Source of the DNA: Escherichia phage VerenaMeyer_Bas76
DNA length: 43,821 nucleotides
Reading direction: 5' to 3' (one strand)
Sequence record: PQ850632.1
Part shown: one piece after another, positions 1 through 43,821 of the stretch
Layout of the letters: every line of letters starts with the position of its first letter
Numbering within the stretch: the stretch's first letter is position 1
Program-made: the position numbers and the translations under genes
The notes under the pieces: generated by a model
What the model saw: only the letters and a program-made list of their open reading frames with translations
What the model was told of the DNA's origin: nothing
The model's database searches: none

Positions 1-39
1 GTGCGCTCTGATGGTCAGACGCATATGCAAGGGGATTCT

Positions 40-549
40 ATGAAGCTGAAACTTAAGCAGCCATCACCAGAGGTGGTGCAAGCTGCACATGAAGAAGCTG
101 TTAGCGCAAACCGTCGCCGTAAACGACCGCGCGGTAAACAGAGCCTTTATCAATCATCCCGTAATTCTGCGGCATTGTGGGACCCGGACTACTGTGACGC
201 GTTAATCGAGTTCTTCGACCGCACGTCGTGGGAGCTTGTGCCAACGTCTAAGGGTGACGAACGCCCGCTGATTCAGGATAAACCACCGTCACTGGCCCGC
301 TTCGCCTTACACATCGGAGTCACTATCCCGATTATTAAGCTTTGGCTGCGTGAGATTCCCGCATTTGCAGAAGCCTGGGAGACAGCACAGGCGCTGGAAG
401 AGGCATACTTCACTGAAACGGGGGCCGCGGGCATCTCTGCTACGTTTGCTGCCGCGAAACTGGGCCTGAATAAAACAGTTGTCGCCGAAGAAGTACGCGA
501 CGAGCCAATCAGCGAAGTAACAATTAAGGTGGTGTCCGGTGAACGTTAA
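40..549 (+). CDS. terminase small subunit (putative)
   Basis: ORF 1..549 lies immediately upstream of and overlaps the large terminase gene. The protein is basic near the N-terminus (RRRKRPRGK) with an HTH-like segment. ATG at 40 follows AAGGGGA by 5 nt; ATG at 25 or the frame opening at 1 are alternatives. Function assigned by position and composition only. Confidence 0.5.
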   Translation: MKLKLKQPSPEVVQAAHEEAVSANRRRKRPRGKQSLYQSSRNSAALWDPDYCDALIEFFDRTSWELVPTSKGDERPLIQDKPPSLARFALHIGVTIPIIKLWLREIPAFAEAWETAQALEEAYFTETGAAGISATFAAAKLGLNKTVVAEEVRDEPISEVTIKVVSGER

Positions 550-1810
550 TATCACGGCAACGGAGCCGCAAGGCGCGTTTCTCGGTATGCATTGCAAGTT
601 TCCGGCATTCGTAGCTGGCTTCGGTACGGGTAAATCCGAAGTTATGTGCAACTCTGCACTACTCGACAGCATGGAAGGTGGGAGCGATTCTATCATCGCC
701 ATGTATGAGCCGACTTATGACCTGGTGCGCCTCATCCTTGCACCGCGTATGGAAGAAAAGCTCACCGACTGGGGTATCCGGTACAAATACAACAAGTCTG
801 ACAACATAATCTATACGTCTTCCGGACAATTTGGGGATTTTGTTCTGCGTACACTTGATAATCCAGCACGAATCGTTGGCTACGAATCGTTTCGTGCGAA
901 AATCGACGAGTTGGACACCCTTAACATGGAGCACGCCGAGCACGCGTGGAACAAAGTCATCGCCCGTAACCGCCAGTTGCCGCGGACATATAAACCTATT
1001 ACACCGAAACCTGCTAATACCGTTTCCGTGTTCACTACCCCGGAAGGATTCCGTTTCGTACATGACCGCTGGGTAGTCAAAAAGAATCCAGGCTACGAGA
1101 TGATTCAGGCGTCCACCCTGTCTAACCCGTTCCTGCCAGAAGATTATGTGCAGTCGTTACGCGACACATACCCAGGTCAGTTGATTGACGCCTACATCAA
1201 CGGCGAGTTCGTCAACCTGACGGCGGGGACTGTCTATTACGCCTATGACCGCAGGAAAAACAGCAGCCGCGAAACAATAAAACCAGGCGAGACTCTGTAT
1301 ATCGGGCAGGACTTTAACGTAGGCCACATGGCTAGTACAGTTTACGTGCAACGTGGCAAAGTCTGGCATGCAGTCGCCGAGTTGGTGGATATGTTCGATA
1401 CGCCCGATGTGGTGAGAGCCGTAACAGAGCGCTGGAAAAGTAAGGGCCACTATATCGTTATGTACCCCGACGCAAGCGGTAAAAACCGTAAAAGTAACAA
1501 CGCCAGCACATCTGATATTGCCCAGTTACAGCAGGCCGGCTTCGAAGTGCGCGCTAAATCGACAAACCCACCGGTTAAAGACCGCGTAGCGGCGATGAAT
1601 AAGGCGCTTGAATCTGGTATGGTCATGATTAATGAACAGGCTTGCCCTGTTACCGCACGATGCCTGGAGCAACAGGCTTACGACAAGAACGGCGAACCGG
1701 ATAAATCAGGCGGTGTGGACCACCAGAATGATGGAACCACATACCCTATCGCGTATGAAATGCCGATTCGCAAACCAGTTATTAACGTCCCGGTGACTTT
1801 CGCACTTTAA
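539..1810 (+). CDS. terminase large subunit
   Basis: 423 aa, GTG start after AAGGTGG. Walker A-like GFGTGKS near the N-terminus and a C-terminal nuclease-like region. Directly precedes the portal gene. Confidence 0.8.
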   Translation: MNVNITATEPQGAFLGMHCKFPAFVAGFGTGKSEVMCNSALLDSMEGGSDSIIAMYEPTYDLVRLILAPRMEEKLTDWGIRYKYNKSDNIIYTSSGQFGDFVLRTLDNPARIVGYESFRAKIDELDTLNMEHAEHAWNKVIARNRQLPRTYKPITPKPANTVSVFTTPEGFRFVHDRWVVKKNPGYEMIQASTLSNPFLPEDYVQSLRDTYPGQLIDAYINGEFVNLTAGTVYYAYDRRKNSSRETIKPGETLYIGQDFNVGHMASTVYVQRGKVWHAVAELVDMFDTPDVVRAVTERWKSKGHYIVMYPDASGKNRKSNNASTSDIAQLQQAGFEVRAKSTNPPVKDRVAAMNKALESGMVMINEQACPVTARCLEQQAYDKNGEPDKSGGVDHQNDGTTYPIAYEMPIRKPVINVPVTFAL

Positions 1811-1822
1811 GAGGATTATTCA

Positions 1823-3304
1823 ATGTTAACTATGAACGGTCAGAATCAGGGTGTTAAGACAAAACACCGGGAATGGCTGCATCACTTCGATAAATGGCAG
1901 AAGGTACGCCACGCTCTTGAAGGCGACCTTATCCGCTATCTGCGCAACGTCGGGAAGAACGAGCCTGACCAGACCTACGCAGCACAGCGACAGGAAGAAT
2001 ACGAGAACGGCGCTATCTGCTACAATTTCACCAAACGCACGCTGGCGGGGATGACGGGGTCAGTGATGCGCAAAGACCCTGAGCAGATTATCCCGCCTGA
2101 ACTTGAGTACCTGTTGCACAACGCTGACGGTTCAGGTGTCGGGCTGTGGCAGCACGCGCAGGATACGCTGATGGAGATTAACTCGATAGGCCGTGGCGGG
2201 TTGCTGGTGGACGCCCCGGAAACAGCCGCAGCAACGGCGGCAGAGCAGAACGCGGGATTATTAAACCCGGTAATCGCATTCTATACCGCGGAGAACATTA
2301 TCAACTGGAGACTCACCCGCATCGGTTCAGTGAACCGCGTGACGATGGTTGTATTGCGTGAGGCATGGGAATACTCGGAACCAGGCGCTGAGTTTGAAAC
2401 AAAATTCGGCGAGCAATACCGCGTCCTTGACCTGATTGACGGTCGCTACCGCCAGCGCATCTACCGCTTCGATGCCGAAGGTGGCGCACAGGATGAAGTA
2501 ATCGAAATCTTCCCGGAACTCGGCGAACAGTTGCGCGGTAAAATCCCGTTCACGTTCATTGGCGCAAGCAACAACGACGCCACTATAGACGATGCGCCTT
2601 TACTGCCGTTAGCTGAGCTAAATATCGGTCATTTCCGCAACAGCGCAGACAATGAGGAGTCCAGCTTCGTTGTAGGCCAGCCTACTCTGTTCATCGCCCC
2701 AGGTGAGAACATGAGCATGGAGCAATGGAAAGAAGCCAACCCTCACGGTGTGCGCATGGGGTCCCGTTCAGGTCATAACATTGGTTACGGCGGCAATGCG
2801 TTTCTGGTTCAGGCAGGAGAGAACAACCTCGCCAAACAGAACATGCTGGATAAAGAGAATCAGGCCATCCAGATTGGCGCGCAGCTTATCACCCCGACGC
2901 AGCAAATCACCGCGGAATCGGCCCGCCTGCAACGCGGCGCCGACACGTCAGTCATGGCAACAATAGCACGTAATGTAAGCATGGCGTATACCGATGCGTT
3001 GCGCTGGGTTGCGGGTATGCTTGGGCTTAGTGAAGATACTGAGATTGAGTTCAAGCTGAATATGGAATTCTTCCTGCAACCTATGACAGCTCAGGACCGC
3101 GCTCAGTGGATGGCGGATATTAACGCTGGCCTGCTACCCGCCACCGCTTACTATGCTGCGTTGCGCAAGGCAGGTGTGACTGACTGGACAGATGAGGACA
3201 TTCAGAACGCTATTGAAGACGCACCTCTGCCGTTGGGTTCTGTTGCTCAGGTAGCGGGAGAGATTCCGCAGTCGGCGCAGCAACAGGACACCACTCAGCA
3301 GTAA
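1823..3304 (+). CDS. portal protein
   Basis: 493 aa, ATG after AAGAGGA. Sits between terminase and head morphogenesis genes; size and acidic C-terminus are typical of portal proteins. Confidence 0.75.
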   Translation: MLTMNGQNQGVKTKHREWLHHFDKWQKVRHALEGDLIRYLRNVGKNEPDQTYAAQRQEEYENGAICYNFTKRTLAGMTGSVMRKDPEQIIPPELEYLLHNADGSGVGLWQHAQDTLMEINSIGRGGLLVDAPETAAATAAEQNAGLLNPVIAFYTAENIINWRLTRIGSVNRVTMVVLREAWEYSEPGAEFETKFGEQYRVLDLIDGRYRQRIYRFDAEGGAQDEVIEIFPELGEQLRGKIPFTFIGASNNDATIDDAPLLPLAELNIGHFRNSADNEESSFVVGQPTLFIAPGENMSMEQWKEANPHGVRMGSRSGHNIGYGGNAFLVQAGENNLAKQNMLDKENQAIQIGAQLITPTQQITAESARLQRGADTSVMATIARNVSMAYTDALRWVAGMLGLSEDTEIEFKLNMEFFLQPMTAQDRAQWMADINAGLLPATAYYAALRKAGVTDWTDEDIQNAIEDAPLPLGSVAQVAGEIPQSAQQQDTTQQ

Positions 3305-3314
3305 GTTCACCTAT

Positions 3315-3336
3315 AGCCCCGAAAGGGGCTTTCTTA
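3315..3336 (+). terminator. stem-loop AGCCCC-GAAA-GGGGCT followed by TTCTT (attenuator-like)
   Basis: Perfect 6-bp GC stem with GAAA tetraloop and a short T-run between the portal and head morphogenesis genes. Confidence 0.4.
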
Positions 3337-3340
3337 TAGT

Positions 3341-4417
3341 ATGCTATTAACTTTAGCGCCACAGGGTTTATCTATGAGCTTACTTACATCCCTAATCAGC
3401 CATCAGATATGGCTGCAACGCACCGCATCCGGTGAGGTGAAAGACCTCACGCCGTTCATTCAGGAGATAAGGGATGAAATCAAACGGCAGGTGCTGTTAT
3501 TCGGTGACGACGGTCGCAGCACTGCGCGACTGAATAAACTGTTACGCGACCTGGAAGAAGCACTAACCGGTATTACGGGTGACTGGCAAACAAAGCTAAC
3601 AGACGACCTTAAGGAACTGGCGGCGTACGAGGCTGAGTGGAACGTAAAGACACTGACCGCCAACGTAGACGCGGAATTTGTTACGCCTACCGCTGAGCAG
3701 GTATGGGCCGCTGCCGAGTTTCAACCATTATCATTGAGCGACAAGCCCGTTGATTTCACCAAGCTGATGTCTGGATGGGGCGAAACGGAAGTAGCACGTC
3801 TTGTAACTGGAGTTAAGATGGGCTTTGTGCAAGGTCAAACCACACGGCAGATTGTTAAGAATGTTGTTGGCGCTGGTGGACTAGCCGACATCTCAGAACG
3901 TAACGCGACTACGGTAATCCGCACCGCGCTGTCCCACGTATCCAACGAGGCCCGTAACGAGACGTACCGCCAGAACGACGACATCATCGAGAAGTACGAG
4001 TGGGTGTCAACGCTTGACAGCCGCACCAGTACGATTTGCAGGGTCAGAGACGGGATGACGTGGGAAATTGGTAAGGGGCCGATGCCCCCAGCCCATCCGA
4101 ACTGCCGGTCGTGCACGGCTCCGGTAATCAGTTCCGAGTTCGACTTCCTCGATAAAGGCGCAAAACGCGCGGCTAAAGGCGCGGAAGGTGGCACTCAGGT
4201 AAGCGCAGACACCACTTACTACGAGTTCCTTAAACAACAACCGGCGTGGTTTCAGGACCAGGCGCTCGGCCCGGTGCGAGGTAAGATTTTCCGTAACAGC
4301 GGTATATCGCCGGAAGAGTTTCGCGTAATATCTGTAGATGGTTTCGGGAATCCGCTCACGCTTAAGCAGATGGCGGAACTCGATAAACGTGTTGCTGATT
4401 ATCTGAAAGGGGAATAA
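3341..4417 (+). CDS. head morphogenesis protein (SPP1 gp7 / Mu F-like)
   Basis: 358 aa, directly after portal. Composition and position match the minor head protein family usually found after portal. ATG 3374 is an alternative start. Confidence 0.6.
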   Translation: MLLTLAPQGLSMSLLTSLISHQIWLQRTASGEVKDLTPFIQEIRDEIKRQVLLFGDDGRSTARLNKLLRDLEEALTGITGDWQTKLTDDLKELAAYEAEWNVKTLTANVDAEFVTPTAEQVWAAAEFQPLSLSDKPVDFTKLMSGWGETEVARLVTGVKMGFVQGQTTRQIVKNVVGAGGLADISERNATTVIRTALSHVSNEARNETYRQNDDIIEKYEWVSTLDSRTSTICRVRDGMTWEIGKGPMPPAHPNCRSCTAPVISSEFDFLDKGAKRAAKGAEGGTQVSADTTYYEFLKQQPAWFQDQALGPVRGKIFRNSGISPEEFRVISVDGFGNPLTLKQMAELDKRVADYLKGE

Positions 4418-4878
4418 TGATGGGCTTTTTCAAAGTAACTGACGTACCGTCTCGTCGCGTAGTCCAGTACGCCCGCGTGTCTGGCTCTGGCGAGAACGTG
4501 GTATTTATTGAGGACGAAAGTGTACTCGGTACACCGGTAGATGATATGCCGTTTGCAGATAAAACCGGTATTGCGTTGCCCGCCGCCGGTATGCTTTATG
4601 AAATTCCGTATCTGGCGGACGCTGGCGACGTGTATTTCTCTGTGCAACCAAAAGACGCTGAACTGGCCGACGGCAGCGCGACTATCACTGTCGAAGTTAA
4701 AGCAGGTGAAGCGCCGTATGCACTGACCTGGTACAAAGACGGTAAGGAAGTTGTCAACGCCCCGGAAGAGGCACTTTCCTTGACGGTTAACGCAGTGGGT
4801 GAATACTTCGTTAAAGTTACCGATGCTGATGGTGTAGAGGCTGTCAGTAAAGCTGCGAAGGTCACTAAGCCCGAATGA
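4417..4878 (+). CDS. Ig-like domain protein (possible capsid decoration protein)
   Basis: 153 aa, start overlaps the previous stop (TAATGATG). The C-terminal segment YALTWYKDGKEV...GEYFVKVTDADG is an Ig-like/BIG fold signature, paralogous to the C-terminus of ORF 7880..8221. Confidence 0.55.
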   Translation: MMGFFKVTDVPSRRVVQYARVSGSGENVVFIEDESVLGTPVDDMPFADKTGIALPAAGMLYEIPYLADAGDVYFSVQPKDAELADGSATITVEVKAGEAPYALTWYKDGKEVVNAPEEALSLTVNAVGEYFVKVTDADGVEAVSKAAKVTKPE

Positions 4879-4880
4879 TA

Positions 4881-4908
4881 AAAGGCCCCATTAAGGGGCC
4901 TTAGTTTT
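4881..4908. terminator. bidirectional intrinsic terminator (AAGGCCCC-ATTA-AGGGGCCTT)
   Basis: GC-rich hairpin with T-run on the plus side (AGTTTT) and A-run/T-run on the minus side. Sits between convergent genes 4417..4878(+) and 4908..5111(-). Member of a three-copy terminator family (see 12138 and 24196). Confidence 0.65.
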
Positions 4909-5111
4909 CAACGGAATCTTGTGTTTAAATCCTGCTCGTGGACGACCCTCAGAACAGTGTCATAATCCCCGTATCTTCCAGGTTCAAATATATCTAATGC
5001 CTTGTAAGCAGACATTGCGTCAGGGAAAACCTGCAGAACCTTTTTAACCCGGCACAAGTCACCGTCGAACTCTTCATCGAACTCTTGAACTACTTCGCAA
5101 ATTGCATACAT
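4908..5111 (-). CDS. hypothetical small acidic protein (67 aa), opposite-strand island gene
   Basis: ATG at 5111..5109 preceded by GGAGGTG on the minus strand. Driven by a TTGCAC-N17-TACTAT promoter copy and ends at the bidirectional terminator. No recognisable domain. Confidence 0.5.
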   Translation of the reverse strand: MYAICEVVQEFDEEFDGDLCRVKKVLQVFPDAMSAYKALDIFEPGRYGDYDTVLRVVHEQDLNTRFR

Positions 5112-5138
5112 TTTTCACCTCCTGTTTAAGTTAACTGA

Positions 5139-5167
5139 ATAGTACCCTATTATATTGGGGTGTGCAA
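5139..5167 (-). promoter_or_regulatory. sigma70-type promoter TTGCAC-N17-TACTAT (early promoter family copy 1)
   Basis: Minus-strand reading TTGCACACCCCAATATAATAGGGTACTATTCA. Near-identical copies at 13943..13971(-), 36609..36637(+) and 38025..38053(+). Confidence 0.55.
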
Positions 5168-5233
5168 ACTATTTATTTACGTATTCCAGTTATTCCACCG
5201 AATTGTAAATGTTGGAATAAACTATTCGAATAG

Positions 5234-5262
5234 TTGACTTTTCACTAAAAATATGATAAGCT
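5234..5262 (+). promoter_or_regulatory. candidate promoter TTGACT-N17-TGaTAAGCT overlapped by palindrome ACTATTCGAATAGT
   Basis: -35 TTGACT at 5234-5239; extended -10 (TG at 5254-5255, hexamer TAAGCT at 5257-5262). The 14-bp perfect palindrome at 5221-5234 abuts the -35. Confidence 0.3.
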
Positions 5263-5440
5263 CCACCTGAGCTTGTGAAGTATGAACAAGCGACCGCGGC
5301 GCGGGCAGGTAACGGAGCGGGACGTAAGTCCTGAGTGTAGTTACGCTGACGCGTTCGGAAGGGCCATACTCTATTGCTTGTGTAAAAAGTAACAGGTTTA
5401 CTGAGATTACGCCGTTTCTATGTTTAAATGATAAGGACTA

Positions 5441-5468
5441 GCGCCCCGCTTTATGGCGGGGCTTTACT
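5441..5468 (+). terminator. intrinsic terminator/attenuator upstream of the spanin genes
   Basis: Stem GCCCCGC/GCGGGGC (5443-5449 with 5456-5462) followed by TTTACTT, 19 nt upstream of the Rz-like start. Confidence 0.5.
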
Positions 5469-5486
5469 TATCGAGAAAGGGGAAAC

Positions 5487-5873
5487 ATGAATCTTAAAGC
5501 AACTGTCGTAGCAGGAGCATGTTTCATCATCCTGGTTTACGCACACGGCATCTACCAGTATCGCAGCGGATGGAACGAAGGCCGGGCTAATCTCGTTTCG
5601 CAGCAACAGCAGAAAGCACAGGCTGAGTTAGCGAAGAAAACACAACGGCAGCAGCAGGATGAATCGAAGGCCGCCGCCGCTGACAACGAAGGCAAGACGA
5701 AATCAGAGGTGATTACCCGTGAAGTCGTTAAGTACATTAAAACGCCTGGTCGCAGTGTGTGCGCTTTTGACCCTGAGCGCGTGCAGCTCAAGTCCCGCGC
5801 CGTCGCAAACGCCAACTCCATCCCCGGATACGACGATGATGCAGCCGCCGTGCAAACTGGCACCGCCAAGTAG
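5487..5873 (+). CDS. i-spanin (Rz-like inner-membrane spanin)
   Basis: 128 aa. N-terminal transmembrane anchor (ATVVAGACFIILVYA) followed by a charged, Q/A/K-rich periplasmic region. Contains an out-of-frame lipoprotein gene, the Rz/Rz1 hallmark. Confidence 0.7.
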   Translation: MNLKATVVAGACFIILVYAHGIYQYRSGWNEGRANLVSQQQQKAQAELAKKTQRQQQDESKAAAADNEGKTKSEVITREVVKYIKTPGRSVCAFDPERVQLKSRAVANANSIPGYDDDAAAVQTGTAK

Positions 5874-5982
5874 CGACGCCGACGAGGATTTGGCTATCGA
5901 CGTTCAGAACGCTGAATGTGTACGGCAACTGCGTCTGAAAGTGTTCATGTTGCAGGATTACGTGAGGAATATTCTGGAATAG
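5719..5982 (+). CDS. o-spanin (Rz1-like outer-membrane lipoprotein)
   Basis: 87 aa, GTG start after AGAGGTGA, in the +1 frame overlapping the 3' part of the i-spanin gene and extending past it. Signal peptide with lipobox LTLSAC, followed by a Pro-rich mature region. Confidence 0.7.
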   Translation: MKSLSTLKRLVAVCALLTLSACSSSPAPSQTPTPSPDTTMMQPPCKLAPPSSDADEDLAIDVQNAECVRQLRLKVFMLQDYVRNILE

Positions 5983-6064
5983 TTGCCTTGCATGTTGGAA
6001 TAATTTATTCTTGACATGTAAATCCGGGTGGCCCGGATTCCAACGTCCAGGGGACATACTGACT

Positions 6065-6766
6065 ATGAATCGTTTTTTACGTTATCCGTTCCAGGAAGAA
6101 GCTGGAGCAGAAGATAAAGCTGGTGGCGGTGACGCTCCTAAAATGTTCACCGCTGAAGAAGTTCAGGCGCTGATTGAGAAAGAAGTTGCCGGGCTTAAGG
6201 CTAATCAGGAAGCATTGTTGGCGGAGAAGAAAGAAGCCGCTCGCAAAGCAAAAGAGGCCGAAGAAGAACGGCAGCGCGCGCACCAGGAGGCGTTAAAGGC
6301 CGCCGGTAAGATGGACGAGTTTGAAAAGACGATTCGTAGCCAGTATGACCCGGTGTTAGCCGAGAAAGATGGCCGCATCTCCAGAATGGCAGAGCGTATC
6401 CTCGGCAGCGAACGTAAAGCGGTGCTAGGCTCTTTCGCGGGTGACTTTATTACCCCAGAAGCAGTGGACATTCTTGCGCCGTTCGTTAAGACTGAGTTCG
6501 AAGGCGATGATGTGGTTACTAAGTTTGTTGGTGCAGACGGTAACGTAATCACGACTGACCCGGAACAGTTCCGCAAATACCTGCGCGAACACAAGGCGTT
6601 TTCGCATTTGATCAAAGCAAATGCAGCTTCCGGCGGCGGGGCTTCCGGTAGCAAAGGCGGCGGGGCCGCACCAGCGTTTAAAGACATGAGTGAAGCAGAG
6701 CGTTTAGCCCTGTATAAATCGAACCCTGCCGAATTTGAACGGCAACTTAAAGCCCTGAGGAAATAA
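6065..6766 (+). CDS. scaffolding protein (putative)
   Basis: Highly charged, Ala/Glu/Lys-rich coiled-coil-like protein immediately upstream of the major capsid gene. ATG 6065 preferred over the TTG at 6011, which lies inside a hairpin. Confidence 0.55.
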   Translation: MNRFLRYPFQEEAGAEDKAGGGDAPKMFTAEEVQALIEKEVAGLKANQEALLAEKKEAARKAKEAEEERQRAHQEALKAAGKMDEFEKTIRSQYDPVLAEKDGRISRMAERILGSERKAVLGSFAGDFITPEAVDILAPFVKTEFEGDDVVTKFVGADGNVITTDPEQFRKYLREHKAFSHLIKANAASGGGASGSKGGGAAPAFKDMSEAERLALYKSNPAEFERQLKALRK

Positions 6767-6768
6767 TA

Positions 6769-7818
6769 ATGGCAATTACCACTATCGGCGATATCGTAAC
6801 TGGCAACATCCCGGTCCTGGCGTCTTATATGACCGAGGACCCGGTAGAAAAAACCGCGTTCTTCCAGTCTGGTATTCTGACCCCGACCCCGTACGCTGCC
6901 GAGATTGCCCGCGGCCCGTCCAACGTCGCTAATATTCCTTTCTGGAAAGCGATTGATACCTCTATCGAGCCGAACTACTCGAACGACGTATACCAGGACA
7001 TCGCCACCCCGCGTAACGTGCAGACCGGCGAGATGATGGCGCGCGTTGCGTACCTGAACGAAGGTTTCGGTCAGGCGGATTTGACCGTTGAACTGACCAG
7101 CCAGAACCCGCTGCAATCCGTAGCGTCACGTCTGGATAACTTCTGGCAGCGTCAGGCACAACGCCGTCTGATTGCTACCGCGCTCGGGCTGTACAATGAC
7201 AACGTAGCCGCTACCGACGCATACCACGAGCAGAATGACATGGTAATCGACGTGTCTGCTACTCTGGGCTTCGATGCGGGCGCGTTCATCGACGCTACCC
7301 AGACTATGGGCGATGCTCTGATGGGCAACGGCGGTGAAGTGCTGGGGGCTATCGCGATGCATAGCTTCGTTTATGCGCAGGCACGTAAGCAGCAGCTTAT
7401 CGACTTCATCCGTGACGCGGACAACAACACCATGTTCGCCACCTACCAGGGCTACCGCGTGATTGTTGACGACAGCATGACCGTAGTCGGCACTGGCCCG
7501 ACCCGTAAGTTCATCTCCATCATCTTCGGCAACGGCGCTATCGGTTACGGTGAAGGTTCTCCGTCCAACCCGCTGGAATACGAGCGCGAAGCGTCTCGCG
7601 GTAATGGTGGTGGCGTTGAAACCCTGTGGACCCGTAAGACCTGGTTGCTGCACCCACTGGGCTACAGCTTCACCAGCGCAGTAATCACCGGCAACGGCAC
7701 CGAGACTACCTCGCGCTCCGCTTCCTGGCAGGACCTGGCGAACGCCTCCAACTGGAACCGTGTGGTTGACCGCAAGCACGTACCGATTGCCTTCCTGGTA
7801 ACTGGTGTCGGTGCTTAA
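6769..7818 (+). CDS. major capsid protein
   Basis: 349 aa. Follows the scaffold gene and is followed by a strong terminator; size and position are typical of a major capsid protein. Confidence 0.75.
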   Translation: MAITTIGDIVTGNIPVLASYMTEDPVEKTAFFQSGILTPTPYAAEIARGPSNVANIPFWKAIDTSIEPNYSNDVYQDIATPRNVQTGEMMARVAYLNEGFGQADLTVELTSQNPLQSVASRLDNFWQRQAQRRLIATALGLYNDNVAATDAYHEQNDMVIDVSATLGFDAGAFIDATQTMGDALMGNGGEVLGAIAMHSFVYAQARKQQLIDFIRDADNNTMFATYQGYRVIVDDSMTVVGTGPTRKFISIIFGNGAIGYGEGSPSNPLEYEREASRGNGGGVETLWTRKTWLLHPLGYSFTSAVITGNGTETTSRSASWQDLANASNWNRVVDRKHVPIAFLVTGVGA

Positions 7819-7834
7819 GGTTAAGCTATAATCG

Positions 7835-7858
7835 AGAGGGACTTCGGTCCCTCTTTTC
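7835..7858 (+). terminator. intrinsic terminator after the major capsid gene
   Basis: 8-bp stem AGAGGGAC/GTCCCTCT with loop TTCG and a TTTT run. Confidence 0.6.
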
Positions 7859-7879
7859 ATTTACTAAGAGGATTCCTAA

Positions 7880-8221
7880 ATGGCAGACGTATTGAAGCGG
7901 CGCATCACCGGCGTCTCCGCTGACGCCCCGGGGGCCAAGATTGACATGGCGACTATTTCTCCTGCGTCTTTTTCTACCGCACTGGACGCTACCACAGCAG
8001 TTACAGCCGGGCAGACTATGACACTGCCCGTAGTTGTTACCGGTGGTCTGGCTCCGTACACCTACCAGTGGTACAAGGATAACAACGCTATCGCCGGGGC
8101 AAACGCTGCTTCCTATGCGAAGGCGTCCACTACTACCGCAGATTCTGGTACGTATAAAGTGGTTGTTCACGATGTGTATGGTAATATTATCTCCAGCAGC
8201 ACTGTAGCAACTGTGTCTTAA
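7880..8221 (+). CDS. Ig-like domain protein (second copy; possible decoration protein)
   Basis: 113 aa, ATG after AAGAGGA. Motifs YTYQWYKDNNAIAG...GTYKVVVHDVYG are Ig-like/BIG signatures, paralogous to 4417..4878. Confidence 0.6.
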   Translation: MADVLKRRITGVSADAPGAKIDMATISPASFSTALDATTAVTAGQTMTLPVVVTGGLAPYTYQWYKDNNAIAGANAASYAKASTTTADSGTYKVVVHDVYGNIISSSTVATVS

Positions 8222-8257
8222 TACAACGGCCCTTCGGGGCCGTAATAAGGAAAGGTC

Positions 8258-8437
8258 ATGGCAGATAATTATGTAATCCGCGAAAAGTACACCCACGTTG
8301 ATGTTGTTGACGGTCAGGTGATGCCTGTTCGCGGTGTTGTAGAGGCGGATGAACTGGTTGCAACCCAACCGGACAACGAAGAAGCGCACAACAACGGCGG
8401 TGGTACTAAGCGTCGTCGCCGTAAGTCAGAGGAATAA
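8258..8437 (+). CDS. hypothetical 59-aa protein with basic C-terminus (below ORF-track cutoff)
   Basis: ATG 8258 after AAGGAAAGG; open frame to TAA 8435-8437; ends GGGTKRRRRKSEE. Found by manual translation. Confidence 0.35.
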   Translation: MADNYVIREKYTHVDVVDGQVMPVRGVVEADELVATQPDNEEAHNNGGGTKRRRRKSEE

Positions 8438-8440
8438 TTT

Positions 8441-8953
8441 ATGCCGCTAATCGTGGAAACTGGGGTGATCGTCCCAAATGCCGACAGTTACATTAGTCTG
8501 GCTGACGCCCGCGCGTTAGCGGCTAATTATGGCCTTGAACTACCGGCAGACGATACCGCTGCAGAGGTGGCCTTGCGCAACGGTGCTACTTATGTCGGGC
8601 TTGCAGAACCGCAGATGTGCGGTCGTCGTGTATCCGCTGAACAGTCTCTGGCGTATCCTCGCACTGGCGTTACGTTAAACGGGTTCCCTGTCGCGAACAA
8701 TGTAATCCCGAAACAGGTTATTCTTGCGCAGGTAATCGCTGCCGCTACATATGGCGAGGGCACCGAAGTCCGGGCTAACTCAGACGGTCGCGCCGTGCAG
8801 ACTGAGCGTGTCGAGGGTGCGGTAACAGTGACCTACTTCAACAATGGCAACAGTGGCGCTACGACAGCGATTACCGCTGCTGACGACGCTTTACGCCCGT
8901 TATTGTGTGGCGGTCTTAACAATGGTTTCTCGTTTAACGTGTACCGGGGTTAA
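8441..8953 (+). CDS. head-tail connector / adaptor protein (putative)
   Basis: 170 aa. Position after the capsid genes and a composition resembling gp6-like connector proteins. Confidence 0.45.
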   Translation: MPLIVETGVIVPNADSYISLADARALAANYGLELPADDTAAEVALRNGATYVGLAEPQMCGRRVSAEQSLAYPRTGVTLNGFPVANNVIPKQVILAQVIAAATYGEGTEVRANSDGRAVQTERVEGAVTVTYFNNGNSGATTAITAADDALRPLLCGGLNNGFSFNVYRG

Positions 8954-8955
8954 AA

Positions 8956-9570
8956 ATGGCGAAGACTAAATCAGAGATATTCACGCTAATCGGTTCCGAG
9001 CTACCGGACAACACGACCGGACTTATTACGCCTGCGAAGTTGCGCGGGGTATTAACCCAGATGGCTGACTCACCTATTTACGCCACTCCGGGTGTTAAAG
9101 AGGTTGAAGTTCTCCGCGCTGCGTCGACAGTAGCGCAAGCGCCTACCGCAGTAGATACGGCGTTGCAGGTATCGTTCGGCTCTGCTCAGGGTAGTGCATC
9201 TGACCCGGTAATGATTAATGCTGCGGGGCTGGTTACATTCAACACCGCGGGTAACTACGCCGTTCGCATCAAGTTACAGGCGGGGCGCACAGGGGTCAGC
9301 GGCACGTCCATCCTGTTACCGCGCATTCTTCTTAACGGAGCTCAATACGGCTCACCAGCTGCCACGAAACTGGTAAGCGCCGATGTAACAATCCCGATTG
9401 AATCCCGCGTCGTTATTAACCCGACCGCAGGCCAGACGTTTGCCGTTCAGATTATGCGGGATAGCGCCGGGAGTAACTTCGGCGGCGTATACCCGCAAGC
9501 GGCTACGGTAACTGCATGGGGCACAGCACCATCTGCGCTACTGGTTATTTCGAGACTGGAGGCTGCGTAA
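8956..9570 (+). CDS. virion structural protein (unassigned)
   Basis: 204 aa, tightly packed in the head-tail joining region. No diagnostic motif recognised. Confidence 0.4.
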   Translation: MAKTKSEIFTLIGSELPDNTTGLITPAKLRGVLTQMADSPIYATPGVKEVEVLRAASTVAQAPTAVDTALQVSFGSAQGSASDPVMINAAGLVTFNTAGNYAVRIKLQAGRTGVSGTSILLPRILLNGAQYGSPAATKLVSADVTIPIESRVVINPTAGQTFAVQIMRDSAGSNFGGVYPQAATVTAWGTAPSALLVISRLEAA

Positions 9571-9701
9571 TGCGTAAAATAATTAATATGTGGATTAACT
9601 CTGATTTTTTGTGGAAGTACGAATTTTTGGTATCAGTGTTTGCGCTGGTATCAACAACAGCTCTAATTATATTTTTAGCGGTTTGCGGGGAGTCAACATG
9701 A
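9570..9701 (+). CDS. small hydrophobic membrane peptide (43 aa) in AT-rich insert
   Basis: ATG 9570 overlaps the upstream stop (TAATG) and is preceded by GGAGG. Encodes MRKIINMWINSDFLWKYEFLVSVFALVSTTALIIFLAVCGEST with one transmembrane segment. Local AT-richness contrasts with neighbouring genes. Stop overlaps the next start (ATGA). Confidence 0.4.
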   Translation: MRKIINMWINSDFLWKYEFLVSVFALVSTTALIIFLAVCGEST

Positions 9702-10057
9702 GCACCGCTTTCAGCAAACGTATGCAGGGCGTGGGTACACGCCTGCTAACCAAATTCGGTAGCACGGTAGCTCTGGTTCGCGCTGGCTCGAAAGTGTGGG
9801 ATGAAGTTCTCGGTGAATACGTCTGGTCTGCGGATGAAGCGCTGCCGTTGAAGGCCGTTCCGGTTCCGGTAAACGCTGGGCTGGTAAACGGTACGACGAT
9901 TCAGGCTGGCGACATGATTGTTAAAGCGGATTGTAGTGTCGTTCCGAAGATGGAAGACAAGGTACAATTCGGCGGCGAGCAATGGTCGGTCGTAGCCATT
10001 GAGAAGAAGATGGTTAACGATGATGTCGTGGCATATTTTATTCAGGTGAGAAAATGA
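9698..10057 (+). CDS. head-tail joining protein (putative)
   Basis: ATG 9698 after GGGGAG; about 119 aa. Position between connector and neck genes. The ORF-track start at 9611 is probably too far upstream. Confidence 0.4.
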   Translation: MSTAFSKRMQGVGTRLLTKFGSTVALVRAGSKVWDEVLGEYVWSADEALPLKAVPVPVNAGLVNGTTIQAGDMIVKADCSVVPKMEDKVQFGGEQWSVVAIEKKMVNDDVVAYFIQVRK

Positions 10058-10554
10058 GTTTCGCGCTTGATGTCTCTAAGTTCGTGGAAAAGGCGAAGAA
10101 GAACCCCGAGAAGGTGATGCGTCAGGTGTCTATCAAGCTGTTTTCCGCTATTATAAAGGCGAGTCCGGTAGATACAGGCCGGTTCCGAATGAACTGGATG
10201 GCCTCTGGCAGTACCCCCGCTTCCGGTACAAGCCGCGGTACTGACCCTAGCGGGGCGAACGCGATAAGCGCTATGGTTTCTGCGGTGTCAGGTTTACCCG
10301 ACTGGAGCGAGTTTACCCTGACAAATAACCTGCCGTATGCGGAAGTTATAGAGTTCGGGGGTTACGCTACTGGCTTCCACGGCCCTAAGCGCCCTTCTAA
10401 CTTAGGCTCTAAATTTGTTGGCCCATTGAGGCCGAAAGCGCCCAGCAGAACAACCACAGACGGATATTCCCTTCAGGCTCCGCAAGGTGTTGTCCGGGTT
10501 AACGTTCAGCGATTCAATAAACTGCTCGAAGAAGAAGCGAGGAAGTATAAATAA
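10054..10554 (+). CDS. neck/tail component, HK97 gp10-like
   Basis: 166 aa. Motif PVDTGRFRMNW is typical of the HK97 gp10 tail-component family. Confidence 0.55.
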   Translation: MSFALDVSKFVEKAKKNPEKVMRQVSIKLFSAIIKASPVDTGRFRMNWMASGSTPASGTSRGTDPSGANAISAMVSAVSGLPDWSEFTLTNNLPYAEVIEFGGYATGFHGPKRPSNLGSKFVGPLRPKAPSRTTTDGYSLQAPQGVVRVNVQRFNKLLEEEARKYK

Positions 10555-10967
10555 TGGGCTACTTTGAGGACTTAACAAAAGCGTTCGATGTTCCGCTGGT
10601 AGCCTTCGGAACCGCCAACGGCATCAAGGTTGCGCTTGAAAACATCGACGCGCCGACGTCAACCGATACGCCGTATCTGGCGAGTTACATGCTACTGGCA
10701 GATACCGAGCAGGCGGATTTGTTCTTCACTGAGCAACGCTCTGGTATTTATCAGGTAGACATTAACTACGCATCGGTGAAAGGTAGCGCGCCAATCAATA
10801 AAATGGCAGACTTACTTAACACGGCGTTTAAAGCAGGTAAGTCATTTTCGCGTAACGACATCTGCGCCGAGGTTCAATCGGTTAGCCTGGGGCCGCTGAT
10901 TGTAGAAAACGGATGGGCCAAACGACCATTGTCAATTAACTTTATTGCATTCACCAAGAGGCTGTGA
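10554..10967 (+). CDS. tail terminator / tail completion protein (putative)
   Basis: 137 aa, ATGA-coupled to the gp10-like gene and precedes the major tail gene. Confidence 0.4.
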   Translation: MGYFEDLTKAFDVPLVAFGTANGIKVALENIDAPTSTDTPYLASYMLLADTEQADLFFTEQRSGIYQVDINYASVKGSAPINKMADLLNTAFKAGKSFSRNDICAEVQSVSLGPLIVENGWAKRPLSINFIAFTKRL

Positions 10968-12136
10968 ATATGGCTACAACTCCTTTTAAGGGCGCGAATA
11001 CCGCGCAATTCTATGTGGCGGAAACTACCCCTGGCGTAACACCGACTAACCCGGTATGGTCGCCGTTGCGTAACACGGGCGGCGTTCCCGCTGTAACCCG
11101 CGATGCACTGACTTCCAACGAACTGGACGGCAGCCGTGAAACTACATCCATCCGAACCGGTAACAAGCAGGTTAGCGGGGAGTATGCCATCGAACTTAGC
11201 TCTCGTAGCCAGGATGATTTCCTTGCGGGAGCGATGACTTCTACGTGGCAAGCTGGGGTAGAGATTACTGGCGCCGAAATTACGGTCGCCCCAGCAGGTA
11301 AAACATTCACCCGCGCTGCCGGTAGCTTCATTACTGACGGTGTAGAAGTTGGCGACCTTATTGCGTTCACCGACTTAACCGGCGACAACGCAAAACCGTT
11401 TATCGTGACCGCGGTTTCCGCTCTGGTAGTTACGGGCGCAGGTATTCAGCACACGCTGACAGCAGAGACAGTAACCACTGACGCAAAAACTGGCGACAAG
11501 CTGGAAACCGGTAACGCGTGTAAGACGTTCTCCATCCTGACGTGGTTCAAGGGCCAGTGTGGTAACCCGGACGCGTACATGCTGACCAAAGGTGTGGAAA
11601 TCTCTGGCTTTACCGTAGAGCAGGCGGTTAACGCCATGGTCACCGGCAGCTTCCCGTTCATCGGCCTGAGTCAGGAGATTCTTACCGCGCCGCCGTCTGG
11701 CTCTGATTTCTCTCAGGTTACGTTCACCGATGAGCCGTTCTCGTCGGTAGATGTGTCGGTGTTCGATGGCTCCACGCCGTTGCGTTGCGATACTCTCACC
11801 ATCACCAACGACAACGGAGCTTCCGCGCAGTTCGAACTCGGTAACAGTAGCGTGGCGTTCGTCGAACGTGGACGCGCAGCTAACACATTCTCTATCTCTG
11901 GCAAGCTGTACGACATGGCGATGATTCAGAAGTTTATCAACGAGCAGCAGGTAGAGATTAACTCTATTCTGGCAGGGGTAAACGGGGCTATGTCTTTCAG
12001 TTTGAAACGTGCAGAGCTTACGGCGGTTACACCTGAGATTGGTGGGCCTGAGTCAATCACTCAGTCCATTGAAGGCCAGGCTACCGGCAATCAGTACCAG
12101 TCGTCTATCGTAATTCAACGTATCACCTACGCATAA
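10964..12136 (+). CDS. major tail (tube) protein (putative)
   Basis: 390 aa, last gene before the tail chaperone and tape measure set. Ser/Thr/Gly-rich. Confidence 0.5.
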   Translation: MNMATTPFKGANTAQFYVAETTPGVTPTNPVWSPLRNTGGVPAVTRDALTSNELDGSRETTSIRTGNKQVSGEYAIELSSRSQDDFLAGAMTSTWQAGVEITGAEITVAPAGKTFTRAAGSFITDGVEVGDLIAFTDLTGDNAKPFIVTAVSALVVTGAGIQHTLTAETVTTDAKTGDKLETGNACKTFSILTWFKGQCGNPDAYMLTKGVEISGFTVEQAVNAMVTGSFPFIGLSQEILTAPPSGSDFSQVTFTDEPFSSVDVSVFDGSTPLRCDTLTITNDNGASAQFELGNSSVAFVERGRAANTFSISGKLYDMAMIQKFINEQQVEINSILAGVNGAMSFSLKRAELTAVTPEIGGPESITQSIEGQATGNQYQSSIVIQRITYA

Positions 12137-12137
12137 A

Positions 12138-12166
12138 ACTAAGGCCCCTTTCGGGGCCTTTTTCTC
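12138..12166. terminator. bidirectional intrinsic terminator (AAGGCCCC-TTTC-GGGGCCTT)
   Basis: Hairpin with TTTTTC on the plus side, sitting between convergent genes 10964..12136(+) and 12165..12395(-). Same family as 4881 and 24196. Confidence 0.65.
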
Positions 12167-12395
12167 ACTCATCAATATTACTTCGATACTCCCGTAACTT
12201 CTCCAGACTTTCAATTGCTTCTGCTAAGTCGGTTCCGGTGTCCTTATGCCCGCGAAGACCCATGCACAATAACTTCTTCAATGCGTGCTGTAGTGCGGGG
12301 TCACGGATGTCGAAGGCACGGAGAACATCGTAAACGTCTACGGTCATAGTGCTGCCGTGAGTGTTTGTCATTGTTCGGTTGTATTTTGAAGTCAT
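12165..12395 (-). CDS. hypothetical protein (76 aa), last gene of the opposite-strand cassette
   Basis: Start overlaps the upstream stop (ATGA coupling with 12392..13522). No recognisable domain. Confidence 0.45.
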   Translation of the reverse strand: MTSKYNRTMTNTHGSTMTVDVYDVLRAFDIRDPALQHALKKLLCMGLRGHKDTGTDLAEAIESLEKLREYRSNIDE

Positions 12396-13522
12396 CCCAG
12401 CATCTCCGGTGAAATAGTTAAACGTGCGACCTCGCCATATTCGGCGCTATAAGTAATTACATTTGCACTACGGCCTGACATCCACCCGCCGCGGGAGGCA
12501 TAGGCGTCTTTAGCCGCTAAGGTGCGGTGTTGCTCAACAATCATGTTACGGCTTTCTACAATCTTCTGGTGGTGCAGGTGGCCTACGTGGGCGTAGCTAT
12601 AGACACTCTCACCGAACGCTTTGCGGAATTTGGCAATCATAACCGGTTCGATAGCATCGAATCGCGCCTTATGCCCGTGGTGAAAGAACAACGTCGTTTT
12701 TCCGTGTTGCACCATCTTGTAAACATCCGGCGACGTATCGACAATCACTCGGCTGTCGTTCGAATATAAAACTGTGAACATTTCAGCCAGCCATACAGAG
12801 CCTACAGGGTCATGGTTCCCCTGTACGATAAGCAAGCGAACATTTTTATGTTTAACCAGTGCCATATCTACAACACGGCGTACCATACGAATCATGTAGC
12901 GGACGAGTTTCTGGTAGCGAGTGTCTGCGTCCAACACGTGACGCGACTCGGGTGTAACGGCATCCAGACTATCGAAGTGCGCGAAATCACCCAGCAGGTT
13001 AATAACTCCTGTTCCTGCATCCGGTGCTTTCTGAAACGCCGCGTCGAACCAACGAGAGAACAGGTCTTCCGCAATCTTTATATCCCAGTCGTCGCCGCTC
13101 TCGTCGGCCCAGGCAAGCATACCGAGATGGAAATCAGATACCGTGTAAAGATTGAGTAGCTTGTCGTCGCGTTTGGCTCGAGTCGCTTTAGCCGGCGCAA
13201 CTGGCGTAATCTCTGACTTCATGCCTTCAATCACGGCTTTCATCAACTCGACCTGACGTTCAGCGTCGGTGTCTGTCTTAACCCATTGCAACTTAGTATT
13301 GCCGAACTCGTCTACCAGAGACGACGTCCCTTTAATCTTGTAGCCGTCTGGGACAAGGTGGCTAACGTCACGCCCGTGGCCTACACCTTTCTTAGCCAGC
13401 TTCGCTTTACGGATACGAATAACTCGGTCTGAGATGCCGTATTTACGGGCGATGTCTACATTCTTCATCCCGGCGTTCAATTCTTCCTGTAACTGTTCGT
13501 CGGTTATTTTCTTCTGGGCCAT
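12392..13522 (-). CDS. HTH-domain protein fused to calcineurin-like metallophosphoesterase
   Basis: 376 aa. N-terminal HTH (VDIARKYGISDRVIRIRKAKL). Ordered metallophosphatase motifs: SDFHLG, GDFAHFD, GNHD, HHGH, GHLHH. Confidence 0.7.
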   Translation of the reverse strand: MAQKKITDEQLQEELNAGMKNVDIARKYGISDRVIRIRKAKLAKKGVGHGRDVSHLVPDGYKIKGTSSLVDEFGNTKLQWVKTDTDAERQVELMKAVIEGMKSEITPVAPAKATRAKRDDKLLNLYTVSDFHLGMLAWADESGDDWDIKIAEDLFSRWFDAAFQKAPDAGTGVINLLGDFAHFDSLDAVTPESRHVLDADTRYQKLVRYMIRMVRRVVDMALVKHKNVRLLIVQGNHDPVGSVWLAEMFTVLYSNDSRVIVDTSPDVYKMVQHGKTTLFFHHGHKARFDAIEPVMIAKFRKAFGESVYSYAHVGHLHHQKIVESRNMIVEQHRTLAAKDAYASRGGWMSGRSANVITYSAEYGEVARLTISPEMLG

Positions 13523-13587
13523 GCTTACTTCCTCGTGTTTAGGATTTGTCCTATTTAACCACAGTGGATTCCTTTAAATAAAGGCAA

Positions 13588-13914
13588 CTATTTACTTTCT
13601 GCGCCTATCGCCCACCCTGTCATTACCATTTGCAGACGGGTGGCTGTCAGTAGGCTATAGAAAGCATCTCCGTTTTTCTCTACCGAACGTATCACTGTGT
13701 AGGTTACGGCCTGCGGGGGTAGGCCCGATTTACCGACATCTACGGCGGCCTCGCATTCACGGACTGTGGAGTCCTTAAATGCCTTTACAATAGTAGGGTC
13801 GGCTTTATCAAGCACACCAGAAGTCATAAGAACAGATTCACTAAATACCTGTTCGCACGGGGCTCCAAAAGTAGCAAAAGACATAAAACCCAGAGCTAGT
13901 ACTAATTTACGCAT
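13588..13914 (-). CDS. secreted/periplasmic small protein with signal peptide (108 aa)
   Basis: N-terminus MRKLVLALGFMSFATFGA is a classic signal peptide. ATG preceded by GAGGAA. First gene downstream of promoter copy 2. Confidence 0.55.
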   Translation of the reverse strand: MRKLVLALGFMSFATFGAPCEQVFSESVLMTSGVLDKADPTIVKAFKDSTVRECEAAVDVGKSGLPPQAVTYTVIRSVEKNGDAFYSLLTATRLQMVMTGWAIGAESK

Positions 13915-13942
13915 AATTATTTCCTCAGTAAGTTACATGTGA

Positions 13943-13971
13943 ATAGTACCCTATTATATTGGGGTGTGCAA
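13943..13971 (-). promoter_or_regulatory. sigma70-type promoter TTGCAC-N17-TACTAT (early promoter family copy 2)
   Basis: Minus-strand reading TTGCACACCCCAATATAATAGGGTACTATTCA, identical over about 30 nt to the copy at 5139..5167. Confidence 0.55.
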
Positions 13972-14078
13972 GTAGTGTGCTAGAATAAGTTTGCGCCTAG
14001 TGTCGCACACGAAAAGCGGGTGGTTCCCGCCTGGCGCATTAACCATAACCAGTAACCTCTTAACCAAAGGACTAAAGA

Positions 14079-14495
14079 ATGAAACTTTCTGATTTCTATT
14101 TTGCCGACCGCCACGCCGCCGGTACTAAAATGCCTATCCTTCTGCCCAGTGGTAAAGATTCCGGTGAATGGTTGCAGGTCATCGGCCCCGATTGTGACGC
14201 TGGTGTTCGTGCGGGCCGTGCCTACACAACGGCAATTCGACGCCTTACGGAAGAACTTGCGCCATTAGATAAAGAGTGCGAGGCGCTGAATAACTGGGCG
14301 CGCTATAATGATGAGAAGGGCTGGCGGGTGATGGACCTGAACAAGCAGCTTGCCGTGGAAATCGTCACCGGTTGGTCATTCGACGAACCATTCAGCAAAG
14401 AGGCGCTTGCTAACCTGTTCGACCAGTACAGTGGGTTGGCAGAGGCCGTAGTTAAGCATCACACCGATAGCCGCGAGAAACTCTCGGAAAAGTAA
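14079..14495 (+). CDS. tail assembly chaperone (G-like)
   Basis: 138 aa, immediately upstream of the tape measure gene. The -1 frame stays open from about 14480 to 14857, allowing a G-T style fusion. Confidence 0.6.
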   Translation: MKLSDFYFADRHAAGTKMPILLPSGKDSGEWLQVIGPDCDAGVRAGRAYTTAIRRLTEELAPLDKECEALNNWARYNDEKGWRVMDLNKQLAVEIVTGWSFDEPFSKEALANLFDQYSGLAEAVVKHHTDSREKLSEK

Positions 14496-14857
14496 AAGCG
14501 CTGTATGAATTTGCGCAATGGTGCTTTGTCGACCGCCACAAACGTAAGCAATTCGACGACATCGCGGCGGGCCACCAGGCGGCTTTGATTGCAATGGGCG
14601 TGATTAAAGAACCGCAGATGAAAGAAGCGACGGGGCCGGAATGCCCCGTTTCTCTTATCGACGTGTTCGAGAAATACCGTGCCATTAAATTCCTACAGCG
14701 CGAAACAGATGATACTATCGTTATAATCCCGCGCGATGCGCTCAAATGGCAAGATTTGGTAGCGTTTCGTGATGTCGCCGGTTACGGCATAAGTTTGTTC
14801 GAAGCCGAGGTTATCATGGGCTTAGACGGAATATTTGAGGGCAGAGAAGATGGCTGA
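14486..14857 (+). other. putative -1 programmed frameshift extension (T part of a G-T fusion)
   Basis: Sequence GGAAAAGTAA at the end of the G-like ORF. The -1 frame has no stop from about 14480 to 14857 and ends overlapping the tape measure start. The heptamer is not the canonical X_XXY_YYZ, so the shift site is uncertain. Confidence 0.4.
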
Positions 14858-17162
14858 TACGGCTTCCCTAATTGCCAGAGTAAAAACAGAAGGCGCTGAT
14901 GTAGCCGCTAAACAGCTTGACGCTATGGCGGCATCCGCAGACCGTGCGGACACATCCGTAAACAAACTAACGCCGGATGTTAATAAAGTAAACTCCGCTA
15001 CGTCTAAAGCGGCTTCTGACGGTTTCGCTAAATTCCGTAACGCCGCCGGGCAGGTAGGCTTCCAGGTGCAGGACATGGTCGTCCAGTTGCAGTCCGGCAC
15101 GTCTGCATTCGTAGCAATCGGGCAACAAGGCTCTCAGCTTGCGGGTGCTTTCGGCCCTGGTGGTGCGGTGCTTGGGGCTGTAATTGCTCTTGCGTCAGCT
15201 ATCGGTGGCGTCTTGTACAAATCGCTAACAGAGGCGGAGGGGAGTTCAAAAGACCTCGAAGCCGCGCAGAAACAGTTAAAAGACACCTTCCAGCAAACAG
15301 CATCCGGCTCTCTCGAACTGACAGACGGCCTTATCCAGCTTACCCAAATCAGCCGAGAAGCGGCGGAGACTCAGCTCGCTCTGGCTAAGGCTAACGCAGA
15401 CCTTATCGCGCAGCAAACAGCTAAAGCCGTTCGAGAGGACGCAGAATCATGGGAGACATGGAAAGCCTCCACAGCATCGGCTATTAGCCAGTATGATGCG
15501 CTGGTTTCTAAGGGTGCTGATGTAGGCGACACGTTAGAAAAACTCGGTGGCACTTACGAGGGTAATATCGTAGGCGTCAACATGCTGGCACAGAATATAG
15601 CAGAGCTTAGTAGTAAGTTCGGGGTTAACCGTGACCAGGCGCTGGAGATGATAGCGGCACAGAGCGCGTTTAATAAAGAGCCGACCGCTGAGAATGCCCG
15701 CCGCATCGCCGATGTGTTTACCGACTGGCTTGGTAACACTAAGCAGTTGAACCCGGAACTTATCCGCCTGACAGACAACGCCAACAAAAACGCCACGGCG
15801 CTGGAAAACGCAGAGAAGTCGGCAAACGCGGCGGCGGAGGCTCAAAAGAACCTCGGTCGTAACGTTAACTCAACCACGCAGAGATTCCAGGAACAGAACG
15901 AAGCTATCGTCAAGAATCAGCAAATCGCCATCTTAAGCGACCGTGAGCGTATCAGGGCACAAGCTGAACTGGATAAGCAGGCGTTCGCTAAACGTGAAGC
16001 TGTCACCAAAGAACAGATAGCCGCGTATAACGCTGCCCGTGACGCGGAAGCGCAGCAAGACATAGCTCGCATTGACAAGACCGAGAAAGAGAAGGCAGAC
16101 CGCGAGGCTAAATCGAACGAGAAACGTCTGGCGGCGCAGGCCAAACGCGAAGAAACGGCGGCGCAACGTCAGAAAAAAGCGGCGGAAGATTTCCTCGCTA
16201 CTGTCGACCGAACAACCGGAGACGAAATTTCTCGCATCACGGCGGCAGAAGAGCAGAAACTGGCGAAACTTGAAGAGTTTAACCGCGCCGGAACAATAAG
16301 CCAGCAGCAGTACGAAAACGCCAAAACGCAGATTATGCTCACCGCCGAGCAGGCCCGACAGGAAGAACTGGATAAGAAAAGAAAAGAAGCCCAGGAAAAG
16401 CAGCAGAAAGGCGACGACTTCATGGCACAGATTATGGGCCAGAACGCTACTGAGCTTGAGCTTCTCGACATCCAGGAACAGCAGAAGCTGGCGGTCGCGG
16501 ATAAGTATCGAGAGCAGGGGCTTATTAACGAGGAACAGTATCAGGCGGCACTTAACGCTATAAATGAGCAGTATGCTACGAAGCGCGCCGACGCTTTAGG
16601 TAATTCTTTCGGTGACATGGCGGCTAATGCTAAAACAGCATTTGGCGAGGCGTCCACCGCGTATAAAGCGTTTGCTATCGCACAGGCAACTATCGCCACG
16701 TACACATCGGCTATCGAGGCATATAAGTCAACGGCTGCCATCCCTGTTGTCGGCCCATTCCTGGCGCCGGTTGCTGCGGCTACTGCCGTTGCCGCGGGGC
16801 TGGCTAATATCGCCAAAATCCGCTCGGCGCGTGAGCAGGGCGGGCAGTTATCCGCCGGGCAGGCTTCTACTATCGCAGAACGCGGTAAACCAGAAGTTAT
16901 TATGCCTGCTGGTGCATCGCGAGTACGCACTGCACAGCAGATGAAAGAAATTATGGGGCAAAACGGGTCTTCTTCCGGCCCATCTAATGTTACCATCGTA
17001 AACAACACGAGTTCTCAAATCGGCAACGTATCCACTGAGCAAGATGATGAAGGCCGTTTGCGTATCATCATAGAAGAGCAAGTTGCTGCATCTTTGCAGA
17101 ACAGCAACAGCAAGATTAGCAAGGCCCGCAAAGCCACAAGAAATGCGCCGGGGTTTAAATAA
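14850..17162 (+). CDS. tail tape measure protein
   Basis: About 770 aa. Long Ala/Gln/Glu/Lys-rich coiled-coil, hydrophobic Gly/Ala-rich segments near the C-terminal third, located after the chaperones. ATG 14850 preferred over TTG 14835. Confidence 0.85.
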   Translation: MADTASLIARVKTEGADVAAKQLDAMAASADRADTSVNKLTPDVNKVNSATSKAASDGFAKFRNAAGQVGFQVQDMVVQLQSGTSAFVAIGQQGSQLAGAFGPGGAVLGAVIALASAIGGVLYKSLTEAEGSSKDLEAAQKQLKDTFQQTASGSLELTDGLIQLTQISREAAETQLALAKANADLIAQQTAKAVREDAESWETWKASTASAISQYDALVSKGADVGDTLEKLGGTYEGNIVGVNMLAQNIAELSSKFGVNRDQALEMIAAQSAFNKEPTAENARRIADVFTDWLGNTKQLNPELIRLTDNANKNATALENAEKSANAAAEAQKNLGRNVNSTTQRFQEQNEAIVKNQQIAILSDRERIRAQAELDKQAFAKREAVTKEQIAAYNAARDAEAQQDIARIDKTEKEKADREAKSNEKRLAAQAKREETAAQRQKKAAEDFLATVDRTTGDEISRITAAEEQKLAKLEEFNRAGTISQQQYENAKTQIMLTAEQARQEELDKKRKEAQEKQQKGDDFMAQIMGQNATELELLDIQEQQKLAVADKYREQGLINEEQYQAALNAINEQYATKRADALGNSFGDMAANAKTAFGEASTAYKAFAIAQATIATYTSAIEAYKSTAAIPVVGPFLAPVAAATAVAAGLANIAKIRSAREQGGQLSAGQASTIAERGKPEVIMPAGASRVRTAQQMKEIMGQNGSSSGPSNVTIVNNTSSQIGNVSTEQDDEGRLRIIIEEQVAASLQNSNSKISKARKATRNAPGFK

Positions 17163-18562
17163 TGAGCGACTTATATTTCCCACGTAGCCTTAAGCCAATT
17201 GTATCGAAAGGCTACTCAATGACCAGACGTAACAACGTCTGGAGTGTAGATTTAGCCGGTGGCGGAGTGCGTCAAGGCCGTGACACGTATTATGATGTGT
17301 TCCCAATAAGCGTAACCCTGATTACATCGGCACTGGGACGGCAGGCGTTTCTGTCGTTCCTCGAAAAAGTAGACGGCGGTGCGTCAAGTTTCTGGATGGC
17401 GCACGACTTCGGCATGGGTATTCAGGATTACCAGGTAACAATCACGTCAACCATCGCAGAGTCCACCGAAGATGGTATTAACTGGACAATTACTTTCACG
17501 GCAACCGCCGAGAAATCGCCGTTCCAGGACCTTGAGAACCAGTGCCTGATTAACAATCTGCCAGATTTGTACGGCTGTTACGGGGATTGTCTGGGTAGTT
17601 TCCTGAAAATATACGCGAACTATGAGACGACGTTCCCTCGCATCTGGAGCAATGAAGGGCCTGCAGGATACCCGCCGATTAACATGCTGGCATCTACGCT
17701 TGATAGCCGCATTGTTTACGATGGGCCACAGGTTTACTACATCAACCGCAACGGCAATCTTGTGCAGTCCGCCGCTAATGAATGGCCTCTTACGTTTATT
17801 GATGGGGTTGCTGTTGGGCGTGTACCACCGGAAAAGGCGGCTACCAATGTGGTAGAACATTCTAACAACTTACTATCTACATCATTTTCACGTGCCAGAA
17901 CAACAACCACGGCGAGTTCTTTGACGTTATTCCAAGAAACTTACGCCGCTAAATTAACCGCAACGTCGGTATCAGGGAACCACTATATAAACCAGGCAGA
18001 GTCCCCAGAACAAGAAACAAGATACTCTATTAGTGCTATTATAAAAGCAGATGAGTACCAGTCATCCGCGGTAGTCATCGGCAACCGAAACGCTTTAGAT
18101 AATTTCCAGTATGCCTATGTTGACTTAGCCTCTGGCTATTTGATATCAGGCGACACCTCAAGGTCGTTCGTAAGCAATCTTGGTGGTGGGTGGTATCACG
18201 TTTCAATGTCCGCGGACACTAACGACTCCGGCGGATTGATTTATTCGCAGATAAACATGTTGTCGCCGTCTAACTCCCTCACCTTCACAGGGGATGATGT
18301 CAGCGGGTTCATTACAGCCCTAATCCAGATGGAGCCTTCAGAGTTTGCCTCATCCCCGATAGTAACCGAGGAGTCACCGGTAACTCGTCCAACGGCATCA
18401 GCAAAAGTGGCAATGAACGGCGCGACAAGCATCGACATTACCTATTCCGACGGCTCTGTGGTAAACGTTCTGGCGGCAGATGATTACGCAACCATCCCGC
18501 AGGCTGATTCCGCGTGGGGTAGCAAGTACATCACTCGTATTGATTTTAATGTGGACGGTTAA
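17162..18562 (+). CDS. minor tail protein, lambda gpM-like N-terminus with C-terminal extension
   Basis: 466 aa. The N-terminal roughly 110 aa follow the gpM pattern (Y-x-V...SVTL...FLSFLEKVDGG-SSFWM); the remaining roughly 350 aa form an additional Ser/Thr-rich domain. Confidence 0.55.
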   Translation: MSDLYFPRSLKPIVSKGYSMTRRNNVWSVDLAGGGVRQGRDTYYDVFPISVTLITSALGRQAFLSFLEKVDGGASSFWMAHDFGMGIQDYQVTITSTIAESTEDGINWTITFTATAEKSPFQDLENQCLINNLPDLYGCYGDCLGSFLKIYANYETTFPRIWSNEGPAGYPPINMLASTLDSRIVYDGPQVYYINRNGNLVQSAANEWPLTFIDGVAVGRVPPEKAATNVVEHSNNLLSTSFSRARTTTTASSLTLFQETYAAKLTATSVSGNHYINQAESPEQETRYSISAIIKADEYQSSAVVIGNRNALDNFQYAYVDLASGYLISGDTSRSFVSNLGGGWYHVSMSADTNDSGGLIYSQINMLSPSNSLTFTGDDVSGFITALIQMEPSEFASSPIVTEESPVTRPTASAKVAMNGATSIDITYSDGSVVNVLAADDYATIPQADSAWGSKYITRIDFNVDG

Positions 18563-18565
18563 TTT

Positions 18566-19081
18566 ATGAGCCAGGAATCTGTAGAAGCCGCCTATCGCCG
18601 TAAGCTGGCCTCAAATCCCGACGGCGAGATGGACTACATCACGTTGCAAATCAGCCACCCGTTGTTGTCAAAGACGTACTATCTTGTTCGTGGGCTACAG
18701 GAACTCACGGTAACACTGGAGACAGGCGAAATTATCACGTTCGAGCCAACCCCGATGGAGGCGTCGGGGGCGGCTAACAACAGTGATATGGACCAGACGA
18801 CTACGTTTACTTTACCGGATATTCTCAATCAACTTGACGATGAGATGGATAAAATCCCTATGAGTAACACCGAGTTGCCGAAGTTCGTATTCCGACGTTA
18901 CGTCAGCACCGACCTGTCTTACCCGGCGGATGGCCCTGTCGTGTACGAGTTACAGGCCATCAACCAGGAGAAGGGCGAGTTCTCTGCGGATGTCGGTACA
19001 CCTATGCTGAACCAACGAAGCACTGGTATACTGATGACACCTAAAGAGATACCGTTATTACGCGGCCTGTTGACCACATGA
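18566..19081 (+). CDS. minor tail protein (gpL-like by position)
   Basis: 171 aa, sits between the M-like and K-like genes. Assigned by gene order only. Confidence 0.4.
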   Translation: MSQESVEAAYRRKLASNPDGEMDYITLQISHPLLSKTYYLVRGLQELTVTLETGEIITFEPTPMEASGAANNSDMDQTTTFTLPDILNQLDDEMDKIPMSNTELPKFVFRRYVSTDLSYPADGPVVYELQAINQEKGEFSADVGTPMLNQRSTGILMTPKEIPLLRGLLTT

Positions 19082-19443
19082 ATATTAACGACTACACGGG
19101 CATACCTTACGACTTTCGCAAGCGCAATTGCTGGCATCACGTGCGCATTGTCCGCGCGGATGCCGGGTTAGAAACCCCAGCGTTCGACGTTGCAAGCCCA
19201 ACGGCGATTAACGAAGCGTTCGACGAAGGCCATCGTGACACGAAGGGGCTTACAAAAATTGATAAGCCTGAAAACTTCTGTGCGGTTCTTATGGGGTATC
19301 GCCGTGGCGGTCGTATCGTGTGGCACGCGGGAGTTTACTTCGACGGGATGGTGAGTCATTGCGAGCTTGCGTCCCGTCAGGTACGGCTTGACAGGCTGGC
19401 GGATCTCAGAGACACGTACACGGAGATTGAATTTTGGCGATAA
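19078..19443 (+). CDS. tail assembly protein with NlpC/P60-like peptidase motifs (gpK-like)
   Basis: 121 aa. Cys/His catalytic signature RNCWHHV plus downstream HAG...SHC. ATGA-coupled to the upstream gene. Confidence 0.55.
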   Translation: MNINDYTGIPYDFRKRNCWHHVRIVRADAGLETPAFDVASPTAINEAFDEGHRDTKGLTKIDKPENFCAVLMGYRRGGRIVWHAGVYFDGMVSHCELASRQVRLDRLADLRDTYTEIEFWR

Positions 19444-22001
19444 TCCTGCACTACACGCGAAACGCTGATGGCGCTTTCAACCGTACAAAACACGTCGGGA
19501 TGCCGATGGAGTTTGTCGTTAACCGTATCCCGGACGGCGTTCCGGTACGCGTCTATCTTGGCGAGATTGGTGATGATACTGATGTTACAGACGACTTCGA
19601 CGCGCTCAAAGACGAGGACGCCGTGTACCACATTATTGAGGGCGCTGGCGGCGGCATTGGCGACGCCATCGGGAGTGTATTCAGTTTCATCCTTAAGCCA
19701 ATCGCCAAATTGTTCGGGCTAAACACAGCGGCTAACGCTAATTATTCCGCTACCAACAATCAGGCTACGTCGCCTAACAACAGTCTCACCGACCGCTCAA
19801 ACAAGCCACGACCTTATGAGCGTTCCTATGATATCTGCGGGACAGTGCAGACCATCCCCAATGACCTGATGCAGACATATAAGGTGTTTAATGCCGCGGG
19901 TGCGCTTATTGAATATGCGTACTATGACGCCGGTCGAGGGTATCTGCATATTGAGGAAGACGGTGTAACTGAGGCAGATACCCGAATCAGCGAGATAACT
20001 GGCTCGTCGGTGACGGTGTATTCTCCTTACACTTCGCCGAATAACACCAGCACACCACAATTGCATATCGGCGACCCTATAGACCAGAAATTGTACGTTA
20101 CATTTAAAAACGCCGATGTCGATGGCGCTGTTCTTCCCGCCCCTAATGATATCGCTATAGACGTGCAGGACTACACTGTCCAGCGGCAGGGAACAACCGG
20201 CGTTGTAGTAGGCGATGACGCTGGTTTCGATGAGTTTTTGGCGGTCGGGGACCTGGCATACTTCGATAACGTATATGCAGATACAACCCCAGGGTCTTTG
20301 GGTAATGAGGTTAACCTGGACGGGAGGTACACGGTTCTTTCGGTTAGTGAAACCACCCTTATTGTGGACGTCAGTACAAATCAATCAGTATGGAACCAGC
20401 TAGGGGCGTCTGTGTGGTTTATAGGTGAAGAGGGTAACCATCTTATAGGCCCGGCGGACACTTACGCGGCTTCTCTCTCTGAATGGGCGTACATCACCCG
20501 CGGTACTGTCGACCGTGTTGTAGCCAATGTCGCCGCCAGCAACGGCATGTATAAATACAACGGCGACTATAACCGCGCTTCAGTGACAGTGGAACTGCAA
20601 TACCAGATGGTTGATGAGCTGAAACAGCCTGTAGGTGATATATTTACTGTACAAGGAACCGTAACAGGCCGGAACACGGATTACACAGGTATTACTCTTT
20701 ACGGAAGTTTACCAACTGCTTCCAGATTCCGCGCCCGTATGCGTCGTGTTTCCGACACCGATAAAGATTTTGAAGGTACTGTTAGTGATGAGGTTACTTT
20801 CACTAATCTGTACGGGCAGTCTCTGGACACAACCCCACACTACGGCAACAGAACCACCGTACACTGCGCTCGTAAACAAACGCCACGTGCCGCGGAGGTG
20901 TCAGAACCGGAACTGCGCATGATTGCTACCGAGATGTGCTACAAATACTTAGGTAACGGCGTATTCGATACGGTAATGACACCGAACACTCAGGCCGTGC
21001 AGTCGCTAATCAGGCTGGCGCGTGACCCTGTGGTGGGTAATCTGGAACTGACAACGGCAAATATGGACAAGTTACTTGCCGTGCAGGAAGAAATTGAGTC
21101 GTATTTTGACAGTGAATTAGCCGGGCAGTTCTGCTACACATTCGACGACTACGACACAACCATGCAAGACATCGTTCAGACCATCGCGGAAGCCGTGTTT
21201 TGTACGGCATACCGTAAAGGTGCTGATATTATGCTGCGATTCGACCGTCCTGTTGCGGGGCCTGAGATGGTTTTCACCCACCGCAGCAAAACGACCGGTA
21301 CGGAGAAATGGACGCGCACGTTCAACGATTCGACAACCTACGATAGCCTGTCGTTCTCGTACATTGACCCGGATACAAACGTACAGGAGACGATTTATAT
21401 CCCGGAAGAACTCGGCGCGAACACCGAGGAATATGAATCGAAGGGCGTACGTAACTATCAGCAGGCATATTGGCTGGCGTGGCGTCGCTACCAGCGCAAC
21501 GCGTTAAGTAAAGTTGTCGTAGAGTTCGAAGCTACAGAAGAAGGTGCGCTCGCTACCCCCGGCGGGGTAATCAGCGTGGTTAAAGGCTCTCGCATTGCGC
21601 CGCAAGATGGTTATGTTGTTGCCGTTAATGGGCTTACGCTGACGCTGTCGCAGCCGGTTATGTTCACCCCCGGCGACGACCACTCCATCATCCTCAAGAA
21701 GCGCGATGGCTCGGTGCAGAGTATCTCCGTTATCAAAGGAAGCCACGACCGCGAAGTGATTATGCTCTCCGCACCTGAGGAGGCAATTTACACAGGGAAT
21801 AGCGCGCTAAAAACTGAGTTTTCATTCGGCAACGAAGCAAGGCATAATGCTCAGAAGATAGTTGTTTCTTCAATCGACCCCGGCGACGACCGCACGGTCA
21901 AGATTACGGGCTACAACTATGACGACGGATTCTATAAATACGACGGCGTCGCGCCATACGGTAGCGGTTTCTCCGACGGATTCAGCAATGGTTTTAATTA
22001 A
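19434..22001 (+). CDS. tail tip / central fibre protein (gpJ-like host specificity protein)
   Basis: 855 aa, large protein after the M/L/K-like genes. An internal ATG at 19503 is an alternative start; the N-terminal region may correspond to a gpI-like segment. Confidence 0.6.
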   Translation: MAIILHYTRNADGAFNRTKHVGMPMEFVVNRIPDGVPVRVYLGEIGDDTDVTDDFDALKDEDAVYHIIEGAGGGIGDAIGSVFSFILKPIAKLFGLNTAANANYSATNNQATSPNNSLTDRSNKPRPYERSYDICGTVQTIPNDLMQTYKVFNAAGALIEYAYYDAGRGYLHIEEDGVTEADTRISEITGSSVTVYSPYTSPNNTSTPQLHIGDPIDQKLYVTFKNADVDGAVLPAPNDIAIDVQDYTVQRQGTTGVVVGDDAGFDEFLAVGDLAYFDNVYADTTPGSLGNEVNLDGRYTVLSVSETTLIVDVSTNQSVWNQLGASVWFIGEEGNHLIGPADTYAASLSEWAYITRGTVDRVVANVAASNGMYKYNGDYNRASVTVELQYQMVDELKQPVGDIFTVQGTVTGRNTDYTGITLYGSLPTASRFRARMRRVSDTDKDFEGTVSDEVTFTNLYGQSLDTTPHYGNRTTVHCARKQTPRAAEVSEPELRMIATEMCYKYLGNGVFDTVMTPNTQAVQSLIRLARDPVVGNLELTTANMDKLLAVQEEIESYFDSELAGQFCYTFDDYDTTMQDIVQTIAEAVFCTAYRKGADIMLRFDRPVAGPEMVFTHRSKTTGTEKWTRTFNDSTTYDSLSFSYIDPDTNVQETIYIPEELGANTEEYESKGVRNYQQAYWLAWRRYQRNALSKVVVEFEATEEGALATPGGVISVVKGSRIAPQDGYVVAVNGLTLTLSQPVMFTPGDDHSIILKKRDGSVQSISVIKGSHDREVIMLSAPEEAIYTGNSALKTEFSFGNEARHNAQKIVVSSIDPGDDRTVKITGYNYDDGFYKYDGVAPYGSGFSDGFSNGFN

Positions 22002-22013
22002 AGAGGACTCTAT

Positions 22014-24194
22014 ATGTCAAGCGGATGCGGTGACGTTTTAAGCCTGGTGGATTTACAAACCGCCAAGAAACACCAGATTTTCGAGGCCGAGGTTATCACC
22101 GGTAAAGCTGGCGGTGTAGCTACGGGTGCTGATATTGATTACGCAACTAATCAGGTTACGGGACAGACACAGAAGACGTTGCCAGCCGTGTTGCGTGACG
22201 CCGGGTTCAGACCTGCGCCATTCACATTCGAAACAGGTGGGACTTTGGGCGTTAACGACGCTGACCTGGCGGTGTTGTGGCCAGGGCCATCAGGCGACGG
22301 CAACTATTATGCATGGAAAGGTGCCCTGCCAAAAACCATCCCGGCATCTTCAACCCCGGCGTCTACGGGCGGAGTAGGCCAGACCGCATGGGTTGCCGTT
22401 AGTGAAGCTGCATTGCGCCGTGATTTGGCCCTAAGCACTGGCGCAGGGTTAGTTGGGACAACATCCGGCAGGACCGTACAGGCAGAGTTTGACTACCGCA
22501 AGACTCAAGCAGCAAAAACAGAGATAAACATACTTGACTACCTTCCAGCTAACGTGATCGCAGCTCTAAACGATGTTAACGCGTCAAAAGCACTAGGAAG
22601 CGTAAGGACATACATTGAGCAGGCTTTAGCGGCAGCAACTAGCGAGAATATCGGTACTGGGGTTACTTTACGTTTCCCGGCTGGGTTCTTTTGGCTTGAT
22701 TCTACTCTTAACCTTCCAAAAAGGACGCGTATTGTTGGGGTCTACCCAGAAACATACTTTATGGCTCTCCCTGACTTTACTGGCACTAACGTAATTGCCG
22801 GTTCCACAGGACCCGCTATAGTCGCTATTGATAACACAGGACAAGACCCGTTTTATATTGAAGGTTTCCAGATAAACGCAGATGGTTCCCAGCCGAATGT
22901 GGTTGGGCTGCACATTGGCGGCTGCCGTAATTCCGTCGTCCGTCGGATATCTGTATCTGGAACCTTCGATGCTGCTGTTGTTATCCACCCTAAAAACGCA
23001 ACATCTGGAGACGTGGAGAACCTGGAATTAAGCCACGTATGGACATTAGGCGGTGGGCTTGTGCTCAGGACTAATACAGATATCGACCGTGGAAATTTAA
23101 CAGGCCTGTCATTCCGGGATTGTATGTTTTTCAGCACAATCGACAACAACCCTTCATGGGCGACATCTGGCAACCCTAGTATCAGGTTCTCCTGCCATGT
23201 AGACCGACAGATTTTTGCATGTACATTCGACCGTGTAGGATGGGCGAGTCGCGCAACATACGCCATCTATTCAGAAAGCCTAGCCGGAAATAGTGCATCT
23301 GATGTCAAGGGCTTCCGCGATATTCATTTTACAGATTTCCACGGAGAAGCCCACAATGCCGATGGGTCATTAACAGCGGACTGTACTTTTGCCCTTCTTG
23401 CGAATATGCGTAACAGTACATTTACTAATATCCAACGCTCCGGCGCTGTGACTCGCGGCGGCATTATCATGGATGGGTGCGAATACGTAACATTCAACTC
23501 AGTATCATTTGCGGACCCTAATATCACAACAGGAACAACGACACCTTGTTGCGTATACCAGAACTCCACCAACAGATTTAATAGATTTATTAACTGTGAC
23601 TTAACAGATGCAACCGGGAGCATGTTTGATTTAGCCGGTTGGACCGTGTCATCCAGTGTAATGTATTATTTTAAGGGTCTTTTTTGGGACGATAGTGGGA
23701 CAAGTACCTGGGAGAGTGAACAAATGTCTTCAAAACCATTTGTTCTTTTTAAAAGGTCTGCGCTTAACGCCAATAACGGTTCTGCTTACCCGCAGGAATC
23801 AGGCGTAACTATGGCTACTTCTGGTGATAATCTACAGGTTACCTTTGCACGAGACGCTACCACAAAAACATTCACAATACCAATCACAACTACAAACGCT
23901 GTTTTCAACAACCACGACCGTGTTTATGTCCTATTCCGTCATCAGTTCACTAGCTATGGCACTGGCACAGTTGTAAAAATAGGGCTTGGAACATCCTATG
24001 TGACTATCTCACCTCAGACAGGGAACGATTATTTTGCGGCTATTAGCTTAGCACGTAGCCAGGCTACTAGTTTTAATATACAAGTAACCTATAGCGGGGC
24101 CTCAGCTGACTGCGGAATATTAATTAGGGATTTAATTATTTCTGACAGGATGCCGTGGGTGCCGAACTTCACCAAAGCATTACTTTGCGATTAA
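22014..24194 (+). CDS. tailspike / receptor-binding protein with beta-helix (putative polysaccharide depolymerase)
   Basis: 726 aa, last structural gene. N-terminal roughly 140-aa anchor-like domain, then long Asn/Gly/Thr/Ser-rich repeats typical of right-handed beta-helix tailspikes. Confidence 0.6.
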   Translation: MSSGCGDVLSLVDLQTAKKHQIFEAEVITGKAGGVATGADIDYATNQVTGQTQKTLPAVLRDAGFRPAPFTFETGGTLGVNDADLAVLWPGPSGDGNYYAWKGALPKTIPASSTPASTGGVGQTAWVAVSEAALRRDLALSTGAGLVGTTSGRTVQAEFDYRKTQAAKTEINILDYLPANVIAALNDVNASKALGSVRTYIEQALAAATSENIGTGVTLRFPAGFFWLDSTLNLPKRTRIVGVYPETYFMALPDFTGTNVIAGSTGPAIVAIDNTGQDPFYIEGFQINADGSQPNVVGLHIGGCRNSVVRRISVSGTFDAAVVIHPKNATSGDVENLELSHVWTLGGGLVLRTNTDIDRGNLTGLSFRDCMFFSTIDNNPSWATSGNPSIRFSCHVDRQIFACTFDRVGWASRATYAIYSESLAGNSASDVKGFRDIHFTDFHGEAHNADGSLTADCTFALLANMRNSTFTNIQRSGAVTRGGIIMDGCEYVTFNSVSFADPNITTGTTTPCCVYQNSTNRFNRFINCDLTDATGSMFDLAGWTVSSSVMYYFKGLFWDDSGTSTWESEQMSSKPFVLFKRSALNANNGSAYPQESGVTMATSGDNLQVTFARDATTKTFTIPITTTNAVFNNHDRVYVLFRHQFTSYGTGTVVKIGLGTSYVTISPQTGNDYFAAISLARSQATSFNIQVTYSGASADCGILIRDLIISDRMPWVPNFTKALLCD

Positions 24195-24195
24195 A

Positions 24196-24224
24196 ACTAA
24201 GGCCCCAAACGGGGCCTTTTCTCT
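24196..24224. terminator. bidirectional intrinsic terminator (AAGGCCCC-AAAC-GGGGCCTT)
   Basis: Hairpin with TTTTCTC at the junction of the convergent late (plus) and replication (minus) operons. Third copy of the terminator family. Confidence 0.65.
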
Positions 24225-24360
24225 ACTCTTCTGATAACTTCTCCAGTACAAACGCCAGTTGTGCATTAGCGGCATCCCTCTGTTGCCGTAGTCGTAGAAC
24301 CTCTTCTTCGAGTTCCTTGATACGTTTTTGCAATGCTGGAATCGGGGCTATGATGTTCAT
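24223..24360 (-). CDS. hypothetical 45-aa coiled-coil peptide (below ORF-track cutoff)
   Basis: ATG 24360..24358 overlaps the upstream stop (ATGA). Translation MNIIAPIPALQKRIKELEEEVLRLRQQRDAANAQLAFVLEKLSEE. Ends at the terminator. Confidence 0.3.
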   Translation of the reverse strand: MNIIAPIPALQKRIKELEEEVLRLRQQRDAANAQLAFVLEKLSEE

Positions 24361-24542
24361 TTCTCACCTTCGCTTTTCTTGAAGCTGCGCTTTATGTCCG
24401 GCAGCGTGTAACATCGTGACTTTTCATATTTACCGTTCGAGCTTACTAAAACAAAGCTGTTGCCGTCTTTTGATATGTACTCGATGGTGAAAGTATTGAA
24501 TGAGCGTATGCTGTATATTTCATCACCAACATTAAGTTTCAT
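24357..24542 (-). CDS. hypothetical protein (61 aa)
   Basis: ATGA-coupled to the helicase gene. No motif recognised. Confidence 0.4.
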   Translation of the reverse strand: MKLNVGDEIYSIRSFNTFTIEYISKDGNSFVLVSSNGKYEKSRCYTLPDIKRSFKKSEGEK

Positions 24543-25963
24543 TTCTTACCTCGTCTCTTCATGTAATTAAGCAACTCTTCCTGTACCGATTTTTTCTCGT
24601 CCGTACGCGCGGCAACAACCTCGTCCAGCGTGTCTTTAGCGACGATATGATAGAGGAACACCGGGCGCTCGTGTCCCGCCTGTTTCTGGCGGACCGGGCC
24701 GATGCGCTCAACGACCTGCAAATAGTGCTCAAGGTTCCAGCCTTGTGAAATAAACGCTAGATGGTGTCCGCCGTCCTGTAAATTCAAACCATGCCCGGCT
24801 GACGCAGGATGCACGCATAAGATTTCGATTTCGCCGCGGTTCCACGCTTCCATCTGCTTATTCCCCTTAGCGCCTTTGGCAAACGCCTGCGCCTGCGGGA
24901 AACGTTTCAGGATGCGCTCCAGTTCGTGCTTGAACTGATAGGCCACCAGTAACGGTGCCCCCTGTAACTCCTCAACAATGGACTCGAGCGCATCAAGTTT
25001 CGTGTCGTGCACTTTCTCCCATTCTTTGGTTGCTTCGCCGTCTTCGCCCGTCACATACACGGCACCGGAAGCAATCTGCAAGCACTTAGCCGTTTTAGCG
25101 GCAGCGTTGGCAGCCTGCACCTCCCCACTCTCCAGTTCCGCGATTAACTTTTTCTCCATGTCGTCGTACGCCTGACGCGCTTTCTTCGGCAGGTCTATTT
25201 CGACCGGTACGATAATCGGCGCTTCACAACCAAACCACTCGGCAGGGTCTATGGTCAGGCTGATGTCTTTCATCTTCTGATGAATCTCATTATCCGCACC
25301 CGGTCGTGCATGATACTCGCGGGCCATAGCCGATTTACCTTTCTGTACCGAGTTAAACCAGCGGTCGGTGAATGCTGTGTACGAAGAGCCGAGGCGCTCG
25401 CCAGCGTCGATAAACCAGTTCTGACCCCACAAGTCTTTGAGGCCGTTTGGTGACGGTGTGCCTGTCAGGTTGATGAAACGCTTAACCTTTCCGAACGCAA
25501 CCTTGCTGAGCGCCTTTGCCCGCTTGCTACCACCCGAACGGCTGCGGAACGATTTAAGCTTCGTGCTTTCATCGGCAACGATAACCGTAAAAGGCCAGTC
25601 GTCTTTGCCGTAGTAGTCAATTAGCCACTCGATAACTTCGTAGTTAGTGCACACCACGTTAGCATCTGACTCCAGCGCTGCGATGCGGCGCTTCTCCGAA
25701 CCAGTTGCATCTACGACACGCAGACAAGGGAATTGCCATTTCTCTTGTTCAGCGGGCCACGTACCGGACGCAACACGTAACGGGGCAAGGATTAACACGC
25801 GGTCCTCTTCCGTAAGCTGCCCGTTGCGGAACAGGCGGTTGAGCACCCACATAGTGGAGGAGGTTTTACCTCCCCCCATTCCGCACCAGATATTACAGCG
25901 CGGGTGTTGCAGCATGAACGAAGTCATGAGCTTCTGGTACTCACGCCTTTGAAACTTACTCAT
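24539..25963 (-). CDS. SNF2-family (superfamily II) helicase
   Basis: 474 aa. Walker A GMGGGKTSS, motif II DESTKLK, motif III LTGTPSPN, C-terminal helicase motif QVVERIGPVRQ. Confidence 0.85.
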   Translation of the reverse strand: MSKFQRREYQKLMTSFMLQHPRCNIWCGMGGGKTSSTMWVLNRLFRNGQLTEEDRVLILAPLRVASGTWPAEQEKWQFPCLRVVDATGSEKRRIAALESDANVVCTNYEVIEWLIDYYGKDDWPFTVIVADESTKLKSFRSRSGGSKRAKALSKVAFGKVKRFINLTGTPSPNGLKDLWGQNWFIDAGERLGSSYTAFTDRWFNSVQKGKSAMAREYHARPGADNEIHQKMKDISLTIDPAEWFGCEAPIIVPVEIDLPKKARQAYDDMEKKLIAELESGEVQAANAAAKTAKCLQIASGAVYVTGEDGEATKEWEKVHDTKLDALESIVEELQGAPLLVAYQFKHELERILKRFPQAQAFAKGAKGNKQMEAWNRGEIEILCVHPASAGHGLNLQDGGHHLAFISQGWNLEHYLQVVERIGPVRQKQAGHERPVFLYHIVAKDTLDEVVAARTDEKKSVQEELLNYMKRRGKK

Positions 25964-26753
25964 TTACTGCCCCCATGAACGCCTTTATAAATTCAGCGGC
26001 TACTTGCGGGACGATGGCATTGCCATAACCGCGCAATCGTCCCACTCTTGCGGATACCCCATGAGTTGCCTCGCAAAATCCGCCTGGTATGACTCTAGTT
26101 TCCTTATCTGCTCCATGGTTGGGTTTCCATGAATCCCATAAACATGAAGCCACATCTGGCGATAAAGAGTATCGTTCCTGAATTTTCCGTCCTTTCTGTA
26201 AAATGTCTTGCTGAGATCCCCGTAATCCTTCCATCCTCGCGCCGTTGGTGTCGCCCATCCTCGCGCCAAAGATGATTCTTTTCCTTTCCTGTGGAGAGCC
26301 GACGCTGCAAGCTGGCAATACTGACGCCCCGCAGGCGTAGCCTTTGTCTTCCAGGTTAAGGAATACAAAATCGAGCCAGTGCTTCCCAATTGCTGCTGCA
26401 ACCTGCTCTCCAAACAGCAATTCAGGCTTGCACTCTCTGATGAGCCTGAGAAATGCTGGGGCAAGGTGTCGATCGTCGTCAAATCCGAGAGACTTACCGG
26501 CAACGCTAAACGGCTGGCAAGGTGGTGATCCTGTCCAGAGTCGAGTGCTTTCTGGTATTCCTGCCAGCTGGAGTGCAAGGGGCCACCCTCCGATTCCGGC
26601 AAAGAAGTGACACTGTGTAAATCCTTCCAGGTCTGAAGGGGTGACTTCGGTGATTGATCGTTCATCGACATATCCGTAAGGAATTAGTTTATTGTTAATT
26701 AATTCACGCAGCCACGCGGCTGCGCCTTTATCCCATTCGTTGTAATAGTTCAT
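25956..26753 (-). CDS. DNA (cytosine-5)-methyltransferase, compact form
   Basis: 265 aa. Motif I FFAGIGGW, motif IV GSPPCQPF, ENV-like FGEQV, motif VIII QERKR, motif X GNAIVP. The target-recognition region between VIII and IX is short. Confidence 0.75.
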   Translation of the reverse strand: MNYYNEWDKGAAAWLRELINNKLIPYGYVDERSITEVTPSDLEGFTQCHFFAGIGGWPLALQLAGIPESTRLWTGSPPCQPFSVAGKSLGFDDDRHLAPAFLRLIRECKPELLFGEQVAAAIGKHWLDFVFLNLEDKGYACGASVLPACSVGSPQERKRIIFGARMGDTNGARMEGLRGSQQDILQKGRKIQERYSLSPDVASCLWDSWKPNHGADKETRVIPGGFCEATHGVSARVGRLRGYGNAIVPQVAAEFIKAFMGAVNE

Positions 26754-26941
26754 TTCGCCACCAGAACTAACTCTTTACGCCCGAACGCCGTAACGTTACC
26801 GGTTACGTCTTCAATAACCAGTTTACCGTTCGACTCGACGAACACCGTGTCAACGGCAACAGGACGACGGGTCTTAACGTTGAAAATCATGTCGCCTGGT
26901 ACGATGTCACGTGCTGGTTTGCGGTCATATTCGTGTTTCAT
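26750..26941 (-). CDS. hypothetical protein (63 aa)
   Basis: ATGA-coupled to the methyltransferase gene. Start preceded by the promoter at 26975..27003 and AAGGAA. Confidence 0.45.
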   Translation of the reverse strand: MKHEYDRKPARDIVPGDMIFNVKTRRPVAVDTVFVESNGKLVIEDVTGNVTAFGRKELVLVAK

Positions 26942-27257
26942 TTCTAAATTCCTTATATTGTTGGGGTATGTGCTTACTATAATAGTCTGCTATTAGGGTG
27001 TCAATCTGTTTTATCGAACCAACGACAAAAACATTTGCGCCACGTTTACGTATACGCTCGTGTTCCCGTAGCTGGTGCGGGTCTGGCTTAGTGTTTTCGT
27101 CTTTCTTCACCTCGACGAACCAGACGATGCCGCCGGGTAGAATTGCCAGCAGGTCAGGAGCGCCTGAACGTCCTTCGTAGGAAAGTTTACGAACGAGGCC
27201 ACCAATGGCCTCGAATCGCTCTTTTGCGTATTTCTGGATGCGGCCCTCTTTAGTCAT
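26925..27257 (-). CDS. VRR-NUC domain nuclease
   Basis: 110 aa. PD-(D/E)XK-type motifs GAPDLLAI...VWFVEVKK...QLREHE, characteristic of VRR-NUC. Confidence 0.7.
   Translation of the reverse strand: MTKEGRIQKYAKERFEAIGGLVRKLSYEGRSGAPDLLAILPGGIVWFVEVKKDENTKPDPHQLREHERIRKRGANVFVVGSIKQIDTLIADYYSKHIPQQYKEFRNETRI
26975..27003 (-). promoter_or_regulatory. sigma70-type promoter TTGACA-N17-TATAGT (internal, inside the 3' end of the VRR-NUC gene)
   Basis: Minus-strand reading TTGACACCCTAATAGCAGACTATTATAGT. Same family as 30678 and 32978. Confidence 0.45.
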
Positions 27258-27406
27258 GACCGCAGCATCCAGGTAAGGAAAACCCAGCCTAGAATGGCAA
27301 CACCGGCAAACTGAAAGAACAGGCCGTAACAGAACATAGCAGCTATTCCCGCACCGAGTAACAGTGCGAGCATGGTTACTATGGTCCTAAATACAAACTT
27401 TGTCAT
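27254..27406 (-). CDS. small membrane protein (50 aa, two predicted TM segments; below cutoff)
   Basis: Manual translation MTKFVFRTIVTMLALLLGAGIAAMFCYGLFFQFAGVAILGWVFLTWMLRS. ATG preceded by GAGGGG; ATGA overlaps at both ends. Confidence 0.35.
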   Translation of the reverse strand: MTKFVFRTIVTMLALLLGAGIAAMFCYGLFFQFAGVAILGWVFLTWMLRS

Positions 27407-27492
27407 AATACACACCCCTCACGTTTCGTATGCTCAATCCCGCAGCGCGGACAGATTCGGCAGTCTTCTTCGTATAACCAGTAAATTTTCAT
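27403..27492 (-). CDS. zinc-ribbon-like micro-protein (29 aa; below cutoff)
   Basis: Manual translation MKIYWLYEEDCRICPRCGIEHTKREGCVL with CxxCxxC and a further Cys. ATGA overlaps with both neighbours. Confidence 0.25.
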   Translation of the reverse strand: MKIYWLYEEDCRICPRCGIEHTKREGCVL

Positions 27493-27620
27493 TCCAGCAC
27501 CCACAAATAAATTGCTACTAGCATACCCAATACGGCGACCATCATGCCGTATTGACCCTCGTGACAGTAGACACCAGCGGCGAATCCCGCCAGCACCGCG
27601 ATAATCAGTTTACTTAGCAT
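27489..27620 (-). CDS. small membrane peptide (43 aa; below cutoff)
   Basis: Manual translation MLSKLIIAVLAGFAAGVYCHEGQYGMMVAVLGMLVAIYLWVLE. Start overlaps the DNA polymerase 3' end; stop overlaps the next ATG. Confidence 0.3.
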   Translation of the reverse strand: MLSKLIIAVLAGFAAGVYCHEGQYGMMVAVLGMLVAIYLWVLE

Positions 27621-29781
27621 AGCGTTTTAACTCCTGACCTTCCGCTACAAGAGGGAACCCCTCCGCCCATTCTGGTAATTCGCACATCAATCGCTCAAGC
27701 TCTGCGACATTGTATTCCGGCGTATCTGGAGTTTCGCAGATAATCTCATCGTGGACATGAAGTACAATTGGATAACCGTTTGCTTCTACGTTCAGCAGCG
27801 CGTTGGCCAGCAAATCACGGCACAACGCCTGAGTGCAGTTTTCCACGAGTTTACCGGAATATGTGTACTGGAACCCCCACTGTCGGGTTAGCTGATTTTC
27901 GCCCTGGTACTTGATGCGCACGTTAGTAGACACCTTCCCGTCTTCGTCTGTCTCTTTTGATACGCTTAACCCGACGCCTGGATAAGACATAACACGACCC
28001 GACGGCAGCGTCATACGCAACCACCAACCAGCGACTTTGTTGCCGTTGTTGTCTGTTTCTACGTTACGCGAAAACTTAACCCCGCGCGGCCCTGCGGTGA
28101 ACTCTTTACCCGGATTGCGGATAGCCGCCATAGCTGCATCTTCAATATCGCGCCAGAATTGGACTATTGCTGGGTTAGCTTCCCGGTACATGCGCTTTAA
28201 AGCGTCACAGGTGCGCCAAACTTTCTTATCAAGAATATATGATGGTCGGTCATCTTTTTCACCAGGACGTGGCGGTCGCTTGGCTTCCTGAATACGCGCC
28301 CATTCATATCCTCGTGCGGTAGCGGCCCAGATATGGTCAGGGAAAGTCCCGTCTAAAGTACGGGCCATATCGTTCAAATCAAGCCCTAAGTTTTTAGCAA
28401 ACGTGACGAAAGCCCCTACACCCCCCGCGTAACCCAGTCCGAGAACCATTGCTTTGGCTATTTGTCTTTGGTCCTTTGTTACGTCGTCATAACTAACGTT
28501 GAACACGGTTGATGCGAGTTTCTTATACACATCAACCCCGTTTACAAATACTTCTATTAAATCGTCTTCGCCAGCCAGCCACGCCAAACCACGGCCTTCA
28601 ACGTTAGAGTAATCGGCTACGACAAACTTATGCCCTGCTTCCGGGATAATGCAGCTACGAACCGTCGACGCCGTTAGCTTGGCTACGTCGAAACGGCGAT
28701 GCGCACGACCCTTAAGTAGCGCTGAAATGCCCTTATCCAGTTCATCATCGTGATAGTACCCGCGCGCCAGGTTCTGTGGTTGGAAGCCTTTACCTGCGAA
28801 CCGTAACGTACGCTTGGCCCCACCGTACTGGATGCAACCACGGCGGCGGTCGTCCGACGAGCGACCCAACAGCAGCGGGTTATATTTCGTTGACGCAGTG
28901 GACGCGGCCCCGAGGCGCATTTCTATAATTGTGCGGGCGTCGTCGGGTAAATCCTCATCCACCAGCAGGTCGTTAAGCGTTGACTTCTGTGCATTGTGTA
29001 TGCGGTGCGCGGGCGCAAGTTCACGCAGAATCGGAAGGAAGTCTTTACCGGTAAGCGAGCCGCCGTATTTACGTTGAGCTTCTTCCTGTAACTGTGCCTT
29101 GTGCTTCTCTACGGCTTCAATCGCGGCTTCCGCCAGTGCGACGTCAACCTTAAATCCGCGGTCGTTGATTAACTGGTCAAGCTCCAGTACACGGTCTTCG
29201 AACTCGGAGTTACCCCAACGCGGCAGCTTATGGAAGACTTCACGCATCGCAGTGATGTCGCTCACGGCGTACCTGATGAACATCGCCCACTCGTCAGGGT
29301 GAGTTTCTGCGGTGTAGCGGCGGATTTTGTAGTTCTTCGGCGTCGGTTTAGAGAAACGCTTAATCAGAGCCTTGCCGCGTTTATCTTTCGCGTTGTCTGC
29401 AGACACGCCCAGCACTTCGCACAGCGCATCAAGAGAACCCGGCAGCGCGTGACGAAATGCCCAAATCATCGTATCAATGGTGTTGCTTACCGGAATATCA
29501 AAGCCCCAGCAGTGTTTCATGATGAGCCTGTCGAACATTGAGCCGTTGTGCCACACCATCTTGATGCGGCTGTTTGGCTTCACCAGGCGGCGTAATGCGC
29601 GATGCAAATCACCCGGCATGTCGCTGCCGTCTGTGCAATCCCATACCTGCACAGGCTGGTCGTCAAAAGCATATGTACAAATAAGCACTTCGGTGGTTGG
29701 ATGTTCGGCGTAAGCGTAGGAACCGACTTTCTTTAAATCGGCTTCGGAGAATGTTTCAAAGTCCAGGTATAAGTAGCTCAT
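27610..29781 (-). CDS. DNA polymerase I (family A) with 3'-5' exonuclease domain
   Basis: Exo I motif LDFETFS; polymerase motif A DYSNVEGR, motif B RQIAKAMVLGLGYAGG, motif C VLHVHDE. ATG at 29781 (preceded by AAGGAAA) preferred; the ORF track extends to a GTG at 29850. Confidence 0.9.
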   Translation of the reverse strand: MSYLYLDFETFSEADLKKVGSYAYAEHPTTEVLICTYAFDDQPVQVWDCTDGSDMPGDLHRALRRLVKPNSRIKMVWHNGSMFDRLIMKHCWGFDIPVSNTIDTMIWAFRHALPGSLDALCEVLGVSADNAKDKRGKALIKRFSKPTPKNYKIRRYTAETHPDEWAMFIRYAVSDITAMREVFHKLPRWGNSEFEDRVLELDQLINDRGFKVDVALAEAAIEAVEKHKAQLQEEAQRKYGGSLTGKDFLPILRELAPAHRIHNAQKSTLNDLLVDEDLPDDARTIIEMRLGAASTASTKYNPLLLGRSSDDRRRGCIQYGGAKRTLRFAGKGFQPQNLARGYYHDDELDKGISALLKGRAHRRFDVAKLTASTVRSCIIPEAGHKFVVADYSNVEGRGLAWLAGEDDLIEVFVNGVDVYKKLASTVFNVSYDDVTKDQRQIAKAMVLGLGYAGGVGAFVTFAKNLGLDLNDMARTLDGTFPDHIWAATARGYEWARIQEAKRPPRPGEKDDRPSYILDKKVWRTCDALKRMYREANPAIVQFWRDIEDAAMAAIRNPGKEFTAGPRGVKFSRNVETDNNGNKVAGWWLRMTLPSGRVMSYPGVGLSVSKETDEDGKVSTNVRIKYQGENQLTRQWGFQYTYSGKLVENCTQALCRDLLANALLNVEANGYPIVLHVHDEIICETPDTPEYNVAELERLMCELPEWAEGFPLVAEGQELKRYAK

Positions 29782-29945
29782 TTCTTTTTCCTTAAATCCA
29801 GTGCCTTCGTTTCGCTTAATCTTATTTTCATACAATTGCGGCAAATCCACACATGCCTGTACCCGGCCCGGTACTCATCCGCGTACCACGGAAGCGGTTT
29901 CATATAGCGGTAAACGTGCTTACAGAAAAACATTATTTTCGACCC

Positions 29946-29973
29946 TTAGTAAAAAGGCCCAATGAAGGGCCTT
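29946..29973 (-). terminator. intrinsic terminator/attenuator between the SSB-like and polymerase genes
   Basis: Minus-strand hairpin AAGGCCC-TTCATT-GGGCCTT followed by TTTTTA. Confidence 0.45.
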
Positions 29974-29992
29974 AGTTAAATTGATTCAGATA

Positions 29993-30619
29993 TTAGCGGC
30001 GGCGACGTTCGCGGCGCGGTGCTTCATCTTCTTCGTCGTCTTCCAGGTCATTGACGCTCGCAGCGACTTTAGAACCGCCGAACGCTTTGCCTTCGCCAAC
30101 GTATTTAATCGCCAGCAGGTTAACGCCGAGGACTTTGTATTTCTGGCTGAACCAGATTTCAACGCTTACGTTAGCTAAGCATCCGCTGTAAACCTGTTCA
30201 CCTTCAATCTGTTCACCGTCTACATTGAAGTCCTGTTCTACCTGAGTCTCACCTTTTTTAGAGGTTACAATCAGCGGCTGCTTCTGTGCCTTCGCTTTGA
30301 AGTAGAAGCCTTCCGGGAAGTCTTCAAACGGATTGTCACGCTCGGCAATGTCTTTAATCGCACATTTATCCATGTGCTTACCTTCGCCGTAGTTGGACTT
30401 CATCCACTTCTCGGCGGCGGCTGCACCTAACGCTTCTTCAACTACAGCGTAAACGGTGTCGTAGAGCGCGTCGATTTGCGCGTGGTCGGACGGCAGGATA
30501 ATAGTCGCGCTGTACTGACCTTTAGTGATTGAACCATCATCATTTTCACGGTCTTTTTCGCGTTCGAATACGTTAACCCAGGCAGTGTTTACTTTACGCA
30601 GATTTAATTTCAGTCCCAT
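29993..30619 (-). CDS. single-stranded DNA-binding protein-like (putative)
   Basis: 208 aa. Sits alone under a strong promoter between the nuclease and polymerase genes. Acidic tail DLEDDEEDEA followed by an Arg-rich end. Assignment is tentative. Confidence 0.4.
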   Translation of the reverse strand: MGLKLNLRKVNTAWVNVFEREKDRENDDGSITKGQYSATIILPSDHAQIDALYDTVYAVVEEALGAAAAEKWMKSNYGEGKHMDKCAIKDIAERDNPFEDFPEGFYFKAKAQKQPLIVTSKKGETQVEQDFNVDGEQIEGEQVYSGCLANVSVEIWFSQKYKVLGVNLLAIKYVGEGKAFGGSKVAASVNDLEDDEEDEAPRRERRRR

Positions 30620-30677
30620 TTGATTTCTCGCTTTTCAGTTTCAGTTTACTCCGGGATCTGCCCGGCCAGTGATTAGA

Positions 30678-30706
30678 ACTATAATAGCTAACTATTCATG
30701 TGTCAA
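30678..30706 (-). promoter_or_regulatory. sigma70-type promoter TTGACA-N17-TATAGT
   Basis: Minus-strand reading TTGACACATGAATAGTTAGCTATTATAGT, nearly identical to the promoter at 32978..33006. Confidence 0.55.
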
Positions 30707-30895
30707 ATAAAATTTTGCAATAGGGATTATGTTCTCGAAATTAAGCATATTGGCCGGTTCGAACTCATCCTCTACAGGGTCGTATCGCATCATGGTACCG
30801 TTCAAGAACGTGAACGATTCCGAGTGTAGATACCCATCCCAGCGCCATACCATCAAAAAATCTTTATCAGTCGGCATTTCATTTACTTGAATCAT
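30692..30895 (-). CDS. hypothetical protein (67 aa)
   Basis: ATG 30895..30893 overlaps the nuclease stop (ATGA). The Shine-Dalgarno GAGGAGGA lies inside the last codons of the nuclease gene. The ORF track extends to 30925. Confidence 0.4.
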   Translation of the reverse strand: MIQVNEMPTDKDFLMVWRWDGYLHSESFTFLNGTMMRYDPVEDEFEPANMLNFENIIPIAKFYLTHE

Positions 30896-32148
30896 TCTAA
30901 ATCCTCCTCTGTAACTTGATTCCACTCAGGACGTTTGTCATCCGCCGTTGCGACGCATGGCGCACCGGGCTTACGGGTAATGAAGTCTTTCAGTTCTTCT
31001 TCCGGTACAATTTTAACCGCTTCGGTCGGTGTCATAAGAACTACCTTTTGCAGCATAGTACCGTACTTCTCGAATACTGCGTCGGTATCTTTCCACGCAC
31101 GATTACCGGGGCGACCTTCAACCAGTTTGTATCCTGGCACTTTCTTACCTGAATGCAAAGCAGCAGCCATCGCTTTCTCAACCTTGTCAATGTGCTGGCG
31201 CAACAAAGGCAACTTCTCATATTCAGCTACGAGTTGCTCCGGCGTAAGTTCCAGCGCAAAGTCGTCCTCCAGTTCTTCGGCAAGTACAGAATTAACAGTC
31301 TTTGTACGCGCTGCGCACTGTTCAGAGAACCGACACCACTGACAACCGTCGACAGACGGCTTAAAGTCCGACGCTTTCAGGTTCTTCTTGCCTCGGAAAT
31401 ACGCATCAAGGGCTAACAGTGCGCGTTTCTGTGCGAACTTAGCGAACAGTTCCAGACCTTCAACCGAGATGTCCCACTCCGACGCGCCCCCGGCGTACGG
31501 CTGGAAGATTACCAGGCGCACTACTGAGATGTTATAACGTCTCTTGAGTCGGCGGTAAACACCGAGAGCGTAGAGCATAAGCTGCTTGTTTTCTTTCGCT
31601 TCGACATGATGCCGTCCTGTTTTCAGGTCGCCGATAATGAGCATATGCTCGTCAGTGTTCGCCAGTTCCTGAACGGCAACGAGGTCGGCGGTTCCGAATG
31701 TCTCTACGCCTTCATATCCCGGATGCAGAACCTCAGTAAGATTTACGCGCATCTCCAGCTTCGCGTAAGTCGCCACGTCGATAATCGCTTTGCAGTAATC
31801 GGTGTACTTTGTACACTGGTCAATCATGTCCGCCGTAATCAGTACCGCACCTTTCATCGGACTGATTAGCGCCTTAATCTGACCTTTACCCTCATCCAGC
31901 ACGTAAGCGCCGACTTCTCGTTCTAACGGCAAAGCAGTTCCTTTGATGTACTGATTCAGGTGAATCTCAGATATCGTGTGCATAGCCGTGCCTGATATGG
32001 CGGCTTTACCTGACGTGTTAGGAATGTCTTTTTCACATGCCAGCGATGCACTGCACGCCAACCATTTCTTAGCACCAGACGGCGACAGTAAGGCGTGTAC
32101 ATCGTTATTTCCGCCGCGTTCCTTTAAAACCATGCTCTGCTCTCCCAC
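30892..32148 (-). CDS. PD-(D/E)XK exonuclease (Cas4/RecB-like) with Cys cluster
   Basis: 418 aa. N-terminal SPSGAKKWLACSASLAC, catalytic core IGDLKTG, QLMLYAL motif, C-terminal CQWCRFSEQC cluster. Ends VTEEDLE. Confidence 0.7.
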   Translation of the reverse strand: MGEQSMVLKERGGNNDVHALLSPSGAKKWLACSASLACEKDIPNTSGKAAISGTAMHTISEIHLNQYIKGTALPLEREVGAYVLDEGKGQIKALISPMKGAVLITADMIDQCTKYTDYCKAIIDVATYAKLEMRVNLTEVLHPGYEGVETFGTADLVAVQELANTDEHMLIIGDLKTGRHHVEAKENKQLMLYALGVYRRLKRRYNISVVRLVIFQPYAGGASEWDISVEGLELFAKFAQKRALLALDAYFRGKKNLKASDFKPSVDGCQWCRFSEQCAARTKTVNSVLAEELEDDFALELTPEQLVAEYEKLPLLRQHIDKVEKAMAAALHSGKKVPGYKLVEGRPGNRAWKDTDAVFEKYGTMLQKVVLMTPTEAVKIVPEEELKDFITRKPGAPCVATADDKRPEWNQVTEEDLE

Positions 32149-32306
32149 TGGTCAATTAAATGCCGTGTCTTGTGGTCGCAATGTAAGGCCCATCCATACA
32201 TCGACTCGAAGACATAAAAGTCACTTTTAACGAAAGTCGTACGCTTAATCTGCGACAGGTGACGGCCTATATCTTTAGGCCGTGGTACTTTTCCTAAGTA
32301 CGCCAT
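32124..32306 (-). CDS. hypothetical protein (60 aa)
   Basis: On the ORF track; overlaps the start region of the nuclease gene. No motif recognised. Confidence 0.3.
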   Translation of the reverse strand: MAYLGKVPRPKDIGRHLSQIKRTTFVKSDFYVFESMYGWALHCDHKTRHLIDQWESRAWF

Positions 32307-32445
32307 CTATTCCATCTGGTGTGCACCGGACGGCGCACGCAACAGCCACAACGCCTCTGTGTTATCCCGCCTGTCTACGGCGCGGTAGAGTTGGTAAATC
32401 ATATTTCCGCCCCTCCGTTAAAGCGGCCCGAAGGCCGCCTGATAG

Positions 32446-32946
32446 TTATTCTTCTTCGAAATACTTGTTCTTAATCGCCGTCAGGCGTTTCAGGTATTCA
32501 GCCAGGTCTTCGTCTTTAATCGCGGCAATCTTCATTTTCTTACCGGTGAACTCCTCCAGCAGTTCATCGGAATCGTCGCACGCAGCATCGCTAGGACCTT
32601 CGTTAATTGCATCGTCGATAGCCTGAATCTGGTCACGAAGAGACTGGTAATCGACCTCTTCTTTCTCTTCTTCTGGTTCTGGAGTCGGCTCCTCTACTTT
32701 AGCTTTACGCGGCTTGCGTTTCGGCTTCTCTTCTTCTGCTGGTTTAGCGTCAACGATGTCTTCACCTTCAACAGGGATTTCTTTTGTTGCTTCTTTTTCG
32801 CACTCAGCTACCGCTTCTTTGGTATACACTACCGTCTCTACTTCTAACGGCGCTGCAACTTGTGCTGACTGTTTCGCACTGTTCGCAGCAATCAGTTCAT
32901 GTGCAACTACGAAACGTTCCAGTAATTTTAAGAATTGTTCTAACAT
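32446..32946 (-). CDS. highly acidic protein, first gene after a strong early promoter
   Basis: 166 aa. Long Glu/Asp/Pro/Lys-rich region (EEPTPEPEEEKEEVD...), ends YFEEE. ATG preceded by the conserved leader AAACGAGAGGAGAGA. Confidence 0.6.
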   Translation of the reverse strand: MLEQFLKLLERFVVAHELIAANSAKQSAQVAAPLEVETVVYTKEAVAECEKEATKEIPVEGEDIVDAKPAEEEKPKRKPRKAKVEEPTPEPEEEKEEVDYQSLRDQIQAIDDAINEGPSDAACDDSDELLEEFTGKKMKIAAIKDEDLAEYLKRLTAIKNKYFEEE

Positions 32947-32977
32947 TTGTTTCTCTCCTCTCGTTTGGTATGGGCTA

Positions 32978-33006
32978 ACTATAATAGCGAACTATTCACA
33001 TGTCAA
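32978..33006 (-). promoter_or_regulatory. sigma70-type promoter TTGACA-N17-TATAGT
   Basis: Minus-strand reading TTGACATGTGAATAGTTCGCTATTATAGT. Divergent from the plus-strand promoter of the XRE gene. Confidence 0.6.
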
Positions 33007-33030
33007 TGGGCTTTTCTAAAATAATTAATA

Positions 33031-33039
33031 TGGTACTAT
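33031..33039 (+). promoter_or_regulatory. candidate extended -10 promoter (TGgTACTAT) for the XRE-type HTH gene
   Basis: TG at 33031-33032 and hexamer TACTAT at 33034-33039 followed by the ACTATTCA box; no good -35. Confidence 0.35.
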
Positions 33040-33070
33040 TCACATATCAACTGACTAAGGAGTAATTGAC

Positions 33071-33286
33071 ATGCAACCATCTGAACTAGGCATCCGTGTA
33101 GAACAACGCCGCAAAGAACTCGGCATCTCCCAGCGCCGTCTGGCGGTCCTGGCTGGCGTTTCCCAGGGCGCGATTAACCAGCTTGCGCTCGGGGTAACTC
33201 AGGACGTCCGGCCGGCAACGCTGTTCAAACTGGCGGAAGTTCTGGAAGTAGACGCCAAGTGGCTGGCGTTAGGTGAAGGGGCTTAA
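33071..33286 (+). CDS. XRE/Cro-type helix-turn-helix transcriptional regulator
   Basis: 71 aa. HTH signature ELGISQRRLAVLAGVSQGAINQL. Lone plus-strand gene between two minus-strand operons. Confidence 0.7.
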   Translation: MQPSELGIRVEQRRKELGISQRRLAVLAGVSQGAINQLALGVTQDVRPATLFKLAEVLEVDAKWLALGEGA

Positions 33287-33301
33287 AGCCCCTTTCTTTT
33301 T
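33276..33301 (+). terminator. intrinsic terminator (AAGGGGCTT-AA-AGCCCCTT plus TTCTTTTT)
   Basis: The hairpin contains the stop codon of the HTH gene and is followed by a T-run. Confidence 0.5.
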
Positions 33302-33303
33302 AC

Positions 33304-35526
33304 CTATTCCAAATCCTCCTCTGTCACCACCAGCATCTCATTTGGTTCGTATAGTGTCTTCGGCCTTAATCTATCCCCTATTCTTTCGGGTATACGATAT
33401 GTTCTCGGTACTACTTCGCCGTTAGCATCGCAACCAAGCATTAGTTCTCCATCTTTCAACATTTTATCAAGATGGGTGTTAGTCACAGAGAAGTCACCGG
33501 AACGAGCCACTATCTGCTGCTGAGTAAAACCGCGACCTGTGTCATCTGACTGTTGCAGGTCTTCCAGTGCCGAAAGTATTGACTCCTTCCTTACTTCATC
33601 CCTGCCGCGTTTAACTTCTTCCTTTACTTTTTGCTTACCTTCTTTCGTCAACCCTTCTTCCCGCTCTTTCTCCTCGTCAGTTTTGAACGGCTCGAAACCC
33701 CACGGCATCAACACAAGCGCCTTGTGTGGTTCAGGAAGGTCCAGGTTTACGATTGTGCCGTATTCTTCTGTGCCCCCCAGGAACTCAACCGCACGGTACT
33801 CTTTCGGCGGCGGAGCTTCGCGGAACTGCACAGACTCCAGCACCATGCCAACCGTTTTCTGTTGAGGACCGTGCTTAAATTTCGAGTGGTATACGTTTAT
33901 TTGACGGTCGGTTGCACGTTCGATTGTCAGTTCCACGTCAACACCCGCATACAGCGCCCCACTGCCGCGTGCTTTCTTTCCACCCTTCGGCGTATGGTGG
34001 ACAACGCCTACTGCGGCTTTAGTTGCATCGCGTACTTCTTTCAGAATGGCGATAACTTTACCCATGCCGATTGCTGTTGATGAACTGTTCTCGTCGAACT
34101 TATCAATCGTCAGTGCCAGGGTCTGGTTAAGGGTGTCGAACGCAACCATGCCAATTGGCTCGTCGCCAGCAGTTTCGCGCATTAACTTAATCAGGCTTTT
34201 AAGTTTGCCGACTTCGCCCATATCGATGACGTGTACATAATCTTTACCTTCCCCGCCATATTTAGCCGCTAGTGCATCAATACGGGTGCGTGTAGCTGCG
34301 CCACCCTCACCATCAATATAGAAATGGTGGCAACGCTGGGTATCCGCCCCCGCAAACCTGTACCCGGCGGCGCTGAGGTACATCATCCCCAGCGTATAGA
34401 ACGATTTGTACGTGCCAGATTCCCCGACGATATCCCAGATACAATCCGACGGCATGTACCCCTCAACGACGAAATCAGCCTTTACCGGCTCCGGTAACTC
34501 GTCCTCCTCTGAGTCCTCGTCGTCTTCCAGGTCGTCGAGGCTGCAAGTTACTGGGTCCTCGTTCTCTGTGCGGTGTAGTTCTTCAATCTCTTCTTCCGGT
34601 AAATCAGGCAGAGCCGCACGAATGCTGTTAATGCTGATAGGTTGCTTATCTATGTTAAGCTCGTCGGGTAGGCCACACATACGCAGGGCCAAATGCTGCC
34701 TACGGTTAAGCTCGGTGCAAGCGCCGTTGTTTGTATGCTGGCAGACAAAGCGCACTTCTTTACCGTCGAGCATTATGCTGGTGGAGCCCTTGCCTGTATG
34801 CAGATGTTCGTTAGGGCATGGCACTTCGTACCCGCGCCCGGAAGATAAAGCGTCAAGGCCAAGCTCGGCTTCGCAGAAGTGTGCTATATCCGCGTTAAGC
34901 CCATGCTCATCAGCGGCAAGTGTTTTAGCCTCACGCTTACGCAACCCCATCTCTTCGGCTTTCTTGATGTACCGCTCAGCACGGATAACACGCCCTTCTG
35001 TAACCGTTATCTTCGACTCTTTATGCGGCAGGTAGATAAGGCGGTTGCCGTCTTCTGTGCAGTGGTCGCGCAACGCTTCGTCTATTTCTAACTCTGCACA
35101 AATAGCACGTTGCACCATCCACGCGTCGTTAGAGTTAAACGGCGTGCGAGCTGGAACCAGAACGCGGAAAGCGTAATCTCCATTTTTACATGCGTGCTGA
35201 TGCGATGCCGTTGTGTGCAGAATATTGAAGAACGGCGCGTTCTTGAATTTGCGTGTCAGGTCGCGGTACTGAGTACGGTTGAGATGGTCGAAATCGAACT
35301 TAACCACACTGTCTTCCAGGATAGCGTTTTTACGGCGACCACCAACAGGCGCAATAGCTTTCTGTTTAATCTTGGCAGCGTCGTACTCTTCCTTAGTCCA
35401 TGACGGGTCCACGGATAAACGCTTCGATGTATCGCAGACATACTCGACAAACTGCTCCAGCGGCATTTCACGCGCTACAGGGTTTTTATCGAATGTGTTA
35501 CGCAGCGTTGCAAAAACAATATTCAT
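33304..35526 (-). CDS. DNA primase / replicative helicase (primase-polymerase-like N-terminus, zinc-binding region, RecA-like ATPase)
   Basis: 740 aa. Cys/His cluster CPNEHLH...C, Walker A-like GESGTYKS, RecA-like helicase core. Ends VTEEDLE. Confidence 0.65.
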   Translation of the reverse strand: MNIVFATLRNTFDKNPVAREMPLEQFVEYVCDTSKRLSVDPSWTKEEYDAAKIKQKAIAPVGGRRKNAILEDSVVKFDFDHLNRTQYRDLTRKFKNAPFFNILHTTASHQHACKNGDYAFRVLVPARTPFNSNDAWMVQRAICAELEIDEALRDHCTEDGNRLIYLPHKESKITVTEGRVIRAERYIKKAEEMGLRKREAKTLAADEHGLNADIAHFCEAELGLDALSSGRGYEVPCPNEHLHTGKGSTSIMLDGKEVRFVCQHTNNGACTELNRRQHLALRMCGLPDELNIDKQPISINSIRAALPDLPEEEIEELHRTENEDPVTCSLDDLEDDEDSEEDELPEPVKADFVVEGYMPSDCIWDIVGESGTYKSFYTLGMMYLSAAGYRFAGADTQRCHHFYIDGEGGAATRTRIDALAAKYGGEGKDYVHVIDMGEVGKLKSLIKLMRETAGDEPIGMVAFDTLNQTLALTIDKFDENSSSTAIGMGKVIAILKEVRDATKAAVGVVHHTPKGGKKARGSGALYAGVDVELTIERATDRQINVYHSKFKHGPQQKTVGMVLESVQFREAPPPKEYRAVEFLGGTEEYGTIVNLDLPEPHKALVLMPWGFEPFKTDEEKEREEGLTKEGKQKVKEEVKRGRDEVRKESILSALEDLQQSDDTGRGFTQQQIVARSGDFSVTNTHLDKMLKDGELMLGCDANGEVVPRTYRIPERIGDRLRPKTLYEPNEMLVVTEEDLE

Positions 35527-35651
35527 TTCTTTTTCTCCGCACGTTCTAAGGCTTCCTGCATACGGCGCATTGCGCGGTTCATCTTTACCGGCGCGAAGAA
35601 ATCGGCGCCGTGTTTCTGTCGGCGCAGCTGTGGAACTATTAACTTCGTCAT
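35523..35651 (-). CDS. hypothetical 42-aa basic peptide (below cutoff)
   Basis: Manual translation MTKLIVPQLRRQKHGADFFAPVKMNRAMRRMQEALERAEKKK. Stop overlaps the primase ATG (ATGA). Confidence 0.3.
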   Translation of the reverse strand: MTKLIVPQLRRQKHGADFFAPVKMNRAMRRMQEALERAEKKK

Positions 35652-35720
35652 TGTATAATCCTTGTGCTTACTTTGATGATTTGTGCTTTGGCCCCGACGT
35701 TCTTGCGTTGGGGTTTCTTT

Positions 35721-36011
35721 TTACCGTTTAGCCAACTCTTCCAGCAAATTTTTATACTCTTCAAAATATTCCTCGACCAAATCATCGCCGAAATAGAAGT
35801 CGATATACTCGAGATTATCTCTTACGTTAAGCGATGCCGACATGGTGCTTAGTTGGCGTAAGCTAATTAGCTTCATTTCTGTTTCTACACAGAAAGGCCG
35901 GTAGGTATCAAGATGGCAAGAGATATTGAAACATAAGGCGAACTCTCCCGCCACGGTGTGGACCATATACACTTCGTTTTCTGCTTTATTGTGGAAAATT
36001 ACGCCTTTCAT
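35721..36011 (-). CDS. hypothetical protein (96 aa)
   Basis: ATGA-coupled to the upstream HTH gene. No motif recognised. Confidence 0.45.
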   Translation of the reverse strand: MKGVIFHNKAENEVYMVHTVAGEFALCFNISCHLDTYRPFCVETEMKLISLRQLSTMSASLNVRDNLEYIDFYFGDDLVEEYFEEYKNLLEELAKR

Positions 36012-36190
36012 TTCACGTTCTCCTTAATCCATGCTTCGACTTTATTACGGTCAAATGTTCCCGGTAAACGGCGGCCCATAACCTTAATACAGCAGTCAGG
36101 GAATTTGCCGCTGCGCAACCAGTTATTAATGGTCTGACGTGTCACCCCGATACGTTCAGCTACTTCATTCTGCGTCATATAATGCGACAT
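36008..36190 (-). CDS. AlpA/excisionase-like HTH DNA-binding protein
   Basis: Motif MTQNEVAERIGVTRQTINNWLRSGKFP. ATG at 36190 preceded by AGGAGAT; the ORF track extends to 36304. Confidence 0.55.
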   Translation of the reverse strand: MSHYMTQNEVAERIGVTRQTINNWLRSGKFPDCCIKVMGRRLPGTFDRNKVEAWIKENVK

Positions 36191-36287
36191 TTTTATATCT
36201 CCTGTTTGTTTGGTGAAACTGAGTATAGGATAGCGGGAATGTAAAAGCAACCAATCTCTGTAATATTTAATCTTTACAAAAATGTTA

Positions 36288-36317
36288 TTGAAAGTTCTTG
36301 ACACATGTTTGTATAAT
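36288..36317 (+). promoter_or_regulatory. candidate promoter TTGAAA-N18-TATAAT
   Basis: -35 at 36288-36293, -10 at 36312-36317. Directs transcription into the non-coding region 36325-36540. Confidence 0.3.
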
Positions 36318-36344
36318 GGTTTTGGGACTTGTATATATTACGGA

Positions 36345-36376
36345 GTTGACGAACCCTCCCCGAGGGATTCGTCAAC
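36345..36376 (+). other. long imperfect hairpin (GTTGACGAACCCTC / GAGGGATTCGTCAAC) in the control region
   Basis: 14-bp stem with one bulge and a 3-nt loop, seen directly. Flanked by two copies of the 12-mer AACCCTCCCCGA (36352-36363 and 36568-36579). Confidence 0.5.
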
Positions 36377-36516
36377 CCCTCCCAGACAGCTGAGATGCTT
36401 GCCTTGGGGTTTAAGGATAAGTGTATCTAAATCTCATTTAAAGAAGTAACCCGCTGAAATATCTACTGTTTCTTAATGTGCCGTAGATTCGCAACCGTAA
36501 AAATGTAACGATTATT

Positions 36517-36540
36517 GGGCAGGCTTAAGCCTGCCCTTTA
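36517..36540 (+). terminator. terminator-like hairpin GGGCAGGC-TTAA-GCCTGCCC plus TTTA
   Basis: Perfect 8-bp GC-rich stem with a short T-run. Confidence 0.4.
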
Positions 36541-36608
36541 GTTACCAAGTAATAAGAATAAAGGCACAACCCTCCCCGAAGAATCACAACGGCAACGTAA
36601 CTATTCTC

Positions 36609-36637
36609 TTGCACACCCCAATATAATAGGATACTAT
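36609..36637 (+). promoter_or_regulatory. sigma70-type promoter TTGCAC-N17-TACTAT (early promoter family copy 3)
   Basis: TTGCACACCCCAATATAATAGGATACTATTCA followed by the leader CGAAACGAGACAGAGGAG. Confidence 0.55.
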
Positions 36638-36662
36638 TCACTTATCGAAACGAGACAGAGGA

Positions 36663-36863
36663 GTGGTGGTTATGTTTAAGAAGGGTCAGTTGATTAAAAC
36701 GATGTACGGTAGCTTAGGTATTATTGAAAAGAAATCGGCAGTGTACCGAAGTTCTTATGTCGTTAGCTTACTCAGGGAGCACGGGTTAAGTTCCGCGGCG
36801 TATTACCAAGAGTATGAAATGAAACTAATTGGCAACAATTTTAAATTCAAAGGGGTGAAGTGA
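36663..36863 (+). CDS. hypothetical early protein (66 aa)
   Basis: First ORF after promoter copy 3. GTG 36663 or ATG 36672. Confidence 0.45.
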   Translation: MVVMFKKGQLIKTMYGSLGIIEKKSAVYRSSYVVSLLREHGLSSAAYYQEYEMKLIGNNFKFKGVK

Positions 36864-37078
36864 TGGAAGAATTAATTTGTATTGAATCCCGCCAGGATGT
36901 GCAGGATTGGTTTGTGAAAGGTAACAAATATTCGTCAGGAGTATATTACGACGGCCGTCGATACGTTTTAGATGAAGACGGTGATGAATGGGATTTAGAG
37001 GACACTGTGGGCGAGACTTTAACCGTTAGTTTTCTTCAATGTTGTTTCCGCATCATTCACAACGGCGCCGAATCATGA
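36860..37078 (+). CDS. hypothetical early protein (72 aa)
   Basis: Start overlaps the upstream stop. Acidic protein. Confidence 0.45.
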   Translation: MMEELICIESRQDVQDWFVKGNKYSSGVYYDGRRYVLDEDGDEWDLEDTVGETLTVSFLQCCFRIIHNGAES

Positions 37079-37110
37079 TGCTCGTGCCGACGACTCTGAG
37101 GGAGGTTGCC

Positions 37111-37335
37111 GTGAATAATATTTTAATTGTGGGGGTTGATATGAGTCCGTATAACCAATTCCGCCTTGAGCGTCTACGTCGCGGATTAAGTAACGCTAAA
37201 TTAGCTCTCGATATATGGGAGAGTACGCCATATTTTTCCTCGAAGGCCTGGTATGTAGCTCGCGCTAAAGCGTCCGTACAGTACCGCGAGTATAAGTTAA
37301 ACAGTTTCCTTAAACACCACGGGGTAGCGTTATGA
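37111..37335 (+). CDS. hypothetical early protein (74 aa)
   Basis: GTG 37111 after GAGGGAGG. The ORF track extends upstream to 37039. Confidence 0.4.
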   Translation: MNNILIVGVDMSPYNQFRLERLRRGLSNAKLALDIWESTPYFSSKAWYVARAKASVQYREYKLNSFLKHHGVAL

Positions 37336-37475
37336 GAGAAGCATTCGAACGATGGGCCGTCGTAGAGGGTCTGCCGGTTAACAAGGGTTTAAAGAAAGAG
37401 TACCTGAACGTTAAGACGCGTCTTGCGTGGCGGGCGTGGAAAGCTGGTGCGCAAGCTGTGATGAATAAGGGGTGA
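37332..37475 (+). CDS. hypothetical 47-aa protein (below cutoff)
   Basis: ATGA-coupled. Manual translation MREAFERWAVVEGLPVNKGLKKEYLNVKTRLAWRAWKAGAQAVMNKG. Confidence 0.3.
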   Translation: MREAFERWAVVEGLPVNKGLKKEYLNVKTRLAWRAWKAGAQAVMNKG

Positions 37476-37478
37476 TTT

Positions 37479-37673
37479 ATGGGTAAGTGGATTAAGTGTA
37501 GTGAGCGAATGCCGGGTGACTTTGAAGATGTCCTGGTTTCGGATGGGGGTAACGTTGAGGTGATGTGGTGGGACTGCGACGGTTTCTGGGATTGTTGGGC
37601 GCCGCGCAACTCAAACATCGATATAGACGATGTGACTCACTGGATGCCGTTACCTGAGCCGCCAGAAGTGTGA
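37479..37673 (+). CDS. DUF551-like small protein
   Basis: 64 aa. C-terminal WMPLPEPP motif and Cys/Trp-rich core typical of the phage DUF551 family. Confidence 0.5.
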   Translation: MGKWIKCSERMPGDFEDVLVSDGGNVEVMWWDCDGFWDCWAPRNSNIDIDDVTHWMPLPEPPEV

Positions 37674-37714
37674 TGTTATATTGTAACAATAGTTTGGGAT
37701 TTTACTGAGTGACT

Positions 37715-37736
37715 TACGCTGCTACACAGCAGCGTA
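37715..37736 (+). other. 9-bp stem-loop TACGCTGCT-ACAC-AGCAGCGTA in an intergenic region
   Basis: Perfect inverted repeat, followed by a second hairpin GTGTCG...CGACAC at about 37751-37770. Confidence 0.4.
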
Positions 37737-37816
37737 CAACTTTAGATTAGTGTCGTCAAAAAGCGACACTTTCACCAAACGCAACAATCGAAGTGACTAT
37801 TGCAGGAGACGCAACA

Positions 37817-37984
37817 ATGATTACTAAAGAACAAGCGCAATCATTATATGATGCGATTATCGCAGTTGCAGAGGCACACGCGGACTACGCAACAGCGGAT
37901 TACTATAGTGTTGACGACGCTGGGGGTAGGAAACGCGAGGCCGAGACAAATTTATGGGATGTGTTGCAGAGGATGACCTCGTAA
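37817..37984 (+). CDS. hypothetical early protein (55 aa)
   Basis: ATG 37817 after AGGAGA. The ORF track starts at GTG 37793. Confidence 0.35.
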   Translation: MITKEQAQSLYDAIIAVAEAHADYATADYYSVDDAGGRKREAETNLWDVLQRMTS

Positions 37985-38024
37985 CCTGTCCCGTGGTGAC
38001 AATACAAACACCAATAAAATTTAC

Positions 38025-38053
38025 TTGCACACTAAGATAGAATAGGCTACTAT
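38025..38053 (+). promoter_or_regulatory. sigma70-type promoter TTGCAC-N17-TACTAT (early promoter family copy 4)
   Basis: TTGCACACTAAGATAGAATAGGCTACTATTCA followed by the leader ACACAAACGAGAGGAGAGACGGAAG. Confidence 0.55.
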
Positions 38054-38084
38054 TCATTTACACAAACGAGAGGAGAGACGGAAG

Positions 38085-38234
38085 ATGGTTACTTTGATGG
38101 ATATGGAATTCGAAAACAGCGTAGCAACTTACCGCGAGATGACTATGGCGCAGGCGTATCACCTGGCCTCAAACGGCAACTTCTACAAGGCGCAAATCAT
38201 CAATGAGTTCGGGGTAATTGACTATGAATTTTAA
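38085..38234 (+). CDS. hypothetical 49-aa protein (below cutoff)
   Basis: ATG 38085 after GAGGAGAGA. Manual translation MVTLMDMEFENSVATYREMTMAQAYHLASNGNFYKAQIINEFGVIDYEF. Confidence 0.4.
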   Translation: MVTLMDMEFENSVATYREMTMAQAYHLASNGNFYKAQIINEFGVIDYEF

Positions 38235-38496
38235 CAGTTACACCGTGACCGTTGATTTTGAGGGGCTGGAGTTGCCCCTCCCCAACAACTACAGATATAT
38301 AACACGTGACCGTTTCGGTTTTATCCAGGGGTGGCGGAACAAACCAACAGACACTGAGTTCGGGATGTCAGGAGGAGAAGAGTTGCCGATCACTTTCGGG
38401 CATCAGAGTAGTAATGAAAAACTTAAAACTGTGATTCGTAAGTATCGACGCCGTGGTAATACCGGGCTTATAGCGATAACCGGCGCTGTTGAGTAA
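38224..38496 (+). CDS. hypothetical early protein (about 90 aa)
   Basis: ORF track 38218..38496. ATG 38224 or TTG 38218. Confidence 0.4.
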   Translation: MNFNSYTVTVDFEGLELPLPNNYRYITRDRFGFIQGWRNKPTDTEFGMSGGEELPITFGHQSSNEKLKTVIRKYRRRGNTGLIAITGAVE

Positions 38497-38515
38497 ACGG
38501 GAGGAGAGACAGAAG

Positions 38516-39202
38516 ATGAGTAACAAAAACGAAGTATTCGAGTACCTGATTGACCAACTACGTCAGCAGGTAAATAACAACCAGTGCGAAGACCTGGCGC
38601 ATGAGGTGCAGTCACTTAAGAATCAGTTACGTGATGCGTCGGCGCTGGTGGCGGAGTTGCAGGAAGACAACATTAAGAAATCTGAGCACATATCGCACCT
38701 GTCGGAACTGGTGGACGAGTTGATGGGGACTATAACGTTAATGAACGGGGACGTTGAGGCTTACAAAGTTCTACGCAAATGTGCGTGCGCCTATGGGCAA
38801 TCCGGTTGTCGCGACGACGCCGCTCATATCGAGAAATCGTGGATTGAGCACGCTGGCGCCGCATGCCCTGTACCGGACGATACTGTTGTTGATATTAAAT
38901 TCCGAAACGGCAAAATGGAAAGTAATACCAAAGCGCTATGGTGGAGTTGGGGCCTAAATGGCGGACCATACGAAATTGTTGCGTACCGTGTTGCCGCGCA
39001 ACAATGCAATAAGGACGATACTCGTGAGTGCGCGCATGATTGGGTGCTGGACGAAAAAGGGGACTACTTCATTTGCGCTAAATGCGGTAAGCAAGAAGCT
39101 GACTTAATTGATTGCCGACACACTAATACCGTCGGTTTGCGTAAGGGCTTTGCGCCGGGGTTTACTAAAAAGTGTCTGGATTGCGGGGCTAAACTGAAAT
39201 GA
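38516..39202 (+). CDS. coiled-coil / Cys-rich zinc-ribbon protein (228 aa)
   Basis: ATG 38516 after GGGAGGAGAGA. N-terminal heptad-like region; C-terminal CxxC pairs (CAKCG...CLDCG). Confidence 0.5.
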   Translation: MSNKNEVFEYLIDQLRQQVNNNQCEDLAHEVQSLKNQLRDASALVAELQEDNIKKSEHISHLSELVDELMGTITLMNGDVEAYKVLRKCACAYGQSGCRDDAAHIEKSWIEHAGAACPVPDDTVVDIKFRNGKMESNTKALWWSWGLNGGPYEIVAYRVAAQQCNKDDTRECAHDWVLDEKGDYFICAKCGKQEADLIDCRHTNTVGLRKGFAPGFTKKCLDCGAKLK

Positions 39203-39402
39203 CCAGCATCCTCTTTATCTGGGTACTGTCCGCAGGCCAGATGCAACTGGCGGCAGCAGAAACGTTTTATTCGATGGAGGCGTGCCAGTCAGCGGCACGC
39301 GCCGCAGAGAACGCGCACTTCCTGTTTCAGGGCGACAAGCCAAACGATTCAGAGGTACGCGCTATCTGCTCACCTAAGCGACTTGGTAAACAGGAGAAAT
39401 AA
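39199..39402 (+). CDS. small protein with N-terminal hydrophobic (signal-like) segment (67 aa)
   Basis: ATGA-coupled. N-terminus MTSILFIWVLSAGQMQLAAA. Confidence 0.4.
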   Translation: MTSILFIWVLSAGQMQLAAAETFYSMEACQSAARAAENAHFLFQGDKPNDSEVRAICSPKRLGKQEK

Positions 39403-39403
39403 C

Positions 39404-39589
39404 ATGGTACAGAGATACGATGTATGGTGCATAGAAGATATTTTTAAGAATAGCCACGACGGTAGCTATGTTAAATACGAAGACTACGCGAAACTCGAAG
39501 CCGAGTTGCAGAAATACAAGGACCAGTTTCCTGATTACGTCGAGTGCGCGAACTGCGGGTCGGTTATACATGTGGAGGGGGTGGAGTGA
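39404..39589 (+). CDS. hypothetical protein with C-terminal CxxC (61 aa)
   Basis: ATG 39404 after CAGGAGAAA. Ends ECANCGSVIHVEGVE. Confidence 0.4.
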   Translation: MVQRYDVWCIEDIFKNSHDGSYVKYEDYAKLEAELQKYKDQFPDYVECANCGSVIHVEGVE

Positions 39590-39591
39590 AG

Positions 39592-39816
39592 ATGACGAGT
39601 AGAGAGCAGTTTTATGAATGGTTTTATGAATATACCGCATGCGACCCAAATGACATTAGGTATGTGGATATGGTCGAGATGTATTGGATGGCATGGAAGG
39701 CATCGCGAGAGGCGATTGAGGTTCAAGCGTGCCCATGCCCAAACGACCATGGCCCGTATGTTGATGACCATTATCGCGAGCAAATTAATAACGCAGGCCT
39801 AAAGTTGAAAAAATGA
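39592..39816 (+). CDS. hypothetical protein (74 aa)
   Basis: ATG 39592 (GTG 39586 alternative) after GGAGGGGG. Contains a CPCPNDHG motif. Confidence 0.4.
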   Translation: MTSREQFYEWFYEYTACDPNDIRYVDMVEMYWMAWKASREAIEVQACPCPNDHGPYVDDHYREQINNAGLKLKK

Positions 39817-39898
39817 TTATCCAACTGAACGACAGCATGAAAGCCGATACCATTCAGCTTGAAGATTACGGCATACAACTCGCGGAGATTCTCGCCCT

Positions 39899-40192
39899 AT
39901 GAGCCTTGCAACTGACATCCTGAAACGGAGCGGCCTTGCGCCGCTGTCGCCGAGAGCGAACACACGAATATACAAGCGCCGCCGTAATGCGCTGTACCCT
40001 GAGATTCAGGCCAGACGCAAAGCAGTCCGCGCCTGCGGATTCCAGAACGGGAAGGCTGTGAATCTCGGTGAGTTTAAAACAAAGGAACGTGCGGCTATCG
40101 CTAATCGGTTATTTAATTACTGGAAATCGCTGGGTTATGAAGATATTCCGACGAAACCACAGAGACGACAATACATCTGGCGTCATAAATAA
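39899..40192 (+). CDS. basic protein (97 aa), possible nucleic-acid binding
   Basis: Lys/Arg-rich (RRRNALYPEIQARRKAVR...). Preceded by an ATGA-coupled 29-codon micro-ORF at 39813..39902. Confidence 0.45.
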   Translation: MSLATDILKRSGLAPLSPRANTRIYKRRRNALYPEIQARRKAVRACGFQNGKAVNLGEFKTKERAAIANRLFNYWKSLGYEDIPTKPQRRQYIWRHK

Positions 40193-40222
40193 ACCGTTAT
40201 TAAGATAATTCCTAACCGTGCT

Positions 40223-40262
40223 ATCCTCCAGTTACTGCATACTTAATACGCACCTGGAGGAT
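40223..40262 (+). promoter_or_regulatory. inverted repeat ATCCTCCAG...CTGGAGGAT occluding the holin Shine-Dalgarno
   Basis: Perfect 9-bp inverted repeat (40223-40231 and 40254-40262). The right arm contains the GGAGGA Shine-Dalgarno of the holin gene, which starts at 40268. Confidence 0.45.
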
Positions 40263-40267
40263 TCATC

Positions 40268-40576
40268 TTGGATAAATTTACTGAAACAGTGACAGGCTGG
40301 CTTCTCGCTGCCGCACTAGCCGGAGGGGTAATCGGACTAAGGCAACATAAGTCCGCTATTTCCGGCCCTATCGACGGCTTCTGCTTTATTGCAACTGGCT
40401 TCACTTGCGCCGTATTTGGCGCACCTCTCGCAGCTCAATGGTTTGGCATTACCGGGGAACGCGAGATAGCGGGCCTCGGATTCATCATTGCCATTCTCTG
40501 GATGCCTATCTATTCCCGCCTTTCTGGCATCGTATCGGGCGGCGATATTGCCCGCCCAGGAGGACCACATGACTGA
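40268..40576 (+). CDS. holin (putative, three transmembrane segments)
   Basis: 102 aa, TTG start 6 nt after GGAGGA. Three hydrophobic segments. Immediately upstream of a second membrane protein and the endolysin. Confidence 0.55.
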   Translation: MDKFTETVTGWLLAAALAGGVIGLRQHKSAISGPIDGFCFIATGFTCAVFGAPLAAQWFGITGEREIAGLGFIIAILWMPIYSRLSGIVSGGDIARPGGPHD

Positions 40577-40841
40577 GCTATTCTGGTTTGCCGTAATGCT
40601 GGCAATCGGTGGCGCATCGCTGTTTAATGTATACCACCCCAGTGTTGACGATGGGTTATTTGGTCGGGTGCTCTACATCCTGACTGCTATCGTTTGCGCT
40701 GCCGGATGTATTCACCTGTTACAGGGCAGCATGTCTCCGACGCTGCCTGAGACATTAATCACATTAGTTGCGCTGCGCCAGATTCGTCAGGCGTGGCTGT
40801 CATACGGAGGACATAAGCGTGTCTCGAAACATTTCAGATAA
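40569..40841 (+). CDS. second lysis-cassette membrane protein (holin/antiholin partner candidate)
   Basis: 90 aa, ATG after GGAGGA. Two hydrophobic segments. Overlaps the holin 3' end and the endolysin 5' end. Confidence 0.45.
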   Translation: MTELFWFAVMLAIGGASLFNVYHPSVDDGLFGRVLYILTAIVCAAGCIHLLQGSMSPTLPETLITLVALRQIRQAWLSYGGHKRVSKHFR

Positions 40842-41304
40842 TGGGTTGCATTTCACCGCTGCGTTCGAGGGATTCCGAGGTACTGCGTATCGTGCTACGC
40901 CGAACGAGAAGTACCCTACTATTGGCTACGGAAGCTATGGCCCTCATGTGTATGAAGGGCAGAAGATTACGAAGGGGCAGGGCCTCCTGTTACTGAATCG
41001 TGATATGGCTAAGGCCGTAGCTGCGGTTGACGCAGCAGCACACCATTCATTGACACAGGCACAGTTCGATGCAGTGTGCGACCTGGTATACAACGCAGGT
41101 GCTGGTGTGATTGCCGCTACCACCGGCACGGGTAAGGCACTGCGTTCTGGTGATATTGCAACGCTGCGGGCTAAGCTGGCGCTGTTCATCAACCAGAACG
41201 GCAAACCGTTACTTGGCCTGCGTCGCCGTACTGCCGGTCGTCTGGCGCTGTTCGACGGTAAGCCGTGGCAAGAGGCGGAGGCTATCGGGAGGGCTGTTAA
41301 ATGA
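40819..41304 (+). CDS. endolysin (lysozyme-like, glycoside hydrolase family 24-type motifs)
   Basis: AFEGFRGTAYRATPNEKYPTIGYGS matches the catalytic Glu region and conserved TIGYG of T4-type lysozymes. GTG 40819 after GGAGGA. The ORF track start at 40768 is probably too far upstream. Confidence 0.7.
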   Translation: MSRNISDNGLHFTAAFEGFRGTAYRATPNEKYPTIGYGSYGPHVYEGQKITKGQGLLLLNRDMAKAVAAVDAAAHHSLTQAQFDAVCDLVYNAGAGVIAATTGTGKALRSGDIATLRAKLALFINQNGKPLLGLRRRTAGRLALFDGKPWQEAEAIGRAVK

Positions 41305-41431
41305 TGGACGAATACGAAGGCGTTTAGTAAACTTATCCCTACGCTGTTTGTGCTTGCATACTAAGCCCCGGTAAACCCGAAGCAGCAGCCCAAGCGGTGG
41401 AGACTGCGTAGGGTTCAAGGGCTTATGGCCA

Positions 41432-41462
41432 AAACCCGGACCGCAAATCCGGGTTTTATTTT
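41432..41462 (+). terminator. intrinsic terminator after the endolysin gene
   Basis: AACCCGGA-CCGCAAA-TCCGGGTT followed by TTATTTT. Confidence 0.6.
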
Positions 41463-41467
41463 ACCAA

Positions 41468-41496
41468 TTGACACCTAAGACTAATCCGACGATACT
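41468..41496 (+). promoter_or_regulatory. candidate promoter TTGACA-N17-GATACT
   Basis: Perfect -35 TTGACA at 41468-41473; weak -10 GATACT at 41491-41496. About 40 nt upstream of a strong terminator. Confidence 0.3.
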
Positions 41497-41535
41497 TAAA
41501 TCACCTCCTGCTCCATCCCTCTGCTCTCCAGTTTT

Positions 41536-41569
41536 ATCCCGGCCCTGACCCAGCCGGGATTTTTTTTTA
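41536..41569 (+). terminator. strong intrinsic terminator (ATCCCGGC-CCTGACCCA-GCCGGGAT plus T9)
   Basis: 8-bp GC-rich stem followed by nine T. Confidence 0.7.
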
Positions 41570-41590
41570 TCTATTTTCTGCAATGACTAG

Positions 41591-41619
41591 TTGACTATTA
41601 CCATCGACCCTATTATATT
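41591..41619 (+). promoter_or_regulatory. sigma70-type promoter TTGACT-N17-TATATT
   Basis: -35 at 41591-41596, -10 at 41614-41619, followed by the leader CGACAACGAGAACGGGGTAGAGAGAA and ATG 41654. Confidence 0.5.
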
Positions 41620-41653
41620 TACTCCATCGACAACGAGAACGGGGTAGAGAGAA

Positions 41654-41842
41654 ATGATGACTAAGATTAAGCATACCGATAACTGGGGTGATTTCATGGA
41701 GATAGAGAAATGCCGTGACGGGACATTACTTATAACTTGTACAGACGGAGATACCGACGAATCAGTTAGTGTTAACGTGAGTATGGATGATTTTATGATT
41801 ATTGTTGAGCAAGCGGCGGCTTTTTACGGAGATGATAAATGA
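41654..41842 (+). CDS. hypothetical acidic protein (62 aa)
   Basis: First gene after the promoter at 41591. Two Cys pairs. Confidence 0.45.
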   Translation: MMTKIKHTDNWGDFMEIEKCRDGTLLITCTDGDTDESVSVNVSMDDFMIIVEQAAAFYGDDK

Positions 41843-41988
41843 AAATCACAGATATCGAAGCATTCAAAGACGCACAACTGATGGTGCGCATCGCCGTTAG
41901 TAACCTGAGCAACAGCATTCCCGCGGACGCGTTCTGGTTCGCTGCAATGCAGACACTGAAAGCAGCTTATGCAGGAGAGAAGAAATGA
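41839..41988 (+). CDS. hypothetical 49-aa protein (below cutoff)
   Basis: ATGA-coupled at both ends. Manual translation MKITDIEAFKDAQLMVRIAVSNLSNSIPADAFWFAAMQTLKAAYAGEKK. Confidence 0.35.
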   Translation: MKITDIEAFKDAQLMVRIAVSNLSNSIPADAFWFAAMQTLKAAYAGEKK

Positions 41989-42182
41989 AAGTTAAAGCCG
42001 CTAAAATTCTCTGGTTAGCCGCCCTTGACTATGTCACAGAGGGTAAAGTGTATGATGTATACAACCCGACAGCTACTGGTTTCGGTTATATAGACTCCGA
42101 CGACGACTGCCATATTTTCATAGACTTTGGTAACGATGACGGTGATGGTTTCCACGGCGTTAAATGGGAGGTTGTAGAATGA
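41985..42182 (+). CDS. hypothetical acidic protein (65 aa)
   Basis: ATGA-coupled. Asp/Gly-rich C-terminus. Confidence 0.4.
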   Translation: MKVKAAKILWLAALDYVTEGKVYDVYNPTATGFGYIDSDDDCHIFIDFGNDDGDGFHGVKWEVVE

Positions 42183-42340
42183 GCGAACAAGGTCAAGTAA
42201 GCCAACCATTACGAGTAGGCCGTAAGGTGAGTCACACCCCGTTCCCGACACGCGAGGAACTGATGAAACGTAACAGTTTCCCTGGGCCGGACAAGAACAA
42301 GTATCTCAACCGCATGTGGGGAGAGCGTAAAAATGACTGA
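42179..42340 (+). CDS. hypothetical 53-aa protein (below cutoff)
   Basis: ATGA-coupled start. Manual translation begins MSEQGQVSQPLRVGRK. Confidence 0.3.
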   Translation: MSEQGQVSQPLRVGRKVSHTPFPTREELMKRNSFPGPDKNKYLNRMWGERKND

Positions 42341-42518
42341 CCGTGAATATGAAAAGATGATGGTAGAGGCCGTTAACGGCGGCGTAGACATTAGCCACGT
42401 GATGTGCGTCCTGAATAATAAAATCGCGGTAGCCGAGCAAATGGTGGAGTCGCTTTATGAGACGCGCCGCGAACTGATTAACTGCTTCAACCCGAACAAA
42501 GGTGACACCAATGCCTAA
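42333..42518 (+). CDS. hypothetical protein (61 aa)
   Basis: On the ORF track; tightly packed in the operon. Confidence 0.4.
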   Translation: MTDREYEKMMVEAVNGGVDISHVMCVLNNKIAVAEQMVESLYETRRELINCFNPNKGDTNA

Positions 42519-42810
42519 AATCACAATTGCATCGCTCGAGCGCCGTATTATGGTGCTTGAGTCGGAGAAACAGACGTTAGGCGGGCAACTGTCAATTAAC
42601 GGTGAGTTTCAACTGGAGGCGTATAAAGAACTTCTAGAGGCGTTTAAAGAGCTACAAGCCATCGCGTCTGACATAGAAAATATGATTGGATTGTTGCAAT
42701 CCGGGGAGTGGGCCGAACACTGCACTAAATCGGCGTTAGGAAAACGGCTTGAGACGGAGATTACTGACATGCTGAGTTGTCTTGTTGAGGCGCCAGATGA
42801 GCACGCCTGA
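42511..42810 (+). CDS. hypothetical coiled-coil protein (99 aa)
   Basis: ATG 42511 overlaps the upstream gene. Heptad-like N-terminus. Confidence 0.4.
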   Translation: MPKITIASLERRIMVLESEKQTLGGQLSINGEFQLEAYKELLEAFKELQAIASDIENMIGLLQSGEWAEHCTKSALGKRLETEITDMLSCLVEAPDEHA

Positions 42811-42979
42811 GCCGGTAGTTATCGATGGCGTCCTGTGGAAACCTTACTCGGTTAACCACATCGACGCCGATGGGAAGAAGTTCAGTTTCTACATTTTTGC
42901 GATTAGCCGTGAGCACGCTGCGTGTGTAGTAGACGATATACGAGAAACGGCGTGGCTTGGCGATGAGATAGTGGGGTGA
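42797..42979 (+). CDS. hypothetical protein (60 aa)
   Basis: ATG 42797, in frame with ORF-track entry 42782..42979. Confidence 0.35.
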   Translation: MSTPEPVVIDGVLWKPYSVNHIDADGKKFSFYIFAISREHAACVVDDIRETAWLGDEIVG

Positions 42980-42983
42980 GAGC

Positions 42984-43067
42984 ATGAGTCTTGAGGCGGT
43001 TATTGGTCTTGTAGTGGCAAGCTATTTTATCGGCGTATTGGTTGGTTTTGTGTGGGGTCGAAAATAA
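42984..43067 (+). CDS. transmembrane micro-peptide (27 aa; below cutoff)
   Basis: Manual translation MSLEAVIGLVVASYFIGVLVGFVWGRK. TAATG overlap with the next gene. Confidence 0.3.
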   Translation: MSLEAVIGLVVASYFIGVLVGFVWGRK

Positions 43068-43348
43068 TGGCGCGTACTGTTGCATCGAGATTCACTGATA
43101 TTGAATCTGCGATAGAAGAGGCCGTCTATCGTAAATATGCAAACGCCAGTGAAACACAGAATTACGGTGTTATCTCGGTCAATGGCATGTTCGAAACACG
43201 CAGGGTGCGCGCTTGTCGACCGCAAGAGTTTATATGGTCTACAGAGGGGTTGGTTCCTCGGTGCCTCGTTCTTACTAACGGCAGCCATACGGTGTTCGTA
43301 GACCTGGATAAGAAAGACATAACGGTTACTAAGGGAGAGATTAATTGA
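43067..43348 (+). CDS. hypothetical protein (93 aa)
   Basis: ATG 43067, in frame with ORF-track entry 43052..43348. Confidence 0.4.
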   Translation: MARTVASRFTDIESAIEEAVYRKYANASETQNYGVISVNGMFETRRVRACRPQEFIWSTEGLVPRCLVLTNGSHTVFVDLDKKDITVTKGEIN

Positions 43349-43581
43349 TTACCAGCATTCCTAACCTTATTAAAGAATTTGGCACGATGGCGGAGACGTG
43401 CCGACAAACAGGCCTCAACGAAATGACGATTGCGAAGTACAGCAAAGACGTGAAATGCGAGCGCCACGTAATTTTTAACAACCGTCTGATGACGCACGTT
43501 AAGACAAGCCCGGTGTTATTCACGCGCCGGGGTATCACTAAAACAGAGCAACGTATTGCTAAAGAGGAGAGTGGAGAATGA
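43345..43581 (+). CDS. hypothetical protein with HTH-like segment (78 aa)
   Basis: TTG start after AGGGAGAG (ATG 43387 alternative). Segment GLNEMTIAKYSKD resembles an HTH. Confidence 0.35.
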   Translation: MITSIPNLIKEFGTMAETCRQTGLNEMTIAKYSKDVKCERHVIFNNRLMTHVKTSPVLFTRRGITKTEQRIAKEESGE

Positions 43582-43733
43582 AAAAGTTAACTATCTACTG
43601 GAAAACAGGGGCTACGTCAGAACTCGATGTTTTCAGCGTAACGCAGTGTGAAAAGTTCTGGTATGCCGAAACATTCAACGGTGAAGTGAGAATACCAATC
43701 GCACTGGTAGACGGCGGCGATATAACAGAATAA
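43578..43733 (+). CDS. hypothetical 51-aa protein (below cutoff)
   Basis: ATGA-coupled, ATG after GGAGAGTGGAGA. Last gene before the terminator. Confidence 0.35.
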   Translation: MKKLTIYWKTGATSELDVFSVTQCEKFWYAETFNGEVRIPIALVDGGDITE

Positions 43734-43742
43734 CCAACCCAC

Positions 43743-43766
43743 AAGCCCTCTACGGAGGGCTTTTCT
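43743..43766 (+). terminator. intrinsic terminator (AAGCCCTC-TACG-GAGGGCTT plus TTCTG)
   Basis: Hairpin directly after the last early gene. Confidence 0.55.
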
Positions 43767-43821
43767 GTACATCCCGCCCAATCCCCTTATATAATCCATT
43801 TAGACGCGTAGGGCGCGTCTG

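Follow-up and report, generated by a model that had tools for sequence, protein, structure and literature searches.

A conserved promoter-to-terminator unit behind the lysis genes of Kagunavirus and Jerseyvirus phages is a candidate small RNA gene

The lysis genes of Escherichia phage VerenaMeyer_Bas76 are followed by a non-coding region that a preliminary description had read as a long-range stem, tandem terminators and a promoter running straight into a further terminator, and this raises the question of whether the region makes a small RNA of its own or only separates two operons. The window that we analysed, the whole stretch of 43,821 nucleotides (PQ850632.1), is a genome-sized Kagunavirus (Guernseyvirinae), and all of the sequence elements named in that description are present where it had placed them. 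The region after the lysis genes comprises two distinct units (Table 1). The first, 41305-41467, is the 3' untranslated tail of the endolysin allele carried by the window, an endolysin annotation that the closest records also carry. The second, 41468-41569, is the front half of a non-coding cassette 186 nt in length, 41468-41653, in which promoter P1, a 33-nt CU-rich tract, an 8-bp GC hairpin with its T9 run, promoter P2 and a 28-nt leader up to the ATG follow one another.

Table 1. Coordinates of the features discussed, in positions of the window.
Feature	Position	Strand	Details
Endolysin gene	40819-41304	+	Stop TGA 41302-41304; Pfam Phage_lysozyme, E = 2.8e-26
Long-range stem of the preliminary description	41337-41413	+	Arms 41337-41347 and 41403-41413
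Hairpin cassette TAAGCCC...GGGCTTA, endolysin 3' UTR	41362-41425	+	In the minimum-energy fold
Terminator 1 (T1)	41431-41464	+	10-bp hairpin, 7-nt loop, T-rich tail; in the minimum-energy fold
Promoter P1	41468-41496	+	-35 TTGACA 41468-41473, 17-nt spacer, -10 GATACT 41491-41496
Predicted small RNA, 63-66 nt	41503-41568	+	+1 placed at A41503 by inference; 3' end within the T9 run
Unstructured pyrimidine-rich (CU) tract	41503-41535	+	Unpaired in the centroid fold (RNA positions 1-33)
T9 intrinsic terminator	41536-41568	+	8-bp hairpin 41536-41560, 9-nt loop, T9 41560-41568
Promoter P2	41591-41619	+	TTGACT-17-TATATT; precedes an operon of small genes
P2 leader	41626-41653	+	Conserved AUCGACAACGAGAACGGGGUAGAGAGAA; ends at ATG 41654

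The cassette recurs in ~450 records of Kagunavirus and Jerseyvirus phages. More than 400 phage records align to window 41468-41650, the match beginning exactly at the -35 of P1, and over 300 of them are from Salmonella phages (Jerseyvirus-type) and share 75-80% identity with it; the Jersey version of the cassette is matched by 449 records. In an alignment of 63 distinct sequences, the whole stretch from P1 through the CU-rich tract and the T9 hairpin to P2 is conserved as a unit. Conservation sets in precisely at the P1 -35, and at least six distinct sequences adjoin this point, among them an endolysin stop lying inside TTGACA, the TAG stop of Jersey, T1, T1 plus 105 nt, and the stop codon of a 25-aa ORF. 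The right edge is the ATG, beyond which the first ORF varies among relatives. Both edges are mosaic joints, and because the first ORF is mosaic the 62-aa version retrieved only two related loci when used as a query. The cassette had no match in 5,426 E. coli genomes, on which ground a host origin or prophage copy was rejected, while 16-mer scans of viral and genome contigs returned matches at chance level only since the pattern is too short. Conservation of the block could partly reflect recombinational homogenisation. Divergence across the data set, which covers two genera, is low.

P1 agrees with the sigma-70 consensus at 10 of 12 positions, the -10 at four of six, with its hexamers within the usual 16-18 nt of each other, an A at -11 and a T at -7. 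Promoter-like matches taken alone are not above chance (four found in 2.5 kb, 3.2 expected), and it is the comparative evidence that favours P1 being a real promoter. The perfect -35 and weak -10 noted at the outset are in place, and among relatives both hexamers and the distance between them are kept across three unrelated spacers (Kaguna, Jersey and L023-type; L numbers denote relatives) that have 5-9 of 17 positions in common. Nearly all sequences have TTGACA, the exceptions being three variants found in one sequence each; the -10 reads G/CATACT, and 17 nt always separate the two hexamers. The 6-nt discriminator that follows is hypervariable (TAAATC, AAACCT, GGTGTC and others), and conservation restarts at the predicted +1. 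Phages with T1 upstream have nonetheless preserved the whole of P1, the CU tract and T9, and the unit is therefore argued to be independent of read-through from the lysis genes. Likewise, the comparisons favour P1 to T9 as an independent module.

The strong terminator with nine T is also borne out. Its arms, ATCCCGGC and GCCGGGAT, form six G-C pairs out of eight, and it has, like T1, the GC hairpin and T-run by which an intrinsic (Rho-independent) terminator is recognised from sequence. The T9 hairpin folds with z = -2.56, and across 31 distinct sequences 89.9% of the aligned cells are paired, whereas controls with slid partner columns reach 52% at most. One pair covaries, with a CG to UA double change in nine sequences, and there is one G.U; this amounts essentially to a single covariation event. 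The T-run ranges from T7 to T14 among relatives. T9 is marked as a terminator in the GenBank records of Schulenburg (MK931438) and phi135 (MH992509). An automated terminator scan missed both the T1 and the T9 hairpins; its rules, as we read them, admit loops of up to 8 nt, and for T1 we read the reason as a stem that runs into its own T-run. Beyond T9, P2 starts 22 nt after the T-run, is nearly invariant in all aligned relatives and is marked as a promoter in the GenBank Jersey record (NC_021777). Its leader belongs to a family of "AACGAGA + purine-rich Shine-Dalgarno" leaders found behind several promoters, and P2 would independently start the next operon.

From this layout, host sigma-70 RNA polymerase would start at P1, at about A41503, and transcription would end at the hairpin and T9 run, at about 41565-41568. 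The product would be a free RNA of ~65 nt with a 33-nt single-stranded, pyrimidine-rich 5' region holding three CUCC/CCUC motifs, followed by UUUUAU as a linker, the GC hairpin of 8 bp and a tail of U8-9. A unit making such a tiny CU-rich RNA had been proposed in the preliminary description, and it gains comparative support from the block conservation, the hexamer pattern and the hairpin covariation. The CU tract contains three anti-Shine-Dalgarno-like motifs, (C)CUCCUG, CAUCCCUCU and CUCUCC, before UUUUAU; its CATCCCTCT core is nearly invariant across genera, as are CAUCCCUCU and CUCC, and the centroid fold and the cross-genus alignment together give it the conserved single-stranded seed expected of a base-pairing sRNA. 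An Hfq-binding module consists of a U-rich stretch, a terminator hairpin and a tail of at least ~7 U, and the window has UUUUAU, the hairpin and U9 in this order, with UUUAU or UUUCU before the hairpin and U7-U14 after it in relatives. Our leading reading, held with moderate confidence, is that the unit is transcribed on its own into an sRNA of ~65 nt, terminator-anchored and of Hfq-type layout, that would base-pair with purine-rich initiation regions. That P1 fires, that the RNA accumulates, and that Hfq and targets take part, we infer.

A coding role for the unit finds no support. There is no start codon on the + strand within the CU tract, the indels that separate the cassette from Jerseyvirus versions are not multiples of three, and no conserved ORF spans the P1-T9 unit on either strand, the neighbouring genes all being on the + strand. 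A 40-aa ORF on the - strand (41461-41583) was rejected, as it is broken by out-of-frame indels in Jersey, and a mini-ORF on the same strand, MEQEVI, was rejected for having neither a conserved length nor a visible - strand promoter. T9 and P2 had already been noted by annotators, whereas an RNA between P1 and T9 is not described in the annotated records and literature that we searched: neither P1 nor a P1-T9 RNA gene is marked in the Schulenburg, Jersey, phi135, PJNS016 or MA12 records, we found no published description of an RNA gene between the two elements, and the one Kagunavirus RNA-seq paper, a time course of vB_Eco_K1B4, reports genes only (PMC12645636). In the genome of that phage (OQ696342) the cassette lies at 15038-15207 on the - strand.

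In two metagenomic relatives, L068 and L084, a structured insertion of ~80 nt separates the P1 -10 from CCUCCUG. Its two copies adopt similar folds and differ by two compensatory and six one-sided changes, a pattern that RNA cargo carried within a transcribed unit would be expected to show. The insertion had no match among GenBank phages, is not a tRNA and falls in no Rfam family. L068 has also lost ~21 nt of the CU core, which is therefore not indispensable.

If the RNA is made, it would pair with purine-rich translation initiation regions and damp their translation, and its most plausible targets would be host mRNAs and/or the phage's own family of "AACGAGA...GGAG...AUG" leaders, to which the P2 leader, 100 nt downstream, belongs. 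Leaders of the AACGAGA type lie at window 36649, 38065, 38496 and 41632. Among the candidate targets examined, none was both statistically outstanding and conserved. The holin Shine-Dalgarno, suggested earlier as a target, is not favoured: pairing at the lysis-gene initiation regions reaches -13 to -14 kcal/mol, weaker than the -17.1 kcal/mol of the site ranked 28th among 107 Shine-Dalgarno-bearing initiation regions, and both holin and endolysin were rejected for this weak pairing. The P2 initiation region ranks 13th to 28th of ~110 such regions, an energy ordinary for a Shine-Dalgarno-bearing site, and was rejected as an outstanding target. The best duplex genome-wide is at an internal helicase site (25102-25141, -40 kcal/mol, reached by 0 of 27 shuffles), but Jersey's own seed gives -21 there and the differences at the site are synonymous, and this too was rejected. 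An 11-nt match to the initiation region at 32146(-) is confined to the window, being absent from Schulenburg and Jersey, and a 12/12 match of the Jersey seed to the gp54 initiation region is uncompensated in the other Jerseyvirus seed variant (eight further Jerseyvirus loci checked); neither was retained.

Upstream of the cassette, in the endolysin tail, the long-range stem, pairing CCCTACGC (41337-41344) with GCGTAGGG (41406-41413) and extendable to 11 nt at 91%, is best regarded as a chance match: 17% of shuffles of 41305-41569 contain a long-range stem that is perfect over 8 bp or more, the stem is outside the minimum-energy fold (fold z-score only -1.78), its 5' arm varies without compensation in relatives, and L012 and L015 have lost its 3' arm altogether. 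The TAAGCCC...GGGCTTA hairpin cassette is an indel, present or absent among relatives; it shows one compensatory change, in L002 (TAAGCCT/AGGCTTA), and with ~41360-41427 missing in L012 and L015 it is dispensable. T1, whose hairpin AAAACCCGGA/TCCGGGTTTT (41431-41457) is followed by TTTT-A-TTTT, is a portable unit present only in some relatives: it was found in the window and in L002, L008, L010, L012, L015, L044, L049 and L096, and also behind a different small ORF in L017 and L068. In the endolysin allele of the window T1 would end the lysis transcript. In most relatives the endolysin stop lies inside the P1 -35 or 2 nt before it and T9 is the sole terminator, so that the tandem terminators first described are a property of the window's endolysin allele only. 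Where T1 is lacking, T9 would also terminate the lysis operon, in which case the small RNA and the lysis mRNA would have a common 3' end.

This last arrangement leads to the main alternative, a possible but rather unlikely one, that the locus is an operon boundary and nothing else. T9 would end the lysis operon and P2 would start the next, with P1 weak, silent or a second upstream promoter whose transcripts partly pass T9, and the CU tract a 3' UTR that perhaps loads Rho or acts as a stabiliser. The position of the endolysin stop in most relatives favours a boundary, since lysis transcripts must then cross the CU tract and end at T9, and the GenBank annotators marked only the terminator and P2. 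Rut sites are C-rich and G-poor, and the CU tract has this composition. Conservation is accounted for here as that of essential punctuation and of a recombination joint repeatedly homogenised, consistent with a block identity between the window and Jersey (77%) similar to that of conserved genes (68-88%), and that no trans target was found for the RNA also fits. However, a 3' UTR needs no TTGACA and G/CATACT held 17 nt apart while the spacer between them is replaced, nor is a conserved block expected to start exactly at the -35 in six contexts or conservation to restart at the predicted +1. T1-bearing phages, furthermore, would not need the tract, yet retain it whole.

Quite unlikely in our judgement is a regulated, promoter-proximal terminator resembling lambda PR'-tR', in which an antiterminator or host factor would let P1 transcripts pass T9 into the operon of small genes, terminase and structural genes, and the CU tract could fold onto the Shine-Dalgarno and AUG of the first gene. 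The unit does head a + strand gene array that runs from 41654 through the record end/start to ~24.2 kb, and minimum-energy folds of P1 read-through transcripts from eight relatives pair the CU tract (CAUC/CUCU(A/G)CUC) with the Shine-Dalgarno and start-codon region of the leader, a pairing that is less extensive in the window. At the seed position that most often varies (A/G), the P2 leader has a U opposite, which makes the change neutral for this pairing. Against such regulation, no Q-like or antiterminator Pfam family was found among 20 ORFs (38.5-43.8 kb plus terS), and P2, conserved in all relatives, is downstream of T9, so the operon needs no read-through. The pairing energy of the tract with the leader is ordinary for a Shine-Dalgarno-bearing site, and leader Shine-Dalgarno variants (L048, L049, L051, L057, L084) are uncompensated. 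The attenuation element also raised in the preliminary description is disfavoured for similar reasons, the terminator being followed by P2 and the 33 nt upstream of its hairpin being G-poor and unpaired, with no alternative antiterminator structure and nothing to compete for the 5' arm as in a riboswitch or attenuator; no Rfam cis-regulatory family came near threshold.

Improbable, too, is a reading in which the RNA would be a conserved, abundantly made mimic of the 16S rRNA 3' end that, through its three anti-Shine-Dalgarno motifs, competes with ribosomes for purine-rich initiation regions and reprograms host and/or phage translation. The Kagunavirus window reads AUCACCUCCU at 41499-41508, which is identical to the 16S rRNA tail, and the 5' end of such a mimic would be a slot for extra structured domains, of which the 80-nt insertion of L068 and L084 would be an example.

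A DNA-level element in place of an RNA (packaging site, genome end, replication origin or recombination hotspot) is very improbable. In its favour, IMG/VR contigs L020, L029, L032 and L039 begin within 1-2 nt of 41560, where the T9 run opens, the start of the LP31 record coincides with this position and both cassette edges are mosaic joints. However, the contig ends share an overlap of 119 nt of the kind seen in circular assemblies, and PhageTerm found no termini in the Kagunavirus fBC-Eco01 (PMC9825357), both of which make a genome end at this run of T unlikely. The run also differs in length among relatives (T7 to T14) and is a likely assembly break point. The divergent gene junction expected of an origin is near 35.5-38 kb and not at the cassette, and the hairpin covariation and hexamer-only conservation would be left unexplained.

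Should the small RNA reading hold, the unit would found a new phage sRNA family in ~450 sequenced genomes, with a simple design of one promoter, one seed and one terminator, and would explain why a non-coding block is inherited intact between mosaic genes; if P1 is silent, the locus is an ordinary operon boundary. There is also a consequence for annotation, as the block is now labelled "terminator" and "promoter" at most. To our knowledge, strictly virulent coliphages and Salmonella phages have yielded very few regulatory RNAs, and phages of both Kagunavirus and Jerseyvirus are in wide use in cocktails for therapy and biocontrol.

We finally compared the unit with known systems. At gathering thresholds, no Rfam family matched anywhere in the window. 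A permissive search gave sub-threshold, terminator-driven matches, and those on the + strand were all to terminator-anchored sRNAs. The best was RF02278, the Betaproteobacteria toxic small RNA, at 25.0 bits (E = 0.006 in a 451-nt search), below the family's gathering threshold of 50 bits. RF02278 RNAs are 57-92 nt long in Burkholderia and toxic when cloned in E. coli (PMC4603805). The predicted RNA is similarly short and has the same succession of a UG-UCUCC pyrimidine motif, a linker rich in U, a GC hairpin (CCCGGC...GCCGGG) and a tail of U, but the match is mostly borne by the terminator, comes from another taxon and misses 23 model positions, and is a resemblance, not membership.

Lambda PR'-tR' (6S RNA, 194 nt) is a Q antitermination unit placed before the lysis genes. 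Here too a promoter of constitutive appearance leads into an intrinsic terminator close by, next to the lysis cassette and where the morphogenesis genes begin, whereas our unit follows the lysis genes, has P2 beyond its terminator, would make an RNA of ~65 nt and not 194 nt, and is accompanied by no Q-like protein among the 20 ORFs searched (38.5-43.8 kb plus terS). Lambda oop and P22 sar are small antisense phage RNAs that overlap a gene on the opposite strand, and the predicted transcript is likewise short and set by its own promoter and intrinsic terminator; unlike these, it overlaps no gene on either strand, so any pairing would be in trans or with the downstream leader.

The type I 3'-UTR sRNAs DapZ and MicL are Hfq-dependent and are made from their own promoter with the terminator of the operon in common. 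The unit described here differs in being encoded by a virulent phage, in its unusually long (33 nt) and purely pyrimidine-rich seed and in having 0 homologues in 5,426 E. coli genomes. Like DapZ and MicL, it lies where an operon ends and has a sigma-70-type promoter of its own, a short seed that is single-stranded, U-rich sequence just ahead of a GC hairpin with a long U tail and, in most relatives, a terminator in common with the lysis mRNA.

BLAST with the region and its flanks matched the Kagunavirus phages K1G, K1ind1-3, XY1 and others at 94-96% identity, and the ORF map of the window agrees with that of the annotated Kagunavirus Schulenburg. In the small-gene run from 41654 to the window end, a DUF2737 match exceeded the Pfam threshold, and a NinH-like match was weak and below the cutoff (21.2 bits vs 29.8 bits). 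All the motifs listed in the preliminary description, which had proposed a long-range stem, tandem terminators and a promoter leading into a T9 terminator, are present in the window sequence at the positions it gave. Promoter-like sites nevertheless occur at chance density (4 found vs 3.2 expected) and both hairpins fell outside the rules of the terminator scanner; sequence statistics by themselves make a weak case, and the weight lies on the comparison with relatives.

Coordinates of features in the window and, for the insertion, in two related metagenomic contigs
Feature	Position	Strand	Basis
terS, terL, structural genes	1-24.2 kb	+	ORF map vs Schulenburg
Replication genes	24.5-35.5 kb	-	ORF map vs Schulenburg
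Small genes and lysis cassette	35.7-41.3 kb	+	ORF map vs Schulenburg
Endolysin (Phage_lysozyme)	ORF end 41304	+	Pfam
Two 8-mers of proposed long-range stem	41337-41344 and 41406-41413	+	window sequence
Terminator 1 hairpin, T-rich tail	41431-41457	+	window sequence
P1, TTGACA-17-GATACT	41468-41496	+	promoter-motif scan
Second hairpin, then nine T (T9)	41536-41560, then 41560-41568	+	window sequence
P2, TTGACT-17-TATATT	41591-41619	+	promoter-motif scan
Further small-gene run	41654 to window end	+	ORF map vs Schulenburg
Leader-family members	36649-36675, 38065-38090, 38496-38520, 41632-41656	+	motif
Leader-family member	32965-32940	-	motif
33-nt block extending TGAATAGTAnCCTATTATAT	5136-5168, 13940-13972, 36608-36640, 38024-38056		motif
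Other positions of this motif	30679-30706, 32979-33006, 33023-33042, 26977-27004		motif
~80-nt insertion copies	L084 248-335, L068 4695-4784	-	metagenomic Kagunavirus-like contigs

When the non-coding stretch was searched by itself, positions 41305-41467 were matched (≥94% identity) in just some of the Kagunavirus records; this left half is an allele-specific 3' UTR. The long-range stem proposed for it is a chance match: across six aligned relatives its 5' arm varies without compensation (AAGCCAAG in locus L002 and ATCCACGC in L010) and its 3' arm is missing altogether in two loci (L012 and L015), the minimum-energy fold (z = -1.78) excludes it, and a stem of the same or greater length arises in 17% of shuffles. 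In its place the fold pairs TAAGCCC with GGGCTTA, a hairpin segment of ~64 nt (41362-41425) in the endolysin 3' UTR with one compensatory change, in L002; the region that holds it (~41360-41427) is an all-or-none block among close relatives. Terminator 1 and the preceding CGCTGTTTGTGCTTGCAC are placed behind a different 25-aa ORF in two relatives (L017 and L068), and together they are a portable 3' end.

The right half is the beginning of a conserved cassette. Window positions 41468-41650 are matched by >400 records, including >300 Salmonella phage records (Jerseyvirus-type) at 75-80% identity, and the match opens on the initial T of the P1 -35 and closes just short of the ATG at 41654. The Jersey version retrieved 449 records, each of which either carries a Jerseyvirus or Kagunavirus label or closely matches such phages, and no copy was found in E. 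coli genomes. Three independent sequence anchors served to gather 63 distinct copies, drawn from IMG/VR, metagenomes and GenBank, and the flanks of the cassette are mosaic on both sides. The left neighbour of the -35 can be the endolysin, with its TGA stop inside TTGACA (GGT TGA CA), the TAG stop of the Jersey endolysin, terminator 1 (directly or with 105 nt of other sequence in between), a 25-aa ORF with its stop, or at least two additional sequences, while at least eight different ORFs start at the ATG to the right. Between the window and Jersey the cassette is 77% identical, a gene-like level (alignable genes differ by 12-32%), and its immediate neighbours are unalignable. In most Kagunavirus relatives the stop of the upstream gene, endolysin or 25-aa ORF, is the TGA within GGT TGA CA (at the position homologous to window 41468-41473 in L003, L004, L007, L084 and others), so that ribosomes translating their lysis operon would stop inside the P1 -35.

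Judged by its conservation, P1 behaves like a selected promoter. Its spacer occurs in three versions, the Kaguna version CCTAAGACTAATCCGAC, the Jersey version CACAGGAGGATTCCTAA and CCCAACAACGGCAGCTT in three loci (L023, L072 and L083), the latter two having 9/17 and 5/17 positions in common with the first, and all three retain TTGACA, a spacing of exactly 17 nt and G/CATACT. The -35 variants TTGACG, TTAACA and TTGGCA were each seen in a single sequence. The six bases 3' of the -10 are hypervariable (TAAATC, AAACCT, GGTGTC, AAACAT, GGTTTC), and conservation restarts at the seventh, a purine at the expected transcription start (A41503 in the window). Fixed hexamers, a free spacer and discriminator, and a fixed transcript form the pattern that a promoter before a functional RNA would predict, and one that is hard to explain in a mere 3' UTR. 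P1, the CU tract and T9 are intact even in phages that end lysis transcription at terminator 1. A plain operon boundary would account for T9 and P2, both already marked by annotators, but it explains these two only and leaves the conservation pattern of P1 unexplained.

The small RNA predicted from P1 would span ~65 nt, from 41503 to ~41568, and its predicted fold (-13.9 kcal/mol, z = -2.56) begins with 33 unpaired, pyrimidine-rich nt, after which come the linker UUUUAU, a hairpin of 8 bp and a U-run. The T9 hairpin is 89.9% paired across 31 distinct sequences, compared with ≤52% for slid partner columns; a CG to UA double change is present in 9/9 Jersey-type sequences, there is one G.U change, and the Jersey hairpin has two or three extra A-U pairs. 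This covariation is supportive but thin, because it is essentially one evolutionary event. Within the tract, (C)CUCCUG, CAUCCCUCU and CUC(U)CC are nearly invariant. The tract has no start codon on the + strand of the window, and it differs from Jersey by indels of 2 nt and 4 nt, hence there is no conserved peptide on either strand. Kagunavirus positions 41499-41508 read AUCACCUCCU, the same sequence as the 3'-terminal bases of E. coli 16S rRNA, and Jerseyvirus retains CUCCUG only. Rfam has no family for the predicted RNA; permissive matches were all terminator-anchored sRNAs, the top one being RF02278, which scored 25 bits where the threshold is 50. Three points speak against a lambda PR'-tR'-like antitermination unit: P2 sits past the terminator, Pfam found no Q-like protein among 20 neighbouring ORFs, and the predicted fold shows no competing RNA structure. 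A DNA end at the T-run (window 41560) was suggested by several circular-looking IMG/VR contigs from one sample (L020, L029, L032 and L039) that start ≤1-2 nt from the first T of T9, and by the LP31 record NC_073205.1, whose position 1 is exactly that T, but the two ends of these contigs share 119 nt, as circular assemblies do, the run ranges between T7 and T14 in relatives, and a PhageTerm analysis of one Kagunavirus detected no termini (PMC9825357). These starts are probably an assembly break at a homopolymer, not a physical end.

In two metagenomic contigs, L068 and L084, an insertion of ~80 nt lies exactly between the P1 -10 and CCUCCUG; a third locus, L077, comes from the same contig as L084, at its opposite end. 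The two copies have 86% identity and fold into the same multi-stem structure, in which two changes are compensatory and six are one-sided but keep the pair. The insertion had no match among GenBank phages or in Rfam, and a tRNA was ruled out using ARAGORN. A structured RNA in the transcribed part, with P1 upstream and the seed (the pyrimidine-rich 5' tract) and terminator downstream, would be consistent with an RNA gene, though with two copies this is no more than a lead. In L068, ~21 nt of the CU core are missing, apparently deleted between two ATCCC repeats.

No target of the predicted RNA was established among the phage-genome candidates examined. The lysis genes had been put forward, yet their initiation regions reach only -13 to -14 kcal/mol, weaker than the 28th-ranked (-17.1) of 107 Shine-Dalgarno-bearing sites. 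The strongest genome-wide duplex with the CU tract is an internal helicase site at 25102-25141 (-), at -40.0 kcal/mol, beyond 27/27 composition-matched shuffles (best -37.7); Jersey's own seed reaches only -21 kcal/mol at the orthologous site. This site lies inside a 474-aa helicase gene and has a perfect AACUGGAGAG:CUCUCCAGUU match, and its 10-mer is retained in Schulenburg and Jersey as codons E-L-E-S, with the complementary part absent from Jersey's RNA. Since the differences at Jersey's orthologous site are synonymous codon changes, the site is under no visible constraint. An initiation region at 32146(-) with an 11-nt perfect match was rejected, as the match is not in Schulenburg or Jersey. 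In the P2 operon, the tract could pair with the initiation region of the first gene (CUCU(A/G)CUC:GAGUAGAG and CAUC:GAUG), and when hypothetical read-through RNAs of eight relatives were folded, the minimum-energy structures contained this tract-to-leader pairing. By energy the pairing comes no higher than 13th to 28th among about 110 sites, and variants in the leader lack compensation.

The P2 leader belongs to an '(A/C)AACGAGA + purine-rich Shine-Dalgarno + ATG' family, found behind several phage promoters and with counterparts in Schulenburg and Jersey. These leaders rank among the better seed partners (-15 to -23 kcal/mol) and are a possible target set of the predicted RNA. The Jersey seed matches the gp54 initiation region at 12/12 positions (UGAUUCAUCCCU to AGGGAUGAAUCA), and in the second leader both partners have changed between the genera (Jersey AGCUCC:GGAGCU vs Kaguna CUCUCC:GGAGAG). 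Eight additional Jerseyvirus loci were fetched to check seed/leader compensation; in these, the pair lost in seed variant CUUAUUC is unrestored in its initiation regions (GAAUCAUG, GAGUCAUG, GAACCAUG and AAAUCAUG), and the complementarity is therefore real but generic, a pyrimidine tract against purine-rich initiation regions. As at P2, the leaders are conserved as far as the ATG and the ORF beyond varies among relatives, thus promoter-plus-leader cassettes seem to be recombination units.

A 20-nt motif, TGAATAGTAnCCTATTATAT, occurs seven times in the window (0.01 expected). In four of the copies it is part of a longer block of 33 nt, which on the opposite strand reads CTTGCACACCCCAATATAATAGGrTACTATTCA and contains a TTGCAC-17-TACTAT promoter with the palindrome AATAG..CTATT inside, and in other copies a TTGACA -35 lies eight nt upstream. 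Together they resemble a family of promoters under common regulation, whose palindrome looks like an operator. This promoter consensus has been credited to a 'phage RNA polymerase' (PMC9825357); none is present in the Schulenburg or Jersey annotation.

Literature searches covering Guernseyvirinae, Kagunavirus and Jerseyvirus transcriptomes, promoters/terminators and sRNAs turned up no description of the predicted RNA, and the one temporal RNA-seq study reports genes only (PMC12645636). The preliminary description was largely right, with the exception of the long-range stem. The small-RNA reading is the best supported, and we give it about an even chance of being correct; as its mechanism, we infer anti-Shine-Dalgarno pairing together with Hfq. 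In enterobacterial sRNAs, the Hfq-binding module consists of a U-rich stretch, a hairpin and a long U tail. If real, the predicted RNA would represent a new family of a known type of element.
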